A stretch of 64,000 bases of DNA from Giardia intestinalis. Lineage: Eukaryota. Positions within the stretch are counted from its first letter, which is position 1. Every line of letters starts with the position of its first letter. The position numbers were made by a program, and so were the translations under genes. Below the pieces are notes generated by a model that was not told the origin of the DNA, did not search any database, and was given only the letters and a program-made list of their open reading frames with translations. Shown one piece after another: positions 1-64,000 of the stretch. The stretch lies in NCBI GenBank assembly GCA_000002435.2, contig CM018793.1. One strand, written 5' to 3'.

Positions 1-3000
1 GCTCTAACCTTTTCAGAAAACTGATGGAAAAATATCGGTTGCCGAGAGAAGAACACCGCATAGTGATAAACGGCTCTCTTGATACTCACCTTAAGTTGGG
101 TAAACGGAATGGTGGAGAGCTCATCTTCCGTATAATAGTGCTTATATTGAGGAAACGACGCGTTCTGCGCCTGTAGGACGAAACTAGGGACACTTGTGTA
201 CATCTTATATGTGTGAGTATGAGTTCCGTCGCTCTCAGCACATGACCTTGGATCCAGAGCACGAGGAACATTCGCCCAAAAGCGGTTTAATAATTGTTCT
301 CCATAGACACCTAGGCGCCCCTTGATCAATAGCGAAAGCTCTCCAAAGGCTATTGGCGAGAGGATGTGTCGGCCAGATACATACATATCTGAGTACTGAA
401 CAGGGTGCTCCGCGCTCATGGAGAAATTAGCTAATTCAAACGAGGTCGTCGGAAGCATCTGAAATGTGGATAGAGTTAGATTTGTAAACGAGCAGTCGTG
501 AAGCTTCTTCCTGAGAAAGTCCACAAACGAAGGGTAGCAACCCAGCACTCCGCTATAAACATCTGCATCCGCGCTACTTGACTCGTGCAGATCTCGTGTT
601 AAGGGCAGAAGAAGATCGTCAAGTCTGTGACGATAGGGCCGTGCTCGGATAAGAGGCCCAACCTTGGTTGTTTTCTTCATCGAGCTGGCTCCACCAGGCG
701 CTTGATTCTCGATGTTCACAAGAGCCGTTGTGGCAAGGGCCATATCTTCTGCAAAGATGGCGTGCTCACTTATGTAGTACTCTAGTATTACAAGAATGTG
801 CATTAGTGCTGTCTCAACTAGGACGCTGGCCGATGCGTGATTACTTAAAAATAGTGACACAGACTTCCGAAAGGAAAAGTCTATTCTAGTATAGTAGATT
901 CCGCGGGCTGCGAGAGAATGGGGATAGATGAGCATGTCTAACGAGTTCTGTATCTGGATAGAGTTTCTACTCTTATAGAAAGAAGCGTCTCCTACAAGGG
1001 AGACCCCTTCTCCAGCCAAAATGCGGAGGACATAGCTGCGGAACGAAAGGTTGTCACTAAGAAGACAGTACGGTGCCAATCGGATAAAGTTAACCATGGA
1101 GCTCAGGCGTGAGTTATGCCCGATAAAAGGGATGTTAACGTAGCAATAGATGGTGAGCTCGAGAGTGGAAAACCTATTCATCGAGAGATAGTTCGAGAAT
1201 TCAGTGAGTCCTCGGAGATACTTAAAGGTCTGCCATTTGAAATTCTTATATAGAGCCTTAGCGTCATGCTCAGCGGCACAGACTCGCAGAATAGCCATCA
1301 GGTCGGAATGTATGTACTGTACAATGGTACTCTCTACGTTTCCGTGGAATTTTGCCCGTGATAAGTGAATTGTATCGTCCTCTTTAAAGTATTCTGGCCT
1401 TTGCAGCAAGACCTCAATGGGTGGAAACGTCGCTATAGCCATGGCTGGCAGCTCTATTAGAATATTCAGAATACTCTGCTCACGCGTGGCAAAGACTGCG
1501 GCCATGTGCGAGTAGAGAAAAATGTGGTCACTGCAATAGTCCACAAGGGACATGATACACCTCCGCAGGAGTACGGGGTGTACGGGTGAAGGAAAGATGA
1601 CATTGTAGAAGAGAAGCGTCAATATGTCATAGATTAAGCTGGCTTCCATTTCAGTTATATTTATAGGAGTGCATTCATGCCGCTTTGGCACTACAGAGGA
1701 CAGAGATTGAATCGTACCGATGTAGCTGTCTCCAAAGATGCAGTGCTGAGATATGCGAAGAAGAGCCTCCAGCAATCCTCTGGCGTTCAAGACCTTGTAG
1801 TAATCAATAAAGGAGGACGTTTCAGCCGTCGTAGGTCTGAACGCGATCAGGAGACGGAACATAAAGTCCTCTGTGGCTGCCCGATTTGCGAGTGATTGCT
1901 CTGCGTGTAAGTAAAGATTAGTATATAATGCCTGTGTTAGTACACTAAGGAACGACTCTAGAGCAGCGAATCTGATTATCATGGTCATGGGGCGAATCAC
2001 AAGTTCAAGCACATAGTATCCAAGGCCATACTCGTCTTCCTTCATTATATTCTGGAGCAGGATGGTAGCTCCCGTATGGGAGGAGATGCTGCCTAGCTGA
2101 CTGCGCTCCTTCTCGCAGTAGGAGTGCAACTTGTAGAGACGCAGAAGAGAGTATGCCTTATTCAAGTAGCATGTTTCCGTTAAAAGTACAAAGAAAAGAT
2201 CCTTGATGAAAGATTCAGTGAAAATGTACTGGACGACCTTGATGCTGCTTATAGCACGTATTAGCTCCATGGTATCCAATCTCTTTGATGAGCAGGCCTC
2301 TGCGTATCGCAGCGTGACTCTGAAGAAACTGACTGGACTCAGAAACAAATTGTGAAAAAAGGTATCAATCAGCTGGGCATATTGCCAGAACAGAGTATTA
2401 GCGTGCGCAGCGGAGGACGACATCTCTGTAGCTAGAGTGAGATCCTTGAAGATCCTGGGGATGGCCTTTATGAGCTTCAAAATGAGAGTTGCGAGGGAGC
2501 TAGCAATCGCTGGGAGAAGAGTCTGCTCGAAGAAATGCACGGGCCAGAGAAGCTCGTCTATCAACTTGCCGAGGTGTACATCTGCAAAGAAGCTGCGCAG
2601 CTCGCTTGGACTAGCATCTCTGAGAAACAGAATCAAACCGGATATATAGTTTTGCAGGGTCGTCAAGGAGTACGTTACTAATGTAGCCGACTCCAGCCTC
2701 ACAGATTCTCCATCCAAGGTACGTGGGCTGGTTCGCATAAGAAGCTCTGCTGTAGGCAGGAGTTCGTGGAATGCGCATAGAATGTGAAAGCAGTTGTTCC
2801 CTGACCACGTTGTCATCTGAACGGAGAACTTCAATATGAGGAGCATTGTCTTGTTGCGCATAAAAGCCAGTAGCTCTGCATATGTAGATGTGTTCTGCCT
2901 TTGGGTAATGAACTGGGTCAAAAAGGTGTTAAGGGAAACCAAGCATGCCGTTAAGGGAAGCGCAAGCTCCTGCATCAGGTTCATGCTTAAAAGCTTAAAA

Positions 3001-4274
3001 AATGCTGGGGTAATAATTTCTAACAAATAAGCAATGACGATAATGGGAATCTCAGCGTAGTACTCTAACAGTCGAAGTAATAGAAGAAATTCGGCCACAG
3101 AGGCAAAGTCTTTGCTCTTGTTTATAGCAGTCAATAGTTTCGAACACCAGCTGTAAATAAAGAGAGCATGGTGCAACGAATATTTAGAGGTAATGCTGGT
3201 GACTATGGGGATTTCCTTCTGCAGGGTATAGAACTTTATTAAATGCAATATGTCTAAATTGGTTACGGTATCAGGGTCTGTTACAGTAAGATGGAATGCT
3301 GCGGCTGCTTTTGAGGGTGCAGAATGTCCTGCGTTTGCGGTCGTGTCCAAGGTAGCGTTGAAGTGAGATGGAATTAGTAGCTCCTTAAACACAGACAAGT
3401 TATTTATGGTGGAGAGTAACTCTCTAGAAAGTGCGGTTCTGCTGCTCAATAGGTGGGAGTGTTCAAAATTAATATTAATATATCTTTCCGAAAAGGGCTG
3501 AGTAGGCGAGAGAATACAAAACATGACTTCCGAAACTAACACAAAGAAGTGTACGCCAGCACTGTGAAGCGTAGATAGGTCTGTTCCGACTAAATACGAC
3601 AAAATAGGGGTCAGAAGCGATGTAAACCAATTCAAATGGCTGGAGTTACGTAACAGGATGAAGACTATGGGCTTGAGAAAGTCTATGAAGCATAGAGATA
3701 CTCCCTTGAAGAAGTCAATAGACTCGTCCGTCGGCAGCCCTGCTGCTGCAGAGATCTGGTTAAAGAAGCGCTTGTACAAACGGCACATGGCTTTGACGCA
3801 ATCAGCATTCTGGAAGATACGGCCCAACTGGTTCTGTGCTGCAGGCTGAGCTGTGCAATCTGCTCGCGAAAGTTTGTCGTGTCTGAGGCTCTTGGCTACT
3901 TGTGCTGTGCTGTACTTTTTGCAATGCCTTCCAACTGAGTGAGGCGTATCAGAGGCGGCTCCAGGACTGGGCAACCAGCCCTTACGGAAAGTGGCGGGCA
4001 CATGAGGAGCTCGCGTTAATATTTGGCCCAAGAGATACGTATCCGTGGAAACCAAGAGATCCAGTACAAGACTCACTTTTGCGATGGCGGCAGGACCCCA
4101 ACCAAGCGCTTCACGGCATATATAAAGAAAGTTGGCCATGTCGCGCCTCGTGAGAAAGGTAGCCGATGCGTTTAGCTCCACATACAGGAGCTCTAAGATT
4201 TCCAAGACATCTGGCAGGCTCTTCTTGGTCCCAATGAGTGTCTGCAGACGCCTGCGAAGGTGTTGAAGCTGCAT
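1..4274 (-). CDS. Large hypothetical protein, partial; its 3' end lies beyond the left window edge.
   Basis: The minus-strand ATG is 'cat' at 4272-4274 on the plus strand. I hand-translated about 145 codons downstream without meeting a stop (MQLQHLRRRLQTLIGTKKSLPDVLEILELLYVELNASATFLTRRDMANFLYICREALGWGPAAIAK...). The ORF track lists no complete minus-strand ORF starting here. That is what happens if the frame stays open past position 1, because an in-window stop would have produced a listed ORF. Only short out-of-frame ORFs are listed across 1-4300. I recognise no domain. Confidence 0.55.
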   Translation of the reverse strand, partial: MQLQHLRRRLQTLIGTKKSLPDVLEILELLYVELNASATFLTRRDMANFLYICREALGWGPAAIAKVSLVLDLLVSTDTYLLGQILTRAPHVPATFRKGWLPSPGAASDTPHSVGRHCKKYSTAQVAKSLRHDKLSRADCTAQPAAQNQLGRIFQNADCVKAMCRLYKRFFNQISAAAGLPTDESIDFFKGVSLCFIDFLKPIVFILLRNSSHLNWFTSLLTPILSYLVGTDLSTLHSAGVHFFVLVSEVMFCILSPTQPFSERYININFEHSHLLSSRTALSRELLSTINNLSVFKELLIPSHFNATLDTTANAGHSAPSKAAAAFHLTVTDPDTVTNLDILHLIKFYTLQKEIPIVTSITSKYSLHHALFIYSWCSKLLTAINKSKDFASVAEFLLLLRLLEYYAEIPIIVIAYLLEIITPAFFKLLSMNLMQELALPLTACLVSLNTFLTQFITQRQNTSTYAELLAFMRNKTMLLILKFSVQMTTWSGNNCFHILCAFHELLPTAELLMRTSPRTLDGESVRLESATLVTYSLTTLQNYISGLILFLRDASPSELRSFFADVHLGKLIDELLWPVHFFEQTLLPAIASSLATLILKLIKAIPRIFKDLTLATEMSSSAAHANTLFWQYAQLIDTFFHNLFLSPVSFFRVTLRYAEACSSKRLDTMELIRAISSIKVVQYIFTESFIKDLFFVLLTETCYLNKAYSLLRLYKLHSYCEKERSQLGSISSHTGATILLQNIMKEDEYGLGYYVLELVIRPMTMIIRFAALESFLSVLTQALYTNLYLHAEQSLANRAATEDFMFRLLIAFRPTTAETSSFIDYYKVLNARGLLEALLRISQHCIFGDSYIGTIQSLSSVVPKRHECTPINITEMEASLIYDILTLLFYNVIFPSPVHPVLLRRCIMSLVDYCSDHIFLYSHMAAVFATREQSILNILIELPAMAIATFPPIEVLLQRPEYFKEDDTIHLSRAKFHGNVESTIVQYIHSDLMAILRVCAAEHDAKALYKNFKWQTFKYLRGLTEFSNYLSMNRFSTLELTIYCYVNIPFIGHNSRLSSMVNFIRLAPYCLLSDNLSFRSYVLRILAGEGVSLVGDASFYKSRNSIQIQNSLDMLIYPHSLAARGIYYTRIDFSFRKSVSLFLSNHASASVLVETALMHILVILEYYISEHAIFAEDMALATTALVNIENQAPGGASSMKKTTKVGPLIRARPYRHRLDDLLLPLTRDLHESSSADADVYSGVLGCYPSFVDFLRKKLHDCSFTNLTLSTFQMLPTTSFELANFSMSAEHPVQYSDMYVSGRHILSPIAFGELSLLIKGRLGVYGEQLLNRFWANVPRALDPRSCAESDGTHTHTYKMYTSVPSFVLQAQNASFPQYKHYYTEDELSTIPFTQLKVSIKRAVYHYAVFFSRQPIFFHQFSEKVR

Positions 4275-4351
4275 TACGGAGAGAGCGAACCTGCGCCTTT
4301 ACAAGAGAAATGAAATGTAAATGATTTATTTGGACCGACCGACCTCACGGT

Positions 4352-5749
4352 TTACTTAGCGGGCTTGACGCTAACTATATACCCTATTGCAACAGTATCG
4401 CTCTCATGACGGAGAATGATACGCCCCAGAGCCTCGTGTCCGGCGTAGCTCTGGACACACACCGGCTTCTGAGTTATAATTTCGCAAATGATTCTAGCCT
4501 TGGAAAGAACGTGTGTAGGCCTACGTACCTTGAGAGGCTCAGTGGACACTATGTACTCGGGCTTCACCTTCCCTGTCTTGAGATCAAGGTCAGCCAAAAT
4601 GGCACGAATCTGGCAGCCCACCTGCTGGAGATTAATGTGTGCAACACAAGAGTAGCCGCTTGTAATGACAAGGTTCTCTGCTGTGGACACTATCAGCAGA
4701 TTGGCCTGAAATCTGTTTGTAACAGATACCGATGGTGATTGGCCGGGAGACGGCTGGGCGCAAATCACCGATCCCTCCGTCAAAAATTCCCATATGTCAT
4801 CCTTCACCTTAATACGCACATTGTCTCCTGCCTTGGCTTGTACAAGCTTGCTCCCCTCTTCTTGTTCGCCCTCAATGTCCAAAATGTCGAAGGCCTTATT
4901 TTCGGGGAGGCAAAGAACGGTATCTCCAATGCTCATTTTCCCCTGCTCAACCTTAACCACAATGAATGCACTGTTCTCCTTATAGTGACCACTGACACAG
5001 GCGCAGAGAGGAGACTTTGTATCACGTTTAGGGACCTTCAGCTCGTCCAGGAGGTCCAGGAATGATGGTCCTGAGTACCACTCAGACAGTTTGGGGTTCA
5101 GCTCCTTGGTTGATATCAGATTCTCGCCCGTGAAGCCCGAGATGGGTAGAAAGAAGATATTCTTGGAAGCGTACCCCACATTCTCGAGGTAGAGCTTCAG
5201 TTGGGAGACGATCGAGTCGTATCTCTTCTTGCAGTACTCCACCGTGATATCGTCCATCTTGTTAATGAGGCAGACAATCTGCTTGATGCCATTAACATAT
5301 GCCAGCAGCGCGTGTTCAGATGTCTGCCCGCCCCGCTCGAAACCACTCTCAAACTCCCCCTTGCGGGCGCTGATCACTAAAATAGCCGTGTCTGCTTGTG
5401 CTGCCCCGGAGATCATGTTGTGAACAAATCCTTTATGGCCTGGCGCGTCTATTATGGTAATTCTACGGCCGTTCGGGGTTAGAAATGATTCCCTGGCGCA
5501 TTCAACAGTCTTACCTTTTTCTCGCTCCTCCTCTGACGTGTCCATCGCGAACGCATACTTCCATGACTCACGGTTGAGGGCCTTGGCCTGCTGCTCCAAT
5601 TTCTCGAGCTGTCTCTTGTCCAGCTTTCCCAAATCTGAGACGAGGTGGCCGCTTATTGTAGACTTCCCCGCGTCAACGTGTCCAATGAATACAATGTTCA
5701 GGTTCTTGCGCTTCTCCTCCTCAACTTGCACCACCTCCTGAGACGACAT
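4352..5749 (-). CDS. EF-1alpha-family translational GTPase, eRF3/HBS1-like.
   Basis: G-domain motifs are present: NIVFIGHVDAGKST (G1), DAPGHKGFVHNMISGAAQAD (G3 region) and NKMD (G4). The beta-barrel domains II/III follow, ending in a C-terminus of EF1A/eRF3 type. The N-terminal extension is about 20 aa. The track ORF 4352..5812 begins at an alternative GTG; the first in-frame ATG is at 5749. Confidence 0.8.
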   Translation of the reverse strand: MSSQEVVQVEEEKRKNLNIVFIGHVDAGKSTISGHLVSDLGKLDKRQLEKLEQQAKALNRESWKYAFAMDTSEEEREKGKTVECARESFLTPNGRRITIIDAPGHKGFVHNMISGAAQADTAILVISARKGEFESGFERGGQTSEHALLAYVNGIKQIVCLINKMDDITVEYCKKRYDSIVSQLKLYLENVGYASKNIFFLPISGFTGENLISTKELNPKLSEWYSGPSFLDLLDELKVPKRDTKSPLCACVSGHYKENSAFIVVKVEQGKMSIGDTVLCLPENKAFDILDIEGEQEEGSKLVQAKAGDNVRIKVKDDIWEFLTEGSVICAQPSPGQSPSVSVTNRFQANLLIVSTAENLVITSGYSCVAHINLQQVGCQIRAILADLDLKTGKVKPEYIVSTEPLKVRRPTHVLSKARIICEIITQKPVCVQSYAGHEALGRIILRHESDTVAIGYIVSVKPAK

Positions 5750-5815
5750 TGATTTTTTATTTGCGATTTCTTGTGCCTCCTTGAGATGAAAAAGGCGGGC
5801 CAAGGACGACACACA

Positions 5816-6700
5816 CTAGGTATAAGGCCCATGTATCATCGTCTGCGAGTGTTGATAATGGTTAACACTCTGGGGAACCACTGTGGGATCATGAGTCTGC
5901 GTATTTTGGCTATAGATGGTTTGTTGAGGCTGATCGCTAGGCGATACCGCATTTTGAGATTGAAAAACAGTGGAGGGTTGATATGCTGGTTGCACAGCGA
6001 GGGCTGCAATGGCATCCTTGGGCTGCTGTATGAGGGCAGATTCCTGACACGCTTCCTGATAGAGAACAGCCTCCACCTTCATGTTATATGGAAGTTCTAG
6101 AGCGGAAAACAGATTGACCTGTGCAGTGGCTACGTCACGGGTAACTTCAGTACTCACACCAGCAGTCTCGGATGACCAGATGTTTAAGGCGGTTGTCGAC
6201 AAAATCAGCTGCGCGTGCTTCATGGTCTGGAAAAGGTCTGCCCACTGCACATATCGCCGTGCATCGAACCGTGCGCACATCCCTACTAGCTGCCTGTTTG
6301 AGTCCAGGTAGGCTTGCATTGCATCGGACTGCATCCCCACCTGTCCTTTCTTGGTAAGAAGCCGATGGGATCTCTGTGCTGTATTGATGGCGTTGTTTAT
6401 TGCATCTACGGTTGGGCTTATGTCGCTCAAAGCTCCGGCAAGAGCAGCGTACCTGTCAAAGGCTTGCGCCATGATTTCCAGCAACTGGCTTTGACGTTGG
6501 GCTATGGTCTCAATAACCACACGAACTGGCGCAGTCTCTAGAGCAGCTAACCTCTGCATAAAGTCCAGGGACTGCACTGCTATTCCACTAAACCTGCTCC
6601 ACGCCCCATAAATGGCAGCAAAGCATCCTGCACACTGGGCAGTCCCCTCTTTCAGGTTCTTGTAGAATCCCTTTATGCTTGCATATGAATTGAATGCCAT
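5816..6700 (-). CDS. Hypothetical protein with a Q/S/T-rich C-terminus.
   Basis: A 300-aa ORF in the track, 5816..6718, with an alternative TTG start. The first ATG is at 6700 (MAFNSYASIKG...). It fills the gap between neighbouring genes with about 50-nt spacers. I see no recognisable domain. Confidence 0.5.
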   Translation of the reverse strand: MAFNSYASIKGFYKNLKEGTAQCAGCFAAIYGAWSRFSGIAVQSLDFMQRLAALETAPVRVVIETIAQRQSQLLEIMAQAFDRYAALAGALSDISPTVDAINNAINTAQRSHRLLTKKGQVGMQSDAMQAYLDSNRQLVGMCARFDARRYVQWADLFQTMKHAQLILSTTALNIWSSETAGVSTEVTRDVATAQVNLFSALELPYNMKVEAVLYQEACQESALIQQPKDAIAALAVQPAYQPSTVFQSQNAVSPSDQPQQTIYSQNTQTHDPTVVPQSVNHYQHSQTMIHGPYT

Positions 6701-6749
6701 CCCCCAATTTTGAAACAACGCTGAAATTTTTGATTATGGGCCGCTTTTG

Positions 6750-9700
6750 CTACTGCCAAAGCGCACTGTGCAGCTCACTAAGAGCTTTGCTCTTCTCCAC
6801 CTGCGCCAAAATTTTAGCTCTGGCCATGATTGCTATGTATAATGCCTCAGCAGTAGAAATACTAAATGTGGCCTTGAGGTGCTCCACAACTCCCCCGAAC
6901 TCCTTGGATTTCAATATTTCTTTTTCCAACTGCTTAATGTACACATCCAATACCTCCGCAGAGCTCATAGTTTCGTTGGGTTCGTATAGCTTAGCAGTTA
7001 TTGCGAGATATGCTTGTAAACAAATTTCTGGAGGGCGGTTAAGTTGCTTAGAAACGTAATCAAACACGCCGAAGAACCCCCTATTTTCTGCTACGACGCG
7101 CCTGACAGTATTGAGAAGCACGAATTGCTCTATGGTTGTCCACTTACTCAAAATGGATGAGCCGTCTTTTTCCTTTCGTGCCCGCTCACTCTCCTTTGAG
7201 GTGTCGATTTTACAGTAGTTGACAGCCGTCTTCTCGCCTCTGACTGCCAATATTTTCTTAAAGCACGGCTCACAAACAAATCGACCGTGAGGATAGTGCC
7301 TGGACACACTGAGATTGTAGTGCTCTGTTTGAGTGTAGTTCTTGCATTCCCCGCAATAGAGGTGCACAAATTTGTTATAATTGCGAAAGATGGACTCCCT
7401 TCCTATGAGAAGTTGAAGGGGATCTTCGAAGGTTCTCCCCAGCGGTGGAACAGTCGACATGACAACCATGGACGGCTCGTTAATGATACGCCTTCTTTCC
7501 AGATACTCGTGTATGCACCAAATGTAGGTGTAATCTTGCTGAATCACGGACTTGCATGCATCAAGAGTCAGGTAGATGTGCGGTCTACACCTCCAAGCGG
7601 CAATGATGATGTTCCGTGTAGTTATGTAGGACTGCCAATCAAAGCCAGGGATCTGTGCAAAGTGTGCCTGCTCCCTTGGCGAAATAGAGTTGCGATTGCC
7701 TTTTGGCTCATTGTGCTGAGGGTCAAAGTAAAGGCAAGCGTGCTGTGCTATCGGAGAGTGGTGAGGGTCGAATAACAAAGTATTATGAATTGTGTCCATG
7801 ACGGTATTCAGGGGGATTCGTGTCAAGTTATCCTGCTCATCCACACGCGACTTAGTGTTCGCTTGCACGTTGGATGCGCTCTGCTTAGGGCGCGCGCTTG
7901 CAGCTGGCTGGTTATCTAAAAGAAAGTCGAAGTTGTGGAAAGACTGAGTGTGCGTAGACATTTGGTTACTATTCCTACTTTTCAAAAGTTTGAGGGTCTC
8001 GTTCAAATGAGTACTATAGGAATTTGTGAGCTTCATACTATGGTATAGCAGGCTGATGTTCGTAGAGAATAGAGGATCAACTCTTCTGTGCCATATAATG
8101 GGGATAGGATGTCCTCGCATGCTTGCACACAACTCCTGAATATTTATCGTCACTGTACTTCGCTTATTCTGATTATATTTTACATATATGTTCAGCAGAC
8201 TCGAGCCAGAGTCTCCATATTCCAAGAATCTCCGCATTTTGGCCGTCAACATCAACGTCTGGACATTAAAATCCTCGCGTCTAGGCCTCCCCACCATCCG
8301 TGACTTTAGCATGTCTGAAAAGAGTGGTGTGGGGTTTTCGCAGACAGGTATTCCTGCCAGCAGAAGCCCAAACTCTCTAAGTGCGTCCGGGCTACTATAT
8401 CGCTGCGTGGAGTACTCTACCTTTGAGGCATTCGGTATCAGAACGATCGTGTTTCCATGAACAACAACACTCCCTATGACCATTTCAAAACCCCGCAGAA
8501 TCGTAGGTTGGCCGTGCACCGTCAGGTGACTGCCTCTATACTGTGCGTGATGTAAGGTTGGTCCTCTGCCTATGGTGGGGACGGGATGCTTAGACTGATT
8601 GGCAGCAGCCACTAGATATGACTGGCCAGGTGTCTGGTGAGGTTGTTGCTGATGCACCCCGGCAGAAAGTGTCACGTGTCCAGCACTTTGTCGCTGCATT
8701 TGCTGCATGGAAGGAGTGGCTCCAGAAGGAGTAAGGGCAATCTGATTAATCTTTTGCAGCAACGCTTCAATATTCTGTGCAAGGGTAACCGTGTTTTGTG
8801 GACCTGACCGTTCAACTTGGAGTCCAGAGGATTGATGCTGAAAAGGTGGGGCATTCATAGACAGGCTCGGGTCTGCAGGGACTGTAGAGACTGGCTTAGT
8901 TGTTGTTAAGCGCTGAGCACGCTTTGATGCCGAGCGTTCCGTGATTCCCAATTGGTCTGCTGCCAAGCCAAGTTGAGTCATGCTTATCTTTGCTTCCTGG
9001 ACGCTATTAACATAGTCATACGGGTCCATCCACTCATTAAAGAAGATGGAGTCTGTTACATACTGGGGAGGTACAAGTATAGGTCCCTTGCGCTCATCAC
9101 TGATATAAAGTCCGACCGTCTGCTGCTCCATCGTGATTTTTGGTCGAAGAAAAGCACTCGGTGGGTACTCATCAATAATCAGAGAGGCAGCCGCTGACGC
9201 GCCAATCTGCTTGCTCCGGATTGCTTGGAGATCCCGAGAGCGCATTATAAAATCATAATCATGGGGTGTACACCGCACATGTACAAGCGTGTCGCCCTGC
9301 TTTTTGTTGCCCTCAGGAGGCTCCACCATCCGTAAGAAGAAGTTGTTAGTTGTCGGGATAGAGAGTAAGTCAATGACCGGAGAATCTCCCTTATCAACCA
9401 CAAACGCTAGGCTGGTAGAGGAGATTGGCTCATTCGATAGTTGTGATGATAAAATTTTTCTCTTGTAAGTCAGGAACTCAGACGGGATGGATGGACAGAA
9501 GACATTCTTGGGTTGAAGGCGAATGGAGCAGGTAGAATCTTCAGGAATATAGATAACTTCTCCGCGCAATGCAATAATAGATTCTGTCAGATCCTTCTTT
9601 AGGCCATTTAGATCTTCTGATAGATGGATTTTGGGGACATCCAATACTCCACGTTCTAATAGGAGATCATAGACTCTCAGATAAAGCTCCTTAAAGTCCT

Positions 9701-10043
9701 CATATGTTAACCCTATTAGCGAGACAGTGGTATTGCCCCTTTCTAGACAGTATCGATATATAGTTGCAATAATGATATAGAGAGCCCCATCGGCGGCTAC
9801 GTCAAAGAACAGGTAACGAGGAAACTTAGGAGCAAAGCGCGTCGACTCGGGGGAGTAAAAGCTAAGGAAGCGCTCCATCATAGAGCTAAAGTAATATACT
9901 AACTCCACAATCCGCGTAACGGATAACAGGCCGGCAGCCTCAACCAGCTCTTTACGGAGCGCACGGAGGAGATTGCCAAGCGTGCCTTTTAAGTATCCAT
10001 TCCAGTCGTCTAGCTTAAGAGCAGTTAATAGTCTAAAGCTCAT
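6750..10043 (-). CDS. Large hypothetical protein with a C-terminal CxxC...CxxC zinc-ribbon-like motif.
   Basis: A 1115-aa ORF, 6750..10097, with an alternative TTG start. The first ATG is at 10043 (MSFRLLTALKLDDW...). The motif CGECKNYTQTEHYNLSVSRHYPHGRFVCEPC lies near the C-terminus. I could not assign a family. Confidence 0.6.
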   Translation of the reverse strand: MSFRLLTALKLDDWNGYLKGTLGNLLRALRKELVEAAGLLSVTRIVELVYYFSSMMERFLSFYSPESTRFAPKFPRYLFFDVAADGALYIIIATIYRYCLERGNTTVSLIGLTYEDFKELYLRVYDLLLERGVLDVPKIHLSEDLNGLKKDLTESIIALRGEVIYIPEDSTCSIRLQPKNVFCPSIPSEFLTYKRKILSSQLSNEPISSTSLAFVVDKGDSPVIDLLSIPTTNNFFLRMVEPPEGNKKQGDTLVHVRCTPHDYDFIMRSRDLQAIRSKQIGASAAASLIIDEYPPSAFLRPKITMEQQTVGLYISDERKGPILVPPQYVTDSIFFNEWMDPYDYVNSVQEAKISMTQLGLAADQLGITERSASKRAQRLTTTKPVSTVPADPSLSMNAPPFQHQSSGLQVERSGPQNTVTLAQNIEALLQKINQIALTPSGATPSMQQMQRQSAGHVTLSAGVHQQQPHQTPGQSYLVAAANQSKHPVPTIGRGPTLHHAQYRGSHLTVHGQPTILRGFEMVIGSVVVHGNTIVLIPNASKVEYSTQRYSSPDALREFGLLLAGIPVCENPTPLFSDMLKSRMVGRPRREDFNVQTLMLTAKMRRFLEYGDSGSSLLNIYVKYNQNKRSTVTINIQELCASMRGHPIPIIWHRRVDPLFSTNISLLYHSMKLTNSYSTHLNETLKLLKSRNSNQMSTHTQSFHNFDFLLDNQPAASARPKQSASNVQANTKSRVDEQDNLTRIPLNTVMDTIHNTLLFDPHHSPIAQHACLYFDPQHNEPKGNRNSISPREQAHFAQIPGFDWQSYITTRNIIIAAWRCRPHIYLTLDACKSVIQQDYTYIWCIHEYLERRRIINEPSMVVMSTVPPLGRTFEDPLQLLIGRESIFRNYNKFVHLYCGECKNYTQTEHYNLSVSRHYPHGRFVCEPCFKKILAVRGEKTAVNYCKIDTSKESERARKEKDGSSILSKWTTIEQFVLLNTVRRVVAENRGFFGVFDYVSKQLNRPPEICLQAYLAITAKLYEPNETMSSAEVLDVYIKQLEKEILKSKEFGGVVEHLKATFSISTAEALYIAIMARAKILAQVEKSKALSELHSALWQ

Positions 10044-10195
10044 TTTTTGAAAGCTACTCAGCAGTGTGAAAGGAGTCAAAAGCAAAAAGGGTGACAACAG
10101 GCAGTGAAGTTGCCAATGCAGAACACGGTAGAACAGAGCGCAGTCATGATTCCTGCCTTCTAGCTTTGTTGGGAGAACAGAATTTAAAAATTAAA

Positions 10196-13100
10196 ATGCT
10201 GGCCGGTGAAGCAGACACCCAACAGGCTGCATCGGTGGCCGAAATGCTTCCACCAAATCTTGGAAAAATTATTAGACAGTCTCAGCAAGACACTCAAGAG
10301 AGTCGAGTCCGGTCGCGCCCAAGTTCTACTCGGCAAGGGTTTGTTGTAGCAGAGCAGCGGCTGCGCGAAAACGCTGACTATAGGGTTCTCTGTGGCATCT
10401 GCCGCAGATGGGGTGACCGTGAACACCTCAATGCTCATGACGGATTCACTCCACAGTTGAAATTGAGCGGATCTTCCGGCTTCAATTGTCAAACGAAGAT
10501 TGGTCGCGCTCGCACCGCGCGGATGATAGAGACCATCATCCTGCACCTTCCTGTTTCTCTGACCGAGTGCTTGAGCATTTGCCATGACTCAGTAGACTGG
10601 GTGGCAGGCAGGATTGCTGATAGTTGCAGGTATTTTGAGTCCTGGTTCCCAGCCAGCTTCATGGCACTAATCAACGAAAAGGCAGAAATGATGGGCCGTG
10701 AAAAACTCCTTCTACCCCAGGACTCCCCTGAGGACGTGCGGGACGATGAGGATTGGAGTATTGACATAAATACCGGCCGTGCACAGAGCAAAAAATGGTC
10801 TAAGGAGCTGTACAGTGGAGCAAAAACACCATCTATAGATTTTTACGACGACACTGAAGATATATCTGCTAGAGATCTTCTTGCTAAATTGACTGCAGAG
10901 CAAGCCTCACAAGAACAGCAGGCCAATCAAATTGTGAAGCCACATGTATATCATCAGGCACGGTCTAGACCGGGCTTTTCATACAACTTTGTAGACAGAA
11001 CCAAGGACTTCTATTTGAACTCTCGGTGTCCACACGGAGAGGCACAGCAAATATTATCAGACGCCGCAAACGAGGCCATCTATGGAGCGCGGCAGCCGAT
11101 ACTCAACCATACACCCATGCGGCCTGCATCACAGCAGCTTACTAGGGCAGAACAAATTATTTACAAGACTGTTTACTCAAAGCCCACTCGTATCATCGAC
11201 CAGGCACCAAAAAATATCAAACCATTAACAGCCCCGTACACGTCTTCGTTGGACGCGGCGCGGCATAGGTATGAGCTATATAAAAACATACTTGCATCTG
11301 GAGACAGACAGGTCAACACAGCTGGCAGGACCTTCCGGAGTATGAATTCCTCATCGGTACGGCTGGCAGAAGAAGCCTTACACCTTAATGAGCTGGAAGC
11401 AGAAATAAAAATGAATGTCAAAGCTTATCACGAGGGCCGCGTGAGAGCCAAGTCTGTTCACGGCACTATGGTTGAAAGTCGGCGCTACGGAGCAACAGGC
11501 TTTAAAGAAGTGCAGATGGGCCGCGGTGTCGTCGTTGTTCCAGACTACTTCACTCCACAGACTCGACGACACACAAAAGCGCTGTATGAACAGTATAATA
11601 ATGAGTATGACTTTAGTACCACAGAAATAGACCAACCAGACGAGCTCCTGGACTTCAACGAAGACTTTACCGGCCTTGGAATAGCCAAACTTAACCAATC
11701 AAAGCTTCGAGCGTTGGCAGGAATCGTTACCAGTCCAAAGTATGCTGAGACGGAAGAAGGAGCTGATGGGGCCCAGGGAGATGAATCTGACAACGATCTG
11801 GAGGACAGCGACGACTCTGTGGACAAAGCCAAGAAGCGTTCTATGGGGAAGAATGGCATCTCTGCAGCCAATGCTTTCATATATCGTAAAGCCATAGCAG
11901 AGTATGTGACCTCTCAAGTTAACCTTCCTCAGTATGACAACAAGCTCCAGCCCATGATTTTCCCTCAGGATACTGAGAAGTCGGGTGCATTCTACTCCAG
12001 TCCTCAGCAGTCAATGGCCGCTGCTGGAGATCTAAAGACTAAGGATCTTCTGTCAGGAGGAAAACACGGCTTTGATCCTCGTTTGTATCAAGTACTTGAC
12101 GCATCTAAGAACATATTGAATAATGAAGATTTGCTCTTAGACAGTGACAGCGAGGATAACTTAGGTCGTCGTCCGGCGAAAGCACTCCCGGATCAGCATC
12201 TCTACGAAGACCTCTATCTTGATTCCGACCCATCCGATCCTGATGCTCCTGCTCAGGAGGACAAGATAGAGGCCCCCGAGTTATCATTTGTCCGTGAATC
12301 TGTTATACTGGAAGGAGTCAGGGACACGCTCGCCCCGATAGCAGACATCGCTAAAGATCCAAAAGGCTTGCTGATAACACCAGATCCCGTCGGCCCTCTT
12401 ATTATGAAGCAAGCAGCTAGTATGAAGGCCAAAGCCATCAAAGCAGAAGTAGCAGCTAGAGAAGAGCAGGCTGCCTTAGCAGCAAAGCTTGCACGAGAAA
12501 AGGCACGAAAGGCAGCTGAAGCTAATGAAAAGACAAAGAATTCTAAAGGTACCAAAGCACCCAAGGTTAAAAAGCAATCTCAAGGGCCAAGCGTCACAGA
12601 CACGATGTCCAAATATACAGCATCGGGAGCCCCGGTTAGCTACGAAACTATGGCGGCAGATACTTACAAAGCTGCAGCTATAGTCGAAGAGCTGGCACAG
12701 AACGCGGAGGCTGTACGGAGCCTTGCCGATGCCGAGATAGAACGATCAAAGCAGCGTGAAGAGGCTTTTGTTGAGAAACAGCGCGTAGAGATGCGGAAGA
12801 CCGCTGCTTTCAATGGTCTCACGGAGGCGTGTAAGAAGGTTGCAGAGAGAACGGGAGACCTGAACTCTATGAGGACTGCAGGCATCACGCACGTCGCCAA
12901 GGCACATCTAGGTAACACTGTCTTTTACAAGCCGGGCCTAGAGAAGTATGAGCGGCAGCGTCTGTCTGACGAAGAAGCAGAAGATAATTCAGCAATTATC
13001 ACTAAGATAGACCTGAGTCTCAAACCGTATCTTTATGATAATAGTAAGACTCTAGAAAAGCTCAGTAAAATTACTGAGATCACATCAACTCCACTTCGCA

Positions 13101-14188
13101 AAGAAGACGATGGAACTGTGCCCCTGTTCGAACGAACGTATCAGCCCATCAACGCTGCATCCCGCAAGCCAGGGTGCACGGACATGACTCTGCCATATAT
13201 AGAGCAGCCTACAAGTGCGCCATCCTTATTTCAACGGACGATGATGGGTCGGCATCTCAGTGGCATGCAGTTTAAAGAAGACATGTATGACTACACCGAG
13301 TCCGGTTGTGCTCCGCCGTTTGCACCCGATATCGGCTCAGTAGCCTCGACCGTCACCGCTGAAGTCAGCGCACGAAATGCCCAGAGGACCAAGCCCCTCC
13401 CGCAACCAAATCGGAAAGAGATACGTACTTTCTTTGATGACCGTGCCATCAACACTGCCAATCCACAAACACAAGTATTTAAGATGCAAAGCATTGAGAC
13501 AGACTCAAGTCTGAAAGTGGACGGGGCAGTAGCTTCTGCACAAAACATCGCCTCCTTATTCACTCTCAACACAGACAAAAGCCAGAAGCTGAACGCTGCT
13601 TTAGTAAAGCGTGACTTGGCACGAAGGAATGCTGATGCCAAGGTTATGAGCTCAAGTGGACTTGATGAGTCTACCCTGCCAGACATAGACCTTGGCGCCG
13701 ATAAAGCAGCAGCTCTCAGTACAGCATCTCCCTCAAGGCTAGATGGCGACTCTGCTGTCACTGAGCAGATGACCCCCCTGATTGCACAGGCGGATAGAAC
13801 TGTTGCTTTGGCTGGAATGACAAGATCTGTCATATCTGAGTATAAGAGCCATGCATCTGAGTTCCAGCAGGAGCGATTAGCCAGCTCAGTGTTTGGTAGA
13901 CCCGCCGTGTTACCAAGTATGTCTTTGATTGGCAGGGAGTTAGCACGTGTCAAGGACAATAACCTACTGAAAGATCTTCAGCAAGCGAATATTTCTGTAA
14001 TCCCTTCACGGAATGCGACCGTCCCTGCTCTTACACAGCGCGATAACAATCCGACGCTGGTCAACATTGCATCCATAATGTCCCGAATGAACACGGATCC
14101 ATGTCCTCGAGAGATCACCAAGAAAGAAAAGAAAGGAAAAAAGAGCAAGAAGGGTAAGAAGGGCACGAAAGGAAGTAATAAGAAGTAG
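10196..14188 (+). CDS. Hypothetical protein of about 1330 aa, with acidic and coiled-coil segments and a lysine-rich C-terminal tail.
   Basis: The ORF 10091..14188 has a GTG start. The first ATG is at 10196 (MLAGEADTQQ...). It ends in the tail ...KKEKKGKKSKKGKKGTKGSNKK. It is transcribed divergently from the 6750..10043 gene across a spacer of about 150 nt. Confidence 0.6.
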   Translation: MLAGEADTQQAASVAEMLPPNLGKIIRQSQQDTQESRVRSRPSSTRQGFVVAEQRLRENADYRVLCGICRRWGDREHLNAHDGFTPQLKLSGSSGFNCQTKIGRARTARMIETIILHLPVSLTECLSICHDSVDWVAGRIADSCRYFESWFPASFMALINEKAEMMGREKLLLPQDSPEDVRDDEDWSIDINTGRAQSKKWSKELYSGAKTPSIDFYDDTEDISARDLLAKLTAEQASQEQQANQIVKPHVYHQARSRPGFSYNFVDRTKDFYLNSRCPHGEAQQILSDAANEAIYGARQPILNHTPMRPASQQLTRAEQIIYKTVYSKPTRIIDQAPKNIKPLTAPYTSSLDAARHRYELYKNILASGDRQVNTAGRTFRSMNSSSVRLAEEALHLNELEAEIKMNVKAYHEGRVRAKSVHGTMVESRRYGATGFKEVQMGRGVVVVPDYFTPQTRRHTKALYEQYNNEYDFSTTEIDQPDELLDFNEDFTGLGIAKLNQSKLRALAGIVTSPKYAETEEGADGAQGDESDNDLEDSDDSVDKAKKRSMGKNGISAANAFIYRKAIAEYVTSQVNLPQYDNKLQPMIFPQDTEKSGAFYSSPQQSMAAAGDLKTKDLLSGGKHGFDPRLYQVLDASKNILNNEDLLLDSDSEDNLGRRPAKALPDQHLYEDLYLDSDPSDPDAPAQEDKIEAPELSFVRESVILEGVRDTLAPIADIAKDPKGLLITPDPVGPLIMKQAASMKAKAIKAEVAAREEQAALAAKLAREKARKAAEANEKTKNSKGTKAPKVKKQSQGPSVTDTMSKYTASGAPVSYETMAADTYKAAAIVEELAQNAEAVRSLADAEIERSKQREEAFVEKQRVEMRKTAAFNGLTEACKKVAERTGDLNSMRTAGITHVAKAHLGNTVFYKPGLEKYERQRLSDEEAEDNSAIITKIDLSLKPYLYDNSKTLEKLSKITEITSTPLRKEDDGTVPLFERTYQPINAASRKPGCTDMTLPYIEQPTSAPSLFQRTMMGRHLSGMQFKEDMYDYTESGCAPPFAPDIGSVASTVTAEVSARNAQRTKPLPQPNRKEIRTFFDDRAINTANPQTQVFKMQSIETDSSLKVDGAVASAQNIASLFTLNTDKSQKLNAALVKRDLARRNADAKVMSSSGLDESTLPDIDLGADKAAALSTASPSRLDGDSAVTEQMTPLIAQADRTVALAGMTRSVISEYKSHASEFQQERLASSVFGRPAVLPSMSLIGRELARVKDNNLLKDLQQANISVIPSRNATVPALTQRDNNPTLVNIASIMSRMNTDPCPREITKKEKKGKKSKKGKKGTKGSNKK

Positions 14189-14200
14189 AGCACGCCGTCT

Positions 14201-17200
14201 TTACTCATTTATTATCTGCATGAAGCTGTTCTCCAGGCGGCTCACATCAATAGACCATTCATTTGCGAGAAGACCAAAAGAATCTGCCGCACGTAATACA
14301 TCAGATAGTGCACCTTTATTCTTGAACTCAAACCGGACCTCACTGGCCCGGACATCGTCAACGAAACGAACAAGGAACTTGGAAACATCGGGGTGGCTCA
14401 CAAACTCCTTTCGCAGCTTTTCAAAGTGTTGACGAGCATCGTCGTTGCTGCTTCCCTCCAGCAACGCGGTAGAACAAATTAATGTAAACTGTACTTTGCT
14501 GAGACGGCAAATATCTGCAATTGTACCCTCAGCAATAACCTTCCCTAATTTCATGATGCAGCACCTATCTGCAAGGGCTTCTACTTCCTGCATGTCGTGT
14601 GTAGTCAGCATCATCGTGCGGCATACACTGCGACTTGCTAAAATGGCTTTCCAGATATCGTTCTTCATCCGACTGGAGAGGCCTGTGGTGATCTCATCAA
14701 GGCAAACCAAAGAGGGGGATGATACTATGACCATCGCAAGCGTGAGCCGGCGTTGAGACCCTCCGGATAACTGTGACACCTTCCTGTTCCTGTCATCGTA
14801 GAGGCTAGTCACACGAAGAACAGTCTCTATGTCCTTGATATTGGGCTTAAGATTTCTACAGGTAAAGCCAACCATAAGGCGCAAATGTTCAAGGGGCGTG
14901 AGTTCTGGCCAAAAGATATCGTCCTGTGGAACGACCGTTATATACTCTCCTTGGCGAATAGACGTGCTGAGAATGTTCTGCCGGGTAGTATTCTGATCGT
15001 TTTTAATGCACATCGCTTTTCCTTCCGTAGGTACATGGATTCCAGTGAGAGCATTCATGATCGTCGACTTCCCAGCCCCGTTAGCTCCGAGCAAGGCAAA
15101 GACTTCGTTGTGTCTGACCTCGAAGGAGACGTCCTTGACTGCGTAGTACCCGTCAGGATATCGATGAGTGACGTGCTGAACGCTTAAGTGTGGCTTCACC
15201 TCATTAGCTGCAAAATCAAGGTTTGTCACTGCGCGACTAAGTTCTTGGCTCATTATGTCTGACGCCTCCGTGTGGTGCTCCTGGGGGATCTGATGCATTT
15301 TTGGCTCTGTGGATGGGACTGGTTCCCTCTTACAGGTATGACGCTTTCTTCCTGCGTCAAGGAAGTAGACAATTATAAGGGCAACGCATAAGTGGATAAT
15401 AAAAACAACTGGACATAACCATGCACCGACAGCAGTGACATAGTCATAAACTATTGCCCTACGAATCTGATAAAGTGCATTCAATGCCGGTAGGAAAAAG
15501 CTAAACACAATGGTTAAGACTTCGTTCATCTCAAATGTTGCATGCGTGATAACTGTAATCACGACAAACACAAATGAAATGAGGATTGACGTTCGGACTG
15601 TCTTTGTAAATATCCCAATAATTATTGCGAAGATTGTTGAACTGGCAGACGCAAGCAGATACATTGCGATCAAAAGGAATATATTTCCAATCGACTTTTC
15701 CCATAACAGCTCCGGGAAGTTGGCTGAAACAATGAGCATGGCAATGAGAATGGGCACAAAGGACCAGGCAGTGTAGTAGATTAGGTGACTCAGAACCAGC
15801 TTGACCTTTGGGACGTTGTGCAACACATAGAGCCGCACTACACGCGATTCGTATTCCCTAGCGACTCTGGCTGAGATGATTGTCATCGGCACAATAACGA
15901 CAAAGGGTAGCAAATAGTTTGCACTGACATCTAAGGCGATTGTGTTGCCAATCTTCTTGCTTACAGCCAGAAACCGGGATTCAGAGTAGTAGGGCATTGG
16001 TTTTATTCTAGCGCTATATGTGAAGTTGTAGATCTCCTTATAGAATTCAGGTGACGTCAGCATTGCCGCCAGTGCTCTACGAAACAGTGCACCCGTGAGC
16101 TTCACTAACGGGTCCAGCGTGTAGATAGAGAGAGTGGGATAGGGCCTAGTTGGTAGGTAGAAGGGGAATACATTTGATGGATTGTTGTCCAGGTTTGTTG
16201 GGAAACCTGGCATGGGGTAGGTCACTGTCGTTCCATTATCAACGGATATATTAACAAGTCCTTTAACAAATGTCCAATTCTGTGTCCCAAAGGGGGGTAA
16301 TTGCGTATAGTACGTGAACTTCAACGTGTCTGGCGTTGTAGATGACAGGTCAAAGATCCCCGCTTTCAAAGACTGGAACCCCTGCTTAACCTTTGTGACT
16401 CGCACAGAAGGATTATTAAAGTCGTCTTCAGTCATGTGTATAACGGTGCTTTGCGCCGAACGGAGATCCTTCAGCATGTCTCGGAGATGTTGAGAGAATA
16501 TGAGCTGATTCTCAATATAAACAGTGTTATTCCTGTCGCCGCTGGGGCAGTTGGTCTTCACACACTTCAATGGAATAGTTGTTATTGACTGTCGTGGCAT
16601 CATAAACGCAAAAATGTTATTCCTGTCCTTCAAAGGATCGGCAACGCTTTCACTGGGGTCAGCATCAGCAAACACATGTGTCCAGTTGGCGTTCTCAAGT
16701 GGAACAAGCGTATACTGTGACTTTAGAAACTCATTTGCCAGCTTGACGCCCGTTTTATTTGTAATCACTTCACTCCACAATGGAGCAGAGCTCCCATCTA
16801 CCATTAATCCGAGCCAGCTATCCAGTTTGCCTCCTGTTACAATTCCGTAGAATGTGCGCCCAGCATACTGCATGTCCCTATCACCAAGTGGAAGAGTGCT
16901 ACTACCATCGCCCAACTGTATCTCATCGCTGCCCCACGAGTCTAATCCTGCATACTTTAGATAATTCACGCATGGTGATATCTGATTGATAGTTTGATAG
17001 GGAGCATTAAACAAAATATTCGTGTTTCTACTCATGCATTTGGCAATCGCTCCGTTGAATGAGAACTTTTGCAGGATATTCAGTTTTTGTGCTACCACGC
17101 ACGGAGCGAAACATGCCTCAAAGTATCCTGCCTTCGCCTTTGAGAGAAGCTCAGCGTTCTCCTTCAGGATTGTCTTTTTCGCCGCACTGATTCCATTAAT

Positions 17201-20137
17201 GACCACCAAGCAAAGGCAGAGGATTAACAGGAATATCACAATGAAGGAGATAAAGTACTCCTTTAAATCAATGAGAAGATTTTTGTGGAGCAGCCATCGC
17301 ATCTGATTTGGTCGGACTTTCACGGACCCTCCGTGGGTGTTATCAATAAACACATTGTCCATGTCCATGGAGCAGCTATCATCGACCAGCTTAGTAAAAA
17401 TATCATCTAGACTAGCCTTTTCTATTGCGTAATCTATTCTATATCGAATAGCCATTGCTTGGAGCATGTCGGCGATTTCACAGATGACCGCCGGGGTTAT
17501 CTTGGCATGGAGTGGAAGGGTAATGCGTACTACGTGTTCGAGATCCTTCGCTACGTATGGCTGTAGGGTCGGATCAGGATGTTCAGTAGGCCAGACAATC
17601 CTCGTCAGGCTCTCCATACACTCTTTGATAAGTGCATGCCTACTGCACCCCCAGGCCTCTAGCTGTGCGTTGCTGGTGATAGTGAGAATGATACTATAGT
17701 CACCCAACTCTGAACGAAGGCCCAATGGGGAGTTTGAGGTCATCACCTTCCCGTCCTTAACTATGACTATGTCATTGGCTAGCTCACCAATCTCGTCTGC
17801 ATCATGGGTAGTAAGAACGACTGAGCTACCACTTTCTTCCACTAATTCATGAATGTAATTCCAAATGTCTCTCTTCAACACTGGGTCAACGCCAAGTGTG
17901 ACTTCGTCCAATAGATATATTGGTGGATAGGAGACTGTTGCATTTGCCAGGGCTAGCCGTCGCAACATTCCTCCAGATAGATCCTTGGCTGCGCGCTTGT
18001 GCACAGCAGTAGAGCCCAGACCAATCTTATCTAAGGTTGATAGAACGTACTCGTCCAAAGTCTTATGCCTACTGAGAATTCGGTCCATGGTGCCTATGCT
18101 TTCAGCACGGAAGATAGCTGAGTACATCACGTTCTCCCAAACCGACAGTCCCATCCACACGTTTGTACGGTCTTGGGGACAGTATCCCACATACGGTCTA
18201 ATGTGGTATGCGTCATACTTATTTGACATATCAAATTCGCCCAGCACGATACAGGACCCGCCATTTTTATTCATAGCCAGCTCACCAGAGAGGATTTTCA
18301 TTGTTGTGGACTTCCCGCCAGCACTCGGCGCAATGACTCCTAAGATACTGTTTTCGTGGGACGACAAGGTCAACTTCTTAAGGACATGGTTTTCACTACT
18401 CTTGATAGAGCACTTTCTCCGCGTCTTGTACGTCTTTTCAAGCTCTGTTGTCTCCATGCGCACGCTTGAGACCTTAGTCAAGTCCAGCTTCTTGCGGCGG
18501 TAGAAGCTTCTTGAACAAAGAAAGTTCCATGGCAAGCCACGCCAAGCCTCTTCGGGTTTTATATGCGAAAGGAATATGCAGATGAGTGGGAAAACTATAA
18601 GAGATTGAATCAGAGATATGAGGATTAGGATCCACATGGCCGGAATGCGATAGGTCTTAGTGGCACCAAACTGCTTGCGATCCGTGGTGTAGTAGTTGTC
18701 ATAGTTTGTGGTGATGAAGCTTATGGGAATTGTGGGGTAAAGATCCTTATTGTATATTAACTCATCTCCATGCTTGGCTATCACGAGCAGATTGTCATAA
18801 AGAGCGAAGTTGGTAAGGTAAGGTGCAATTGCAACAAATATCCACGTTATCGGTGGTGGCACGAGGGCTGGACTGAACATACCAAGAAGACCTGAAAGCG
18901 TCATAAGGACAACGGTGGGTACCAGCGTAGTGCTCAGGGCTACAATAGTGGAGAGAATAAGCGAGAAGGCAGGTGTATACACGAGGTAAGTTAGGAATAG
19001 AGTGAAAGCCGATATACTCAAGGATGTCACAATAGACAGTATGAGAGGAAGCCAGCCATCAAACGCGGCAATGGGATATTGCTTGGAGAAGTACATAGTG
19101 TAAAATAGTAAGAGGGAGGACAGGAAGTCCAAGAAAAGGAGGCACAGATAGTTCGACAGCAGCACTTTAAACTCGGGAACACCCAGGCGTCTCAGTCCAG
19201 AGTGGAACGGACCTCTGAAGATAGTCCCCAGCATGGCCGACAAGACGATCATGATAGTCATTGGAACAGTATAATATATATATGATTTGTGAAACACGGC
19301 AACTGATGTGTCTACCCGGTCTGGAAGCGGTGAAAGATCGTATGAAATATCCTTTCCCAAGAGCACTTTGGCGATGGCAGAGTCTACCATCTGCTGCACT
19401 GTGTATCCAAGGCTTGTCCAGGTCTTCATCGTCCAGGAATTTGAGATCTGTCGCACAAGACGATCGTGGGCCCCGTATGCCAGCGACCCAACCATAGATT
19501 GATTGTAAAAAATTGTATATGAAATATTAGCTGTTCCATCGAATTTGTCCGGGACATCGAATCGTATGGCCAGGAAGTATGTACGGCCCGTAAGGCTCTT
19601 TGCACGTTCATTTAGTGCAGCAGGAGTCAATCCGTAAGAGTCTTTCATCAGGTTATCGACATCGCTGTCGGTAAAAATCTGGTCTGATGTCAGCTGAGCA
19701 CTGAACTGTTCTGTGCAGTTTCCAATGGTTCCACGGACCTCTGCTTCGAGCCATTCGGCAGTAAACTTTTCCAGGTCCGGCCCAGACAGCCCGACAGCGG
19801 CAATGTCCTGCTCCATATCTGCAGCGTTGGCATACGGAAGCACCTTACCTGTGATCTTCTGGGACTCGATAATAGAATTAATAATTCTATAAGTTGTCAA
19901 TGTTTTTGGACCATATGCCAAATAAACTGTATCAGCTGTACACCCCGTGAGGTCCTTGCACAAGGGCAGCGCGGGGACAGCGTACTTGGTACCCTTGCCG
20001 GGCAAAAGCGGGTAGTCAAGGCGTGAGTAAAATATCCCCCAGAGCAACAGAAACGTCAGCACGGGTGCCACGGCTAAGGTGATGACTGTTCCCATACGTG
20101 TCTTGTAGGTATGGAGAACAAACCGGGGGAACGACAT
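14201..20137 (-). CDS. ABC transporter, ABCA-like full transporter (TMD-NBD-TMD-NBD).
   Basis: Two nucleotide-binding domains are present. Walker A motifs: APSAGGKSTTMKILSGE and GANGAGKSTIMNALTG. ABC signature motifs: LSGGMLRRLALANA and LSGGSQRRLTLAMV. Walker B motifs: LLDEVTLGVDP and VCLDEITTGLSS. There is an N-terminal TM helix, a large loop and multiple TM segments. ATG confirmed at 20137. Confidence 0.9.
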   Translation of the reverse strand: MSFPRFVLHTYKTRMGTVITLAVAPVLTFLLLWGIFYSRLDYPLLPGKGTKYAVPALPLCKDLTGCTADTVYLAYGPKTLTTYRIINSIIESQKITGKVLPYANAADMEQDIAAVGLSGPDLEKFTAEWLEAEVRGTIGNCTEQFSAQLTSDQIFTDSDVDNLMKDSYGLTPAALNERAKSLTGRTYFLAIRFDVPDKFDGTANISYTIFYNQSMVGSLAYGAHDRLVRQISNSWTMKTWTSLGYTVQQMVDSAIAKVLLGKDISYDLSPLPDRVDTSVAVFHKSYIYYTVPMTIMIVLSAMLGTIFRGPFHSGLRRLGVPEFKVLLSNYLCLLFLDFLSSLLLFYTMYFSKQYPIAAFDGWLPLILSIVTSLSISAFTLFLTYLVYTPAFSLILSTIVALSTTLVPTVVLMTLSGLLGMFSPALVPPPITWIFVAIAPYLTNFALYDNLLVIAKHGDELIYNKDLYPTIPISFITTNYDNYYTTDRKQFGATKTYRIPAMWILILISLIQSLIVFPLICIFLSHIKPEEAWRGLPWNFLCSRSFYRRKKLDLTKVSSVRMETTELEKTYKTRRKCSIKSSENHVLKKLTLSSHENSILGVIAPSAGGKSTTMKILSGELAMNKNGGSCIVLGEFDMSNKYDAYHIRPYVGYCPQDRTNVWMGLSVWENVMYSAIFRAESIGTMDRILSRHKTLDEYVLSTLDKIGLGSTAVHKRAAKDLSGGMLRRLALANATVSYPPIYLLDEVTLGVDPVLKRDIWNYIHELVEESGSSVVLTTHDADEIGELANDIVIVKDGKVMTSNSPLGLRSELGDYSIILTITSNAQLEAWGCSRHALIKECMESLTRIVWPTEHPDPTLQPYVAKDLEHVVRITLPLHAKITPAVICEIADMLQAMAIRYRIDYAIEKASLDDIFTKLVDDSCSMDMDNVFIDNTHGGSVKVRPNQMRWLLHKNLLIDLKEYFISFIVIFLLILCLCLVVINGISAAKKTILKENAELLSKAKAGYFEACFAPCVVAQKLNILQKFSFNGAIAKCMSRNTNILFNAPYQTINQISPCVNYLKYAGLDSWGSDEIQLGDGSSTLPLGDRDMQYAGRTFYGIVTGGKLDSWLGLMVDGSSAPLWSEVITNKTGVKLANEFLKSQYTLVPLENANWTHVFADADPSESVADPLKDRNNIFAFMMPRQSITTIPLKCVKTNCPSGDRNNTVYIENQLIFSQHLRDMLKDLRSAQSTVIHMTEDDFNNPSVRVTKVKQGFQSLKAGIFDLSSTTPDTLKFTYYTQLPPFGTQNWTFVKGLVNISVDNGTTVTYPMPGFPTNLDNNPSNVFPFYLPTRPYPTLSIYTLDPLVKLTGALFRRALAAMLTSPEFYKEIYNFTYSARIKPMPYYSESRFLAVSKKIGNTIALDVSANYLLPFVVIVPMTIISARVAREYESRVVRLYVLHNVPKVKLVLSHLIYYTAWSFVPILIAMLIVSANFPELLWEKSIGNIFLLIAMYLLASASSTIFAIIIGIFTKTVRTSILISFVFVVITVITHATFEMNEVLTIVFSFFLPALNALYQIRRAIVYDYVTAVGAWLCPVVFIIHLCVALIIVYFLDAGRKRHTCKREPVPSTEPKMHQIPQEHHTEASDIMSQELSRAVTNLDFAANEVKPHLSVQHVTHRYPDGYYAVKDVSFEVRHNEVFALLGANGAGKSTIMNALTGIHVPTEGKAMCIKNDQNTTRQNILSTSIRQGEYITVVPQDDIFWPELTPLEHLRLMVGFTCRNLKPNIKDIETVLRVTSLYDDRNRKVSQLSGGSQRRLTLAMVIVSSPSLVCLDEITTGLSSRMKNDIWKAILASRSVCRTMMLTTHDMQEVEALADRCCIMKLGKVIAEGTIADICRLSKVQFTLICSTALLEGSSNDDARQHFEKLRKEFVSHPDVSKFLVRFVDDVRASEVRFEFKNKGALSDVLRAADSFGLLANEWSIDVSRLENSFMQIINE

Positions 20138-20338
20138 TTTAAAAAAGAAAGAGATTGGCCGAGGGTAATGTTGATTAATTTTTACGATGAAATCAATTGA
20201 TCACCAGTAAACTACCGTAGAGGCTCTTTCAGCAAGCCGGATAATAGGGATTGCCCATGAAACAAGCAATCTGGCGGACTGGAGCGGTTAGAATTAGGCA
20301 ATTCAAATCAATTTACTAGGCCTATTATGTTGATCACA

Positions 20339-21577
20339 TTACTCGAAAAGCGAACACAGTGCAGCATAGTTAGGGTCATCTGCATTCCTTTCGGCGGCGC
20401 CAGGTTCAAAGATAACCGCCTTAAAGACGTCCTTCTTCACTCTGAAGGGGCCGTCGAGCATAGAAAGTAGCGCGGAGCAGCATGCCTCGCGAAATGCATC
20501 ATCTGTGTGGGAGAGGCCTGTCCTGAACCCGGCGACGACATGGGCCATGTTCTCATCGAACATGAGGGTGTTCCACACGGAGTGCACTGCTGCATTTGAG
20601 GAGCATATGCGCCCGAATGCCAAGGCTGCTGTACTTGCAACATGTGTATTGAAATCACCAAACAAGATGATAAGGTTGCGTGGCAGAGTCCCTGTACTGA
20701 AGCTTAGTGATGACGAACTATCAAATAGAATAACAGAGTCAATGAACGTGTTCATCTCAACGACAGAATCCTCTACCAGGTGTAGCCCGTAATCCGAAGA
20801 CACTATAAATATATCGTATGTGCGTTTGAAGAGATCTAAAAACGTGTTTGGAGCAGTATCGATTATAAGGTCGAAGGCATCCCTACATGTTACTGAGATG
20901 TTGTAGACCGAGGAGACAACATATTTGAGGATCGTTATCTGCTCTTGAACTGCTTTGTGCTCTGGAAGGGTGGTGTGTACCACCCTTTTATTCTCTAACT
21001 GAGCTTGGAGACGAGTGAACTTATTCAAGATAGAACCGATATAGTCTGTGCCAGCACGCACTATGTTCTTTTCGTACCCTTCTAAGAGCTTCGAGACACA
21101 CGAAATCTCATACGTGATTTTCCACAGGCGTGGAAAGTTGGTCGCGTGGTTCAGAAGAAACACTAGTATGGTATCTAACTGCTCCAGGGGCAAAGACTCC
21201 AGCGTGGACACTCCGGCTCGCGTGTCTACAAGCTTCGCAAGAGCAAAAACAACCATATCTGTCCAGTGATGATCGGCTTCGTTATTCTTACCATTCACAC
21301 ACTCCTCAAAGAACTCTGTGATGCACGAAAATAGCCGCATGTCCTTCCAAAAGGCATGCGCAGCTAAGGGTATAGATGTGTGATTAGCAAGTTGATTGAA
21401 CGCCTCAGTGAGCGCCTCTGGTGTACTCTTTCCTTCGCGATACTTTGTTATTTCGGAGCAAAATTTGGTGTAGAAGAATTCATCGCAGGGGACAGAAAAC
21501 ATGGTGGGGTCCTGCGGTCGTGGGTTTTCTTGTGCATTGCGACCATAGAGAAAGTCCAGGGTATCTCTCCAGCTCAT
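20339..21577 (-). CDS. Hypothetical protein.
   Basis: Track ORF 20339..21637. If the start is the ATG at 21637, the N-terminus overlaps the divergent kleisin gene by 49 nt. The in-frame ATG at 21577 (MSWRDTLDFLY...) avoids the overlap. No domain recognised. Confidence 0.45.
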   Translation of the reverse strand: MSWRDTLDFLYGRNAQENPRPQDPTMFSVPCDEFFYTKFCSEITKYREGKSTPEALTEAFNQLANHTSIPLAAHAFWKDMRLFSCITEFFEECVNGKNNEADHHWTDMVVFALAKLVDTRAGVSTLESLPLEQLDTILVFLLNHATNFPRLWKITYEISCVSKLLEGYEKNIVRAGTDYIGSILNKFTRLQAQLENKRVVHTTLPEHKAVQEQITILKYVVSSVYNISVTCRDAFDLIIDTAPNTFLDLFKRTYDIFIVSSDYGLHLVEDSVVEMNTFIDSVILFDSSSSLSFSTGTLPRNLIILFGDFNTHVASTAALAFGRICSSNAAVHSVWNTLMFDENMAHVVAGFRTGLSHTDDAFREACCSALLSMLDGPFRVKKDVFKAVIFEPGAAERNADDPNYAALCSLFE

Positions 21578-21588
21578 TATTTTCAAAA

Positions 21589-23061
21589 ATGAGCCAGCTT
21601 GAGCAAATTCTAGTAGACTGTCTTGCGCTCGCTGCACAGGACAAAATCACTGCCAAGAACTCCTGGTCTCTTCAGCTGCTGGAGAACATAGATGGCATCA
21701 TTGATTCCATGCGGCAATCGTGCGATTTTGTCTATGTATCTTCGGCCATCTCTGCGTCTGCAAAGATCTATGCAGGAAGAGTGGACTCCCTATATACTAT
21801 GGTGCGTCACACTGCTGCTGCAGGACGCGTGCATGACCACTCTCCCATGGATCTTGAGGGTGAAACAGATGCCAACTCAAGCCAGGCGCGCAGGCCCCTG
21901 GATAAGCATTCAAAGGCCACCAAGCGGGTTCCTTACAAGAATGCTGCATTAACCAAGGACTTCTCTGCCCTACAGATGAAGCCTGCCTCACGTGACGCGC
22001 TTTTCCGCTTGGACCCCCTTTACTCCCAGTTGCAGATGCAGGAGCTCACATGCACCACTAAATCGCTCCCAATCTTTGGCATGTACGCCAAACCAGCCAC
22101 CTTGTCGGTCTCCCAAGCTCTTTCTGACCGCATACTAGCCAATGTGCGACCTATAACCACACACATGATTCAAGCTGCACAGGCCTCTCTAATCGCAACA
22201 CCACTTGTAGCGCCATCTGGATCACTTGATAGATCACTTATTATGGTGAATCCTGCGATGCAGAGCCAATATGGCAACTTTTCTTCCAGGATAGAGTCTG
22301 CGGTCCACTCTGTTTCAGATTCTCTCGTACTGTCTCAGAAGCTACAGGATGATGTGGCTCGTTACGTAGAGACCTCTGATAACCTCTCTGTCACCGAAGA
22401 TCTCATAGCTGTTTCTGGCAAGAATGCACTCTGGAGTGCAGCAAAACTTCCCAAACCCCCCAAGAAGCAGCGAGTTGCTCGGCGAGCTACTTCACAGGCG
22501 TGTAAGAAGTCTCGGGCCCCCAATCCCCCTCGAGCGCCCCGCGCGCCCCGGTCGTCTTCTTTCGCTGCCCCTAAGCTGACTGATCATGCACCTTTAGAAT
22601 CTGTTGAGATTGCCTTAAGCGACTGCAGCATCAACTTAGAAGCCGATGAACTGGACTTTGATCCGCCACACACTCAAGCACTTGCAAGTTCACGCCGAGC
22701 TACACTAGACATTTCAGACTTGCACGGAAGCTCGCTTGCAGAATCGGCTCCGCCGTTCGATAACTCCGAGTACATTCTCAACATGGTCAAGACAGAAAGT
22801 CTCATTGATTCTACTCCCACAAAAGTTAACATAGCACAGCTAAAGGGGGCTATTCATAACGAGCTTACTCACCAGACCACGCTAGCAGAGGTTTTTGCTC
22901 GGCTTTCTCACATGAAGCGTCTTCCTAATGACATTACGAACAAGTCTGCAGCTGCTATTTCACTTGTCTTTAGCGCGCTTCTGCACTTGGCATCTGAAGG
23001 GCACGTTGGATTAGAATGTCGTCAAGATGACATTAGTATTATTCCTCAGCAAGCAATCTAG
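21589..23061 (+). CDS. Kleisin, condensin non-SMC subunit CAP-H/Brn1-like.
   Basis: The N-terminal kleisin motif resembles CAP-H: KITAKNSWSLQLLENIDGII ... ISASAKIYAGRVDSLYTMV (compare CAP-H KITTKNAFGLHLID ... ASTKIYAVRVDAVH). The C-terminus has a winged-helix-like stretch, TLAEVFARLSHMKRLPNDITNKSAAAISLVFSALLHLASEGHVGLECRQDDISII. The track ORF starts at 21421, an upstream alternative start. The first plausible ATG is 21589 (MSQLEQILVD...). Confidence 0.5.
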   Translation: MSQLEQILVDCLALAAQDKITAKNSWSLQLLENIDGIIDSMRQSCDFVYVSSAISASAKIYAGRVDSLYTMVRHTAAAGRVHDHSPMDLEGETDANSSQARRPLDKHSKATKRVPYKNAALTKDFSALQMKPASRDALFRLDPLYSQLQMQELTCTTKSLPIFGMYAKPATLSVSQALSDRILANVRPITTHMIQAAQASLIATPLVAPSGSLDRSLIMVNPAMQSQYGNFSSRIESAVHSVSDSLVLSQKLQDDVARYVETSDNLSVTEDLIAVSGKNALWSAAKLPKPPKKQRVARRATSQACKKSRAPNPPRAPRAPRSSSFAAPKLTDHAPLESVEIALSDCSINLEADELDFDPPHTQALASSRRATLDISDLHGSSLAESAPPFDNSEYILNMVKTESLIDSTPTKVNIAQLKGAIHNELTHQTTLAEVFARLSHMKRLPNDITNKSAAAISLVFSALLHLASEGHVGLECRQDDISIIPQQAI

Positions 23062-23416
23062 CTTGATCTGCAGATCCTACGAAAAATCAATGCAACCACG
23101 TGGCTATCGTAGGTTGTCTTCGCTCAAGTTGAACCCATGTACATAGCCTATTCTGAAATGAGGACAAGCCAACTAGCATGGAATTAGGTGTCAGCTCCAT
23201 ATGCTTCGCCGTTGGCTGATCATGGAGCCCTGAGCACGTGTAGAGCTTTTCATCGGAATCTTCTACTGCGGTGGCTTCTATAACGGTGTGCCTACTCTAT
23301 TAGCGTAGTTTCACGGAGACGCAGCAACGCTAAAGAGCACTAGACACGATAGCAGGTGCGTAGCATCACAGAATGCACGCTGTACGATGTATTAGAGCTT
23401 GGCTGTCCATCCATCA

Positions 23417-24898
23417 ATGTTACTAAAAATAACCTTGACACTTGCAATTGCACTGGCAGAGTGCCAGGAGGGATCTTTCCTCTATATGGGCAAGTGCCAC
23501 AGGAGAGAGCCCGGAGCAGGGATGCAGGCCCCAGACCCCGTCCTGTGCCCGGAAGCTGTCAGCGGACCAGGCAACTGCAAGCCCGGAAAGTGCTTTGGAA
23601 TCGGAGGTGAGGAGCTAAGCTACTGCTCGCAGTGCGCAGATGCTACCGAGGTCCCCCTCAATGGGGCCTGTGATAACTCTGAAGAAACCCAAGCATGCAC
23701 CCAGATGTCCGACGGGGTGTGCACACAGTGCGCCAAGAAGACCTTCATGTACAAGGGAGGGTGCTACTCCACGATCGGCGTCCCCGGCGTCAAGATGTGC
23801 AAGGAGGCGACAGACGGGGTGTGCACCAGCCCGGCCCCCGGATACTTCGTGCTCCCAGCAGACGACCGAGACGCCTCCCACCAGTCCGTCGTCTCGTGCG
23901 GCGACGGCGAGGGGGCACCGGGCAGAACCAAGCTCTACAAGGGCGTGAAAGGCTGTGCCGAGTGCACGCTAAGCGTCCCTGCCACGACTGCGACCTGCAA
24001 TAGGTGCACGACAAAGAACCTTAGTCCGCTGAAGGACGCGTGCTTAACAGACTGCCCTGCCGGGATGTATGCCAACAACAAGGTGTGCACCCCCTGCCAC
24101 GAGTCGTGCGCAAGCTGTAGCACTAACGCAGAAGCGTCGTGCACGGCCTGCTATCCGGGGTCTGTGCTGAGTCGGTCGTCTGGTGGCACAGGAGCGTGCA
24201 TGAAAGAGTGCACGGGAAAGTACGCAGAGAACTGCGAGGCTGGCCAGTGCACGGCCGTCGTTGGGGGCTCCAAGTACTGCAGCAGGTGCAAGGCTGGATA
24301 CGTTCCAGTGGACGGCGTCTGTGTGTCGATAACGACAAGGGCGCCGACTGGATGCACGCCGAGTGATAACAATGATGGAACATGCAAAGCGTGTACAACC
24401 ACATACTTCCTGCAATCTGGCGGATGCTACAGCGCCGGAGCCTTTCCGGGTAATACTCTCTGCTCTAGTGCTGCCAATGGAAAGTGCCAGACATGTGCCA
24501 ACGGGCAAGCAGCAGATACCACTTCGGGTTCCTGCCCGGCGTGTCCGGATGGGTGCTCAAAGTGCACGGAAAGTGCTTCTCCACAGCAGTGTTCGGAGTG
24601 CCTCCCCGGATACTACAAGTCCGGAAGTAGCTGCGTGAAGTGTGATGCTAGTGACAACGGAATAGTTGGTGTGCCTAATTGCATAAGCTGCGCCCCGCCA
24701 GCTGGTGGTAGTGGCTCTGTTACTTGCTATGTCAAAACAGATGGCACTAGTGGTGGTGATAACAACACCGGCGGAAGCACCAACAGGGGCGGCCTCTCCA
24801 CTGGCGCCATCGCGGGGATCTCCATCGCTGTCGTCGTCGTCGTGGGGGGCCTCGTGGGCTTCCTCTGCTGGTGGTTCGTGTGTAGAGGGAAGGCGTGA
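23417..24898 (+). CDS. Variant-specific surface protein (VSP), complete.
   Basis: Signal peptide MLLKITLTLAIALAECQ. Many CXXC pairs and GGCY motifs (KGGCYS, SGGCYS). A C-terminal TM helix followed by the invariant ...CRGKA tail. The ATG is at 23417; the track ORF begins at an upstream TTG. A VSP-type polyA signal follows the stop. Confidence 0.9.
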   Translation: MLLKITLTLAIALAECQEGSFLYMGKCHRREPGAGMQAPDPVLCPEAVSGPGNCKPGKCFGIGGEELSYCSQCADATEVPLNGACDNSEETQACTQMSDGVCTQCAKKTFMYKGGCYSTIGVPGVKMCKEATDGVCTSPAPGYFVLPADDRDASHQSVVSCGDGEGAPGRTKLYKGVKGCAECTLSVPATTATCNRCTTKNLSPLKDACLTDCPAGMYANNKVCTPCHESCASCSTNAEASCTACYPGSVLSRSSGGTGACMKECTGKYAENCEAGQCTAVVGGSKYCSRCKAGYVPVDGVCVSITTRAPTGCTPSDNNDGTCKACTTTYFLQSGGCYSAGAFPGNTLCSSAANGKCQTCANGQAADTTSGSCPACPDGCSKCTESASPQQCSECLPGYYKSGSSCVKCDASDNGIVGVPNCISCAPPAGGSGSVTCYVKTDGTSGGDNNTGGSTNRGGLSTGAIAGISIAVVVVVGGLVGFLCWWFVCRGKA

Positions 24899-24905
24899 CT
24901 TAGGT

Positions 24906-24912
24906 AGTGAAT
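24906..24912 (+). promoter_or_regulatory. Giardia polyadenylation signal AGTGAAT, within the VSP motif CTTAGGTAGTGAA.
   Basis: It matches AGTRAAY eight nt after the VSP stop codon. The same extended motif follows the second VSP. Confidence 0.6.
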
Positions 24913-24920
24913 GCTCTATA

Positions 24921-24978
24921 GTGTGATAGTGTGATAATGGGTGATAGGGTGATAGAAGGTGATAGAGGGTGATATGCA
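24921..24978. repeat. Degenerate tandem repeat of GGTGATAG[AG][AG], six to seven units.
   Basis: The sequence reads gtgtgatagtgtgataatgggtgatagggtgatagaaggtgatagagggtgatatgcac. It fills the 67-bp spacer between the VSP stop and the start-less VSP copy. Confidence 0.7.
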
Positions 24979-26672
24979 CAGCAGCCAGTAATGGAGTGTG
25001 TACTACTTGTAAGACAGATAACCAGTACATATTCCAGAACCCTGCTGCACCATCAGAGAAGGGAAGGGAGTGTATACTGTGCTCTGATACTACACAGAGA
25101 GACGAGGTCATGGGAGTGGATAACTGTCTCAAGTGTACGGCACCAGCTAATAATAAGGGGGTAGCTAAGTGCACTGCTTGCACAGAGGGACACTTCCTAC
25201 ACACAGATGGGACGTGCCAGGCATGCGGCACCGGTTGCTCCGAGTGCACGTCCAACACAGTGTGCACGCACTGCATGCCTGGAAGGTACCTGAAAACTGG
25301 TGGCAGCTGTGTCGATGGGAGCGGGAGCACCTGTGGTGAAAAGAAGTACCCCGATCCAACTACCAGAGAGTGCAAGGCATGCCCCGAAGCTTGCAGGGTG
25401 TGCGCGTATGACGATGTCCTCCAGCAGCCCGTATGCAGCGAGTGCGACAGTGGACAAGCAAAGAATCTTCTCAAGAAGAAGGTCGACGGGACAGCGGAGT
25501 GCGTCGATGAGAACGGATGTCCGACAGGTGAAACGCACTTTGTTGATAAAACTGCTGGAACAAAGTGTCTTCCGTGTGGTGATGAATCTAAAGGAGTGGC
25601 TAATTGTGAAACCTGTAGTGCTGCACAACAATGCACTAAGTGCCTTCCGGGCTTCTTTGAGACTAATCCGACAACATGCACCGATTGTACAGGACATTGC
25701 GCAGAGTGCGGAACAGCGGGTCAAATTGATACATGTACAAAGTGCCTTCCCGGGTTCTTCCTAAAGTCCAGCGGAGGAAAAGAGTGCGTTCTTTGCGGAG
25801 ATAGCCAAAAGGGCGGCATCGATGGATGTGATGTTTGTGAGGGAACAGAAGACGCCCTCAAGTGCACAAAGTGCAAGGTGAACTACAGACCCAGTGGAGA
25901 ACCTTCAACTGGGGTCACATGTACAAAGGCCTGTGAAGATGATACTGCGTGTGGTGGGACAGCAGGGGCCTGCGATGCTATAGTGATCGACAATGATGGA
26001 AAGGAGCTTCATTACTGTTCATTCTGTGGAGATAGTTCACAAGCTCCCATTAATGGAAAGTGTGTGGCTTCTGGTAGTTACGATAGTAATCATTGTGCTA
26101 AAGGTGTCTGTACACAGTGCACCAACAACTACTTCTTATACATGGGTGGCTGCTATAGTGTATCAGCTCAACCTGGTAACCTCATGTGCAAGACAGCAGG
26201 TAATAATGGGATATGCACAGAGGCGGCCAACAATAAGTACTTCATAGTCCCAGAGGCAAAGCCTACTCAGCAGTCCGTGCTAGCCTGTGGGAACCCCCTG
26301 GGCACACTAGTAGGCACTGGTGGTACCGCTAAGGCATACGTGGGGGTGGATGGCTGCTCCCAGTGTAAAGCGCCAACACAGATAGACACTCTTGGTATGA
26401 CCCCTGCTATATGTACTGCCTGTGACAGTGATAGGAAGCCCAACAGGGACGGCAGTGGGTGTGTGCTGTGCTCTGTGGGTGATTGCAAGAGCTGTGTGGT
26501 GGATGGTGTGTGTGGGGAGTGCAACAGTGGCTTCAGTCTAGAGGGTGGCAAGTGTGTGTCCTCTGGCACCAACAGGAGCGGGCTCTCCACGGGGGCCATC
26601 GCGGGCATCTCCGTGGCTGTGGTCGCTGTCGTGGGGGGCCTCGTGGGCTTCCTCTGCAGGGGGAAGGCGTAG
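24966..26672 (+). pseudogene. VSP copy truncated at the 5' end; no ATG and no signal peptide.
   Basis: The frame is opened by TAG at 24963. The track 'M' at 24969 is a GTG. The first in-frame ATG, at about 25113, gives a start (MGVDNCLKCTAP...) with no signal peptide. The rest has full VSP architecture: CXXC repeats, a GGCY motif, a TM helix and CRGKA, with polyA signal AGTAAAC after the stop. Confidence 0.65.
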
Positions 26673-26689
26673 GTGGCATCCACTTAGGT

Positions 26690-26696
26690 AGTAAAC
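26690..26696 (+). promoter_or_regulatory. Polyadenylation signal AGTAAAC, within CTTAGGTAGTAAAC.
   Basis: It matches AGTRAAY eighteen nt after the stop of the second VSP. Confidence 0.55.
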
Positions 26697-26914
26697 GCAT
26701 CCATGTGCCGCATCACCTCAACCGGTACACCTCACAGTGCCTCTGCCTGGACAATGGAAGAGCTACGGCGGGCTGCTCTAGCCGTTCCGTGCGCCTCTGG
26801 TAAGGGTGACGCCCCAGGCCAGCACGACTCCCTGGTATCTGAGACAGAGTGCGAGTGGCCGCTTATTCCCATCCCCCAGTCCACTCTCACCCAACATAGT
26901 CAAAATGTCCTATT

Positions 26915-27014
26915 CTTCGCGCCCTCGCGCCCGCACGTGCCCGTGGCGTAATTGGATAGCGCGCCTGACTACGGATCAGGAGGTTGCAGGTTCAAGTCCT
27001 GCCGGGTACGCTTT
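26915..27014 (+). repeat. Duplicated module of 100 bp, copy 1: a 22-nt GC-rich leader, tRNA-Arg and CTTT.
   Basis: It is identical to 35908..36007. The shared upstream 22-mer is CTTCGCGCCCTCGCGCCCGCAC. The tRNA is identical in the two copies. The flanks diverge outside this unit. Confidence 0.85.
26937..27010 (+). tRNA. tRNA-Arg, anticodon ACG.
   Basis: I folded it by hand. Acceptor stem GTGCCCG/CGGGTAC with one G-U pair. D-arm GCGT-AATTGGATA-GCGC. Anticodon stem CCTGA/TCAGG with loop CTACGGA (U33, anticodon ACG, G37). Variable loop AGGTT. T-arm GCAGG-TTCAAGT-CCTGC. Discriminator G. Length 74 nt. A TTTT run follows at 27012-27015. Confidence 0.9.
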
Positions 27015-27015
27015 T

Positions 27016-27519
27016 ATGCCCGCCCCCAACTTTGCGGCCGCCGTCGAAGACCTCGCCCGCACGGCCTCTCTGCCCTCCCCGCCACTGGCCACGCTCTGGA
27101 TTCGCCTCAATGAGCTTCGTGCCCAGCTGCAGGCGTCGGCCCCTGAGCTAGCAAAGACAGATGTCCAGTATCTTCTAGAGAAGCTTCAATATATTGAAGA
27201 TGATATCAAGGCGCTGGAAGACCAGGAGCGCATGCATCCAGCCTCGGAAATTGCTGACACGCAGGCTTTCGACCTCTCTGCAGCCCATCGGTCAGCAGAC
27301 GAAACGATCGCTTTGGCGCTCCACACAACCTCTGCGCTCCATGATCAGACAGGGCACATAAACGTCTTGCTAGAAAAAATCTCAAATCTAGGGTCCAAAG
27401 TAACCGTCGGCCGACACTTGCTCTCTAGCCTTCTGCGCTCCGAACAGGCCGGCGCAGTCATCATACCTCTGCTTCTCATAGTTATCTCATTAGTATATTT
27501 ACTTATGAAGCTACTTTGA
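27016..27519 (+). CDS. Tail-anchored coiled-coil protein, Q-SNARE-like.
   Basis: A 167-aa ORF whose ATG lies 5 nt after the tRNA. It has a heptad-patterned segment with a central Q (ALHDQTGHINVLLEKISNLGSKV) and a single C-terminal TM helix (AVIIPLLLIVISLVYLLMKLL). The track ORF 26806..27519 reads through the tRNA and is an artefact. Confidence 0.5.
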   Translation: MPAPNFAAAVEDLARTASLPSPPLATLWIRLNELRAQLQASAPELAKTDVQYLLEKLQYIEDDIKALEDQERMHPASEIADTQAFDLSAAHRSADETIALALHTTSALHDQTGHINVLLEKISNLGSKVTVGRHLLSSLLRSEQAGAVIIPLLLIVISLVYLLMKLL

Positions 27520-27549
27520 CGTCATTCCTCATAAATACATACCTGTGCA

Positions 27550-28533
27550 TCACGCTGCCTTGACACGGAATCTCCCCACAACTATAGCATGATTCCTGTG
27601 GAACTCTCCTATGTCCAGCTGCTCCTTGCACTTAAAGTCGTGCTCGCGCAATGTCTCTATTTCACGCGCAAAGACGGCCTCCGGCTTCAGCGTCGAGTCG
27701 ACAGAGCTTGCCTTGATAGATATCAGCATGCCTCCATTGGCCTTCAAATAGTACCTCGCATTCTCTGCGACAATCCGTGCCTGGTCCGGCTGTGCCACAT
27801 CAGAAAAGATGCAATCGACCTCCGGGACTATCATACGATACTTGTAAGGATGCCTTGCGTCAGCAATGATGGGGTAAACGTTCGTTCTAGCCTTAGCAAC
27901 CTCAAGTAAATCGCGGCCAGACCTCTGCGAAAACTCGACGGCATAAACGGCGCCGGTAGGCCCAACTATGTCCGAAACGTGCGAGACAGTGGTCCCCGAT
28001 GCAGCGCCAAGGTAGAGGACCTTCGCCCCTGGCTTTATTGGCATGTCCAACACGTTGAGGCGGACGGCCGCGCCCAGCTTGGAGCGGAACGGGTTCCACT
28101 CACGATATTCTATCTTGGACTCGGTCCCCTCGACTGAAATGCGCTTCTCTCCGTATACGGCCACGCCTGGTGCAAGAGACTTCGTCACTAAAACATCGCC
28201 CCGTCCATGGGATATAAATATTCCATCATACTTGGGATGAGGCTTGACCATGGTCTTTGCTCCTCCCTTGAACCCGCCGCCAGGGCCCCCGGGTCCTCCA
28301 CGGCCGCCAGGCCCATCCCTTGGTCCGCGGCGATCACCCCGATCGGGGCCTCCGGGGGGGCCTGAGCCGCGCCTGTCCCCGAAGCCGCGCCCCCCGTCAC
28401 CTCTCTTGAAGTCCGGTCTCTCTGGCCTACGGTCTCCGAAGCTCCGGCCACTGTCTCGGCGATCGTTGCCCGGCCCGCGGCCTCCCGGCCCGTCACGGCC
28501 CCCGCGCCCGCTGTTTCGATAGTCTGTACCCAT
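27550..28533 (-). CDS. NOP1: Fibrillarin, a box C/D snoRNP 2'-O-methyltransferase.
   Basis: An N-terminal RGG/GAR domain ([14 protein letters not shown]...[10 protein letters not shown]) is followed by the conserved fibrillarin methyltransferase core: [55 protein letters not shown] and [12 protein letters not shown]. Confidence 0.95.
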
Positions 28534-28626
28534 TCAAATAATTACGGTGTTTTTTGTAGTTTTTTGAAGTAAAAGCAAAATCCAAAAAATAAGTAGCGTT
28601 TCACCGACAGAAGCCTTTCCAGACAA

Positions 28627-28639
28627 TACTAACACACAG
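28627..28639 (+). other. 3' terminal motif of a spliceosomal intron, a fused branch point and acceptor (TACTAACACACAG). It is the 3' half of a split, trans-spliced intron.
   Basis: The match to the Giardia intron 3' consensus [AC]CTRAC[AC]CACAG is exact. The dynein reading frame opens immediately after it, following a TAA at 28630-28632. There is no upstream exon or ATG. Only about 100 nt of A/T-rich spacer separates it from the divergent fibrillarin start. Confidence 0.7.
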
Positions 28640-31052
28640 CCACTGAAGATAAGGAGGAGGTCATCCGGCAGGCGAATGCCACGAAGGCACGCCTAGATCT
28701 TGCTAATCGACTCGTTAACGGTCTTGCATCTGAAAAGGAACGTTGGAAACAATCGGTTACCGATCTCCAGAGTCGCGACGGAACTCTGGTTGGAGACGTT
28801 CTTATAACGGCAGCCTTCATATCATATTCTGGGCCATTCAATCGCCAATTCAGGACAGAGCTTCTCTCCAAGTGGATCAGCAGGGCGAAGGAGCTCAAGA
28901 TTCCCATGCAAGAAAACTTTGATCCGTTGCAGCTTTTGACCAACGATGCCCTGATTGCACGCTGGAATAATGACAAGCTTCCCACTGACAGGGTTTCACT
29001 CGAGAACGCTTCCATCTTTTCAACCGCGGAGCGCTGGCCGCTTATCATTGATCCTCAGCTGCAGGGAATTGCGTGGATAAAGGCCAGAGAGGAGCGCCGG
29101 AAGGAAGAAGAGCGTCGCTTCATGGAATTGGAGGCCGAATATCAGGCGAAGAAGGCCACGTTTGAAGCGGACCGAGAGCGCCGAATGCGGGAAGCCGAGG
29201 AGAAAGGGGAGAAGTTTGTAGACGACGTTGTGTTGGAGAGGCCCCGCCCAAGTGATGAGAAGCTTGGCCGCCTTCAAGTTGTTCGCTTTTCCCAGAACAA
29301 GTGGCTCGATGCCATTGAGAAGGCTGTCCAGGATGGTGATACTGTCATCATCGAGAACATTCACGAGACTATTGATGCCGTGCTCAATCCTCTTTTGGGA
29401 CGTAACATAATCAAGAGGGGCCGCTCTAAGTTCATCAAGTTTGGAGACAAAGAAGTTGAGTATGACGATAACTTTCGTCTCTATATCCAGACCAAGATGC
29501 CGAATCCCCACTATTCGCCAGAGATTCAGGCACAGACTACCTTGATCAATTTCACCGTCACAATCGATGGCCTGGAAGACCAGCTCCTTGCTCTGGTTGT
29601 GTCTGAGGAGCGGCCCGACCTAGAGGAACTGAAGGCTAGTCTCATGCGCCAGCAGAATGAATTTAAGATCACGCTCCAGCAGTTGGAAGAGGACCTGCTC
29701 AAGCGTCTTTCTTCGGCAACGGGAGACATTCTTGGTGACACCGATCTCATAGAGAATTTGGAGAAAACAAAGGCCACGTCATCAGAGATTTCCGAGAAGG
29801 TCAAGGAAGCCAAGATAACGGAGGAAAATATAAACAAGGCTCGGGAGCAGTACAGGCCTGTTGCAGCCCGTGCGGCTATGCTCTACTTCCTTTTGAACTC
29901 CTTGAATGTCATCGATCACTTTTATCAGTTTTCCCTCTCCGCCTTTATAACGGTCTTCTACAGGGCCATCAGGCTCTCACAGAAAAGCGAAGACGTCCAG
30001 GAGCGCGTGAACATTCTTCTGGATGCTCTCACGTTTGATATTTATTCCTATGCTGCTCGCGGCCTTTTCGAGCGGCATAAGCTCATCTTCATTTCGCAGC
30101 TCTGCTTCAACGTCCTCCGCAAGGACAACAATCTTCCTGCAAACGAATTTAACTTCTTGCTGCGCGGGACTGCCTCTGTTTCCCGTGAAAACGCGCTATC
30201 AGAGTTTATCCCCACTTCGTCTTGGAACAGTGTCGTGGGGCTTGCGGAGAGCATACCAGACATCTTTGGAAAGCTCCCTGATGACATCGAAGGCTCTGCC
30301 AAGCGCTGGAAGGAGTGGATTCAGCACGAGCAGCCAGAGCGTGAGAAGCTGCCACAGGATTGGAAGAACAGAACGAGTCTGCAGCGTCTCTGCATCATTC
30401 GTGCGTTGAGGCCTGATCGTCTTATGACCGCTATGACTGATTTTGTGAGTGAGTCGATCGGCGAAAAATACGTTGAAGCGCTGCCGTTTTCCTTCAAGAA
30501 CGTCTACGCAGACTCTAGCAAGACGGAGCCTGTGTTCTTTATCCTCTCTCCAGGCGTCGACCCGGTCAAGGACGTTGAGAGCTTGGGAAAGCAGTTAGGC
30601 TTCACTGCAGATAACGGAAAATTCAAGGCAATTTCTCTCGGTCAGGGTCAGGAGAAGTTTGCTGAAAAGGCCATGGAGGACATGGCGCAGAAAGGTGGCT
30701 GGGTGCTCCTCCAGAACATCCACCTTATGAAGATTTGGCAGGTCAAGCTAGAGAAGATGATGGAGCAGTATTGTTCCGAAACAGCGCACGACAACTTCCG
30801 TCTCTTCCTATCAGGGGAGCCGGATTCTGACCCTGCTGTAGCGTCTGTTCTCCCTGGGATTGTACAGATGTGTATTAAGGTGACCAACGAGCCCCCGCGA
30901 GGGATCAAGGCCAATATGAACAGAGCCATCGGACTATTTACACCAGACACGTTTGAAATGTGCTCCAAGGGTAACGAGTTCAAGAGTATTTTGTTTGCTC
31001 TGATCTTCTTCCATGCAATCGTCATCGAGAGACGGAAGTTCGGTCCTATAGG
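28640..31052 (+). CDS. Dynein heavy chain, internal coding piece (AAA5-AAA6 region). It has no start codon, and its C-terminal domain is absent.
   Basis: The translation runs continuously: ...TEDKEEVIRQANATKARLDLANRLVNGLASEKERWKQ...GDVLITAAFISYSGPF...RWPLIIDPQLQGIAWIK...FRLYIQTKMPNPHYSPE...GLEDQLLALVV...YQFSLSAFITVF...GLFERHKLIF...FILSPGVDP...LGQGQE...WVLLQNIHL...FRLFLSGEPD...IKVTNEPPRGIKANM...FFHAIVIERRKFGPIG. These are motifs of dynein heavy chain AAA5/AAA6. Homology stops exactly at the GTATGTT donor, and the remaining ORF tail to 31215 is not dynein-like. The upstream intron is phase 1 and the downstream intron is phase 2. Confidence 0.85.
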
Positions 31053-31059
31053 GTATGTT
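31053..31059 (+). other. 5' splice donor GTATGTT, the Giardia consensus. It marks the start of a 5' intron half of unknown extent.
   Basis: GTATGTT falls exactly where dynein homology ends (FGPIG|). No matching CTRACACACAG acceptor occurs in the 150 nt before the convergent SMC4 gene. The downstream sequence carries CAGTATGCC twice. Confidence 0.6.
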
Positions 31060-38557: not shown

Positions 38558-41500
38558 TTCGCTTTGTTAAGCACATCATCTATGCCTTGCTTGAGGTTGG
38601 CCAATGTACTATCGACTTGGTTACAATACCCCCTGACATTGCTATACATCGTGTTGGATGCAGGTGACGTATGGTCACATAACATCTCGAGTACGCTCGG
38701 GTCTACTACAGCACTGCTCCATGCAAGGTTCTGCTGGTCTGTCGTTGAGTGTCGTATTGCCCGCGCAGGCGTCTGGTCTTGGTGATACGGTGAATCGACG
38801 TCCACTATTGGATCTTCAAGGGCAGAGTAGTCCTCAGACTTCATCTGCCTATTAGATTGAAATGTGTGTTTGGTACCTTGCAAGTCGATCATGCTTGTCT
38901 CACCGAGTCGAGCCGCTGATGACAGCAGCCCATTGAATGGTCGCGTTGATGATTTGTCTGTTCCGCTTGTGACAGTAGAAAAAGAGGGATCATCTACCTC
39001 GTTGAACTCCCCTAACTTGCGCCGCACAGACTGTAGCAAGTCTCTGGCAGTGCCTTTTAAGTTAAGGTCATTTGATCCGCTATCTTCAAGCGTTTCTATA
39101 TCCTTGTTGCCAAGGGTATAGCTCTGATCCCTATCTTGGATAATCACTTGCACAGGCAACTGGTTCTTCTGGGTCTGAAGCATGCTCCCTGCGCTCTTCT
39201 CATAATTGGTCATGGTGGCTGCGTACGTATTACTATTTTCATACCCCATGTTATCTACTCCTGTCACCTTCGTTATCTGAGAGTCGGATTTCTCTGGCCG
39301 ATGCATCCCAATCTGTCTAGGTGTCTGGCTATTTGTACGAGGATTTTGAGGCGGTACTGATCCTGTTCTCGAGGCACTACGAGACGGAATAGGCAAGGAA
39401 GTAGAGTGCGAAGGCAGTTGAGTTCCAAGTGGTTGTGAGGTTGAGGCATGCAAGGACACCGATGGTTGTGGTAAGAAGGTAGATGTCGTTGTCTCTAGAT
39501 AGTTTCGTGAAAACTCAGGCTGTGAATGGGAATGAGCCTGCTTACCCTGGTGAGCATCTGGTGCAAGTATGGGTTCCTGCACAGAGCTTATCGTCAAGTC
39601 TTTTTCATTGGCTGCCAGTGGAAACCCTGGCTCTGGCTGGTAGGAGGCTCGATGGGGTACAGGATGAACACTGAGATGCAGCGGCTCTATCGCTGTAGAT
39701 GAAACGGAAATACTCTCGAGAGCACTGCGGCGCGCTAAGATAGACCTATATGTGTCTTGCGGTTCTGTGCTCTCTGGAAGCATGAAACTGACGCTAGGCT
39801 TTTGGGTATTATCAGAATTTGTATAGGGGGACGTGCTTCCGCCTTCGGAACCGCGAGCTGCAGAAACAGATGGTATTGTGATACGCAAGTTGCTTTGTGG
39901 GGCTACCAATGGGATTTGGTAAGGAAGTTGTTGGGCCAATGAACTGATAGAGTTATGAGATACTCCTGTTGCATCACCCATCGATGAATCACCTAAAGCC
40001 CTGCCTCTACTAGCAGTCGTGCTAATAGAGGGAGCAGTTGTCTGCTGAGACACCGGGGTTTTTGAAGAGGCGGAGACAAAGCGAACGCTATCAACGGGAT
40101 GTAGTGTTTGTGGAGGCTGGGGATAATGTAGTAGATCTTCCTCACACTCGCTAAGGTAGGCGCTCTTGATCACTGGGCGTGCTTCGGGGTGAGTATACTC
40201 AAGCTGGGGGTCAACTCCAAGCTTTTCTGCAATGAGATCAGAGCCATTGCTTGACGGTATTGAATCCCGGAGAGCGTATGTAGACGGATCAGCAGATGCT
40301 ACTTGACGATCCAAGGTATCGATAAGGTCCAGAAGAGTGTCTCTGGGAGCCCGCTCCAATTCAAGCAACTCTCTCCGTGGAGCAAGGCGGTCTGTGTTGA
40401 GGAGCATGTCAACCTTATTAACAAGCTCCTGCGTCTCTTCTGTGTCGCTGGTTGTGCTACGCATACTCACATGCTGAACTCCCACAGAGGTTTTAAGTGA
40501 TTGTGCTCTTGAAGCAGCAACGGACCTATCTACAGAGCATACTGTGCGCTTGGGTTGACTGACCTTGGATCCTGTTGCAGGTCTTTTAGGTTGCTGTAGT
40601 TGCTGACGCTGGAGCTGGCGCTGACGTAGCTGATACGGTACTCCGGTGCTTTTAACTTGCGTTTTGGGCGTTCTGGAAGTGGCTCGTGGTGTTTGTGTTT
40701 CCACAGTTATGTGCTCAATACAGCGTGTTGGAAGGGCCTTTGGGGCACTCCTAGACAATGGAGTCTGTACAGAAATTGATACTGGTCTTGAGGACACCTT
40801 TTGTTGATTAGTCAAAGGCTTAACTTGTTCATTGCTTGCAGTTTGCCTGCATTTAGGAGATTCTCCTGGGCGTGGATCATACACTCCGCGATCTTCACAA
40901 ACTTGGCACAATGTAGACTCCGGTTGGGGTGGTAGGTCAAACTCGGTGCTCCTGGCGCGTGCTGGCCCGATAGAACTGGTCCCAGGTTCCTGCTTCAACG
41001 GAAGGTCTGCAGCCCGTGACCCCCGTTCTTTCCTGGAGCAGCTTCTGACCGCCGTGATACCTTTCAAAAGGGCATGCTGAACCGCGTTTCCAATAAGCTG
41101 CTTGTTCCTCTTATCGGATTCTGAGCGTTTTCGAGCCTGTTCGCTCAGATTTACCACAAATCCATTTGCATCATTGATGGCCCCTCTATAGGTAACCGAG
41201 TCTTGCTTTTGAACCGCAGGATGGACCGACCGTCTTTCACGCAGATCGCCTTCTATGGCACTAGTAGCTTCGCGTACATGCACATCTGTGGTTGCTACTT
41301 CCTGGGCCATTTCTCGTGCAATGTGTTCAGCTATCTGCTGGGACTTCGAAGAGCTGACTGGAATAAATTCAATGTCCTCTGTTTGCACTGCTCTACCGGA
41401 TTGATCGAGGCGCTGAGATCTGGGCTTAAATGCAGAGATGGTAAACGTTGAACCTAATTCATGATCGGCATTATCGTTGACAGCAGGCGAAGGTGGCTCG

Positions 41501-42780
41501 CAAGTCGTCGTACCCTGTCTGTAAGATTTAGCCGAACAAACAGAGCGCGCTAACCCATCCTGAACTGCAGCTGCTTGCGTGGTGTTCCCAGTATCTCCAA
41601 GATTGCGTGCAACTGTTTGAGTACTTTGCACTTTGTTAGGAAACACGGTGCTTGTGAGTCCAGACGATCTAAGGTTAGTTACTCCTGACCTACTCACATC
41701 AATCGCCCGCTGTGCTTTAGTTGGCATGCCATGTTGAGATAGATCAGAGTCTATGCTTCTGCTGATTGTGGTGTCAGAGTATCTAGTGTCAAGAGGGTCA
41801 TCTGCCATGTCACGAAAGTGGGCGCGCTTCATAATATTGACGAATTCCTTTTGCTCCTGCTCTATTAGCTTCAAATCCTGATTGTAATCTAGTATAGTCA
41901 TTCTTGGCAAAGCGATGGAACTCATGTGTTGCATTCCAGATGTAGGTATGAGCGTAAATCGAGATCGCAGAAAAGATGCCATATCCTCCTCAGTGGCAGA
42001 GTCTGGACAAGATAGAGCTCCATCTGTGTCATGGTAGGCAGGTGGATAGAGCCCCTGCTGCCGCTGCTGCCGCTTAAGCATGTTGATGATCTCTTTTGTG
42101 CGCTTTAGGAATTCAGTAATAGAAAAACCGTGATACGGTGCAGATAGTGATTCAGCTAAATAGCGTGGGGGGACTACCACGGGAAAAGCAGCTAAAGCAG
42201 CGTACAGAAAGATACGATGTCCGTCGCAAAACCAATGATCACAAAACCTCAACCATTCATCGCCAGATAATTGGTCTGTAAACAGGCCAATGAAGAGCCT
42301 CCAGGCCCAGTCTGCCGGTCTCTCTGTGCCAACTCCGTTACTGTTAGTGTACTTGGCGCTTATGGCATCGACAAAGACAACCTCTCTATTTGGAGGAACG
42401 TCGCGAAACTGCAGCCAAGATTGATAAGTAGAAAGAAGGATTACGCACGTTTCAAAAGCAGCAACTGTATCTCGCTCCCAGAACTTCACGAAAGGAAACA
42501 CAAACTGCGCAAGCCATGACACCGATGCCAGGTCTGGTGACCAGTAGTAGAGTGCTGTACATGTTTTCTGGAGCCTAACAAGGAGCCTGCGGTCACTGAT
42601 AGGGAAAAGCCTGGAGAGACTGTGTGCATCTTTGTGTATGCCTCTAGTCACCAGGCTGTCATAATAGTCTACGTCGTTGGGCAGCGCAAGCATGAACCGC
42701 CACGCTGTCTTTCGAAGGTCATCAGGGATGGACCCATAGTTCTCAAGAAGTGCTCTGAGGTGGCGAAGGGTCAGGGTCAT
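38536..42780 (-). CDS. Hypothetical protein of about 1415 aa. A divergent TBC/RabGAP-like N-terminal region precedes a long S/T/P/Q-rich low-complexity region.
   Basis: The N-terminus reads IPDDLRKTAWRFMLALPNDVDYY...HKDAHSLSRLFP...TALYYWSPDLASVSWLAQFVFPF...QSWLQ. It resembles a TBC domain, but the catalytic Arg and Gln fingers are not evident. The first ATG is at 42780 (MTLTLRHL...). Its 3' end overlaps the convergent ankyrin gene by 22 nt. Confidence 0.55.
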   Translation of the reverse strand: MTLTLRHLRALLENYGSIPDDLRKTAWRFMLALPNDVDYYDSLVTRGIHKDAHSLSRLFPISDRRLLVRLQKTCTALYYWSPDLASVSWLAQFVFPFVKFWERDTVAAFETCVILLSTYQSWLQFRDVPPNREVVFVDAISAKYTNSNGVGTERPADWAWRLFIGLFTDQLSGDEWLRFCDHWFCDGHRIFLYAALAAFPVVVPPRYLAESLSAPYHGFSITEFLKRTKEIINMLKRQQRQQGLYPPAYHDTDGALSCPDSATEEDMASFLRSRFTLIPTSGMQHMSSIALPRMTILDYNQDLKLIEQEQKEFVNIMKRAHFRDMADDPLDTRYSDTTISRSIDSDLSQHGMPTKAQRAIDVSRSGVTNLRSSGLTSTVFPNKVQSTQTVARNLGDTGNTTQAAAVQDGLARSVCSAKSYRQGTTTCEPPSPAVNDNADHELGSTFTISAFKPRSQRLDQSGRAVQTEDIEFIPVSSSKSQQIAEHIAREMAQEVATTDVHVREATSAIEGDLRERRSVHPAVQKQDSVTYRGAINDANGFVVNLSEQARKRSESDKRNKQLIGNAVQHALLKGITAVRSCSRKERGSRAADLPLKQEPGTSSIGPARARSTEFDLPPQPESTLCQVCEDRGVYDPRPGESPKCRQTASNEQVKPLTNQQKVSSRPVSISVQTPLSRSAPKALPTRCIEHITVETQTPRATSRTPKTQVKSTGVPYQLRQRQLQRQQLQQPKRPATGSKVSQPKRTVCSVDRSVAASRAQSLKTSVGVQHVSMRSTTSDTEETQELVNKVDMLLNTDRLAPRRELLELERAPRDTLLDLIDTLDRQVASADPSTYALRDSIPSSNGSDLIAEKLGVDPQLEYTHPEARPVIKSAYLSECEEDLLHYPQPPQTLHPVDSVRFVSASSKTPVSQQTTAPSISTTASRGRALGDSSMGDATGVSHNSISSLAQQLPYQIPLVAPQSNLRITIPSVSAARGSEGGSTSPYTNSDNTQKPSVSFMLPESTEPQDTYRSILARRSALESISVSSTAIEPLHLSVHPVPHRASYQPEPGFPLAANEKDLTISSVQEPILAPDAHQGKQAHSHSQPEFSRNYLETTTSTFLPQPSVSLHASTSQPLGTQLPSHSTSLPIPSRSASRTGSVPPQNPRTNSQTPRQIGMHRPEKSDSQITKVTGVDNMGYENSNTYAATMTNYEKSAGSMLQTQKNQLPVQVIIQDRDQSYTLGNKDIETLEDSGSNDLNLKGTARDLLQSVRRKLGEFNEVDDPSFSTVTSGTDKSSTRPFNGLLSSAARLGETSMIDLQGTKHTFQSNRQMKSEDYSALEDPIVDVDSPYHQDQTPARAIRHSTTDQQNLAWSSAVVDPSVLEMLCDHTSPASNTMYSNVRGYCNQVDSTLANLKQGIDDVLNKANHSDVVG

Positions 42781-43116
42781 AGTGCCCAATTTTCTAAAAT
42801 CTGCGATGGATATCTATAAGGTGCCCAGGGAGATGTAGAACTAACTAGCTGTCTGTTTACAGAGGGAGCTTGCAGCTAAACCAATAGAGAGAGCTGTTTT
42901 CTGTTTATGGAATTTCTAAACTATATGCCGATCCTCTTTGGCCCCCTAGCAAACCTTTCTTAACTGGATACCTGGGTCGGCTCACAGTGTAAGAATTAGT
43001 CACAAGATCAGATCCACCAAGAATGCGATTTAACAACGCTTTGCTGCGGCACGGTTGATGGTGTGATAGATCTGGAAACATTGTGTGCTGAGATGGTTCA
43101 GCGGGGATAATCCTAT

Positions 43117-43650
43117 TTACTGATTGACATTATTCACGCAAAAATTGCTGTCTGCGCTTTTCGTGGACAAAATCAGTGCTATGATAAGACCATAGAGGGC
43201 AAGAGCTTCTGAGAATATCAATACAATAAGCATCACAACAAATAGACTGGGTTGTTTGGCGACAGCTTTCACAGCAGCGCTTCCAGAAACACCGATAGCA
43301 AGCCCTGCCGCCAGCGCAGCAAGGCCACAGCAAAGCCCCGCTCCAAAATGTGCGTATGAAACGTAAAGGGGCATGCCGTTTGTGTACGAACGAACCCGCG
43401 AGTTAATCAACAAGGAAGTAATCAGCCCGTAGATACTCAGAATACCTGCCATGATGACTGGAAGAGTAAGCTTTGTGACGGGGGCCGGATTGATCAGACC
43501 AGCGACACCAAGCCCCGAGCCGGCCTTTGCTGTGCCATATGCCGCGCCTATAGACGAAAAAACGACGGCCACAACCTGTCCAAGCATCGACCAGAAGGAC
43601 GCCCCTGCAGGACACTTCTCAACAGCGACGGGGCTGTCTATAGATGACAT
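43117..43650 (-). CDS. VMA3: V-type H+-ATPase 16-kDa proteolipid subunit c (V0 c).
   Basis: Four TM helices with the conserved stretches FSSIGAAYGTAKAGSG, PVIMAGILSIYGLITSLLI, GLCCGLAALAAGLAIGVSG and LFVVMLIVLIFSEALALYGLIIALILS, which includes the essential glutamate. Confidence 0.9.
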   Translation of the reverse strand: MSSIDSPVAVEKCPAGASFWSMLGQVVAVVFSSIGAAYGTAKAGSGLGVAGLINPAPVTKLTLPVIMAGILSIYGLITSLLINSRVRSYTNGMPLYVSYAHFGAGLCCGLAALAAGLAIGVSGSAAVKAVAKQPSLFVVMLIVLIFSEALALYGLIIALILSTKSADSNFCVNNVNQ

Positions 43651-43746
43651 GGGAAAAGTAATTATATCCCTTACGCTAAATCCGCTGCAATATTTCTTGC
43701 AATGTAATCACTCATTTCAGACTTCTATTTCCAACGAGTCTAGGGA

Positions 43747-45024
43747 ATGCCCCTCAATCTCTACTATGCAGGTCTTTACGAGCAGTGCCTTTCGTCTATC
43801 GCAGTAGAGAAGAAGCGTGGGACCACGCACCAGCTGCTCCACACAGAGGGTCTGGCTCTGCGTGCACTCAACAGAATATCCGAGGCGATAAGCTCCTTTC
43901 TTGCATCCCAGAAGCTAGACCCCTTCGACCAGTCTACCACTCTAGAGTTGGCTAAGTGCTTCTATCTCCAAGGAAACTACCCCTCTGTTATCGCACAGTG
44001 TGATAGCATAATTTCAACAGAAGGTCGGGCGCCCTGGCTTGCACATCAACTGCGAGGATTGGCATCCTTCCGCATGGGTGACAGACATGCAGCAGAAAAA
44101 CATCTTTTTCTGGCATATGACCTTCATCCAACACTGCAAGCGAAGCAACTTATAGGAGAGCTACAGGCAGCAGCCGGCAAATCGCAAGAGGCTATAGCTA
44201 CAATGAACGATATTATAGCATTATCACCAGAGTCCATCAACGTGCTCATTGAGCTGGGACTCTTGTACGTTAAGTTGAACTCTCTAGATGATGCATTCGA
44301 ATGCTTCTCTAGAGCAGTGATAGCTGTACAAAAGCAGCTGGCATGTAGAAGCAGCATGACTCTCTCTACTCCGCAAGACTCGTTTATTTTCAGTCCGGCA
44401 TTTTTCTCTCTTGGGTACACAATTCAAGCTAAGGACCCACGGACTGCTTTGTTGAAATACAGAGTGGCAGCAAGCCTTAAAGGGGACAGCAAGGATCCGC
44501 ACATATGGGCTAATCTTACCTATGTGTTTGTCTCGTTAAGCAACTTAGAGGCCGCTCTCGTCTGTGCTACTCGTGCGTTTCAGTTGAACTCCACGTCTGA
44601 ACCTTGTAGGCGTGCCCTGGGCCACGTGTACATCTGCCTAGGTGACTACTGTAGGGCGTTCCAGATCCTTTCCCCAGCCATGGGAGACACCCGGGCATAT
44701 GAGTCCCAATGGCTACTTGGTATTGCAGCCGCGAAGCTGGGTGAACTTCGAATAGCTATGGTGTGCCTTTCAAAAGCTGCTGACGGAGGGCTTTATGCTG
44801 CATGCTTGACGGGACTCTTGATTTTTCTACAGGCCAACGACCTGACTACCGCGGCACAATTCTCCGTCAAACTCAAGGAACTGGATCCCGATAATGATGA
44901 GAATCTACGGCAAGGGAAGGCTGCTATTAAACGCTTACGCAAGCTTGTTCAAGAAGAGAATTCGACCGTGGAGGGACAGGCTGTTTCCGAAAAGAACGAG
45001 CAACTAACCACTACCGATGGCTAG
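43747..45024 (+). CDS. TPR-repeat protein.
   Basis: Repeated 34-aa helical units with the W/LG/Y/A/F/A/P pattern ([76 protein letters not shown] and others). Specific family not assigned. Confidence 0.55.
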
Positions 45025-45637
45025 CTGCTGCACTCAGCATGAGTCCCCATGCCTCTTGCCACATGATCTCCCGGCCCTTGATCGAAAAGGCGGGACCCGT
45101 GCAGGGCTTTGAAAGACGGCCAGAAGAGGTGGAAAGGGTTGGCTGTGTTCTCTGCGTAGTGAGGGCAAACCGAGATGCTTGAGGTGGTGATTGAGAGCGT
45201 ATGTGGGGAATGCTAAGGGATCCAGAGCGGTATAGAGGAGAAGCAGCTCTGCTGTGTGCCTGCCGGCAAGGCGTGACGTTATATACTACTTGGGTTACCG
45301 GGCTGCGACGCATGTTAAGTGAATACGTAATCTCCTTTGCAGGAGGCGACGTGCTGCGATATGTTTCTGACCAAGGAGAAGGGAGTAAAGAGCCTTTAGT
45401 AGTCCTTTTGAGAGAAAGATCTTTATGCCCAGGTGATTTCCTCTCAGTGTGCGTCAGGTTAACAGGGCTTTGGCTCCTATTCAAAAGATTGACAGTCGTG
45501 GACCTCGAAGACAGCAAGGGATTGGTTGAGGGTCTCAGCTCGTTCTCTATGCGAGCCCCTCGAGGATCGAAGTCTCGCCTAATACTGTAAGCAGCCGGAC
45601 CAGGACTGGTCACTCCTGTTCTGAACCAACTCGCCAT
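45011..45637 (-). CDS. S/T/P-rich hypothetical protein with one PGPAAY (STPGR-like) motif.
   Basis: Track ORF 45011..45703 with a TTG start. The first ATG is at 45637 ([23 protein letters not shown]...). It directly follows ORF 45700..46647 in another frame, with a 4-nt overlap. Confidence 0.4.
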
Positions 45638-45699
45638 TTTTCTAATATCAGATAAGATTTGGTAGCATCCGAGGAACTGCAAATTCACTCTTGCAAGCG

Positions 45700-46647
45700 T
45701 CAAAAATCGCTGATTCTAGAGCCCTGCTTGGATATCTTACTCAGGTTAGCACGCAGATTGTTTGTGATCGGCGTAGAAGTTAAGTATGATGACGTCGGAA
45801 GCAAAGACCCCGTGGACACACCCGTGACGGAGTCCACGCGGTTATCATACAGCAGGGTATCGGTTCCTCGCTTGAACGTGCTTATGTGGAGGTTCACAGG
45901 GTCCTTAGCCAGGACATAGTCAACCTCACGCCTATGCTCACGAATATCTTTGTTTATATTGTTTGCGTGAAACATGAATGTGTGTGCTGTGGTTGATGTA
46001 GGCTGGCGCTTGAACCACTCATCGTTATGTTGTGGCTCTTCCACACGCGTTTTCTGCTTCTTGGAGCCGATAGTTTTCATCATACTTTCTTTCTTTACGC
46101 TCAGAGAGTCAACAGGGGCCACCAATCTATCCCTGTACCTCTCTATGTAATTGGGGTCGCTCAGGGCTGGTGTGCGTCTGGTAGCTGCGCGCTTGGTCGG
46201 CGTGGTGAGGTGGTGATCCTTTTGAGTGGTGCCGTCCCCCTCTTTTCGCAGAATTTGTACATTCAACGTCTCGGGGTCGCGGGTTGTTTTGGGGGAATGA
46301 TCGACCTTAAAGAATTGCTCTACCTTAAACGAAGGCTCCAGGTCTGCCATCTGGGCCGCAGCACTGTGCTGCAAGCTGGGGTCCATAAGAGGATTCTCCA
46401 CAACATAGTGCGAGGGAGGCCCTGTAAGGCCTGATACGCTTTGAAATTTGATCGGAAGACCCTGAGATCTCGACCGCGTATATGTCCGTGGCTCAACCTC
46501 CTCTATTCCCAACTGGCGTGCAAAATCATCAGGCCGGGCCCGCGTGCGACCCCCCTGTGTGGACGTCATAGACATCGAAGCGCTAACACTCATAAAGGGC
46601 TGGTCTGGTATCCCAGAACTAAGGAGGTTTGCAGAGGTCTTGAACAT
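45700..46647 (-). CDS. S/T/P-rich hypothetical protein.
   Basis: A 315-aa ORF with a real ATG (MFKTSANLLSSGIPDQPF...). Its composition resembles the neighbouring ORFs in the 45-48.6 kb cluster. Confidence 0.45.
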   Translation of the reverse strand: MFKTSANLLSSGIPDQPFMSVSASMSMTSTQGGRTRARPDDFARQLGIEEVEPRTYTRSRSQGLPIKFQSVSGLTGPPSHYVVENPLMDPSLQHSAAAQMADLEPSFKVEQFFKVDHSPKTTRDPETLNVQILRKEGDGTTQKDHHLTTPTKRAATRRTPALSDPNYIERYRDRLVAPVDSLSVKKESMMKTIGSKKQKTRVEEPQHNDEWFKRQPTSTTAHTFMFHANNINKDIREHRREVDYVLAKDPVNLHISTFKRGTDTLLYDNRVDSVTGVSTGSLLPTSSYLTSTPITNNLRANLSKISKQGSRISDF

Positions 46648-46788
46648 GCTTGCGTGGAATTTTTGGTGGGGGTAAAATTTATTTAGTTTTTCAGAAGCTC
46701 CGCACGCAAATCAGAGAAGCGAAGCTGTGGCTAGGCGAAGTAAGGGACGAGTTTGTTTACAAGTCTGTTGACAGCCCATAGGAGGCGC

Positions 46789-47778
46789 TCAAGAGAGGGT
46801 GCTCACTGTTAGAGGGCGGCTAGTAGAAGTGGCGTTCTGAGTGACGTTGCCGATGGTGCGTATCGTTGCGCTTCTGTCGAAAGTCCCCAGCTCAATTCGT
46901 GCATTACCATGCTCATACTCTGAACTGTACCGCAGAGGCCCATTAAGCGTCCCATTATTTTTAGGAGCGGTTATCACCCTGGTTGTGTCGACCTTCGGCT
47001 TCCCTATGAGGGCGTCCGGGAACAGGTCAGGATTGTAGCTGGACTGCGCAAGGGCCCGGTTCTTAATAACGCTACAAGAGCTATAGACACCCATGGGATT
47101 GTAGTCACTGATATCCCCCTGGTTGAATTGCAGGAGCTCCGGGAACGGCTTACCACTCAGACCAGAGTGGCTATTATCCACGTAGCTTCTCGTAGGACGG
47201 TACTCCCCAGACAGAGAGACAGGTGAGCGGCGATAGCCGGGCTCTGTGGTTGTGACGGCACCAGAGTAAGAGGGGGCGACATCTCTCGGCACATCCGCGC
47301 CGTAAAAGTCCTTTCTTGTGTACTTGGGTACCTCTATGTCAGGGTGTACCGTCAGCTGCGCATTGATCTCTTGCATTTGACTGTCCAAGGCCTGAAATAA
47401 GTTGGTCCTGGTACTCCTTTCGGGCAGCACGCGCATCGAGGCAGTGAGGCCCAGCTCTTCTGCCAACGAATCGCGGAGGATGGACTCGTGAAGGCTTGGC
47501 TTGGACATCCCCGGGCTCCTCCGTTCGCAATAGCTGGTGGACCTGCCTCCGGATGGGGTCAGGAGTGAAGCAGCACCGTTTGGCCGAGCACGGACACGGT
47601 TCTTTAGCGGGGTGAGTGAGCGGATTGCCGAGCCGTGGCGTCCATCGGTAATGAGAGAGTACCCAGGCATCCTTTTTTGAATTCTATTTTTGCGGCTGGC
47701 GCGCGGAAGCACCGGGCTACACGCAAATGGTCCAATGGCACCAACGAATACCAGCCCTGGTTTACTCTGCGGTCCCAT
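46789..47778 (-). CDS. S/T/P/Y-rich hypothetical protein.
   Basis: Track ORF 46789..47805 with a TTG start. The first ATG is at 47778 (MGPQSKPGLVF...). It overlaps the upstream ORF 47798..48550 by 8 nt, in a different frame. Confidence 0.4.
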   Translation of the reverse strand: MGPQSKPGLVFVGAIGPFACSPVLPRASRKNRIQKRMPGYSLITDGRHGSAIRSLTPLKNRVRARPNGAASLLTPSGGRSTSYCERRSPGMSKPSLHESILRDSLAEELGLTASMRVLPERSTRTNLFQALDSQMQEINAQLTVHPDIEVPKYTRKDFYGADVPRDVAPSYSGAVTTTEPGYRRSPVSLSGEYRPTRSYVDNSHSGLSGKPFPELLQFNQGDISDYNPMGVYSSCSVIKNRALAQSSYNPDLFPDALIGKPKVDTTRVITAPKNNGTLNGPLRYSSEYEHGNARIELGTFDRSATIRTIGNVTQNATSTSRPLTVSTLS

Positions 47779-47797
47779 ACCGGTGCAGGCTGGTCCT

Positions 47798-48550
47798 CTA
47801 CGCAAAAATCTGGCCGGCTGTGCTCTTGAAAAACGTTGTAGTATTGTAATTATGTAAATTCAGTCCAGTGTATGTTTGGTCCGAGAACCTGCGTCCAGCC
47901 AGCGTGTTGACACGCCCTGTACTGTAGGACTCCATGGTTGTAGGGTAGCACTTGATGCTAGAGTAGTTGCGGAGGGCAGACTCCGAAAGGCAGCCGTCGC
48001 GGAACGAGCCTGCCGTAGAGCCAAGAGTGTACTGAGAAGACAGCAGGCGGTTCACGCTGTCCACAGACGATCGCCTGTAGCTCTTCGTCTGGGCTCCCCC
48101 AATACCACTGACGGAAGACTCTGCCCTGCACTCATTGTACGGTGCGCCGCCAAACTTCCCATAGCCGCTGCTCCTGCGGGTAAGAGCGATGGACGCCTTA
48201 TCGCGTGGGAAGGCGTCATAGAACGACGATGCCTTGTACTCGTTAATCGGCGGAGCGTCCAGCTGGCTATACTTAATTGGGTCAGGATACATCGTCGTTA
48301 CCAGAGAGGCCTTGGAAAGTTCTGGGGCCTTGACACGTGTGTAATCCCCGTACTCATGGATGTGGCCGGTCGCAGCGTAGCAGGGATTTGAGGGAACTAT
48401 GTGAACTGCGTTGATGTGGCTGTGGTATGCATCCACGGGTCCTGTCGACTTCCCGGCCCGCGGGTAGAGGTCTACGGTGTGCATAGTCTTCTTTAGGGTG
48501 GTGGACGGGATGTTGCGGGCTACTGGGTCATGGGCGGTTGAGGATAACAT
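47798..48550 (-). CDS. S/T/Y-rich hypothetical protein.
   Basis: A 250-aa ORF (MLSSTAHDPVARNIP...). It carries degenerate Y-x-x-G motifs. Confidence 0.45.
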   Translation of the reverse strand: MLSSTAHDPVARNIPSTTLKKTMHTVDLYPRAGKSTGPVDAYHSHINAVHIVPSNPCYAATGHIHEYGDYTRVKAPELSKASLVTTMYPDPIKYSQLDAPPINEYKASSFYDAFPRDKASIALTRRSSGYGKFGGAPYNECRAESSVSGIGGAQTKSYRRSSVDSVNRLLSSQYTLGSTAGSFRDGCLSESALRNYSSIKCYPTTMESYSTGRVNTLAGRRFSDQTYTGLNLHNYNTTTFFKSTAGQIFA

Positions 48551-48643
48551 GATATTTTTTCGGGCATCTTTTTTAACGAGGCGGAAAAGCTAAAGGAAAG
48601 CCAGAGGAAAGTTTCCGCCAAGAAACATCAGGCTACGCATGTA

Positions 48644-49528
48644 TTAGGTCACTATATTCTGGTAAATGTAGTGTCTCCTTGAAAAGCTAAACGCAGGGGC
48701 TCTGCGTGTAGTTAATGTTAAACTACCAACATGGTAATGCCCTGGCCCGGGAGAAATCGTCTGAATCCCCTCGCAGACCTCGTTGAGTGACCTACCTTTC
48801 CGTTGGATCGTGAATGCAGGTGCGCTTCTTCTGAGCAGTCTAGGGTGGTATCCAGCCGGCCCTGGGCCTAATGTCTCTGTCGTCTGCCTGTGTCGAGACC
48901 CGAACGTGAACCCAGATGACGAGCACCACCGAGCAGGAACTTTAGGTGTGTAGTCTGCTGGGCCGGGAGCAGGGGCAGAGAGACTCAGGGGTCCTGTTGC
49001 GGGACTGGAGACAGGCCGCATGCCTATCGTCCCTCCGTGGATGCGGGGCCAGAGAGGCGTCATGCTCACCTGGTAATCTCCAGGCCCTGGAGTGGCATCC
49101 TGTGGCGGTGACCGGGGACGGCCCGAGATGCTTGAGGCTCTCGCAGACCGATGTGTTACAGCAATGCTTGGGATATGGTAATCTGCGGGTCCGGGGCTTC
49201 GCTCACGCAATACAGCAGACTGTGCTCTCCGAGGTTGGGTGCTAAATCGGTACGCTGGGGAGCGATGCCGGAGTGCGAGGGCGTTGCCATGATAATCACT
49301 GGGCCCCGGCGTGGACTGTATGCTAGATTGGCTTGTACGGCTCCTCATAGTGAACGCAGGCCCAGGATTGCGAAGGATTGGTGTGTAGTCAGCTGGCCCC
49401 GGAGATGACTCTACCGCCGAATTGTTGTAGCGCCTCTGAATTGTGAAGCGGGGACCGTCGTTTGTGCTTTTTGGACAATATCCGCCCGGACCAGGCCCGA
49501 TTGAGATGACATCGTTCCATTCTGGCAT
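48644..49528 (-). CDS. STPGR (sperm-tail PG-rich repeat, SHIPPO-type) protein.
   Basis: At least nine PGP[GAS]xY-type repeats: GPGPGGYCP, SPGPADYTP, TPGPSDYHG, SPGPADYHI, TPGPGDYQV, APGPADYTP, GPGPAGYHP, SPGPGHYHV. The first ATG is at 49528 (MPEWNDV...); the track start is a TTG. Confidence 0.7.
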   Translation of the reverse strand: MPEWNDVISIGPGPGGYCPKSTNDGPRFTIQRRYNNSAVESSPGPADYTPILRNPGPAFTMRSRTSQSSIQSTPGPSDYHGNALALRHRSPAYRFSTQPRRAQSAVLRERSPGPADYHIPSIAVTHRSARASSISGRPRSPPQDATPGPGDYQVSMTPLWPRIHGGTIGMRPVSSPATGPLSLSAPAPGPADYTPKVPARWCSSSGFTFGSRHRQTTETLGPGPAGYHPRLLRRSAPAFTIQRKGRSLNEVCEGIQTISPGPGHYHVGSLTLTTRRAPAFSFSRRHYIYQNIVT

Positions 49529-49587
49529 GGCGTATACAGATTGCCCAGTGTTTTTGAACAAAAATTGTTGCAAATTTCAATTTTGCT

Positions 49588-50442
49588 ATGAGCTGCTATG
49601 AGTATGTTTCTGAGGGCCCAGGACCAGGAGCGTATAACATACCGAGCAGCTTCACTTCTGCACGCTCATCTTCTAGGTCCCAATCGGCTGGAGCTCGCAG
49701 TAAGCGAGTTTCGGAGTCATCAGCAACCATCTCTGCAGTGGCTCAGAACATGTCTCGTCTCCATAAGCGCGTGCCCACTAAGTTAAGCGCTTCTAACTAT
49801 CAAACCGACGTAACCCCAGGGCCTGGAGCTTACAACTCGACAGGTCTGGAGCTTAAGAGTCACGGCCCCTCATTCTCTATAGGCCCCTCTCGTTCTCTCT
49901 CTCAGTCAGGAATGAGGCAAACTAGTAGGTCGAATTCTAGATCTGCGTCCCGCTCGACCGCACTCTCTGCAGTTTCCTATTCCTTGCTTGGAACACGTGC
50001 GACCAACCGGAGTGGCATAGCGCAAGATACAGCGACAGCTGGTGAAGTGCCTGGACCTGGGATGTACGACGTAAACATCTCATATGTCACGAGTAGCTCT
50101 CCTTCTTACTCCTTTGGAATCCGCTCCAAGACTCCGAAGCAAGGCCCCGTCACCCCTGGCCCTGGTGCATACAATCCGCGACCTCAGAGTTCGGGCCCAT
50201 CTTTTTCGCTGAGTGGGAGAAGTCCAGTGCGTAAACCCCGTACAGAGTCTCCCGGCCCCGGGGCATATAATCCTCAGCTGAAGAACACTGGTCCTTCCTT
50301 CTCCATGGGTGGAACGAGGAGCCCTGTACGAATACCGCAAGCAGATATCCCCGGCCCTGGAGCCTATGACTACAAGTTGCGCAACAACGGTCCCGCATTT
50401 ACGATGAGGAGCCGCAGCCCCGTCAAGCAGTACGTTGTCTAG
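49588..50442 (+). CDS. STPGR (sperm-tail PG-rich repeat) protein.
   Basis: Repeats GPGPGAYNI, TPGPGAYNS, VPGPGMYDV, TPGPGAYNP, SPGPGAYNP and IPGPGAYDY. ATG at 49588. It is a divergent paralogue of the previous gene across a 59-nt A/T-rich spacer. Confidence 0.75.
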   Translation: MSCYEYVSEGPGPGAYNIPSSFTSARSSSRSQSAGARSKRVSESSATISAVAQNMSRLHKRVPTKLSASNYQTDVTPGPGAYNSTGLELKSHGPSFSIGPSRSLSQSGMRQTSRSNSRSASRSTALSAVSYSLLGTRATNRSGIAQDTATAGEVPGPGMYDVNISYVTSSSPSYSFGIRSKTPKQGPVTPGPGAYNPRPQSSGPSFSLSGRSPVRKPRTESPGPGAYNPQLKNTGPSFSMGGTRSPVRIPQADIPGPGAYDYKLRNNGPAFTMRSRSPVKQYVV

Positions 50443-50483
50443 CATCGGTCATTCGAAGAAAATTCACTACCGTGTAGACAGCC

Positions 50484-52349
50484 TCACATTCTGTCGATCT
50501 CACGGATTCCAAGCAAGTGGAATGCCAGGCGGAGGCTCTGACGGGCCATTTCACACAGGACAAGACGAGATTTGTTGCAGACGCTGTCCCCAGACGCAGA
50601 AGTCTCAATGACTCGGCACTTTTCATAGAAGTCTGTGTACGCGGAGGCTACAGAGTACACCCAGTCACAAATACGGTGCGGACACAGATCTTCTAGAGTA
50701 AATAGAATGGTATCACGGACCTTCAACAGCGCAACTAAGAGATTAATTTCAGAGGGTTCTGTGATAGACAAGTTCCTGAGAGTGTCACTGGTGTAGAGCT
50801 CTTCCCGATCGATTCCGGCTTTGCGACAGATAGACGAGATTCGCGTAAAGCTATACAACAGGTATGCCGCAGTATTTCCTTTCAGATTGAGCATTCGCTT
50901 AGGGTCATACTTATAGTCCTTAATCCTGTGAGAGGACAAGTCAGCATATTTGACAGCTCCGTAGCCGACAGCCTCTGCAACCTGGCGCATTTCCTCTTGG
51001 CTGAACTCTTGGTCACGGTTGCGCTCCTCAAGGAGCCGCATGGACTCCGTGACCGCCTCATCGAGCAAATCCTCCAGCTTAACGGTCTCTCCTGCTCTTG
51101 TTTTGAGGCGCTTGCCATCGCTTCCGAGCACAACCCCGAATGGGACGTGCACGGCCTGGTCCTTTGTGATCCAGCCAGCCTTCTCAGCAGCTTTGAAAAC
51201 AAGATCAAAGTGACTCGACTGGCCGGCGTCAACAACGTACACGCACTTGTCCGCGTGAAGGACCTGGGTGCGGTGATAAATAGCTGCCATGTCTGTTGTG
51301 TCGTAAGTAAAGCCGCCGTCGGACTTGACGATGATGAGAGGATAGTCCATCCCCTCAATTGGTATGACAGTTGCCTTGTCGGACATCTGAGTCAAGTGGA
51401 GCCTTTTCAACCGCGCGACAGTGGTGCCCAGCTTGAACTTGTAGGAACTCTCTCCAAACTCATCAATCTTGATGTCTAGGCGATCATAAATGCGCTGAAA
51501 CTCGTGCCTAGAGATGTCACAAATCTTGCACCAGAGGTAAAACTCTGCCAAGTTGAGGCGTTGTAGCTTGACAACAGCCTCATAGGCCCGCTTCTGGAAG
51601 GCTGGATCGTTGTCAAATCTCTCCTTTGCTGCTTTGTAGAAGGCCACAAGGTTGTCGATTGGAAGCATTGTTATGCGCCTGCAGTGAGCCGCAGCATCAG
51701 CTATCTCTGGATGCATATCCGTTAGGTGAGTGATGAGCATGCCGAACTGCGTGCCCCAGTCGCCCACGTGGTTGATGCGGTGGACGTCATACCCCACATA
51801 CTCATAGAGACGGCAAATAGAGTCCCCGATAATCGTTGATCGCAGGTGACCCACGTGCATAGACTTTGCCACGTTAGGTGACGAAAAGTCGACGACAACG
51901 CGTTTTCTGGGTAGAGTGGGAGGCTTTGGCAGAGTCCCAAACGGCACGGCCATGTAGATGTCAAAGCACTTCGAAAGCAAATATGCAGGGGTGAGTGCAA
52001 TGTTTATGAAGCAGCCTGCTATATTAACTGCCTCTATGGGCTTGGGGCACCCCTTTTCCTCTGCATATTTGTCTTGGACACAAAGCATTGCTTGAGTGAA
52101 GAGACCAGACAGTTCGGCAGGATTTGACGGGAGTGCATCGTAGTGAAGATCCTTGATAAGCTTAGCAATGCCCATCGTGCTGTTGAACTGATAGTGCCCG
52201 TACTTAATGTTTGTGGTCGGCGTGACAAGAGGGGACGTGAAAACGCCGAGCATGCTCTCCTTCCAGCCTTCCTGAGCCGAGAGAGGGGCAATGTGATCTC
52301 CAAGAACGGTGTGCATGGCCTGGGCGCATATGTCCTTGAGGTCCTCCAT
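50484..52349 (-). CDS. Arginyl-tRNA synthetase, class I.
   Basis: An N-terminal additional domain is followed by the Rossmann fold with the HIGH variant SPNVAKSMHVGHLRSTIIGD. The C-terminal anticodon-binding (DALR-type) domain reads ...AYLLYSFTRISSICRKAG...LLKVRDTI. Overall length and layout are typical of ArgRS. Confidence 0.85.
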   Translation of the reverse strand: MEDLKDICAQAMHTVLGDHIAPLSAQEGWKESMLGVFTSPLVTPTTNIKYGHYQFNSTMGIAKLIKDLHYDALPSNPAELSGLFTQAMLCVQDKYAEEKGCPKPIEAVNIAGCFINIALTPAYLLSKCFDIYMAVPFGTLPKPPTLPRKRVVVDFSSPNVAKSMHVGHLRSTIIGDSICRLYEYVGYDVHRINHVGDWGTQFGMLITHLTDMHPEIADAAAHCRRITMLPIDNLVAFYKAAKERFDNDPAFQKRAYEAVVKLQRLNLAEFYLWCKICDISRHEFQRIYDRLDIKIDEFGESSYKFKLGTTVARLKRLHLTQMSDKATVIPIEGMDYPLIIVKSDGGFTYDTTDMAAIYHRTQVLHADKCVYVVDAGQSSHFDLVFKAAEKAGWITKDQAVHVPFGVVLGSDGKRLKTRAGETVKLEDLLDEAVTESMRLLEERNRDQEFSQEEMRQVAEAVGYGAVKYADLSSHRIKDYKYDPKRMLNLKGNTAAYLLYSFTRISSICRKAGIDREELYTSDTLRNLSITEPSEINLLVALLKVRDTILFTLEDLCPHRICDWVYSVASAYTDFYEKCRVIETSASGDSVCNKSRLVLCEMARQSLRLAFHLLGIREIDRM

Positions 52350-52417
52350 TTATTTCTAAATTCAATTGAAAAACGCTAGCAAAAGATAGTCTAGCAAGAG
52401 ATAGTCTATTCACTTTG

Positions 52418-54832
52418 TTACTGACGACTCATTTCCGAGAGCCCAGACGCCCCTGTGATCTGCGTTGAGACCTCGCTCAGTGTAGCCCCGTCAATTACCT
52501 TGATGACGGTGAGCGCGATTTGTTGCATAGACGGTTTGTGAGAAGATATTTTATTTATATGATGATAGAGAGAACTTAGACAAGGTTTGTAACGATTGGT
52601 AAGCATTGTTCGCCGTATCTTCAGAGCAGGTGTTAAAGATTCATCTTTTTGTGTCCAAGGTTGATGCTCTAAGATCACAGCCCTTGGGATTTCATAGGGT
52701 CTAAAGTTGCGGGCTACACATGCTTGATCGACCTCGCGCAGTATAGTGATTATTGCCGCTTCTTTGATAACTAATTCGCTGTTAGATAGATGGGCAAGGT
52801 CCTTGACTGTGCCTGGCGTCGCAGAGAGAACAGCTCGAAGTTCGGTAAAGTTTGGCACTATGATAGCAAGCAGATATGACTGAAGTCTGTCACCATAGAC
52901 AAAACACTGATCTATAAGTTTAGATTGGAGCAGAGTATTTTCAATGGTCGTTGTACAAATGAACTCTCCCTGAGATAATTTGAAAATACAGCCCTTGCGG
53001 TCAATCAGACGCAGTTCCCCAAGGGACCTATCGTATTCCCCTATGTCTCCCGTCATGAACCAGCCGTCCTCGGTGAGCGTCTCTTTGGTCTTGGCGTCGT
53101 CGTTGTAGTAGCCACTGAAGACCGAGGGCCCCTTGATCCAGACCTCTCCGCGCGGGTTTGGCTTGTCCGTCACAAGATAGTCCATGTCAGGGACAGAGGT
53201 AAGGCGTATCTTGGTGGAACTATCCAGGGTCACACCGACATAGCCCCAATGGTTCGTGTTTATGGACTGAACCGTCCCATGTGCTGCCGTCTCAGTCATC
53301 CCCCAGCCTTCTATCACTTGTGTATCGCATGCGATATGTAGAAACTCGCCAACTTTCTGTGAAAGAGGAGCAGATCCTGTCACGCAAAGAGAGCAGCGGC
53401 CTCCCAAGAGAGCCTTTGTTGCTGAGAAGAATATATTTGTCCATCTGGGCCAGCTGGTGTTACGCCTCATGGCTTTACGCCGGGTTGAGAACACCAAGAA
53501 AAAAAGAAATCTCCGAAATACTGAGAGCTTTTCAATGCTGGCCATAATTCCTTCGAAGAGCCTGTTGAGGATACGCGGCACGGCGATAAAGATAGTGGGA
53601 CGCAGAGCTTGGATATCATTTGTCAATCCTTTGATAGAGCCGCACCAGAAGCCCGTGGCACCGCTACAGTACCACATGACCCCCTGAATGACTCGCTGAT
53701 AAATGTGCGCATTAGGAAGGTAAGAGAGATTAAATTCTTGCACATTTGGGCGCTTTTCAACCCGATGCTCAGCCATTGATGCACTAGTCCAGAGGACGTT
53801 TCCCTGGGTCAGCTTAACTCCTTTTGGGTTTCCAGTAGTTCCAGATGTGTAGACCAATGTCATCAGATCGTCTGGCCCTGTGAGGTCTAGGGCATACACA
53901 GGTGTGATCAGTGTATCTGGACTGAGGTACGCCTTTCTGAAGTCGACGCCACGGTAAGCAGAGGCTTTACGGCCACAGGCCATCACTCCGTGCAGCGTAT
54001 AGCTCACCAAGTGCAACACATTAATTGGTGAACCAGTCTTGTCAAGATCGTGAGAAACTTCTAGGGAAGGAAGGTAGGTGTACTGACAAGTGAATGGATC
54101 ATCAACCTGCTCAGATGGAATGCTATTGCAAACAAGGCGACGTGGATAGCGAATTTTGGTTCCTGCCTTATGGGCCTTCTCTGCAGGAGTAAGGGCTCGC
54201 TCAAAGGCAATCCCATCTACTCTATCGTCAGCATCGCACTCTTCAAAAGATTTATAAGCAACTGGAACAGATGACGGAAGAGGATGCTTAATCTTCGTAG
54301 CGTGGGCCCAGGCCTTGTGGAGAAACCATCTGTCGTCATACCTATCATCGAAAAGTATAACAGTCTTGACCATGGGGCAGCTGAGCGCAGCAGTGCTCCA
54401 CGTGTGAAGTGTATCGAGAGTAAGAAAGACGGTTGTGACATGGGAGTCGTTGGCTATGAAAATAGTATCAGTCAAGGAGAGGGTGTCATAGATGGGGACT
54501 GTCACGACTCCCAGTGCACTACATGCTAGATCTACCAACGCCCACTCAACCCTATTAGCTGACATGATCCCCGCATGGTCTCCTTGCTTGATCCCAATTG
54601 CTTGCAATCCATAGAAGAGCTCACTGGACATACGAAGAACATCAAGATACGAGTACCACTCATAATCACCCCGTGCCTCGGGGTTTTCATCGTTCCGGGC
54701 AAGGAACTCGCGTGTACCGAGACAGCGTCTTCTTGGTGTCTTCAGGGCTCGTTGACAGAAAAGCCGTGAAATAGTGGCAATTGAGTCGTCAACAATGAAC
54801 TCAGGAGCCTCGAAGGGTATAAGAAACGTCAT
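52418..54832 (-). CDS. Long-chain acyl-CoA synthetase, AMP-binding family.
   Basis: AMP-binding motif I LVYTSGTTGNPKGVKLTQGN. Motif II region GWGMTETAAHGT. Motif III GDIGEYDRSLGELRLIDRKGCIFKLSQGEFI. The track ORF starts at GTG 54889. The first ATG is at 54832 (MTFLIPFEAPEF...). Confidence 0.85.
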   Translation of the reverse strand: MTFLIPFEAPEFIVDDSIATISRLFCQRALKTPRRRCLGTREFLARNDENPEARGDYEWYSYLDVLRMSSELFYGLQAIGIKQGDHAGIMSANRVEWALVDLACSALGVVTVPIYDTLSLTDTIFIANDSHVTTVFLTLDTLHTWSTAALSCPMVKTVILFDDRYDDRWFLHKAWAHATKIKHPLPSSVPVAYKSFEECDADDRVDGIAFERALTPAEKAHKAGTKIRYPRRLVCNSIPSEQVDDPFTCQYTYLPSLEVSHDLDKTGSPINVLHLVSYTLHGVMACGRKASAYRGVDFRKAYLSPDTLITPVYALDLTGPDDLMTLVYTSGTTGNPKGVKLTQGNVLWTSASMAEHRVEKRPNVQEFNLSYLPNAHIYQRVIQGVMWYCSGATGFWCGSIKGLTNDIQALRPTIFIAVPRILNRLFEGIMASIEKLSVFRRFLFFLVFSTRRKAMRRNTSWPRWTNIFFSATKALLGGRCSLCVTGSAPLSQKVGEFLHIACDTQVIEGWGMTETAAHGTVQSINTNHWGYVGVTLDSSTKIRLTSVPDMDYLVTDKPNPRGEVWIKGPSVFSGYYNDDAKTKETLTEDGWFMTGDIGEYDRSLGELRLIDRKGCIFKLSQGEFICTTTIENTLLQSKLIDQCFVYGDRLQSYLLAIIVPNFTELRAVLSATPGTVKDLAHLSNSELVIKEAAIITILREVDQACVARNFRPYEIPRAVILEHQPWTQKDESLTPALKIRRTMLTNRYKPCLSSLYHHINKISSHKPSMQQIALTVIKVIDGATLSEVSTQITGASGLSEMSRQ

Positions 54833-54876
54833 AGTACGACAGAAAGTTCTTTCTAGGAATTTAAAAAGACGGTCGA

Positions 54877-55737
54877 ATGGCTCATACACTCGAGTCCGAC
54901 TATACTAAAGGGGCACTGATTGGAGAAGGCCGTTTCGCAAAGGTATTCCTTTGCATTCCTCCGGATTCTGGGGATCTCTACGCGGTTAAGGAGGTGGTCT
55001 ATGGAGGACCAGACCAAGAGTGTAGCTCTGAAGCCCTGTTAGCGATGCTTCGAAAGGAGGCCAACCTGTTCTCAAGGCTTGCTCATAGATGTCTTCCAAA
55101 GACGGTGTCTGTATACAACAACCCCCTAACAAGTACCTGGCATACCGTGATAGAACTCTTTGACAACGGGGACCTGGCCACAATGATCTCAGAGTATAGC
55201 CAGGCAAACGTTCGAATTCCCGAAGAACGGGTGTTAGAGATCTTCGGTCAACTTACGGACGTGTTAGCCTATCTGCATGAGACATACAAGACCGACTCAG
55301 CAGAAGTCCACCAAATTGTGCACAGAAACCTGCGGCCAGAGAACATCTTACTGAAGCTCAACGGGCTTATCGGTCTTGCAACCCTTCGTCTGGCTGAAGA
55401 GCAAGAGCTTCCCCGCAGGCATATGGATCGCCTTGCTCCGAGCCCATACCTGGCCCCCGAGGCTCTTGCAGGCGAGCCCTACGGTGCAATGGCTGATGCC
55501 TGGTCCCTGGGTTGCATCATCTCAGAAATGTGTACTCTGGAGCGTCTATTCGACGCCTCTGGCCCGGCGCCTGGCAAGCTCCCAGTGAACTTGACGGGCT
55601 TAGGTTACTCCAAGACCCTGGAGGTACTTGTGAATGCGCTCCTTCAAGAGAATGTCAATGTCCGCTGCTCTGTGGTAGATATGCGGCATAACCCTGTTCT
55701 AATTCAGGCCCGTTCGGCGGTCTTTATCAGAGATTAG
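54877..55737 (+). CDS. NEK-like protein kinase domain, predicted catalytically inactive (pseudokinase).
   Basis: Kinase subdomains I-II are present: LIGEGRFAKVFLCIPPDSGDLYAVKEV. The catalytic loop reads HRNLRPENILL (HRD to HRN). No DFG motif is present (LATLRLAEE). The APE-like motif is LAPEAL. Confidence 0.7.
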   Translation: MAHTLESDYTKGALIGEGRFAKVFLCIPPDSGDLYAVKEVVYGGPDQECSSEALLAMLRKEANLFSRLAHRCLPKTVSVYNNPLTSTWHTVIELFDNGDLATMISEYSQANVRIPEERVLEIFGQLTDVLAYLHETYKTDSAEVHQIVHRNLRPENILLKLNGLIGLATLRLAEEQELPRRHMDRLAPSPYLAPEALAGEPYGAMADAWSLGCIISEMCTLERLFDASGPAPGKLPVNLTGLGYSKTLEVLVNALLQENVNVRCSVVDMRHNPVLIQARSAVFIRD

Positions 55738-55784
55738 TTTGAGGTAGTCCTCGCATTTAAAAAAGGATTTTGCTTTCAGGGAAG

Positions 55785-57239
55785 ATGCAACTTCAAGATG
55801 TTGAAATACGTAAATACTACAGGAACGGGCGCCAAATTGGCGGTGGAGGGCTAGGCCGGGTTTATATGGTCACCAGGATCTCAGATGGTTGCACCCTTGT
55901 TGCCAAGGAGATCACCTATGCGACTCTGAGCGACGACGCCGTCAACGGCCTCATAAAGGCAGCGATAGAAGCTTCCGCTTTCGACCACCCCAATATTGTC
56001 CGCATACACGCTATTCTTCGCGATCAGAAGCGACAACTGATATCTATAGTACAAAGCTACCTGCCCGGCAGCAACCTTAGTAATGTTGCCAAGAAATACC
56101 ACATACTCAAGAAGCACTGCCCCGAGCAACTGGTTTGGTCGATCATCCGTCAGGTTGCAGAGGCTTTTAATTACATACACAGCCGTCATTACGACTTCAA
56201 CCGTATCTACCACCGAAATGTCAAGGGCACCAATATTATACTTACTCCCGGTGGACGCGCGGTTCTCACGGATTGCTGCCTGGTTGGACACAACCTGGAA
56301 GGTGTTTATGACCCTTACCGCGTGATTTCAGATGCGGGGTACATAGCCCCAGAAATAGCGGAGTATTGTCCCTTCAAGCCTCCGGCAGATGTGTGGAGTC
56401 TTGGTACGTGTCTTTATGAGCTTTGTCAGGGCCGCAAGCTCTTCCACACCCACACGGAAGCAACTCTCTTGACTGAGCAGAAGGGATTGAAGCGACCGAT
56501 CCCTATCGCCTGTTCCGAAGAACTCGCCAGGTTTATTAATAAGATGTTGGAGCCGTCCCCCGATGATAGGCCTACAGTTGGGGCAATCCTCTCAAATCTT
56601 CGTGTTGCAAATGCTTACCTGCCTGAAAACCTTGACCCTTCCCGTCTTGCGAGGGGCGATCCTGTTCACTGTGACGCGTCTCCTGAAAGCTGTGAAGAGC
56701 ACTATCTCGTCCCTGTCGACATACTCTTGGATTGGGACTCGAAGTCTTCTACATCTGCACCTACAGCGGTGCCTCAGGAGCCTTCTGGGGCACATGAAGA
56801 GGCTCTGGCGACCGCTCCCCCTGCTGACCCTCACGCTGGGACATCCTCACTTGCACAGGAGTTGCCTTCTCAGACTAGCAATTTGCCCCCGAATCGTCTA
56901 AGCGATCCAGAATCGGTGTCTGTTCCCGCTCTAAATTACCAGGCCCCCTTGATTCCAGAGCAAGTTACCACAAAACCGAAACAGGGATCTATTTCGGCTC
57001 GCACTGAAACCCCTTTACAATCAAGGCTTCCTGTGGGTGTCATCCCCCCGAAGGCTTATTCAATGAAATTGTCTCCAGTGACGGCTCCTCGGGATTCTAT
57101 GAACAACACTAGCGTATTTACTAACCCTAGTATAAGTGCTCATCATGAAGTCGACGCAATTGTGGAGGATGATGACCTGGCCGTTGCTGCTGCTCCCTTA
57201 ATGACTAAATTAGAAAGCGTTGCCCGTGAAGTTATGTAA
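55785..57239 (+). CDS. NEK-like protein kinase domain plus a C-terminal S/P-rich tail, predicted pseudokinase.
   Basis: IGGGGLGRVYMVTRISDGCTLVAKEI. The catalytic loop is YHRNVKGTNIIL (HRD to HRN). The DFG position reads LTDCCL. An APE motif is present, YIAPEIAE. The first ATG is at 55785; the track start is a TTG. Confidence 0.7.
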   Translation: MQLQDVEIRKYYRNGRQIGGGGLGRVYMVTRISDGCTLVAKEITYATLSDDAVNGLIKAAIEASAFDHPNIVRIHAILRDQKRQLISIVQSYLPGSNLSNVAKKYHILKKHCPEQLVWSIIRQVAEAFNYIHSRHYDFNRIYHRNVKGTNIILTPGGRAVLTDCCLVGHNLEGVYDPYRVISDAGYIAPEIAEYCPFKPPADVWSLGTCLYELCQGRKLFHTHTEATLLTEQKGLKRPIPIACSEELARFINKMLEPSPDDRPTVGAILSNLRVANAYLPENLDPSRLARGDPVHCDASPESCEEHYLVPVDILLDWDSKSSTSAPTAVPQEPSGAHEEALATAPPADPHAGTSSLAQELPSQTSNLPPNRLSDPESVSVPALNYQAPLIPEQVTTKPKQGSISARTETPLQSRLPVGVIPPKAYSMKLSPVTAPRDSMNNTSVFTNPSISAHHEVDAIVEDDDLAVAAAPLMTKLESVAREVM

Positions 57240-57327
57240 ATAGCTCCTTCTGTACTACGGTGACAATCTAAAGCTTATGTGCCCCTTGAAGCTACGCCGA
57301 CACCCGTTGCGCTGACTGTAAAAACTT

Positions 57328-58095
57328 ATGATACCAGGCTATGTTGGTGATGACACAGAATCTGGCCCTTTAGTTCCGCCAATGCCTAGCAACGGTAACT
57401 CTAGCAAAAAGAAGGGCGTCTGGCAGCTGTTTGAAGGTAAAAGCAAAAAGGCCGTAGGAGGCCCACAGGTGTCTCCGCCCCTCCAACAACCTAGCTTCAC
57501 TATGCAGCAACCCCCACAAGTACGTCAGACAGCGGAGCAAAACGAAATGGATCTATACTACGGGTCTCTGGTGCAAGAATTGGGGATAGATCTGCGTCTA
57601 GTGGGGAAAAAGCTTCTCTCCATCCTGCCTTTTGTCCCCGTCTCAGACGAAGTTGCGCAGAGCGGAGACATGATTATCGGTATTTGCGTGCTAATAGTGT
57701 TCACCTTTGTCAACCTCCTCACCAAGTCGACCGGTACGCACCTAGGCTTCCTGTTTGGAGTGTACATCTACGGATCACTTCTTCTAACGTTTCTTCTGTC
57801 CATGCTCCAGCAAACAGCAGTCCACCTGGACCTCTATACGGTCATGTCTGCGCTCTCATATGGGCTACTTCCCCTGCTGATCCCTATGATAATCTGTTCA
57901 TTTTTAAGGCAAGAGGCTTTAGAACATGCCCAGAAGGTGGTCGTTATCGGATATTTGGGGGCTGCAGTAGCGTCTAGTCTCATATCAACAAAACTACTAA
58001 ATGCTGCAGTAAGGTTGGAGAATGTAAAGACTCTGATTGCAATTCCAGCATTTCTTATAACAATGTGTTATGTTCTTGTGCAAATATCGAAGTAA
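57328..58095 (+). CDS. Yip1-domain family membrane protein.
   Basis: An N-terminal cytosolic P/Q-rich segment and the motif DLYYGSLVQELGIDL, followed by five hydrophobic helices: IIGICVLIVFTFVNLL, LFGVYIYGSLLLTFLLSML, LLPLLIPMIICSFL, VIGYLGAAVASSLI and IAIPAFLITMCYVLV. Confidence 0.6.
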   Translation: MIPGYVGDDTESGPLVPPMPSNGNSSKKKGVWQLFEGKSKKAVGGPQVSPPLQQPSFTMQQPPQVRQTAEQNEMDLYYGSLVQELGIDLRLVGKKLLSILPFVPVSDEVAQSGDMIIGICVLIVFTFVNLLTKSTGTHLGFLFGVYIYGSLLLTFLLSMLQQTAVHLDLYTVMSALSYGLLPLLIPMIICSFLRQEALEHAQKVVVIGYLGAAVASSLISTKLLNAAVRLENVKTLIAIPAFLITMCYVLVQISK

Positions 58096-58101
58096 ATATC
58101 A

Positions 58102-61100
58102 TTAATCCCTGTCTAGATGCAGCCCGTTGATTCTATCAAGCTCTTGTTGGACGGCTTCGATGTACCGTGCAGTTGCGGCCTTGAGCCATGCAAGAGACTC
58201 GGCTCCTTCTTTCAGCTGAGTCTGAAGCTGTGCAAAGTTACGCTCCAACTTTTTATGTGCCTTTTCGACCTTAATCCGTAGTGCGTTTTCTGTCCTCGCG
58301 CGCGCCCGCATCTCCTTTCTTTCTGCGTTAGCCTTTTCATACTTCAGGCGCCAATTGCAGGCGCTTTCCGTCAGCTCTATAAGCTTTTCTTCCACTGCTT
58401 CAATTCCTTTGCTCTCCTTCGTTGGAGCAGTAGCGTTTTCCTCTCCATCACTGCGATCACTCTGAATACAGGTCTTGATCTCGATGAGTGTCGAACGAAC
58501 GTTTCGAATTTGCTCTGTAATGCCCTGTCTGGTGTGTTCTGCCATCTGGATCTGCTCTTGAAACGAATTGTGCTCAGCAATCTTCAGAGAAAGCTGATGA
58601 TTGATGCTCTGCAGGCGGGTTATCTCCTCCGTCTGCTCTGCGAGCTTCTTCACATAGCTAGCGTTGTACTCTTTAAAGCGTGTGTTCTCTACCTCGAGGA
58701 TCTCAATTTGCTCTTCCAAGTACTTTTGCTTTGCATCGTTGCAGTTGCTCGTGGCGTCAACTATACTCTTCAGTGTCTGCTGGATGCTTTCATGAGCGGA
58801 CCGTATGTCGTGTGACGTGCTTTGCTGCAAGATGTGCTCCACTGTATTTGGTACCGTGCCCTCTGTATGATGACTAGACTGCTCATGTGCTTGTTTAACA
58901 TCTATATTAGACAGCTGCAAGGCTAGGGCATCTGCCTTGACACCTGATAACGACGCGCTTTTATCATGGTCCAAAATAGCGAGGGCGTTGGCAGCAATAG
59001 GAGCAGATGCTGCGCGCACGTGTTCCCGCACGTGTTCTTCCCAAGCTTGAAGCTGAACATTTGTTTCTAATACCCCCTTCTTCAGATCTGCTATATTTTC
59101 TATCAAAACACCAGGGTCGATGGTTGTCTTTGCCGTGGCTAAATCTCGAATGTACTCTTTGAGAGCTGTCTCGTTTGTAGACTGCGGCAGTCCAAGATGT
59201 AGAGCTAAGTCAACAATAAGGCTTTGCCGGTCTTGCTCCATCGTATCTAGTCTGCTATTGAGGCGGACGATGTTCTCAAGAAGCGCCTGCAGGAGATCCG
59301 CATACAGGAGGAGCTCTGGAGATGCCGCATTTTCTGTGTGAGCATCCTGCTTTTGAGACTGCTCGGGTGTACGAGTAGCAAGTGCTTTCCGTACTCTGTT
59401 AAATGCAAGTTCAGTGGTGCGTGCTACAGAAGAAATGTTTTCGTTATTTGTCCGAACATGATCAGAAATAAGCCGAAGCTCATTCTGCAGCGTCGCAATG
59501 ACGTCTAGAGAGAGACCCGTTTTACAGGGGTAGTTGGTGGGATTTAGCTGAGCACTCTCTACACTAAAGGCCTGCTCGGAAATCCGAACCTGTTGATCAT
59601 CCTTACTACATTGCGCTTGAAGATTGACGAGCTTAGCGTATTCGTTGAGCCGCTTCTCCATTCGTGCTGTGTGCTGATCAATGAGGCGTGCAAGTGTGGT
59701 AGTTGAGTTCTTCACGTCGTCGACAATGGTAACTGGCTCTTGCTCTAGTCCCAATATGCGATTTGTCTTAGCTATAGACTCCAAGAATCTATCTATTGTC
59801 AGGGAAGCAGAAGACGCTGCTGGGTCTTCGCCACCGGACTCTTTTTCTGAGAAGGTGGATACGAAGGGTTGAGTGTCCACTTGGACCCCCTGTGTGACCG
59901 TTACCAGTTGGTTAGGTTGTGTCCATCTTTCCTCTGTAGGCACAACAGGTCTGTGGAGCATTGCAGTGGAAGCCACAGGGAGAGGCTTTTCCATGGAGGA
60001 CATTTCTTCTTTCAAGTGACGTATCTGATTTTCGTACTTAGAAATTAGCTCGGTAGTATGCTTATAAGCTTGCTCTACTTCTGCTAACTGAAGAGTCAGA
60101 TGCTGATTTGATGCAGCGTAGTCCCGGTTTTCCTTCTGTAGAAGAGCACACATGTCAGTTGTTGAGGCCATGCTGGACAGCTGTTCCTGAAGCTCAGAGA
60201 TTTGCACTGCAGCCTGGTCATTCTGAGTAATTAATCTATCAATTATCTCTCTATTAGTACTGCAATCTGGACATCGGCTCACCGTGCTCTTCTCTAACAA
60301 ATCTACACCAGCTAACGTTGTAGGAACAGATGTAACGTTATTAGACACAAGAAGAGAAACATCATTAGTAGCTACCTTTTCTGTTTCCATAGAAACCGAA
60401 CGCCGTTTGGGCACAGGAAGCTCCGTCGCTTGCTTCATCTCATTTTGCTGATTATTATTGTCTGTCTGATTGATTTTAGACCTATCTAATTGAGCTGTCA
60501 GCTGCCGTATTTGTTCTGTCAATTCTCTGTTGGTTGCGTTGACAGTATCTAGCTCAGCCGTCTGTGTGTGAAGCTTTGCAATACAGACATTGAGCCTGTC
60601 AATCTCTGCTTGAAGCTCTACTACTTTGCCAGACAAGGCCTTAATTTCCTCTGTCTTTTGATTCAAAGTGTGGTCTTTCGCTGCTGATTCTGCATAAAGA
60701 GAGTCTATCCTGGCCTGCAAAGATCTGATTTCATTGGCAAATACTGTGGCTGCCTCCTGGTGCTTGTCAGCTTCTCCTCGCAGTGCTACGAGCTCTACAC
60801 CCAATTCAGTCACCATTTTATTAACATCGTCCTCTGCAAAAACCTTGCCAGGTGAGTTGTTATGAACGGCCTCGCCCAGATCTCGTGTCTCTTCTACCAA
60901 AAGAGTGGTCAAAGGAGTGGTATTGGTCATGGTACGAGCTACCTCTTTGGAAGCCGATGTGGTTGAATAGGCAGAATTAACGAGTAGCTCCTTCAGTTGC
61001 TTTCTAATCCCGTCGTTGGTGGTTCTAAACAGCAGAACCTCGGCTTGAGCTTTGTCGAGAAGCGTCTTGAGGCGATCTATCTCTGCAATTAGCTCTTTAT

Positions 61101-63144
61101 TGGTAGCCTCCAATCTTTTATATTGCTCATCAAGCTCTTCGAGTTCTTCTTCCAAATCACGCTTTTCCTGCATTAGAGTGTTGGCCTTTTTCACCGCAAA
61201 GTTGACCTGCGATTCTAATTGCGAGCACTTCTCCTTCAACACTAAGACAGTCTTTACCTTCCCTGTCTTATTATCTCCATCTGGTAACTCTGCAAAAGAC
61301 TGGGTAGATGTGGATGGAGGATCTTCTAAGAACCTTTCTCCTTCGGTTATATGATGCCCTGAACTCGTGAGGTCACAGACATCCAAGTCAGATTCACGGA
61401 TCCGCACCAAGGGGCGAATGGGTCTTGCGTTTTTTTCCTGCTGTGAAGATTGACTGACATCAATGCTTGAAATATGCCGGTCTGGAGACTTCATATTGAA
61501 TAGTTCCTGCATTCGCAGGTGTGTCTCCTCAAGCTGGTTGATTCTATTCTCCTGAATGGCGTACTTGCGGACAAGCTCGTCATATTGCCTCCGTAAATCT
61601 TCATGTGTGTCTTGTAATGCTTTGTAGGCAGTTTCGATCTGCTCAATCTCTCGGACCGCGTTGATTTTTTCTGTTTCCAGCATGGCCAGCTGCTGAGCAA
61701 GCTCTGCCATCTGAGTTTCTGAAAGCTCGACCTTTGGGTCTCGTTGTAATGCCGGTCCTGTGTCTTTGCCTGTAGTTGGACTAACAGTGAGAGGAACGGG
61801 CTTCTTTGGGGTGTCTGCCATAGCCTGCCGATAGGCTGGAGAGATACTTTTGGAATCACCATAATCGACACCCCCACGAGAAACCGGAGACACAGCAGAA
61901 GACGTTCGGGTTATATCCACAGCAGCAGGATCTCCCGGATTATTCATCATGACCTGAATCTCTGTTCTTGGCGGGCAGACCTGGCTTTCCTCAGCTGCTA
62001 GTTCGTCAAAGAAGTCTGTCGCCCTGAAGTTACTCGCTGTTCCAGCGTCTATAGTTAGCTCCGTGAGGTTGATTGGTTGGTGATTCTTCGCTCTTCCCCC
62101 ACGAGTAGATTGCAAAGTGCTTGCTGCATTGATTGGTTTTTCAGTCATCCCAAATGTTATGCTTTCTGGTGTGATCGATGAAACGTCTAGGCGTACCTTA
62201 AGGGGAACTTTCTTTGGCACACTCTCCTTGTTCTCTTCGTCCTGGCCGCCTGGACACTTGCCAGTATTTTCAGAATAAACTCTATCCAATTCTGCAGCCA
62301 AGATCTGGTTTTCTTCATAGAGCTCCTGGTTTAGCTTGATAAGCTCAGAGAGTTTCTGGGACATTGCAGGTTCCAAGTCTTCTGTGCCAACTCCTTCATT
62401 GACCCTGACTTTAGGACTATCCTGAGACTCGTGGTGGGAGTCTGTTTGAAGGCCGTTGCGTCTGAGTTCTTCTAGAGCTGCAGCAAGGTCGTTTCTCTCA
62501 TGTGTCAATGCGTCTATTTCTGCAGCATAGTTTTCCTTAGTAAGTAGTAGCGCCTTATAGTTTTCTATCTTGTTAGCGAGTATCTGGAGGTGAGCATCTG
62601 CTTCTAAGTGCTTCTCTCTCTCCTGCTCAAGCTCCTTCAGACGCTCAGTAATGCTATCTTTCTCTAAAATAAGAACTTTATTCTCTTCTCGGAGAGCCTC
62701 TAGTTCGCGTTGGAAGCCAGCATTAAGATTTGTAATTGACTGAGGAAGTGTTGTTCCACCTATATAACTAGGAGCAAACACGGGCTCACCTGCATAAGAA
62801 TCATCTATGTGTGCTACAGTATTTGTCCTTATCAACTCTTCTGGGGCCAGGTCCCGACCTAAATTCAATTGCTGCTCCAAGAAATTACATCGGTCTCTCA
62901 CTAGAAAATACTCCCTTTCAAGGGCTCTATACTTCTCATCATGAGGCTTCTTGATGCTAGATACCAGGTCGTGGGCGTCCACTTCCGTAAATCCCTTTCT
63001 AACGAGAACCTTAATGGCATTATCGATAGCACCTTGAATTTTGACATCCTGGCGAACAGAGATGTTCATGCTAAGCCCTGGCCTGGAGGTGCTATCCATC
63101 ATGGGCTGCGGGGCGAAACTGACCGTTTTGCCCGAGTTGGCCAT
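58102..63144 (-). CDS. Large coiled-coil protein of 1680 aa.
   Basis: Long heptad-rich segments throughout (E/L/K/Q-rich). ATG confirmed at 63144. No enzymatic motif seen. Confidence 0.75.
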   Translation of the reverse strand: MANSGKTVSFAPQPMMDSTSRPGLSMNISVRQDVKIQGAIDNAIKVLVRKGFTEVDAHDLVSSIKKPHDEKYRALEREYFLVRDRCNFLEQQLNLGRDLAPEELIRTNTVAHIDDSYAGEPVFAPSYIGGTTLPQSITNLNAGFQRELEALREENKVLILEKDSITERLKELEQEREKHLEADAHLQILANKIENYKALLLTKENYAAEIDALTHERNDLAAALEELRRNGLQTDSHHESQDSPKVRVNEGVGTEDLEPAMSQKLSELIKLNQELYEENQILAAELDRVYSENTGKCPGGQDEENKESVPKKVPLKVRLDVSSITPESITFGMTEKPINAASTLQSTRGGRAKNHQPINLTELTIDAGTASNFRATDFFDELAAEESQVCPPRTEIQVMMNNPGDPAAVDITRTSSAVSPVSRGGVDYGDSKSISPAYRQAMADTPKKPVPLTVSPTTGKDTGPALQRDPKVELSETQMAELAQQLAMLETEKINAVREIEQIETAYKALQDTHEDLRRQYDELVRKYAIQENRINQLEETHLRMQELFNMKSPDRHISSIDVSQSSQQEKNARPIRPLVRIRESDLDVCDLTSSGHHITEGERFLEDPPSTSTQSFAELPDGDNKTGKVKTVLVLKEKCSQLESQVNFAVKKANTLMQEKRDLEEELEELDEQYKRLEATNKELIAEIDRLKTLLDKAQAEVLLFRTTNDGIRKQLKELLVNSAYSTTSASKEVARTMTNTTPLTTLLVEETRDLGEAVHNNSPGKVFAEDDVNKMVTELGVELVALRGEADKHQEAATVFANEIRSLQARIDSLYAESAAKDHTLNQKTEEIKALSGKVVELQAEIDRLNVCIAKLHTQTAELDTVNATNRELTEQIRQLTAQLDRSKINQTDNNNQQNEMKQATELPVPKRRSVSMETEKVATNDVSLLVSNNVTSVPTTLAGVDLLEKSTVSRCPDCSTNREIIDRLITQNDQAAVQISELQEQLSSMASTTDMCALLQKENRDYAASNQHLTLQLAEVEQAYKHTTELISKYENQIRHLKEEMSSMEKPLPVASTAMLHRPVVPTEERWTQPNQLVTVTQGVQVDTQPFVSTFSEKESGGEDPAASSASLTIDRFLESIAKTNRILGLEQEPVTIVDDVKNSTTTLARLIDQHTARMEKRLNEYAKLVNLQAQCSKDDQQVRISEQAFSVESAQLNPTNYPCKTGLSLDVIATLQNELRLISDHVRTNNENISSVARTTELAFNRVRKALATRTPEQSQKQDAHTENAASPELLLYADLLQALLENIVRLNSRLDTMEQDRQSLIVDLALHLGLPQSTNETALKEYIRDLATAKTTIDPGVLIENIADLKKGVLETNVQLQAWEEHVREHVRAASAPIAANALAILDHDKSASLSGVKADALALQLSNIDVKQAHEQSSHHTEGTVPNTVEHILQQSTSHDIRSAHESIQQTLKSIVDATSNCNDAKQKYLEEQIEILEVENTRFKEYNASYVKKLAEQTEEITRLQSINHQLSLKIAEHNSFQEQIQMAEHTRQGITEQIRNVRSTLIEIKTCIQSDRSDGEENATAPTKESKGIEAVEEKLIELTESACNWRLKYEKANAERKEMRARARTENALRIKVEKAHKKLERNFAQLQTQLKEGAESLAWLKAATARYIEAVQQELDRINGLHLDRD

Positions 63145-63204
63145 GAGCTCTTTTGCAGTACAAAGTTAATTTACGTTGCCCTACGACCAAGCAGCCTGCC
63201 TCAA

Positions 63205-64000
63205 TCAGAGGAGTAAGTTGGTAGGGTCGTATCTAGATGCTTCTTCATGCTTCTTGATTGCCTCCGTAAAACTAGAGACAAGATGGTACCGAGCATCAAG
63301 CATTTTATAAGATCTCACCCCGGTCGATGGCAGCGGGTGCGATGCAGTCAGTCTGGAGTCCCTCTGCTCCGTGCTCAGAGTTACTACAGCATTCTCTTGA
63401 CGTTCTACCGGAAGTGCGATTACAGACTCATTCAGCTGGCCTGTACTAAATGAGATGATCTGCATACCAGCGAACATATCTGACGTAAGGTCCTCCGGGG
63501 AAAGAGGCACAGGTGGAGGTGCCGATGAACTCAGCGATCCTTCTGGGCCTTCTATTAGAATACCTTCGCATTCTTTGTTGAAGTCGCTGGGCGTGTCTGG
63601 CATTTGCATCGGTGGTAGTTGCTCGGAAAAATCAGCAGTGACTGGCCTGGTAGACTGTTCTCGCGCAAAGTGAAACGGTGAAGCTGTCTCTGAATATACA
63701 GAAACATCATTTGGGTGTCTGGGAGAAGCTACTTCAAGCGTAACTTGATTCTCGTACACAACAGACGATATCTCCTCCACGCTAGAAGACCCTGCGCCAG
63801 CCTCGCTACCTCGCTTCCCTGTTGTACTATGTCTTTCTATGATAAATTGAGTTCGCAGTTGCTGTGCTGATCTCACCCGATGTACTTGCCTCAAGATTGG
63901 TAGCTGCTTGGGACTCTGGCTCCGCTGAGGACTTCGGACAAGCGGCGAAACGATTTTTGTAACGCAATAGGTTTCGTCGGAGTCTTCACTTTGAACAGGT
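63205..64000 (-). CDS. Hypothetical protein, partial; its 5' end probably lies beyond the right window edge.
   Basis: The track ORF 63205..63894 starts at an alternative TTG. My hand translation upstream of 63894 on the minus strand stays open to position 64000. Confidence 0.45.
   Translation of the reverse strand, partial: PVQSEDSDETYCVTKIVSPLVRSPQRSQSPKQLPILRQVHRVRSAQQLRTQFIIERHSTTGKRGSEAGAGSSSVEEISSVVYENQVTLEVASPRHPNDVSVYSETASPFHFAREQSTRPVTADFSEQLPPMQMPDTPSDFNKECEGILIEGPEGSLSSSAPPPVPLSPEDLTSDMFAGMQIISFSTGQLNESVIALPVERQENAVVTLSTEQRDSRLTASHPLPSTGVRSYKMLDARYHLVSSFTEAIKKHEEASRYDPTNLLL

Follow-up and report, generated by a model that had tools for sequence, protein, structure and literature searches.

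A two-gene head-to-tail VSP array of Giardia lamblia WB whose downstream member lacks an initiator and a signal peptide

VSP genes of Giardia lamblia occur in linear arrays described by Adam et al. (2010; BMC Genomics 11:424), in which the genes lie head to tail with spacers that range from overlapping to 241 bp, with a mean of 60 bp. Only the first gene of such an array has an initiator; the CRGKA-coding 3′ end and the poly(A) signal are conserved. The initiator PyAATGTT is needed for efficient expression from the VSP promoter, according to unpublished transfection data of their own that these authors cite. Downstream members never carry it, and they were hypothesised to be unexpressed cassettes, either a reservoir or discarded remnants, a reading that has been in print since 2010. 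A related class, the pVSPs, has lost the proper start and signal peptide, often lies "in arrays of multiple pVSPs" and has been put forward as a reservoir of variability in VSPs (Rodriguez-Walker et al., 2022; bioRxiv 10.1101/2022.03.07.483299). In Giardia muris, telomeric arrays of pVSPs without signal peptides consist of tandem, promoterless, 5′-truncated copies that are supposed to be donors for gene conversion. In Trypanosoma brucei, arrays of VSG pseudogenes, where the same idea of a tandem promoterless donor applies, are a more distant likeness; their role in mosaic antigen formation contrasts with the donation of array segments in Giardia lamblia, which is putative. VSP switching in Giardia is regarded as epigenetic or post-transcriptional rather than recombinational.

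The DNA analysed here, which we call the window, is a stretch of 64,000 nucleotides of the Giardia genome (contig CM018793.1). An earlier note on its sequence had described a complete VSP followed after 67 nt by a second VSP open reading frame in a different frame, and all the features that it stated are present. The window is from chromosome 5 of Giardia lamblia WB. We conclude, with a probability of about 85%, that the two genes are a two-member head-to-tail linear array comprising vsp40 and a downstream vsp39 pseudogene or cassette that is not made as a surface antigen. The pair has been published and catalogued, a point that the earlier note overlooked, and it is an ordinary case of a known arrangement.

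The upstream gene, VSP1 (23417–24898, + strand), starts with an ATG at 23417 that is surrounded by the initiator element CAATGTT (23415–23421, + strand), and ends with the stop codon TGA at 24896–24898. A regex scan of 23300–26700 found no other PyAATGTT. The product of 493 aa has the N-terminal signal peptide MLLKITLTLAIALA, where the maximum 9-residue Kyte-Doolittle mean is 2.5, and the C-terminal end ...FLCWWFVCRGKA. CXXC occurs 15 times in it, it has a transmembrane segment, its tail reads CWWFVCRGKA, and it matches Pfam PF03302 (VSP) with E = 3e-88. VSP1 is intact and complete: an initiator, a signal peptide, a transmembrane segment, the CRGKA tail and a poly(A) signal are all present, and the gene is expressible.

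Both genes can be matched to existing records. VSP1 is exactly XP_001708541.2 / KAE8306077.1, located on the 4.02-Mb chromosome, and the downstream gene, VSP2 (24966–26672, + strand), is 100% identical from its first ATG to the 520-aa protein XP_001708539.1, a 2007 record named "VSP [Giardia lamblia ATCC 50803]". Additional file 1 of Adam et al. (2010) lists vsp40 (GL50803_137697) as the gene that comes first in a linear array, with the initiator CAATGTT (493 aa, 49.7 kDa, 54 Cys, 15 CXXC), and vsp39 (GL50803_15237) as a linear array member for which the initiator is given as "No" (520 aa, 52.9 kDa, 64 Cys, 24 CXXC). The lengths, masses, and Cys and CXXC counts that we computed for VSP1 and VSP2 agree exactly with these rows. 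There vsp39 was scored "complete" because an in-frame ATG exists. In the 2020 RefSeq annotation the gene is GL50803_0015237, a "pVSP" on NC_051860.1 (Rodriguez-Walker et al., 2022, Table S7), and this record begins "agggtgatatgcacagc", exactly at 24966 of the window. A full-text literature search found no main-text discussion of the vsp40 and vsp39 gene IDs, and the account of vsp39 by Adam et al. (2010) includes neither the tail deletion nor the comparison with isolates DH and P15 described below.

The pair is arranged as the linear arrays are, head to tail with a short spacer (67 nt versus a mean of 60), with expression signals on the first gene only, a conserved CRGKA 3′ end and poly(A) signal, and a junction common to other array members; vsp39 belongs to clade I, and there are no essential differences. 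In contrast to the telomeric arrays of G. muris there are only two units, at an internal syntenic chromosomal site. Many pVSPs are frameshifted or contain internal stops; the frame of VSP2, by contrast, is open throughout, and its poly(A) signal can still be recognised.

Each of the three frames is closed by a stop codon within the 67-nt spacer (24899–24965, + strand). The spacer contains the extended poly(A) signal of VSP1, ACTTAGGTAGTGAAT, ending at 24912, followed by degenerate GTGATAG repeats; according to TRF, degenerate GGTGATAG-like units are repeated in tandem at 24918–24974 (+ strand; period 8–10, ~5 copies). The last codon of the spacer is a TAG (24963–24965), which opens the frame of VSP2 just as the earlier note had it, in a different register from that of VSP1 (24966 mod 3 = 0 versus 2). 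From there 568 codons are open to the TAG at 26670–26672. The translation starts ICTAASNGVCT, includes ...GHFLHTDGTCQACGTGCSECTSNTVCTHCMPGR as an example of the sequence encoded by 24966–26669, and ends ...GFLCRGKA. Its match to PF03302 (E = 7e-27) is, like that of VSP1, far beyond chance, and there are 26 CXXC motifs in the open frame, 24 of them from the first ATG onward. The alignment that had been proposed for finding the point of truncation shows that about 100–115 N-terminal residues, which make up the first module and the signal peptide, are absent by comparison with full-length relatives.

The first in-frame ATG of VSP2 is at 25110–25112 (+ strand; context GGTCATGGG, not an initiator). 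It is codon 49 of the open frame, close to the 50 codons estimated previously, and the 2007 annotation began the gene here to give the 520-aa product MGVDNCLKC..., without a signal peptide. The ATGs at 24911, 24937, 24974 and 24991, none of which is in frame, give open reading frames of 5–57 codons. Scanning all in-frame Met residues of VSP2, we found no hydrophobic segment following any of them (maximum 9-residue Kyte-Doolittle mean 0.3–1.7, compared with 2.5 for VSP1), which bears out the reported lack of a signal peptide. PyAATGTT is likewise absent, the only copy in 23300–26700 being that of VSP1. We also considered a spliced 5′ exon, and rejected this because neither of the Giardia splice motifs GTATGT and CTRACACACAG occurs within 23300–25200. 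VSP2 therefore has the Cys-rich ectodomain of a VSP but neither the signal peptide nor the initiator of a functional surface antigen. It is a VSP pseudogene or cassette whose Cys-rich body is open and which retains a poly(A) signal and the CRGKA end, but it has no promoter/initiator, 5′ start codon or signal peptide.

Transcript levels agree with the claim that the second copy is not expressible as a normal secreted VSP. In strand-specific RNA-seq from a single study of few clones, the sense TPM of GL50803_0015237 was 0–2.2 in seven samples, compared with 21–34 for VSP1 (Rodriguez-Walker et al., 2022). Could VSP2 be expressed after all, either as a non-secreted, Cys-rich, membrane-anchored protein from the ATG at 25110, or off VSP1 transcripts that are read through, reinitiated or spliced? 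Most VSPs are transcribed at a low level in Giardia, and the intact 568-codon frame with its own poly(A) signal, together with the 520-aa protein called in 2007, would fit such a product. Nevertheless we regard it as very improbable. The sense signal is just 0–2.2 TPM, the initiator, a hydrophobic N-terminus at any in-frame Met and the splice motifs are all absent, the spacer is closed in every frame with the VSP1 poly(A) signal lying between the genes, and the membrane anchor is five residues short. Given the missing promoter/initiator, 5′ start and signal peptide, and the deletion in the anchor, we conclude that VSP2 is not made as a surface antigen. Low-level translation from the ATG at 25110 may be compatible with these data. 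That 568 codons are still uninterrupted, and that no Cys motif has been lost, could be due to a recent origin, to selection for a donor role, or to translation now and then.

The attribution to VSP2 of full VSP architecture with its own CRGKA and poly(A) signal was correct, but a change in the tail had been missed. Compared with the orthologous 3′ ends of DH, P15 and an independent A2-like contig (L002), 15 nt (TGGTGGTTCATCTGC, encoding CWWFx) are missing between TGC at 26655–26657 and AGG at 26658–26660, leaving a shortened C-RGKA tail plus stop (26655–26672, + strand) where the consensus end is ...GFLCWWFxCRGKA. CRGKA is kept, and the membrane anchor is five residues shorter, with 20 residues left. 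Where DH, P15 and L002 have these 15 nt, a TCTGC direct repeat lies on either side of them. The CWWFxC sequence is retained in 72 of 73 relatives ending in RGKA. We considered the deletion as a unique event, and thus a likely recombination scar; this is weakened by the FLCRGKA tail of one other WB pVSP, and the loss may instead be recurrent slippage. The extended VSP poly(A) signal ACTYAGRTAGTRAAY is represented in VSP2 by ACTTAGGTAGTAAAC at 26682–26696 (+ strand), soon after the stop codon, and Table S6 of Rodriguez-Walker et al. (2022) includes the motif for GL50803_0015237. Starting at this signal, the 3′ flank has its orthologue in that of the single syntenic VSP in DH and P15.

The truncation of VSP2 is not specific to this gene, which the earlier note had not recognised. 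Its truncation point and the spacer constitute the canonical, conserved junction between units of VSP arrays rather than a private accident, because near-identical sequence is found at two successive junctions in the independent assembly of another isolate (L015). These align almost base for base with 24899–25010, the GTGATAG-type repeats recur there, and the reading frames that follow (P0040 and P0099) start MICTAASNGVCT. The junction has the form ...AGTGAATGCT...GTGATAG repeats...|GTG ATA TGC ACA GCA GCC, the last part corresponding to ICTAASNG; the module sequence is GGTGATAGAGGGTGATATGCACAGCAGCC and variants. Three WB proteins of other array members (P0005, P0018 and P0025) start MLYSDSDS, with an ATG inside the upstream poly(A) signal and the GTGATAG repeats read in frame as SDSDS; the counterpart of this ATG in the window is that at 24911. 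A search of JGI metagenome contigs with a junction 29-mer gave 0 matches. VSP arrays propagate in tandem units, each made up of a body without a signal peptide, a tail, a poly(A) signal and a spacer.

These junctions also bear on whether the arrangement is an artefact, in which the assembly merged two VSP repeats into one and so dropped a real ATG and signal-peptide region; such an error had been named as what would overturn the earlier reading. VSP arrays are notoriously difficult to assemble (Adam et al., 2010), and WB-like short-read contigs (L003–L010) break at about 26950–26985, in a tRNA-Arg repeat, short of the junction. Against this, the protein recorded in 2007 matches along its 520 aa at 100% identity, the pair is a linear array in the table of Adam et al. 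(2010), built on the 2007 assembly, and the 2020 long-read RefSeq pseudogene record opens with the same 74 nt as 24966–25039. The stop-spacer-ICTAASNG junction is moreover present twice in L015, and such genes sit within large contigs with no sign of mis-assembly (Adam et al., 2010). An artefact is extremely unlikely.

We located the syntenic loci of other isolates via fibrillarin. A single VSP lies between Cnd2 and the 167-aa gene/fibrillarin in DH (L001, A2), in L002 and in P15 (L012, E). Exact-protein look-ups found no contigs encoding exact VSP2 (520- or 567-aa version) or VSP1 (493 or 499 aa). WB and DH are 97–100% identical up to about 24050 and ~55% identical beyond; they are homologous again in the tail of VSP2 and in the 3′ flank. 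The syntenic VSP of P15 is only 34% identical to VSP1, and tblastn found no VSP2-like remnant in the 1-kb gap beside it. Another P15 VSP on the same contig as fibrillarin (P0011) was rejected as the syntenic copy, lying some 50–60 kb away.

What kind of event might separate WB from these isolates? In the WB lineage, recombination or gene conversion would have brought array-type sequence, including one junction, into an ancestrally single-VSP locus, with the 3′ tail and flank of the former gene remaining joined to the cassette VSP2. Tentatively, and with less than even confidence, we suggest that the tract of this event in WB (A1) spanned an array junction, copying the 3′ part of one unit, the spacer and the signal-peptide-less next unit into a single-gene VSP expression site. 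No recent donor for the 3′ half of VSP1 or for VSP2 (24160–26657) was found, the best non-self relatives being 62–70% identical; a two-gene ancestor is therefore possible, the downstream cassette having disappeared from DH and from P15, in each case through recombination between conserved 3′ ends. Unequal recombination at the ends coding for the transmembrane segment and CRGKA would give a VSP1-like gene with the 3′ flank of VSP2, as in DH, and VSP loci turn over fast, as the divergence of the P15 gene illustrates. However, if the pair were ancestral, the cassette must have been lost twice independently, in A2 and in E, or else once with a replacement in addition. The DH gene differs from VSP1 across the whole 3′ half (~55% identity), so a simple deletion provides no explanation. 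In addition, the 3′ UTR of VSP1 and the spacer are of array type, common to array pVSPs (Table S6; L015), which fits import from an array. We consider an ancestral pair unlikely on this evidence.

If import into a single-gene site is correct, the locus would be a direct record that sequence passes, in Giardia lamblia, between silent arrays and VSP loci competent for expression. The GTGATAG spacer/ICTAASNG junction would be a traceable marker of such exchange, and recombination, beyond epigenetic switching alone, would help to determine which VSPs can be expressed, even over short (sub-assemblage) spans of time. For the pair itself the analysis adds little beyond confirming the annotation, the downstream copy being a recorded pseudogene. 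Its added value is comparative, in the conserved junction module as a marker, the absence of the cassette at the syntenic locus of two other sequenced isolates, and a tract shared with an intact VSP. These points could aid tests of VSP diversification by segmental gene conversion from silent arrays.

The suggestion that the second copy is a pseudogene, kept as a reservoir or left as a remnant, is supported by the missing initiator, signal peptide and splice motifs, by the low sense TPM, by its RefSeq pVSP status and by Adam et al. (2010). A reservoir function of VSP2 may be hypothesised purely from mosaic patterns, whereby cassettes of this kind would exchange sequence tracts with expressed VSPs. 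One such pattern is seen in a sliding-window comparison of VSP2, where 25170–25560 (+ strand; ~400 bp) is 95–100% identical in DNA sequence to another VSP (L013/P0002), and the flanks are 45–70% identical, a mosaic typical of gene conversion. That VSP, from gut-metagenome Giardia, is intact, with both an initiator and a signal peptide.

The VSP pair lies on the plus strand at window 23417-26696, in the arrangement described in the earlier note. The first gene, VSP1 (vsp40), extends from the ATG at 23417 to the TGA at 24896-24898 and encodes 493 aa, with N-terminus MLLKITLTLAIALA and C-terminus ...GFLCWWFVCRGKA. It matches the VSP family PF03302 in Pfam with E = 3e-88, and corresponds to XP_001708541.2 / KAE8306077.1, encoded on the 4.02-Mb WB reference chromosome, where it neighbors fibrillarin (KAE8306079.1). 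A spacer of 67 nt (24899-24965) with stops in all three frames separates it from VSP2 (vsp39), whose frame (24966-26672) is in a different phase. This frame is opened by a TAG (24963-24965) and runs for 568 codons to the TAG at 26670-26672, ending ...GFLCRGKA, with an extended VSP poly(A) signal, ACTTAGGTAGTAAAC, at 26682-26696. VSP2 also matches PF03302 (E = 7e-27), and is only ~33% identical to VSP1; no other ORF in the window ends in CRGKA.

The claim that VSP2 lacks a normal start and a signal peptide is borne out. The first ATG in its frame is at 25110, and no hydrophobic stretch was found after any in-frame Met. The ATGs at 24911, 24937, 24974 and 24991 are out of frame with VSP2 and open ORFs of 5-57 codons. 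The initiator motif occurs once in 23300-26700, at 23415. A spliced upstream start was also considered; neither a Giardia 5′ splice site (GTATGT) nor a branch/acceptor motif (CTRACACACAG) is present in 23300-25200.

The start of VSP1 itself is modeled differently between records, and VSP start-site annotation is therefore inconsistent. Automatic gene callers use an upstream TTG for VSP1 orthologues (window 23399-23416; position 13392 of the DH contig), giving 508 aa in DH and an equivalent of 499 aa in WB; the 2007 RefSeq model has 470 aa. None of these models begins at the CAATGTT initiator, as the 493-aa one does.

The pair is already known. It forms two adjacent rows in Additional file 1 of Adam et al. 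2010 (PMC2996952), where vsp40 (GL50803_137697) is a clade II gene, first in a linear array on chromosome 5, with initiator CAATGTT, 493 aa, 49.7 kDa, 54 Cys and 15 CXXC, and vsp39 (GL50803_15237) is a clade I linear-array member with no initiator, 520 aa, 52.9 kDa, 64 Cys and 24 CXXC. Six of these numbers were recomputed from the window and matched exactly. From Met-49, VSP2 is 100% identical to the 520-aa XP_001708539.1, 'VSP [Giardia lamblia ATCC 50803]'. Rodriguez-Walker et al. 2022 (bioRxiv 10.1101/2022.03.07.483299) list GL50803_0015237 on NC_051860.1 as a 'pVSP', with a sequence starting agggtgatatgcacagcagcc... that corresponds to the window from 24966 onward. VSP2 is therefore an annotated pseudogene.

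The pair is typical of a class already described in the literature. Head-to-tail 'linear arrays' contain more than half of the WB vsp genes; the mean spacer is 60 bp, and neighbors range from overlapping to 241 bp apart. The PyAATGTT initiator is often on the first member and on no downstream member, and the downstream members were hypothesized to be unexpressed, serving as recombination cassettes or being discarded remnants (Adam et al. 2010, PMC2996952). In the 2022 study, pVSPs are recognized by a lost ORF, start or signal peptide; many of them are placed 'in arrays of multiple pVSPs', and they are proposed to act as a reservoir (bioRxiv 10.1101/2022.03.07.483299). Our additions are minor: the junction module is conserved, DH and P15 lack the cassette, and VSP2 carries a tail deletion and a mosaic tract.

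The earlier note called for an RNA-seq check. In the strand-specific data of the 2022 study (bioRxiv 10.1101/2022.03.07.483299, Table S9; uniquely mapped TPM, 7 samples), GL50803_0015237 has sense values of 0.78, 0, 1.17, 2.14, 0.75, 0.38 and 2.22, and antisense values of 11-73; sense TPM for VSP1 (GL50803_00137697) is 21-34. There is thus essentially no sense transcript of VSP2, and together with the pVSP listing this supports the earlier note's view of a probable pseudogene that is not expressed as a normal secreted VSP. An antisense ORF of 374 aa (24557-25681, minus strand) spans the VSP1/VSP2 junction. The antisense signal might bear, for instance, on RNAi-type VSP silencing.

Alignment with full-length relatives (P0002, P0004, P0016 and others) places the start of VSP2 at the conserved ...PGSxICTAASNGVCTTCK, so that 100-115 N-terminal residues, comprising the signal peptide and first module, are missing. 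A contig of another Giardia isolate (L015; ENA ERZ27316335) contains two consecutive junctions of the form CRGKA-stop, ACTCAGGTAGTGAATGCTATACAATGTGTGATAATGGGTGATAGAAGGTGATAGAGG | GTGATATGCACAGCAGCCAGTAATGGAGT..., with both of which window 24899-25010 aligns nearly base for base; its ORFs P0040 and P0099 begin MICTAASNGVCT. Three WB array members of the 2007 annotation (P0005, P0018, P0025) begin MLYSDSDS..., from an ATG within the poly(A) signal of the upstream gene with GTGATAG repeats read in frame. The counterpart ATG at 24911 yields MLYSVIV-stop, and TRF detects a degenerate GTGATAG repeat at the VSP1/VSP2 junction. The matching L015 junctions and the MLYSDSDS starts indicate that the repeat and truncation point form the canonical boundary between units in VSP arrays; judged by these alignments, the N-terminal cut is shared and not private to VSP2. 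VSP arrays propagate as units already without a signal peptide. An assembly error at the junction is unlikely, since the arrangement fits the 2007 protein record and the 2010 linear-array listing, the 2020 pseudogene record carries the same junction sequence, and the independent L015 assembly repeats it.

The syntenic loci of DH (A2) and P15 (assemblage E) were located through fibrillarin. DH has one 508-aa VSP between the Cnd2 gene and a 167-aa gene/fibrillarin, and in P15 the corresponding slot holds one VSP of 480 aa. The independent A2-like contig L002 has 100% identity to the DH allele across its terminal 357 nt. As the condensin Cnd2-like gene (21421-23061, plus strand) and fibrillarin (27550-28533, minus strand) are syntenic in WB, DH and P15, the VSP slot is at an internal, conserved chromosomal position, and is not subtelomeric. 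WB and DH share 97-100% identity from upstream of VSP1 to ~24050; identity is patchy to ~24170 and stands at ~55% over the rest of VSP1. High identity (97.6%) returns at the VSP2 3′ end and continues through the flank, which is homologous to the 3′ flank of the P15 VSP. In contrast, the VSP1 3′ UTR and spacer are of array type, and their GACTTAGGTAGTGAATGCTC also follows several array pVSPs (Table S6, bioRxiv 10.1101/2022.03.07.483299) and occurs in L015.

We infer, as the preferred reading, that recombination or conversion in the WB lineage introduced array sequence with one junction into a locus that held a single VSP, whose old tail and flank would have stayed joined to the cassette. No donor for the WB array sequence was found, the best non-self relatives being 62-70% identical. 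The polarity may also be the reverse, with DH and P15 having lost the cassette.

Several features of the flank were also seen. P15 has ~0.9 kb extra (L012 11621-12552) separating its single VSP from the flank common to WB and DH, with no detectable similarity to VSP2 or window 26703-26914. Two plus-strand tRNA-Arg(ACG) genes lie ~9 kb apart (26937-27011 and 35930-36004); the first, ~265 nt 3′ of the VSP2 stop codon, overlaps a repeat of 100 bp (26915-27014) that has another copy at 2527-2626 of the DH contig. WB-like short-read assemblies break in this region, at ~26950-26985.

Within VSP2, window 25170-25560 has 95-100% DNA identity to the equivalent stretch of L013/P0002. This intact VSP comes from a human-gut metagenome and has a CAATGTT initiator and signal peptide; the sequence flanking the tract is just 45-70% identical to that gene. 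Boundaries this sharp point to segmental exchange of cassette-type with intact VSPs, which may have run in either direction, and so bear on the reservoir idea.

The earlier note missed that VSP2 lacks five residues (CWWFx) directly before RGKA, a gap of 15 nt between 26657 and 26658. In DH, P15 and L002 the corresponding 15 nt are bordered by a TCTGC direct repeat, and CWWFxC is kept in 72 of 73 RGKA-ending relatives. A second WB pVSP (325 aa, MYKGECYKDS...; Table S7, bioRxiv 10.1101/2022.03.07.483299) ends ...VAGLVGFLCRGKA, with the same deletion and FLCRGKA tail. The VSP2 deletion may thus not be a scar of the junction: its sharing suggests that slippage has recurred at the TCTGC repeat or that gene conversion has spread the deletion.

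Follow-up and report, generated by a model that had tools for sequence, protein, structure and literature searches.

The analysed stretch of Giardia intestinalis DNA (strain WB) comprises 64,000 nucleotides and is referred to as the window in the following. Within this window a gene of 74 nt for a tRNA-Arg with the anticodon ACG (copy 1, positions 26937-27010, plus strand) directly precedes a same-strand ORF (27016-27519), which consists of 167 codons and a stop codon and encodes the tail-anchored membrane-fusion protein Qb-SNARE 2. The junction of both genes reads GGGTACG at the end of the tRNA, followed by a single C (27011), four T residues (27012-27015) and the ATG (27016-27018). The spacer C+TTTT (27011-27015, plus strand) is the presumed termination tract of RNA polymerase III (Pol III) and represents, together with the A of the ATG, the only AT-rich stretch available as an initiator for RNA polymerase II (Pol II). 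The gene pair is flanked by a VSP gene ending with CRGKA at 24969-26672 and by a fibrillarin gene on the minus strand at 27550-28533.

For copy 1 as well as for a second, identical copy within the window, the Rfam model RF00005 was matched over its whole length (model positions 1-71 of 71) with 64.1 bits each, compared to a gathering score of 29. ARAGORN identified copy 1 as tRNA-Arg with the anticodon ACG at positions 34-36 and set its end to 27011, one base past the discriminator; the same anticodon was called at all orthologous loci. The minimum free energy fold of the 74 nt is a cloverleaf. The tRNA end at 27010, the TTTT at 27012-27015, the ATG at 27016 and the tail-anchored ORF of 167 amino acids, all of which had been named in the original prediction, were hence confirmed by Rfam, ARAGORN and the sequence. 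Northern probes for sitRNAs derived from Arg(ACG) are known to give a signal in Giardia (PMC2577346), which shows that this isoacceptor is expressed, while the signal does not assign the expression to one of the copies. A comparison of the 74-nt tRNA with JGI metagenome contigs yielded no match.

Upstream of the tRNA a GC-rich block of 22 nt (CTTCGCGCCCTCGCGCCCGCAC, 26915-26936, plus strand) was found, which precedes both tRNA copies according to pairwise and six-way alignments and is built from two degenerate copies of the 5' acceptor strand of the tRNA. Its core of 16 nt, GCCCYCGCGCCCGCAC, is present upstream of six out of six G. intestinalis copies, and the 22-nt block is missing upstream of the tRNA of G. 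muris. It possibly represents a 5' leader or start region for Pol III, or just a part of a gene conversion tract. Position 26915, with which the original prediction let the feature begin, is the first base of this block shared with the second tRNA copy. Beyond the tRNA itself no RNA structure was detected in the 5' leader and the junction (z-scores of -0.2 and +1.0), and no TATA-like element around position -30 of the tRNA was conserved across the compared loci.

The product of 27016-27519 matches, with 100% identity, the protein of 167 amino acids annotated as Qb-SNARE 2 in G. intestinalis WB. For comparison, orthologous loci were fetched via the SNARE orthologs from strain P15 (assemblage E), from a Giardia scaffold of an ENA metagenome and from G. 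muris. The scaffold is called B-like in the following, a label that rests on the nucleotide identity of its SNARE ORF to WB (76.8%), which equals the published distance between WB and GS. The G. muris ortholog was found by a profile search and then identified by its name. All four orthologs retain a hydrophobic C-terminus of about 21 residues (AVIIPLLLIVISLVYLLMKLL in the protein encoded in the window), as expected for a single C-terminal transmembrane anchor. The Pfam family V-SNARE_C matched Qb-SNARE 2 with an E-value of 6.9e-5 and 23.5 bits, which is below the gathering cutoff of 27.1; the G. muris ortholog carries a precomputed match to PF12352, and both proteins bear the name Qb-SNARE 2 at NCBI. 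The orthologs comprise 167 amino acids in P15 and the B-like scaffold and 162 in G. muris and begin at equivalent positions, sharing the N-termini MPAPNFAAAVEDL within G. intestinalis and MGLDALAADVADL in G. muris.

The start codon deserves particular attention, as the reading frame of WB is open backwards from 27016 through the tRNA to an in-frame ATG at 26905-26907 (plus strand). The original GenBank model (XP_001708538.1, GL50803_17464) of 204 amino acids began at this codon and thus read through the tRNA, whereas the current model comprises 167 amino acids. The upstream ATG is missing in P15 and in the B-like scaffold, and in G. muris an in-frame TGA lies between the tRNA and the ATG of the SNARE gene. 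Because of the N-terminus shared by the orthologs, the annotation with 167 amino acids, the unconserved upstream ATG and the in-frame stop in G. muris, we take the ATG at 27016 to be the true start and the ATG at 26905 not to be a real one. The conserved junction supports the corrected gene model of 167 amino acids. Between WB and the B-like scaffold the first 45 nt of the SNARE ORF form the most conserved block (0.91 compared to 0.77 overall); for these codons the synonymous identity (11 of 15) was not clearly above the average of the gene, so that an additional constraint on the first SNARE codons was not apparent in this comparison.

A second arrangement of the same kind was detected 9 kb downstream. 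Copy 2 of the tRNA-Arg(ACG) gene (35930-36003, plus strand; ARAGORN and RF00005) is preceded by the same flank CTTCGCGCCCTCGCGCCCGCAC (35908-35929, plus strand) and followed by a spacer of 10 nt, CTTTATCGAG (36004-36013, plus strand), which contains a run of three T residues (T3) only. The adjacent ORF of 847 codons (36014-38557, plus strand) encodes Ankyrin repeat protein 1 and corresponds exactly to the protein XP_001708533.1. On the other side, a divergent gene for a hypothetical protein of 100 amino acids (GL50803_0060537, 35564-35866, minus strand, matching the annotation) starts with AAAATG 63 nt from the tRNA, which therefore occupies a divergent promoter gap of 147 nt. Common to both copies are the 22 nt upstream, the tRNA itself and CTTT downstream, and the boundaries of the duplication lie at position -22 and within the second T-run. 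In Text S1 of the GS genome paper (PMC2723961) two ACG genes are listed in each of two tRNA tables, which we took as those of GS and WB. On that reading both genome copies of Arg(ACG) sit 5 and 10 nt before an ATG on the same strand, and since there are only two genes for this isoacceptor, they must be heavily transcribed. The question raised in the original prediction, whether further tRNA genes of Giardia abut start codons, was thereby answered positively for the second Arg(ACG) copy and negatively for a tRNA-Val gene of G. muris, the single unrelated tRNA within the fetched loci, which faces the 3' end of a gene and has no ORF start behind it.

Two explanations for features of copy 2 were considered and rejected. 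A homology between the N-termini of the ankyrin protein and the SNARE was suggested by 17 identical nucleotides out of 27, a likeness reached by only 3 of 838 in-frame windows; it was judged coincidental, because WFxAARxGD is a cap motif of ankyrin repeats and P15 and the B-like scaffold read FDAA at this place. An origin of copy 2 by retroposition of a Pol III read-through transcript was dismissed as well, as no clear target-site duplication was found and gene conversion explains the pattern.

The tRNA-Arg(ACG) is 100% identical in WB, assemblage E, the B-like scaffold and G. muris, and in all three G. intestinalis lineages a same-strand ATG follows 4-10 nt after both tRNA genes. At copy 1 the spacers read C-TTTT-ATG in WB, C-TTTC-ATG in P15 and C-TTT-ATG in the B-like scaffold. 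At copy 2 the spacer of P15 is CTTTATCGAG-ATG as in WB, and the B-like scaffold reads CTTT-ATGCCCGCCCCCAACT-CTGAG-ATG. The inserted ATGCCCGCCCCCAACT corresponds to the first 16 nt of the SNARE ORF (ATG and 13 nt), so that a SNARE ATG is situated seven codons upstream of the ankyrin ATG and in frame with it. Within each assemblage, a T/C variant in the 5' flank is common to both paralogs, and this assemblage-specific sharing points to gene conversion between the copies 9 kb apart. In G. muris the tRNA is located 24 nt upstream of Qb-SNARE 2 on the same strand (spacer CATTTCTGCTGACCGGGCAATTCC-ATG) at two loci, which constitute a segmental duplication of 2 kb with 97% identity that ends just after the SNARE stop codon; at one of them the synteny of SNARE, fibrillarin, dynein and SMC genes is kept. 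Since G. muris carries the same tRNA upstream of its SNARE gene, the comparison indicates that the pairing is ancient and predates the split of G. muris from G. intestinalis; amino acid similarity between their orthologs averages 44.7% (PMC7641422). Copy 2 appears to be specific for G. intestinalis.

Among the 29 head-side gaps of the window, none is smaller than the 5 and 10 nt that follow the two tRNA copies; then come values of 11, 11 and 19 nt, and the median is 63 nt. As the two tRNA copies are paralogs, they do not count as independent observations. Moreover, the tRNA is off-centre and is found at the ATG-proximal end of the intergenic region at each of these loci: upstream and downstream of it lie 264 and 5 nt at copy 1, 63 and 10 nt at copy 2, and 711 and 24 nt in G. 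muris. The short gaps are nevertheless part of a continuum in the Giardia genome. Median intergenic sizes of 81 bp for G. intestinalis and 37 bp for G. muris were published (PMC7641422), and the window itself contains two divergent start codons only 11 nt apart and a tandem gap of 19 nt. For such genes the whole upstream region lies inside a neighbour, which implies that a spacing without room for a separate promoter is ordinary in Giardia. A description of tRNA genes adjacent to ORFs or of tRNA-start codon junctions in Giardia was not found in the searchable literature, including the diplomonad genome papers.

The sequence following the tRNA is short for a Pol III terminator. T≥4 is the canonical terminator in other eukaryotes, and human degenerate terminators permit extensive read-through by Pol III (PMC3141230). 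At seven of the eight compared loci, namely WB copy 2, both copies of P15, both copies of the B-like scaffold and those of G. muris, the tRNA is followed by no more than T3, and the T4 of copy 1 in WB is the sole canonical tract. The 1.5 kb behind copy 1 of WB contain no other T4, and thus none lies within the SNARE ORF. Giardia reportedly lacks the termination subunit C53 as well as TFIIIC and Bdp1 (PMC3369914); in view of this lack and of tracts shorter than the canonical length, termination of Pol III at T3 is an assumption. The tRNA-Val gene of G. muris has a T3 only as well (trailer TCTTTG), and therefore T3 is probably the ordinary trailer of Giardia tRNA genes and not a designed read-through signal.

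Leaders of Giardia mRNAs comprise 1-14 nt, and the ribosomes do not scan (PMC3610916). The premise of the original prediction, that leaders are very short, therefore holds; there is no space for an upstream promoter, and the 5' end of a translatable SNARE mRNA must lie at the junction, i.e., in the last tRNA bases or in the spacer. For strain WB, TSS-seq by oligo-capping (raw reads: DDBJ DRA001089) revealed a single general element, an AT-rich initiator spanning positions -5 to +5, and no other conserved motif within 150 nt (Tolba et al., 2013; PMC3792122); frequent variants of the initiator include CTTTTAAAAAT and ATTTTAAAATG (PMC3792122). Most genes in the window carry TTTnAAAA just before the ATG. 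At the SNARE junction CTTTTA (27011-27016) agrees with the variant CTTTTAAAAAT in positions 1-6 out of 11; where the A-rich half would follow, the ORF bases TGCCC stand instead. Owing to the missing half, the junction is at best a weak initiator and the promoter is probably weak. For G. muris only an enrichment of A before the ATG has been described (PMC7641422). In its spacer, the T3 (CATTTC) stands apart from an AATT that directly precedes the ATG, which fits a later merger of the two elements in G. intestinalis. Upstream of the tRNA no initiator-like AT-rich element was conserved across the lineages, and in G. muris none was present within about 100 nt.

Two explanations had been offered in the original prediction, the tRNA gene serving as promoter of the mRNA or the co-transcription of both genes with subsequent tRNA processing. 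Sequence cannot decide between these two, and a third reading, which requires the AT-rich initiator only (PMC3792122), is better supported. We therefore favour, at roughly an even chance, two independent transcription units which are packed head to tail at the tRNA-SNARE junction. This proposal builds on the established anatomy of the junction and its conservation, on the way in which the copies were duplicated and on the rules published for Giardia promoters. Pol III, directed by the internal A and B boxes, would transcribe the tRNA and stop in the short oligo-T that closely follows the discriminator base, and Pol II would start the SNARE mRNA within the oligo-T/ATG junction, roughly at 27011-27016, resulting in a capped mRNA with a leader of 0-5 nt. 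An upstream promoter would be unnecessary, as the T tract and the A of the ATG would supply the T-rich half of the initiator, and the same few bases would both terminate Pol III and serve Pol II as a weak initiator. The body of the tRNA need not act as a promoter. The spacer, once of about 24 nt, would have been reduced to 4-5 nt by compaction. Our inferences here concern where the mRNA begins, the double role of the T tract and a possible contribution of open chromatin at the tRNA gene. A counter-point to two separate units is that the Pol II pre-initiation complex would sit on a heavily transcribed tRNA gene.

Among the explanations that give the tRNA gene an active role, one regards it as a portable promoter module, the Pol III factors (TBP/BRF) of which recruit Pol II or the nucleosome-free state of which admits it; an ORF immediately after each tRNA-Arg(ACG) gene would in that case be maintained by selection. 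In agreement with this, both tRNA-Arg(ACG) genes are followed in three lineages by a same-strand ATG at a distance of 4-10 nt, copy 2 of the B-like scaffold carries the SNARE ATG and 13 nt in frame with the ankyrin ATG, tRNA and SNARE gene of G. muris were duplicated jointly on the 2-kb segment ending after the SNARE stop, and the tRNA always occupies the ATG-proximal end of the intergenic region. However, all these loci are paralogs or orthologs of one ancestral arrangement and count as roughly one or two independent events, gene conversion between the copies can account for the shared flanks, and behind the tRNA-Val of G. muris there is no ORF start. In other eukaryotes, tRNA genes tend to silence adjacent Pol II promoters, as in the tgm silencing of yeast, which also counts against a functional coupling, and we consider the latter unlikely. 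A common precursor of tRNA and ORF, produced by read-through of Pol III at T3 or T4 or by Pol II starting further upstream, appears quite unlikely. RNase Z would cut it after G27010 and free an mRNA that starts with CUUUUAUG and whose leader of 5 nt would fit the normal range of 1-14 nt. Read-through would be favoured by the T3 tracts at seven of eight loci and by the lack of a T4 within the SNARE ORF of WB, and it is known for degenerate terminators in humans (PMC3141230); furthermore, the termination subunit C53 is not detectable in Giardia (PMC3369914), and dicistronic precursors of ncRNA and ORF exist there for snoRNAs (PMC3510501). On the other hand, T3 also follows tRNA-Val, a tRNA without an ORF behind it, the 12-nt motif of the dicistronic ncRNA units of Giardia is absent from the spacer, a conserved initiator is lacking upstream of the tRNA, and the freed mRNA would possess a 5' monophosphate and no cap. 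Efficient translation in Giardia reportedly uses capped mRNA, according to work by Li and Wang in 2004 (cited in PMC3610916).

A start of the mRNA upstream of the tRNA, near CAAAATG (26901-26907), would either result in the protein of 204 amino acids or place the tRNA inside a long 5' UTR. Apart from the original GenBank model XP_001708538.1, it is the good A-rich context of the ATG at 26905 in WB and the frame running open through the tRNA that speak for this possibility. Yet P15 and the B-like scaffold have neither this ATG nor its context, the G. muris spacer contains the in-frame TGA, the extension consists of nothing but translated tRNA, and the reference annotation was corrected to 167 amino acids; in addition, an AUG about 110 nt further on and behind a tRNA structure would be out of reach for ribosomes that do not scan. 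An upstream start is hardly credible and can be regarded as largely refuted by the comparative data already. It is also very unlikely that the tRNA gene defines the 5' end of a nuclear mRNA, be it as a portable promoter module copied before a second gene or by way of RNase Z-cut precursors, from which the SNARE and ankyrin mRNAs would be freed and then made translatable.

Returning to the two abutting units, the conserved pairing probably reflects extreme compaction in combination with minimal promoters and not a new mechanism, and the puzzle is largely dissolved by the known minimal promoter architecture and this compaction. It is still of interest that a Pol III stop and a Pol II start apparently overlap, that an organism lacking known termination subunits has T3-only trailers, and that one tRNA copy carries the SNARE ATG in front of another gene. 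As a clean and evolutionarily conserved natural experiment, the locus lends itself to asking how a handful of bases is shared by Pol III and Pol II in a stripped-down transcription apparatus, and the two tRNA-Arg(ACG) loci are the first places to inspect in the existing TSS-seq data. If the oligo-T is terminator and initiator at once, it would show how far compaction can merge control elements and would explain why the tRNA was taken for a part of the SNARE gene in the earlier annotation. Should the mRNA instead be driven or punctuated by the tRNA gene, this would be a new mode of 5'-end formation for nuclear mRNAs, and the RNase Z route in particular would represent a nuclear version of tRNA punctuation.

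The closest analogue are the dicistronic snoRNA/ncRNA-ORF units of Giardia (Hudson et al., 2012; PMC3510501). They occur in the same organism and likewise consist of a small structured RNA directly upstream of a same-strand ORF, from which it is separated by 5 and 10 nt in our case, and precursors spanning RNA and ORF were demonstrated by RT-PCR (PMC3510501). These units carry a 12-nt 3'-end motif with the consensus TCCTTTACTCAA in the spacer, whereas the Arg(ACG) junctions do not; a regex scan of the window with [TAC]C[CA]TT[TC][ATC][CTA]T[CTA]AA gave three matches, none of them near either tRNA. Moreover, they are presumed Pol II transcripts, in contrast to the tRNA, which carries Pol III boxes internally and is trailed by an oligo-T. 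With the AT-rich initiator promoters of Giardia (PMC3792122) the SNARE gene has in common that its ATG is a few nucleotides away from the only AT-rich stretch and that no upstream motif would be needed. As for the initiator-only genes, a neighbour can fill the whole upstream region, comparable to the divergent pair with a distance of 11 nt in the window. Unlike typical Giardia initiators, only the T-rich half is present and the upstream neighbour is a Pol III gene, the presumed terminator of which overlaps the initiator.

In vascular plants, dicistronic tRNA-mRNAs are known (PMC8166872), which likewise stem from a nuclear tRNA gene next to a protein-coding one; this neighbourhood is syntenically conserved in some cases, and the expression of both genes is linked. 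These transcripts were detected experimentally and are implicated in mRNA mobility (PMC8166872); the plant spacers are longer than a few nucleotides and the tRNA is often situated 3' of the ORF, whereas it is 5' in Giardia. Another analogue are the tRNA-5S genes of Yarrowia (PMC2566860). Where tRNA genes drive or permit downstream transcription across degenerate T tracts that terminate only partly, the products are non-coding RNAs, in contrast to the protein-coding gene found here. In mitochondria, tRNA punctuation, which is said to have been described by Ojala, Montoya and Attardi in 1981, yields a similar picture in that a tRNA abuts the next ATG and the mRNA is almost leaderless. The likeness seen here is one of adjacency; mitochondrial punctuation is organellar, cap-independent and polycistronic, whereas the SNARE gene is nuclear and Giardia mRNAs are capped. 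Overlapping or abutting transcription units in compacted genomes, e.g., of microsporidia and nucleomorphs, were reportedly the subject of work by Williams et al. in 2005. There, as in the case of the tRNA-SNARE junction, extreme compaction pushes control regions into neighbouring genes, although the overlap in those genomes is mainly one between mRNAs.

Both tRNA-Arg(ACG) genes have a conserved 5' flank in which the tRNA's own 5' acceptor strand occurs twice in tandem, in degenerate form. Together with the tRNA start, the resulting repeat array covers 26915-26943 (+) at copy 1, which precedes the Qb-SNARE 2 ORF, and 35908-35936 (+) at copy 2, which precedes the ORF for Ankyrin repeat protein 1, and reads GCGCCCT-C, GCGCCCG-CAC and then GTGCCCG, the last being the tRNA itself. 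The 16-nt core of the flank was found at all six G. intestinalis tRNA-Arg(ACG) loci. Between WB and the B-like scaffold, a metagenomic Giardia sequence from ENA, the flank at copy 1 is identical in 20 of 22 positions, whereas third codon positions are about 58% identical. The block is absent at the tRNA-Arg(ACG) of G. muris, and structure prediction on the tRNA 5' flank yielded no structure. Further upstream, the Giardia polyadenylation signal, AGTAAAC (26680-26686), lies a few nucleotides 3' of the VSP stop codon (26670-26672). The approximately 250 nt from this signal to the tRNA show low conservation across assemblages and numerous indels.

The starts of the ankyrin (36014-36040) and SNARE (27016-27042) ORFs share 17 of 27 nucleotides (MADAWFAAA vs MPAPNFAAA), and in a comparison of the SNARE start with 28 other ORF starts the maximum was lower, with 13 identical nucleotides. 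The likeness is probably coincidental, because WFxAARxGD is an ankyrin cap motif and FDAA occurs in P15 (assemblage E) and in the B-like scaffold.

In G. muris, a segmental duplication of 2 kb with 97% identity is located on two chromosomes, CM016929.1 (locus L005, 8485-10496) and CM016925.1 (locus L006, 8488-10496). Besides the whole of the Qb-SNARE 2 gene, the duplicated segment contains tRNA-Val(GAC), tRNA-Arg(ACG) and the 3' end of an ankyrin/kinase gene; its end falls within a few nucleotides of the SNARE stop codon.

The stops of SNARE (27519) and fibrillarin (27550) are separated by only 30 nt, and therefore each 3' UTR must overlap the opposite gene. Elsewhere in the window, ORFs that converge or lie next to each other share 9-22 nt at their 3' ends (31207-31215, 38536-38557 and 45011-45024). 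The start codons of a divergent gene pair (20339-21577, -, and 21589-23061, +) are 11 nt apart (21577-21589), and the AT-rich initiator of each gene falls within the first codons of its partner.

Trans-splicing is already known for Giardia dynein genes. Judged from its sequence context, the dynein heavy-chain fragment adjoining fibrillarin (28640-31052, +) resembles an internal exon from a gene that is trans-spliced: a Giardia branch-point/3' splice site, ACTAACACACAG (28628-28639, +), lies directly 5' of it, a 5' splice site, GTATGT (31053-31058, +), directly 3', and the 12-nt ncRNA/trans-intron processing motif TCCTTTATTCAA (31140-31151, +) follows 3' of the latter. In G. muris, too, the exon of the dynein ortholog, which begins at 11549 of locus L005, has such an element, ctaacacgcag, in front of it.
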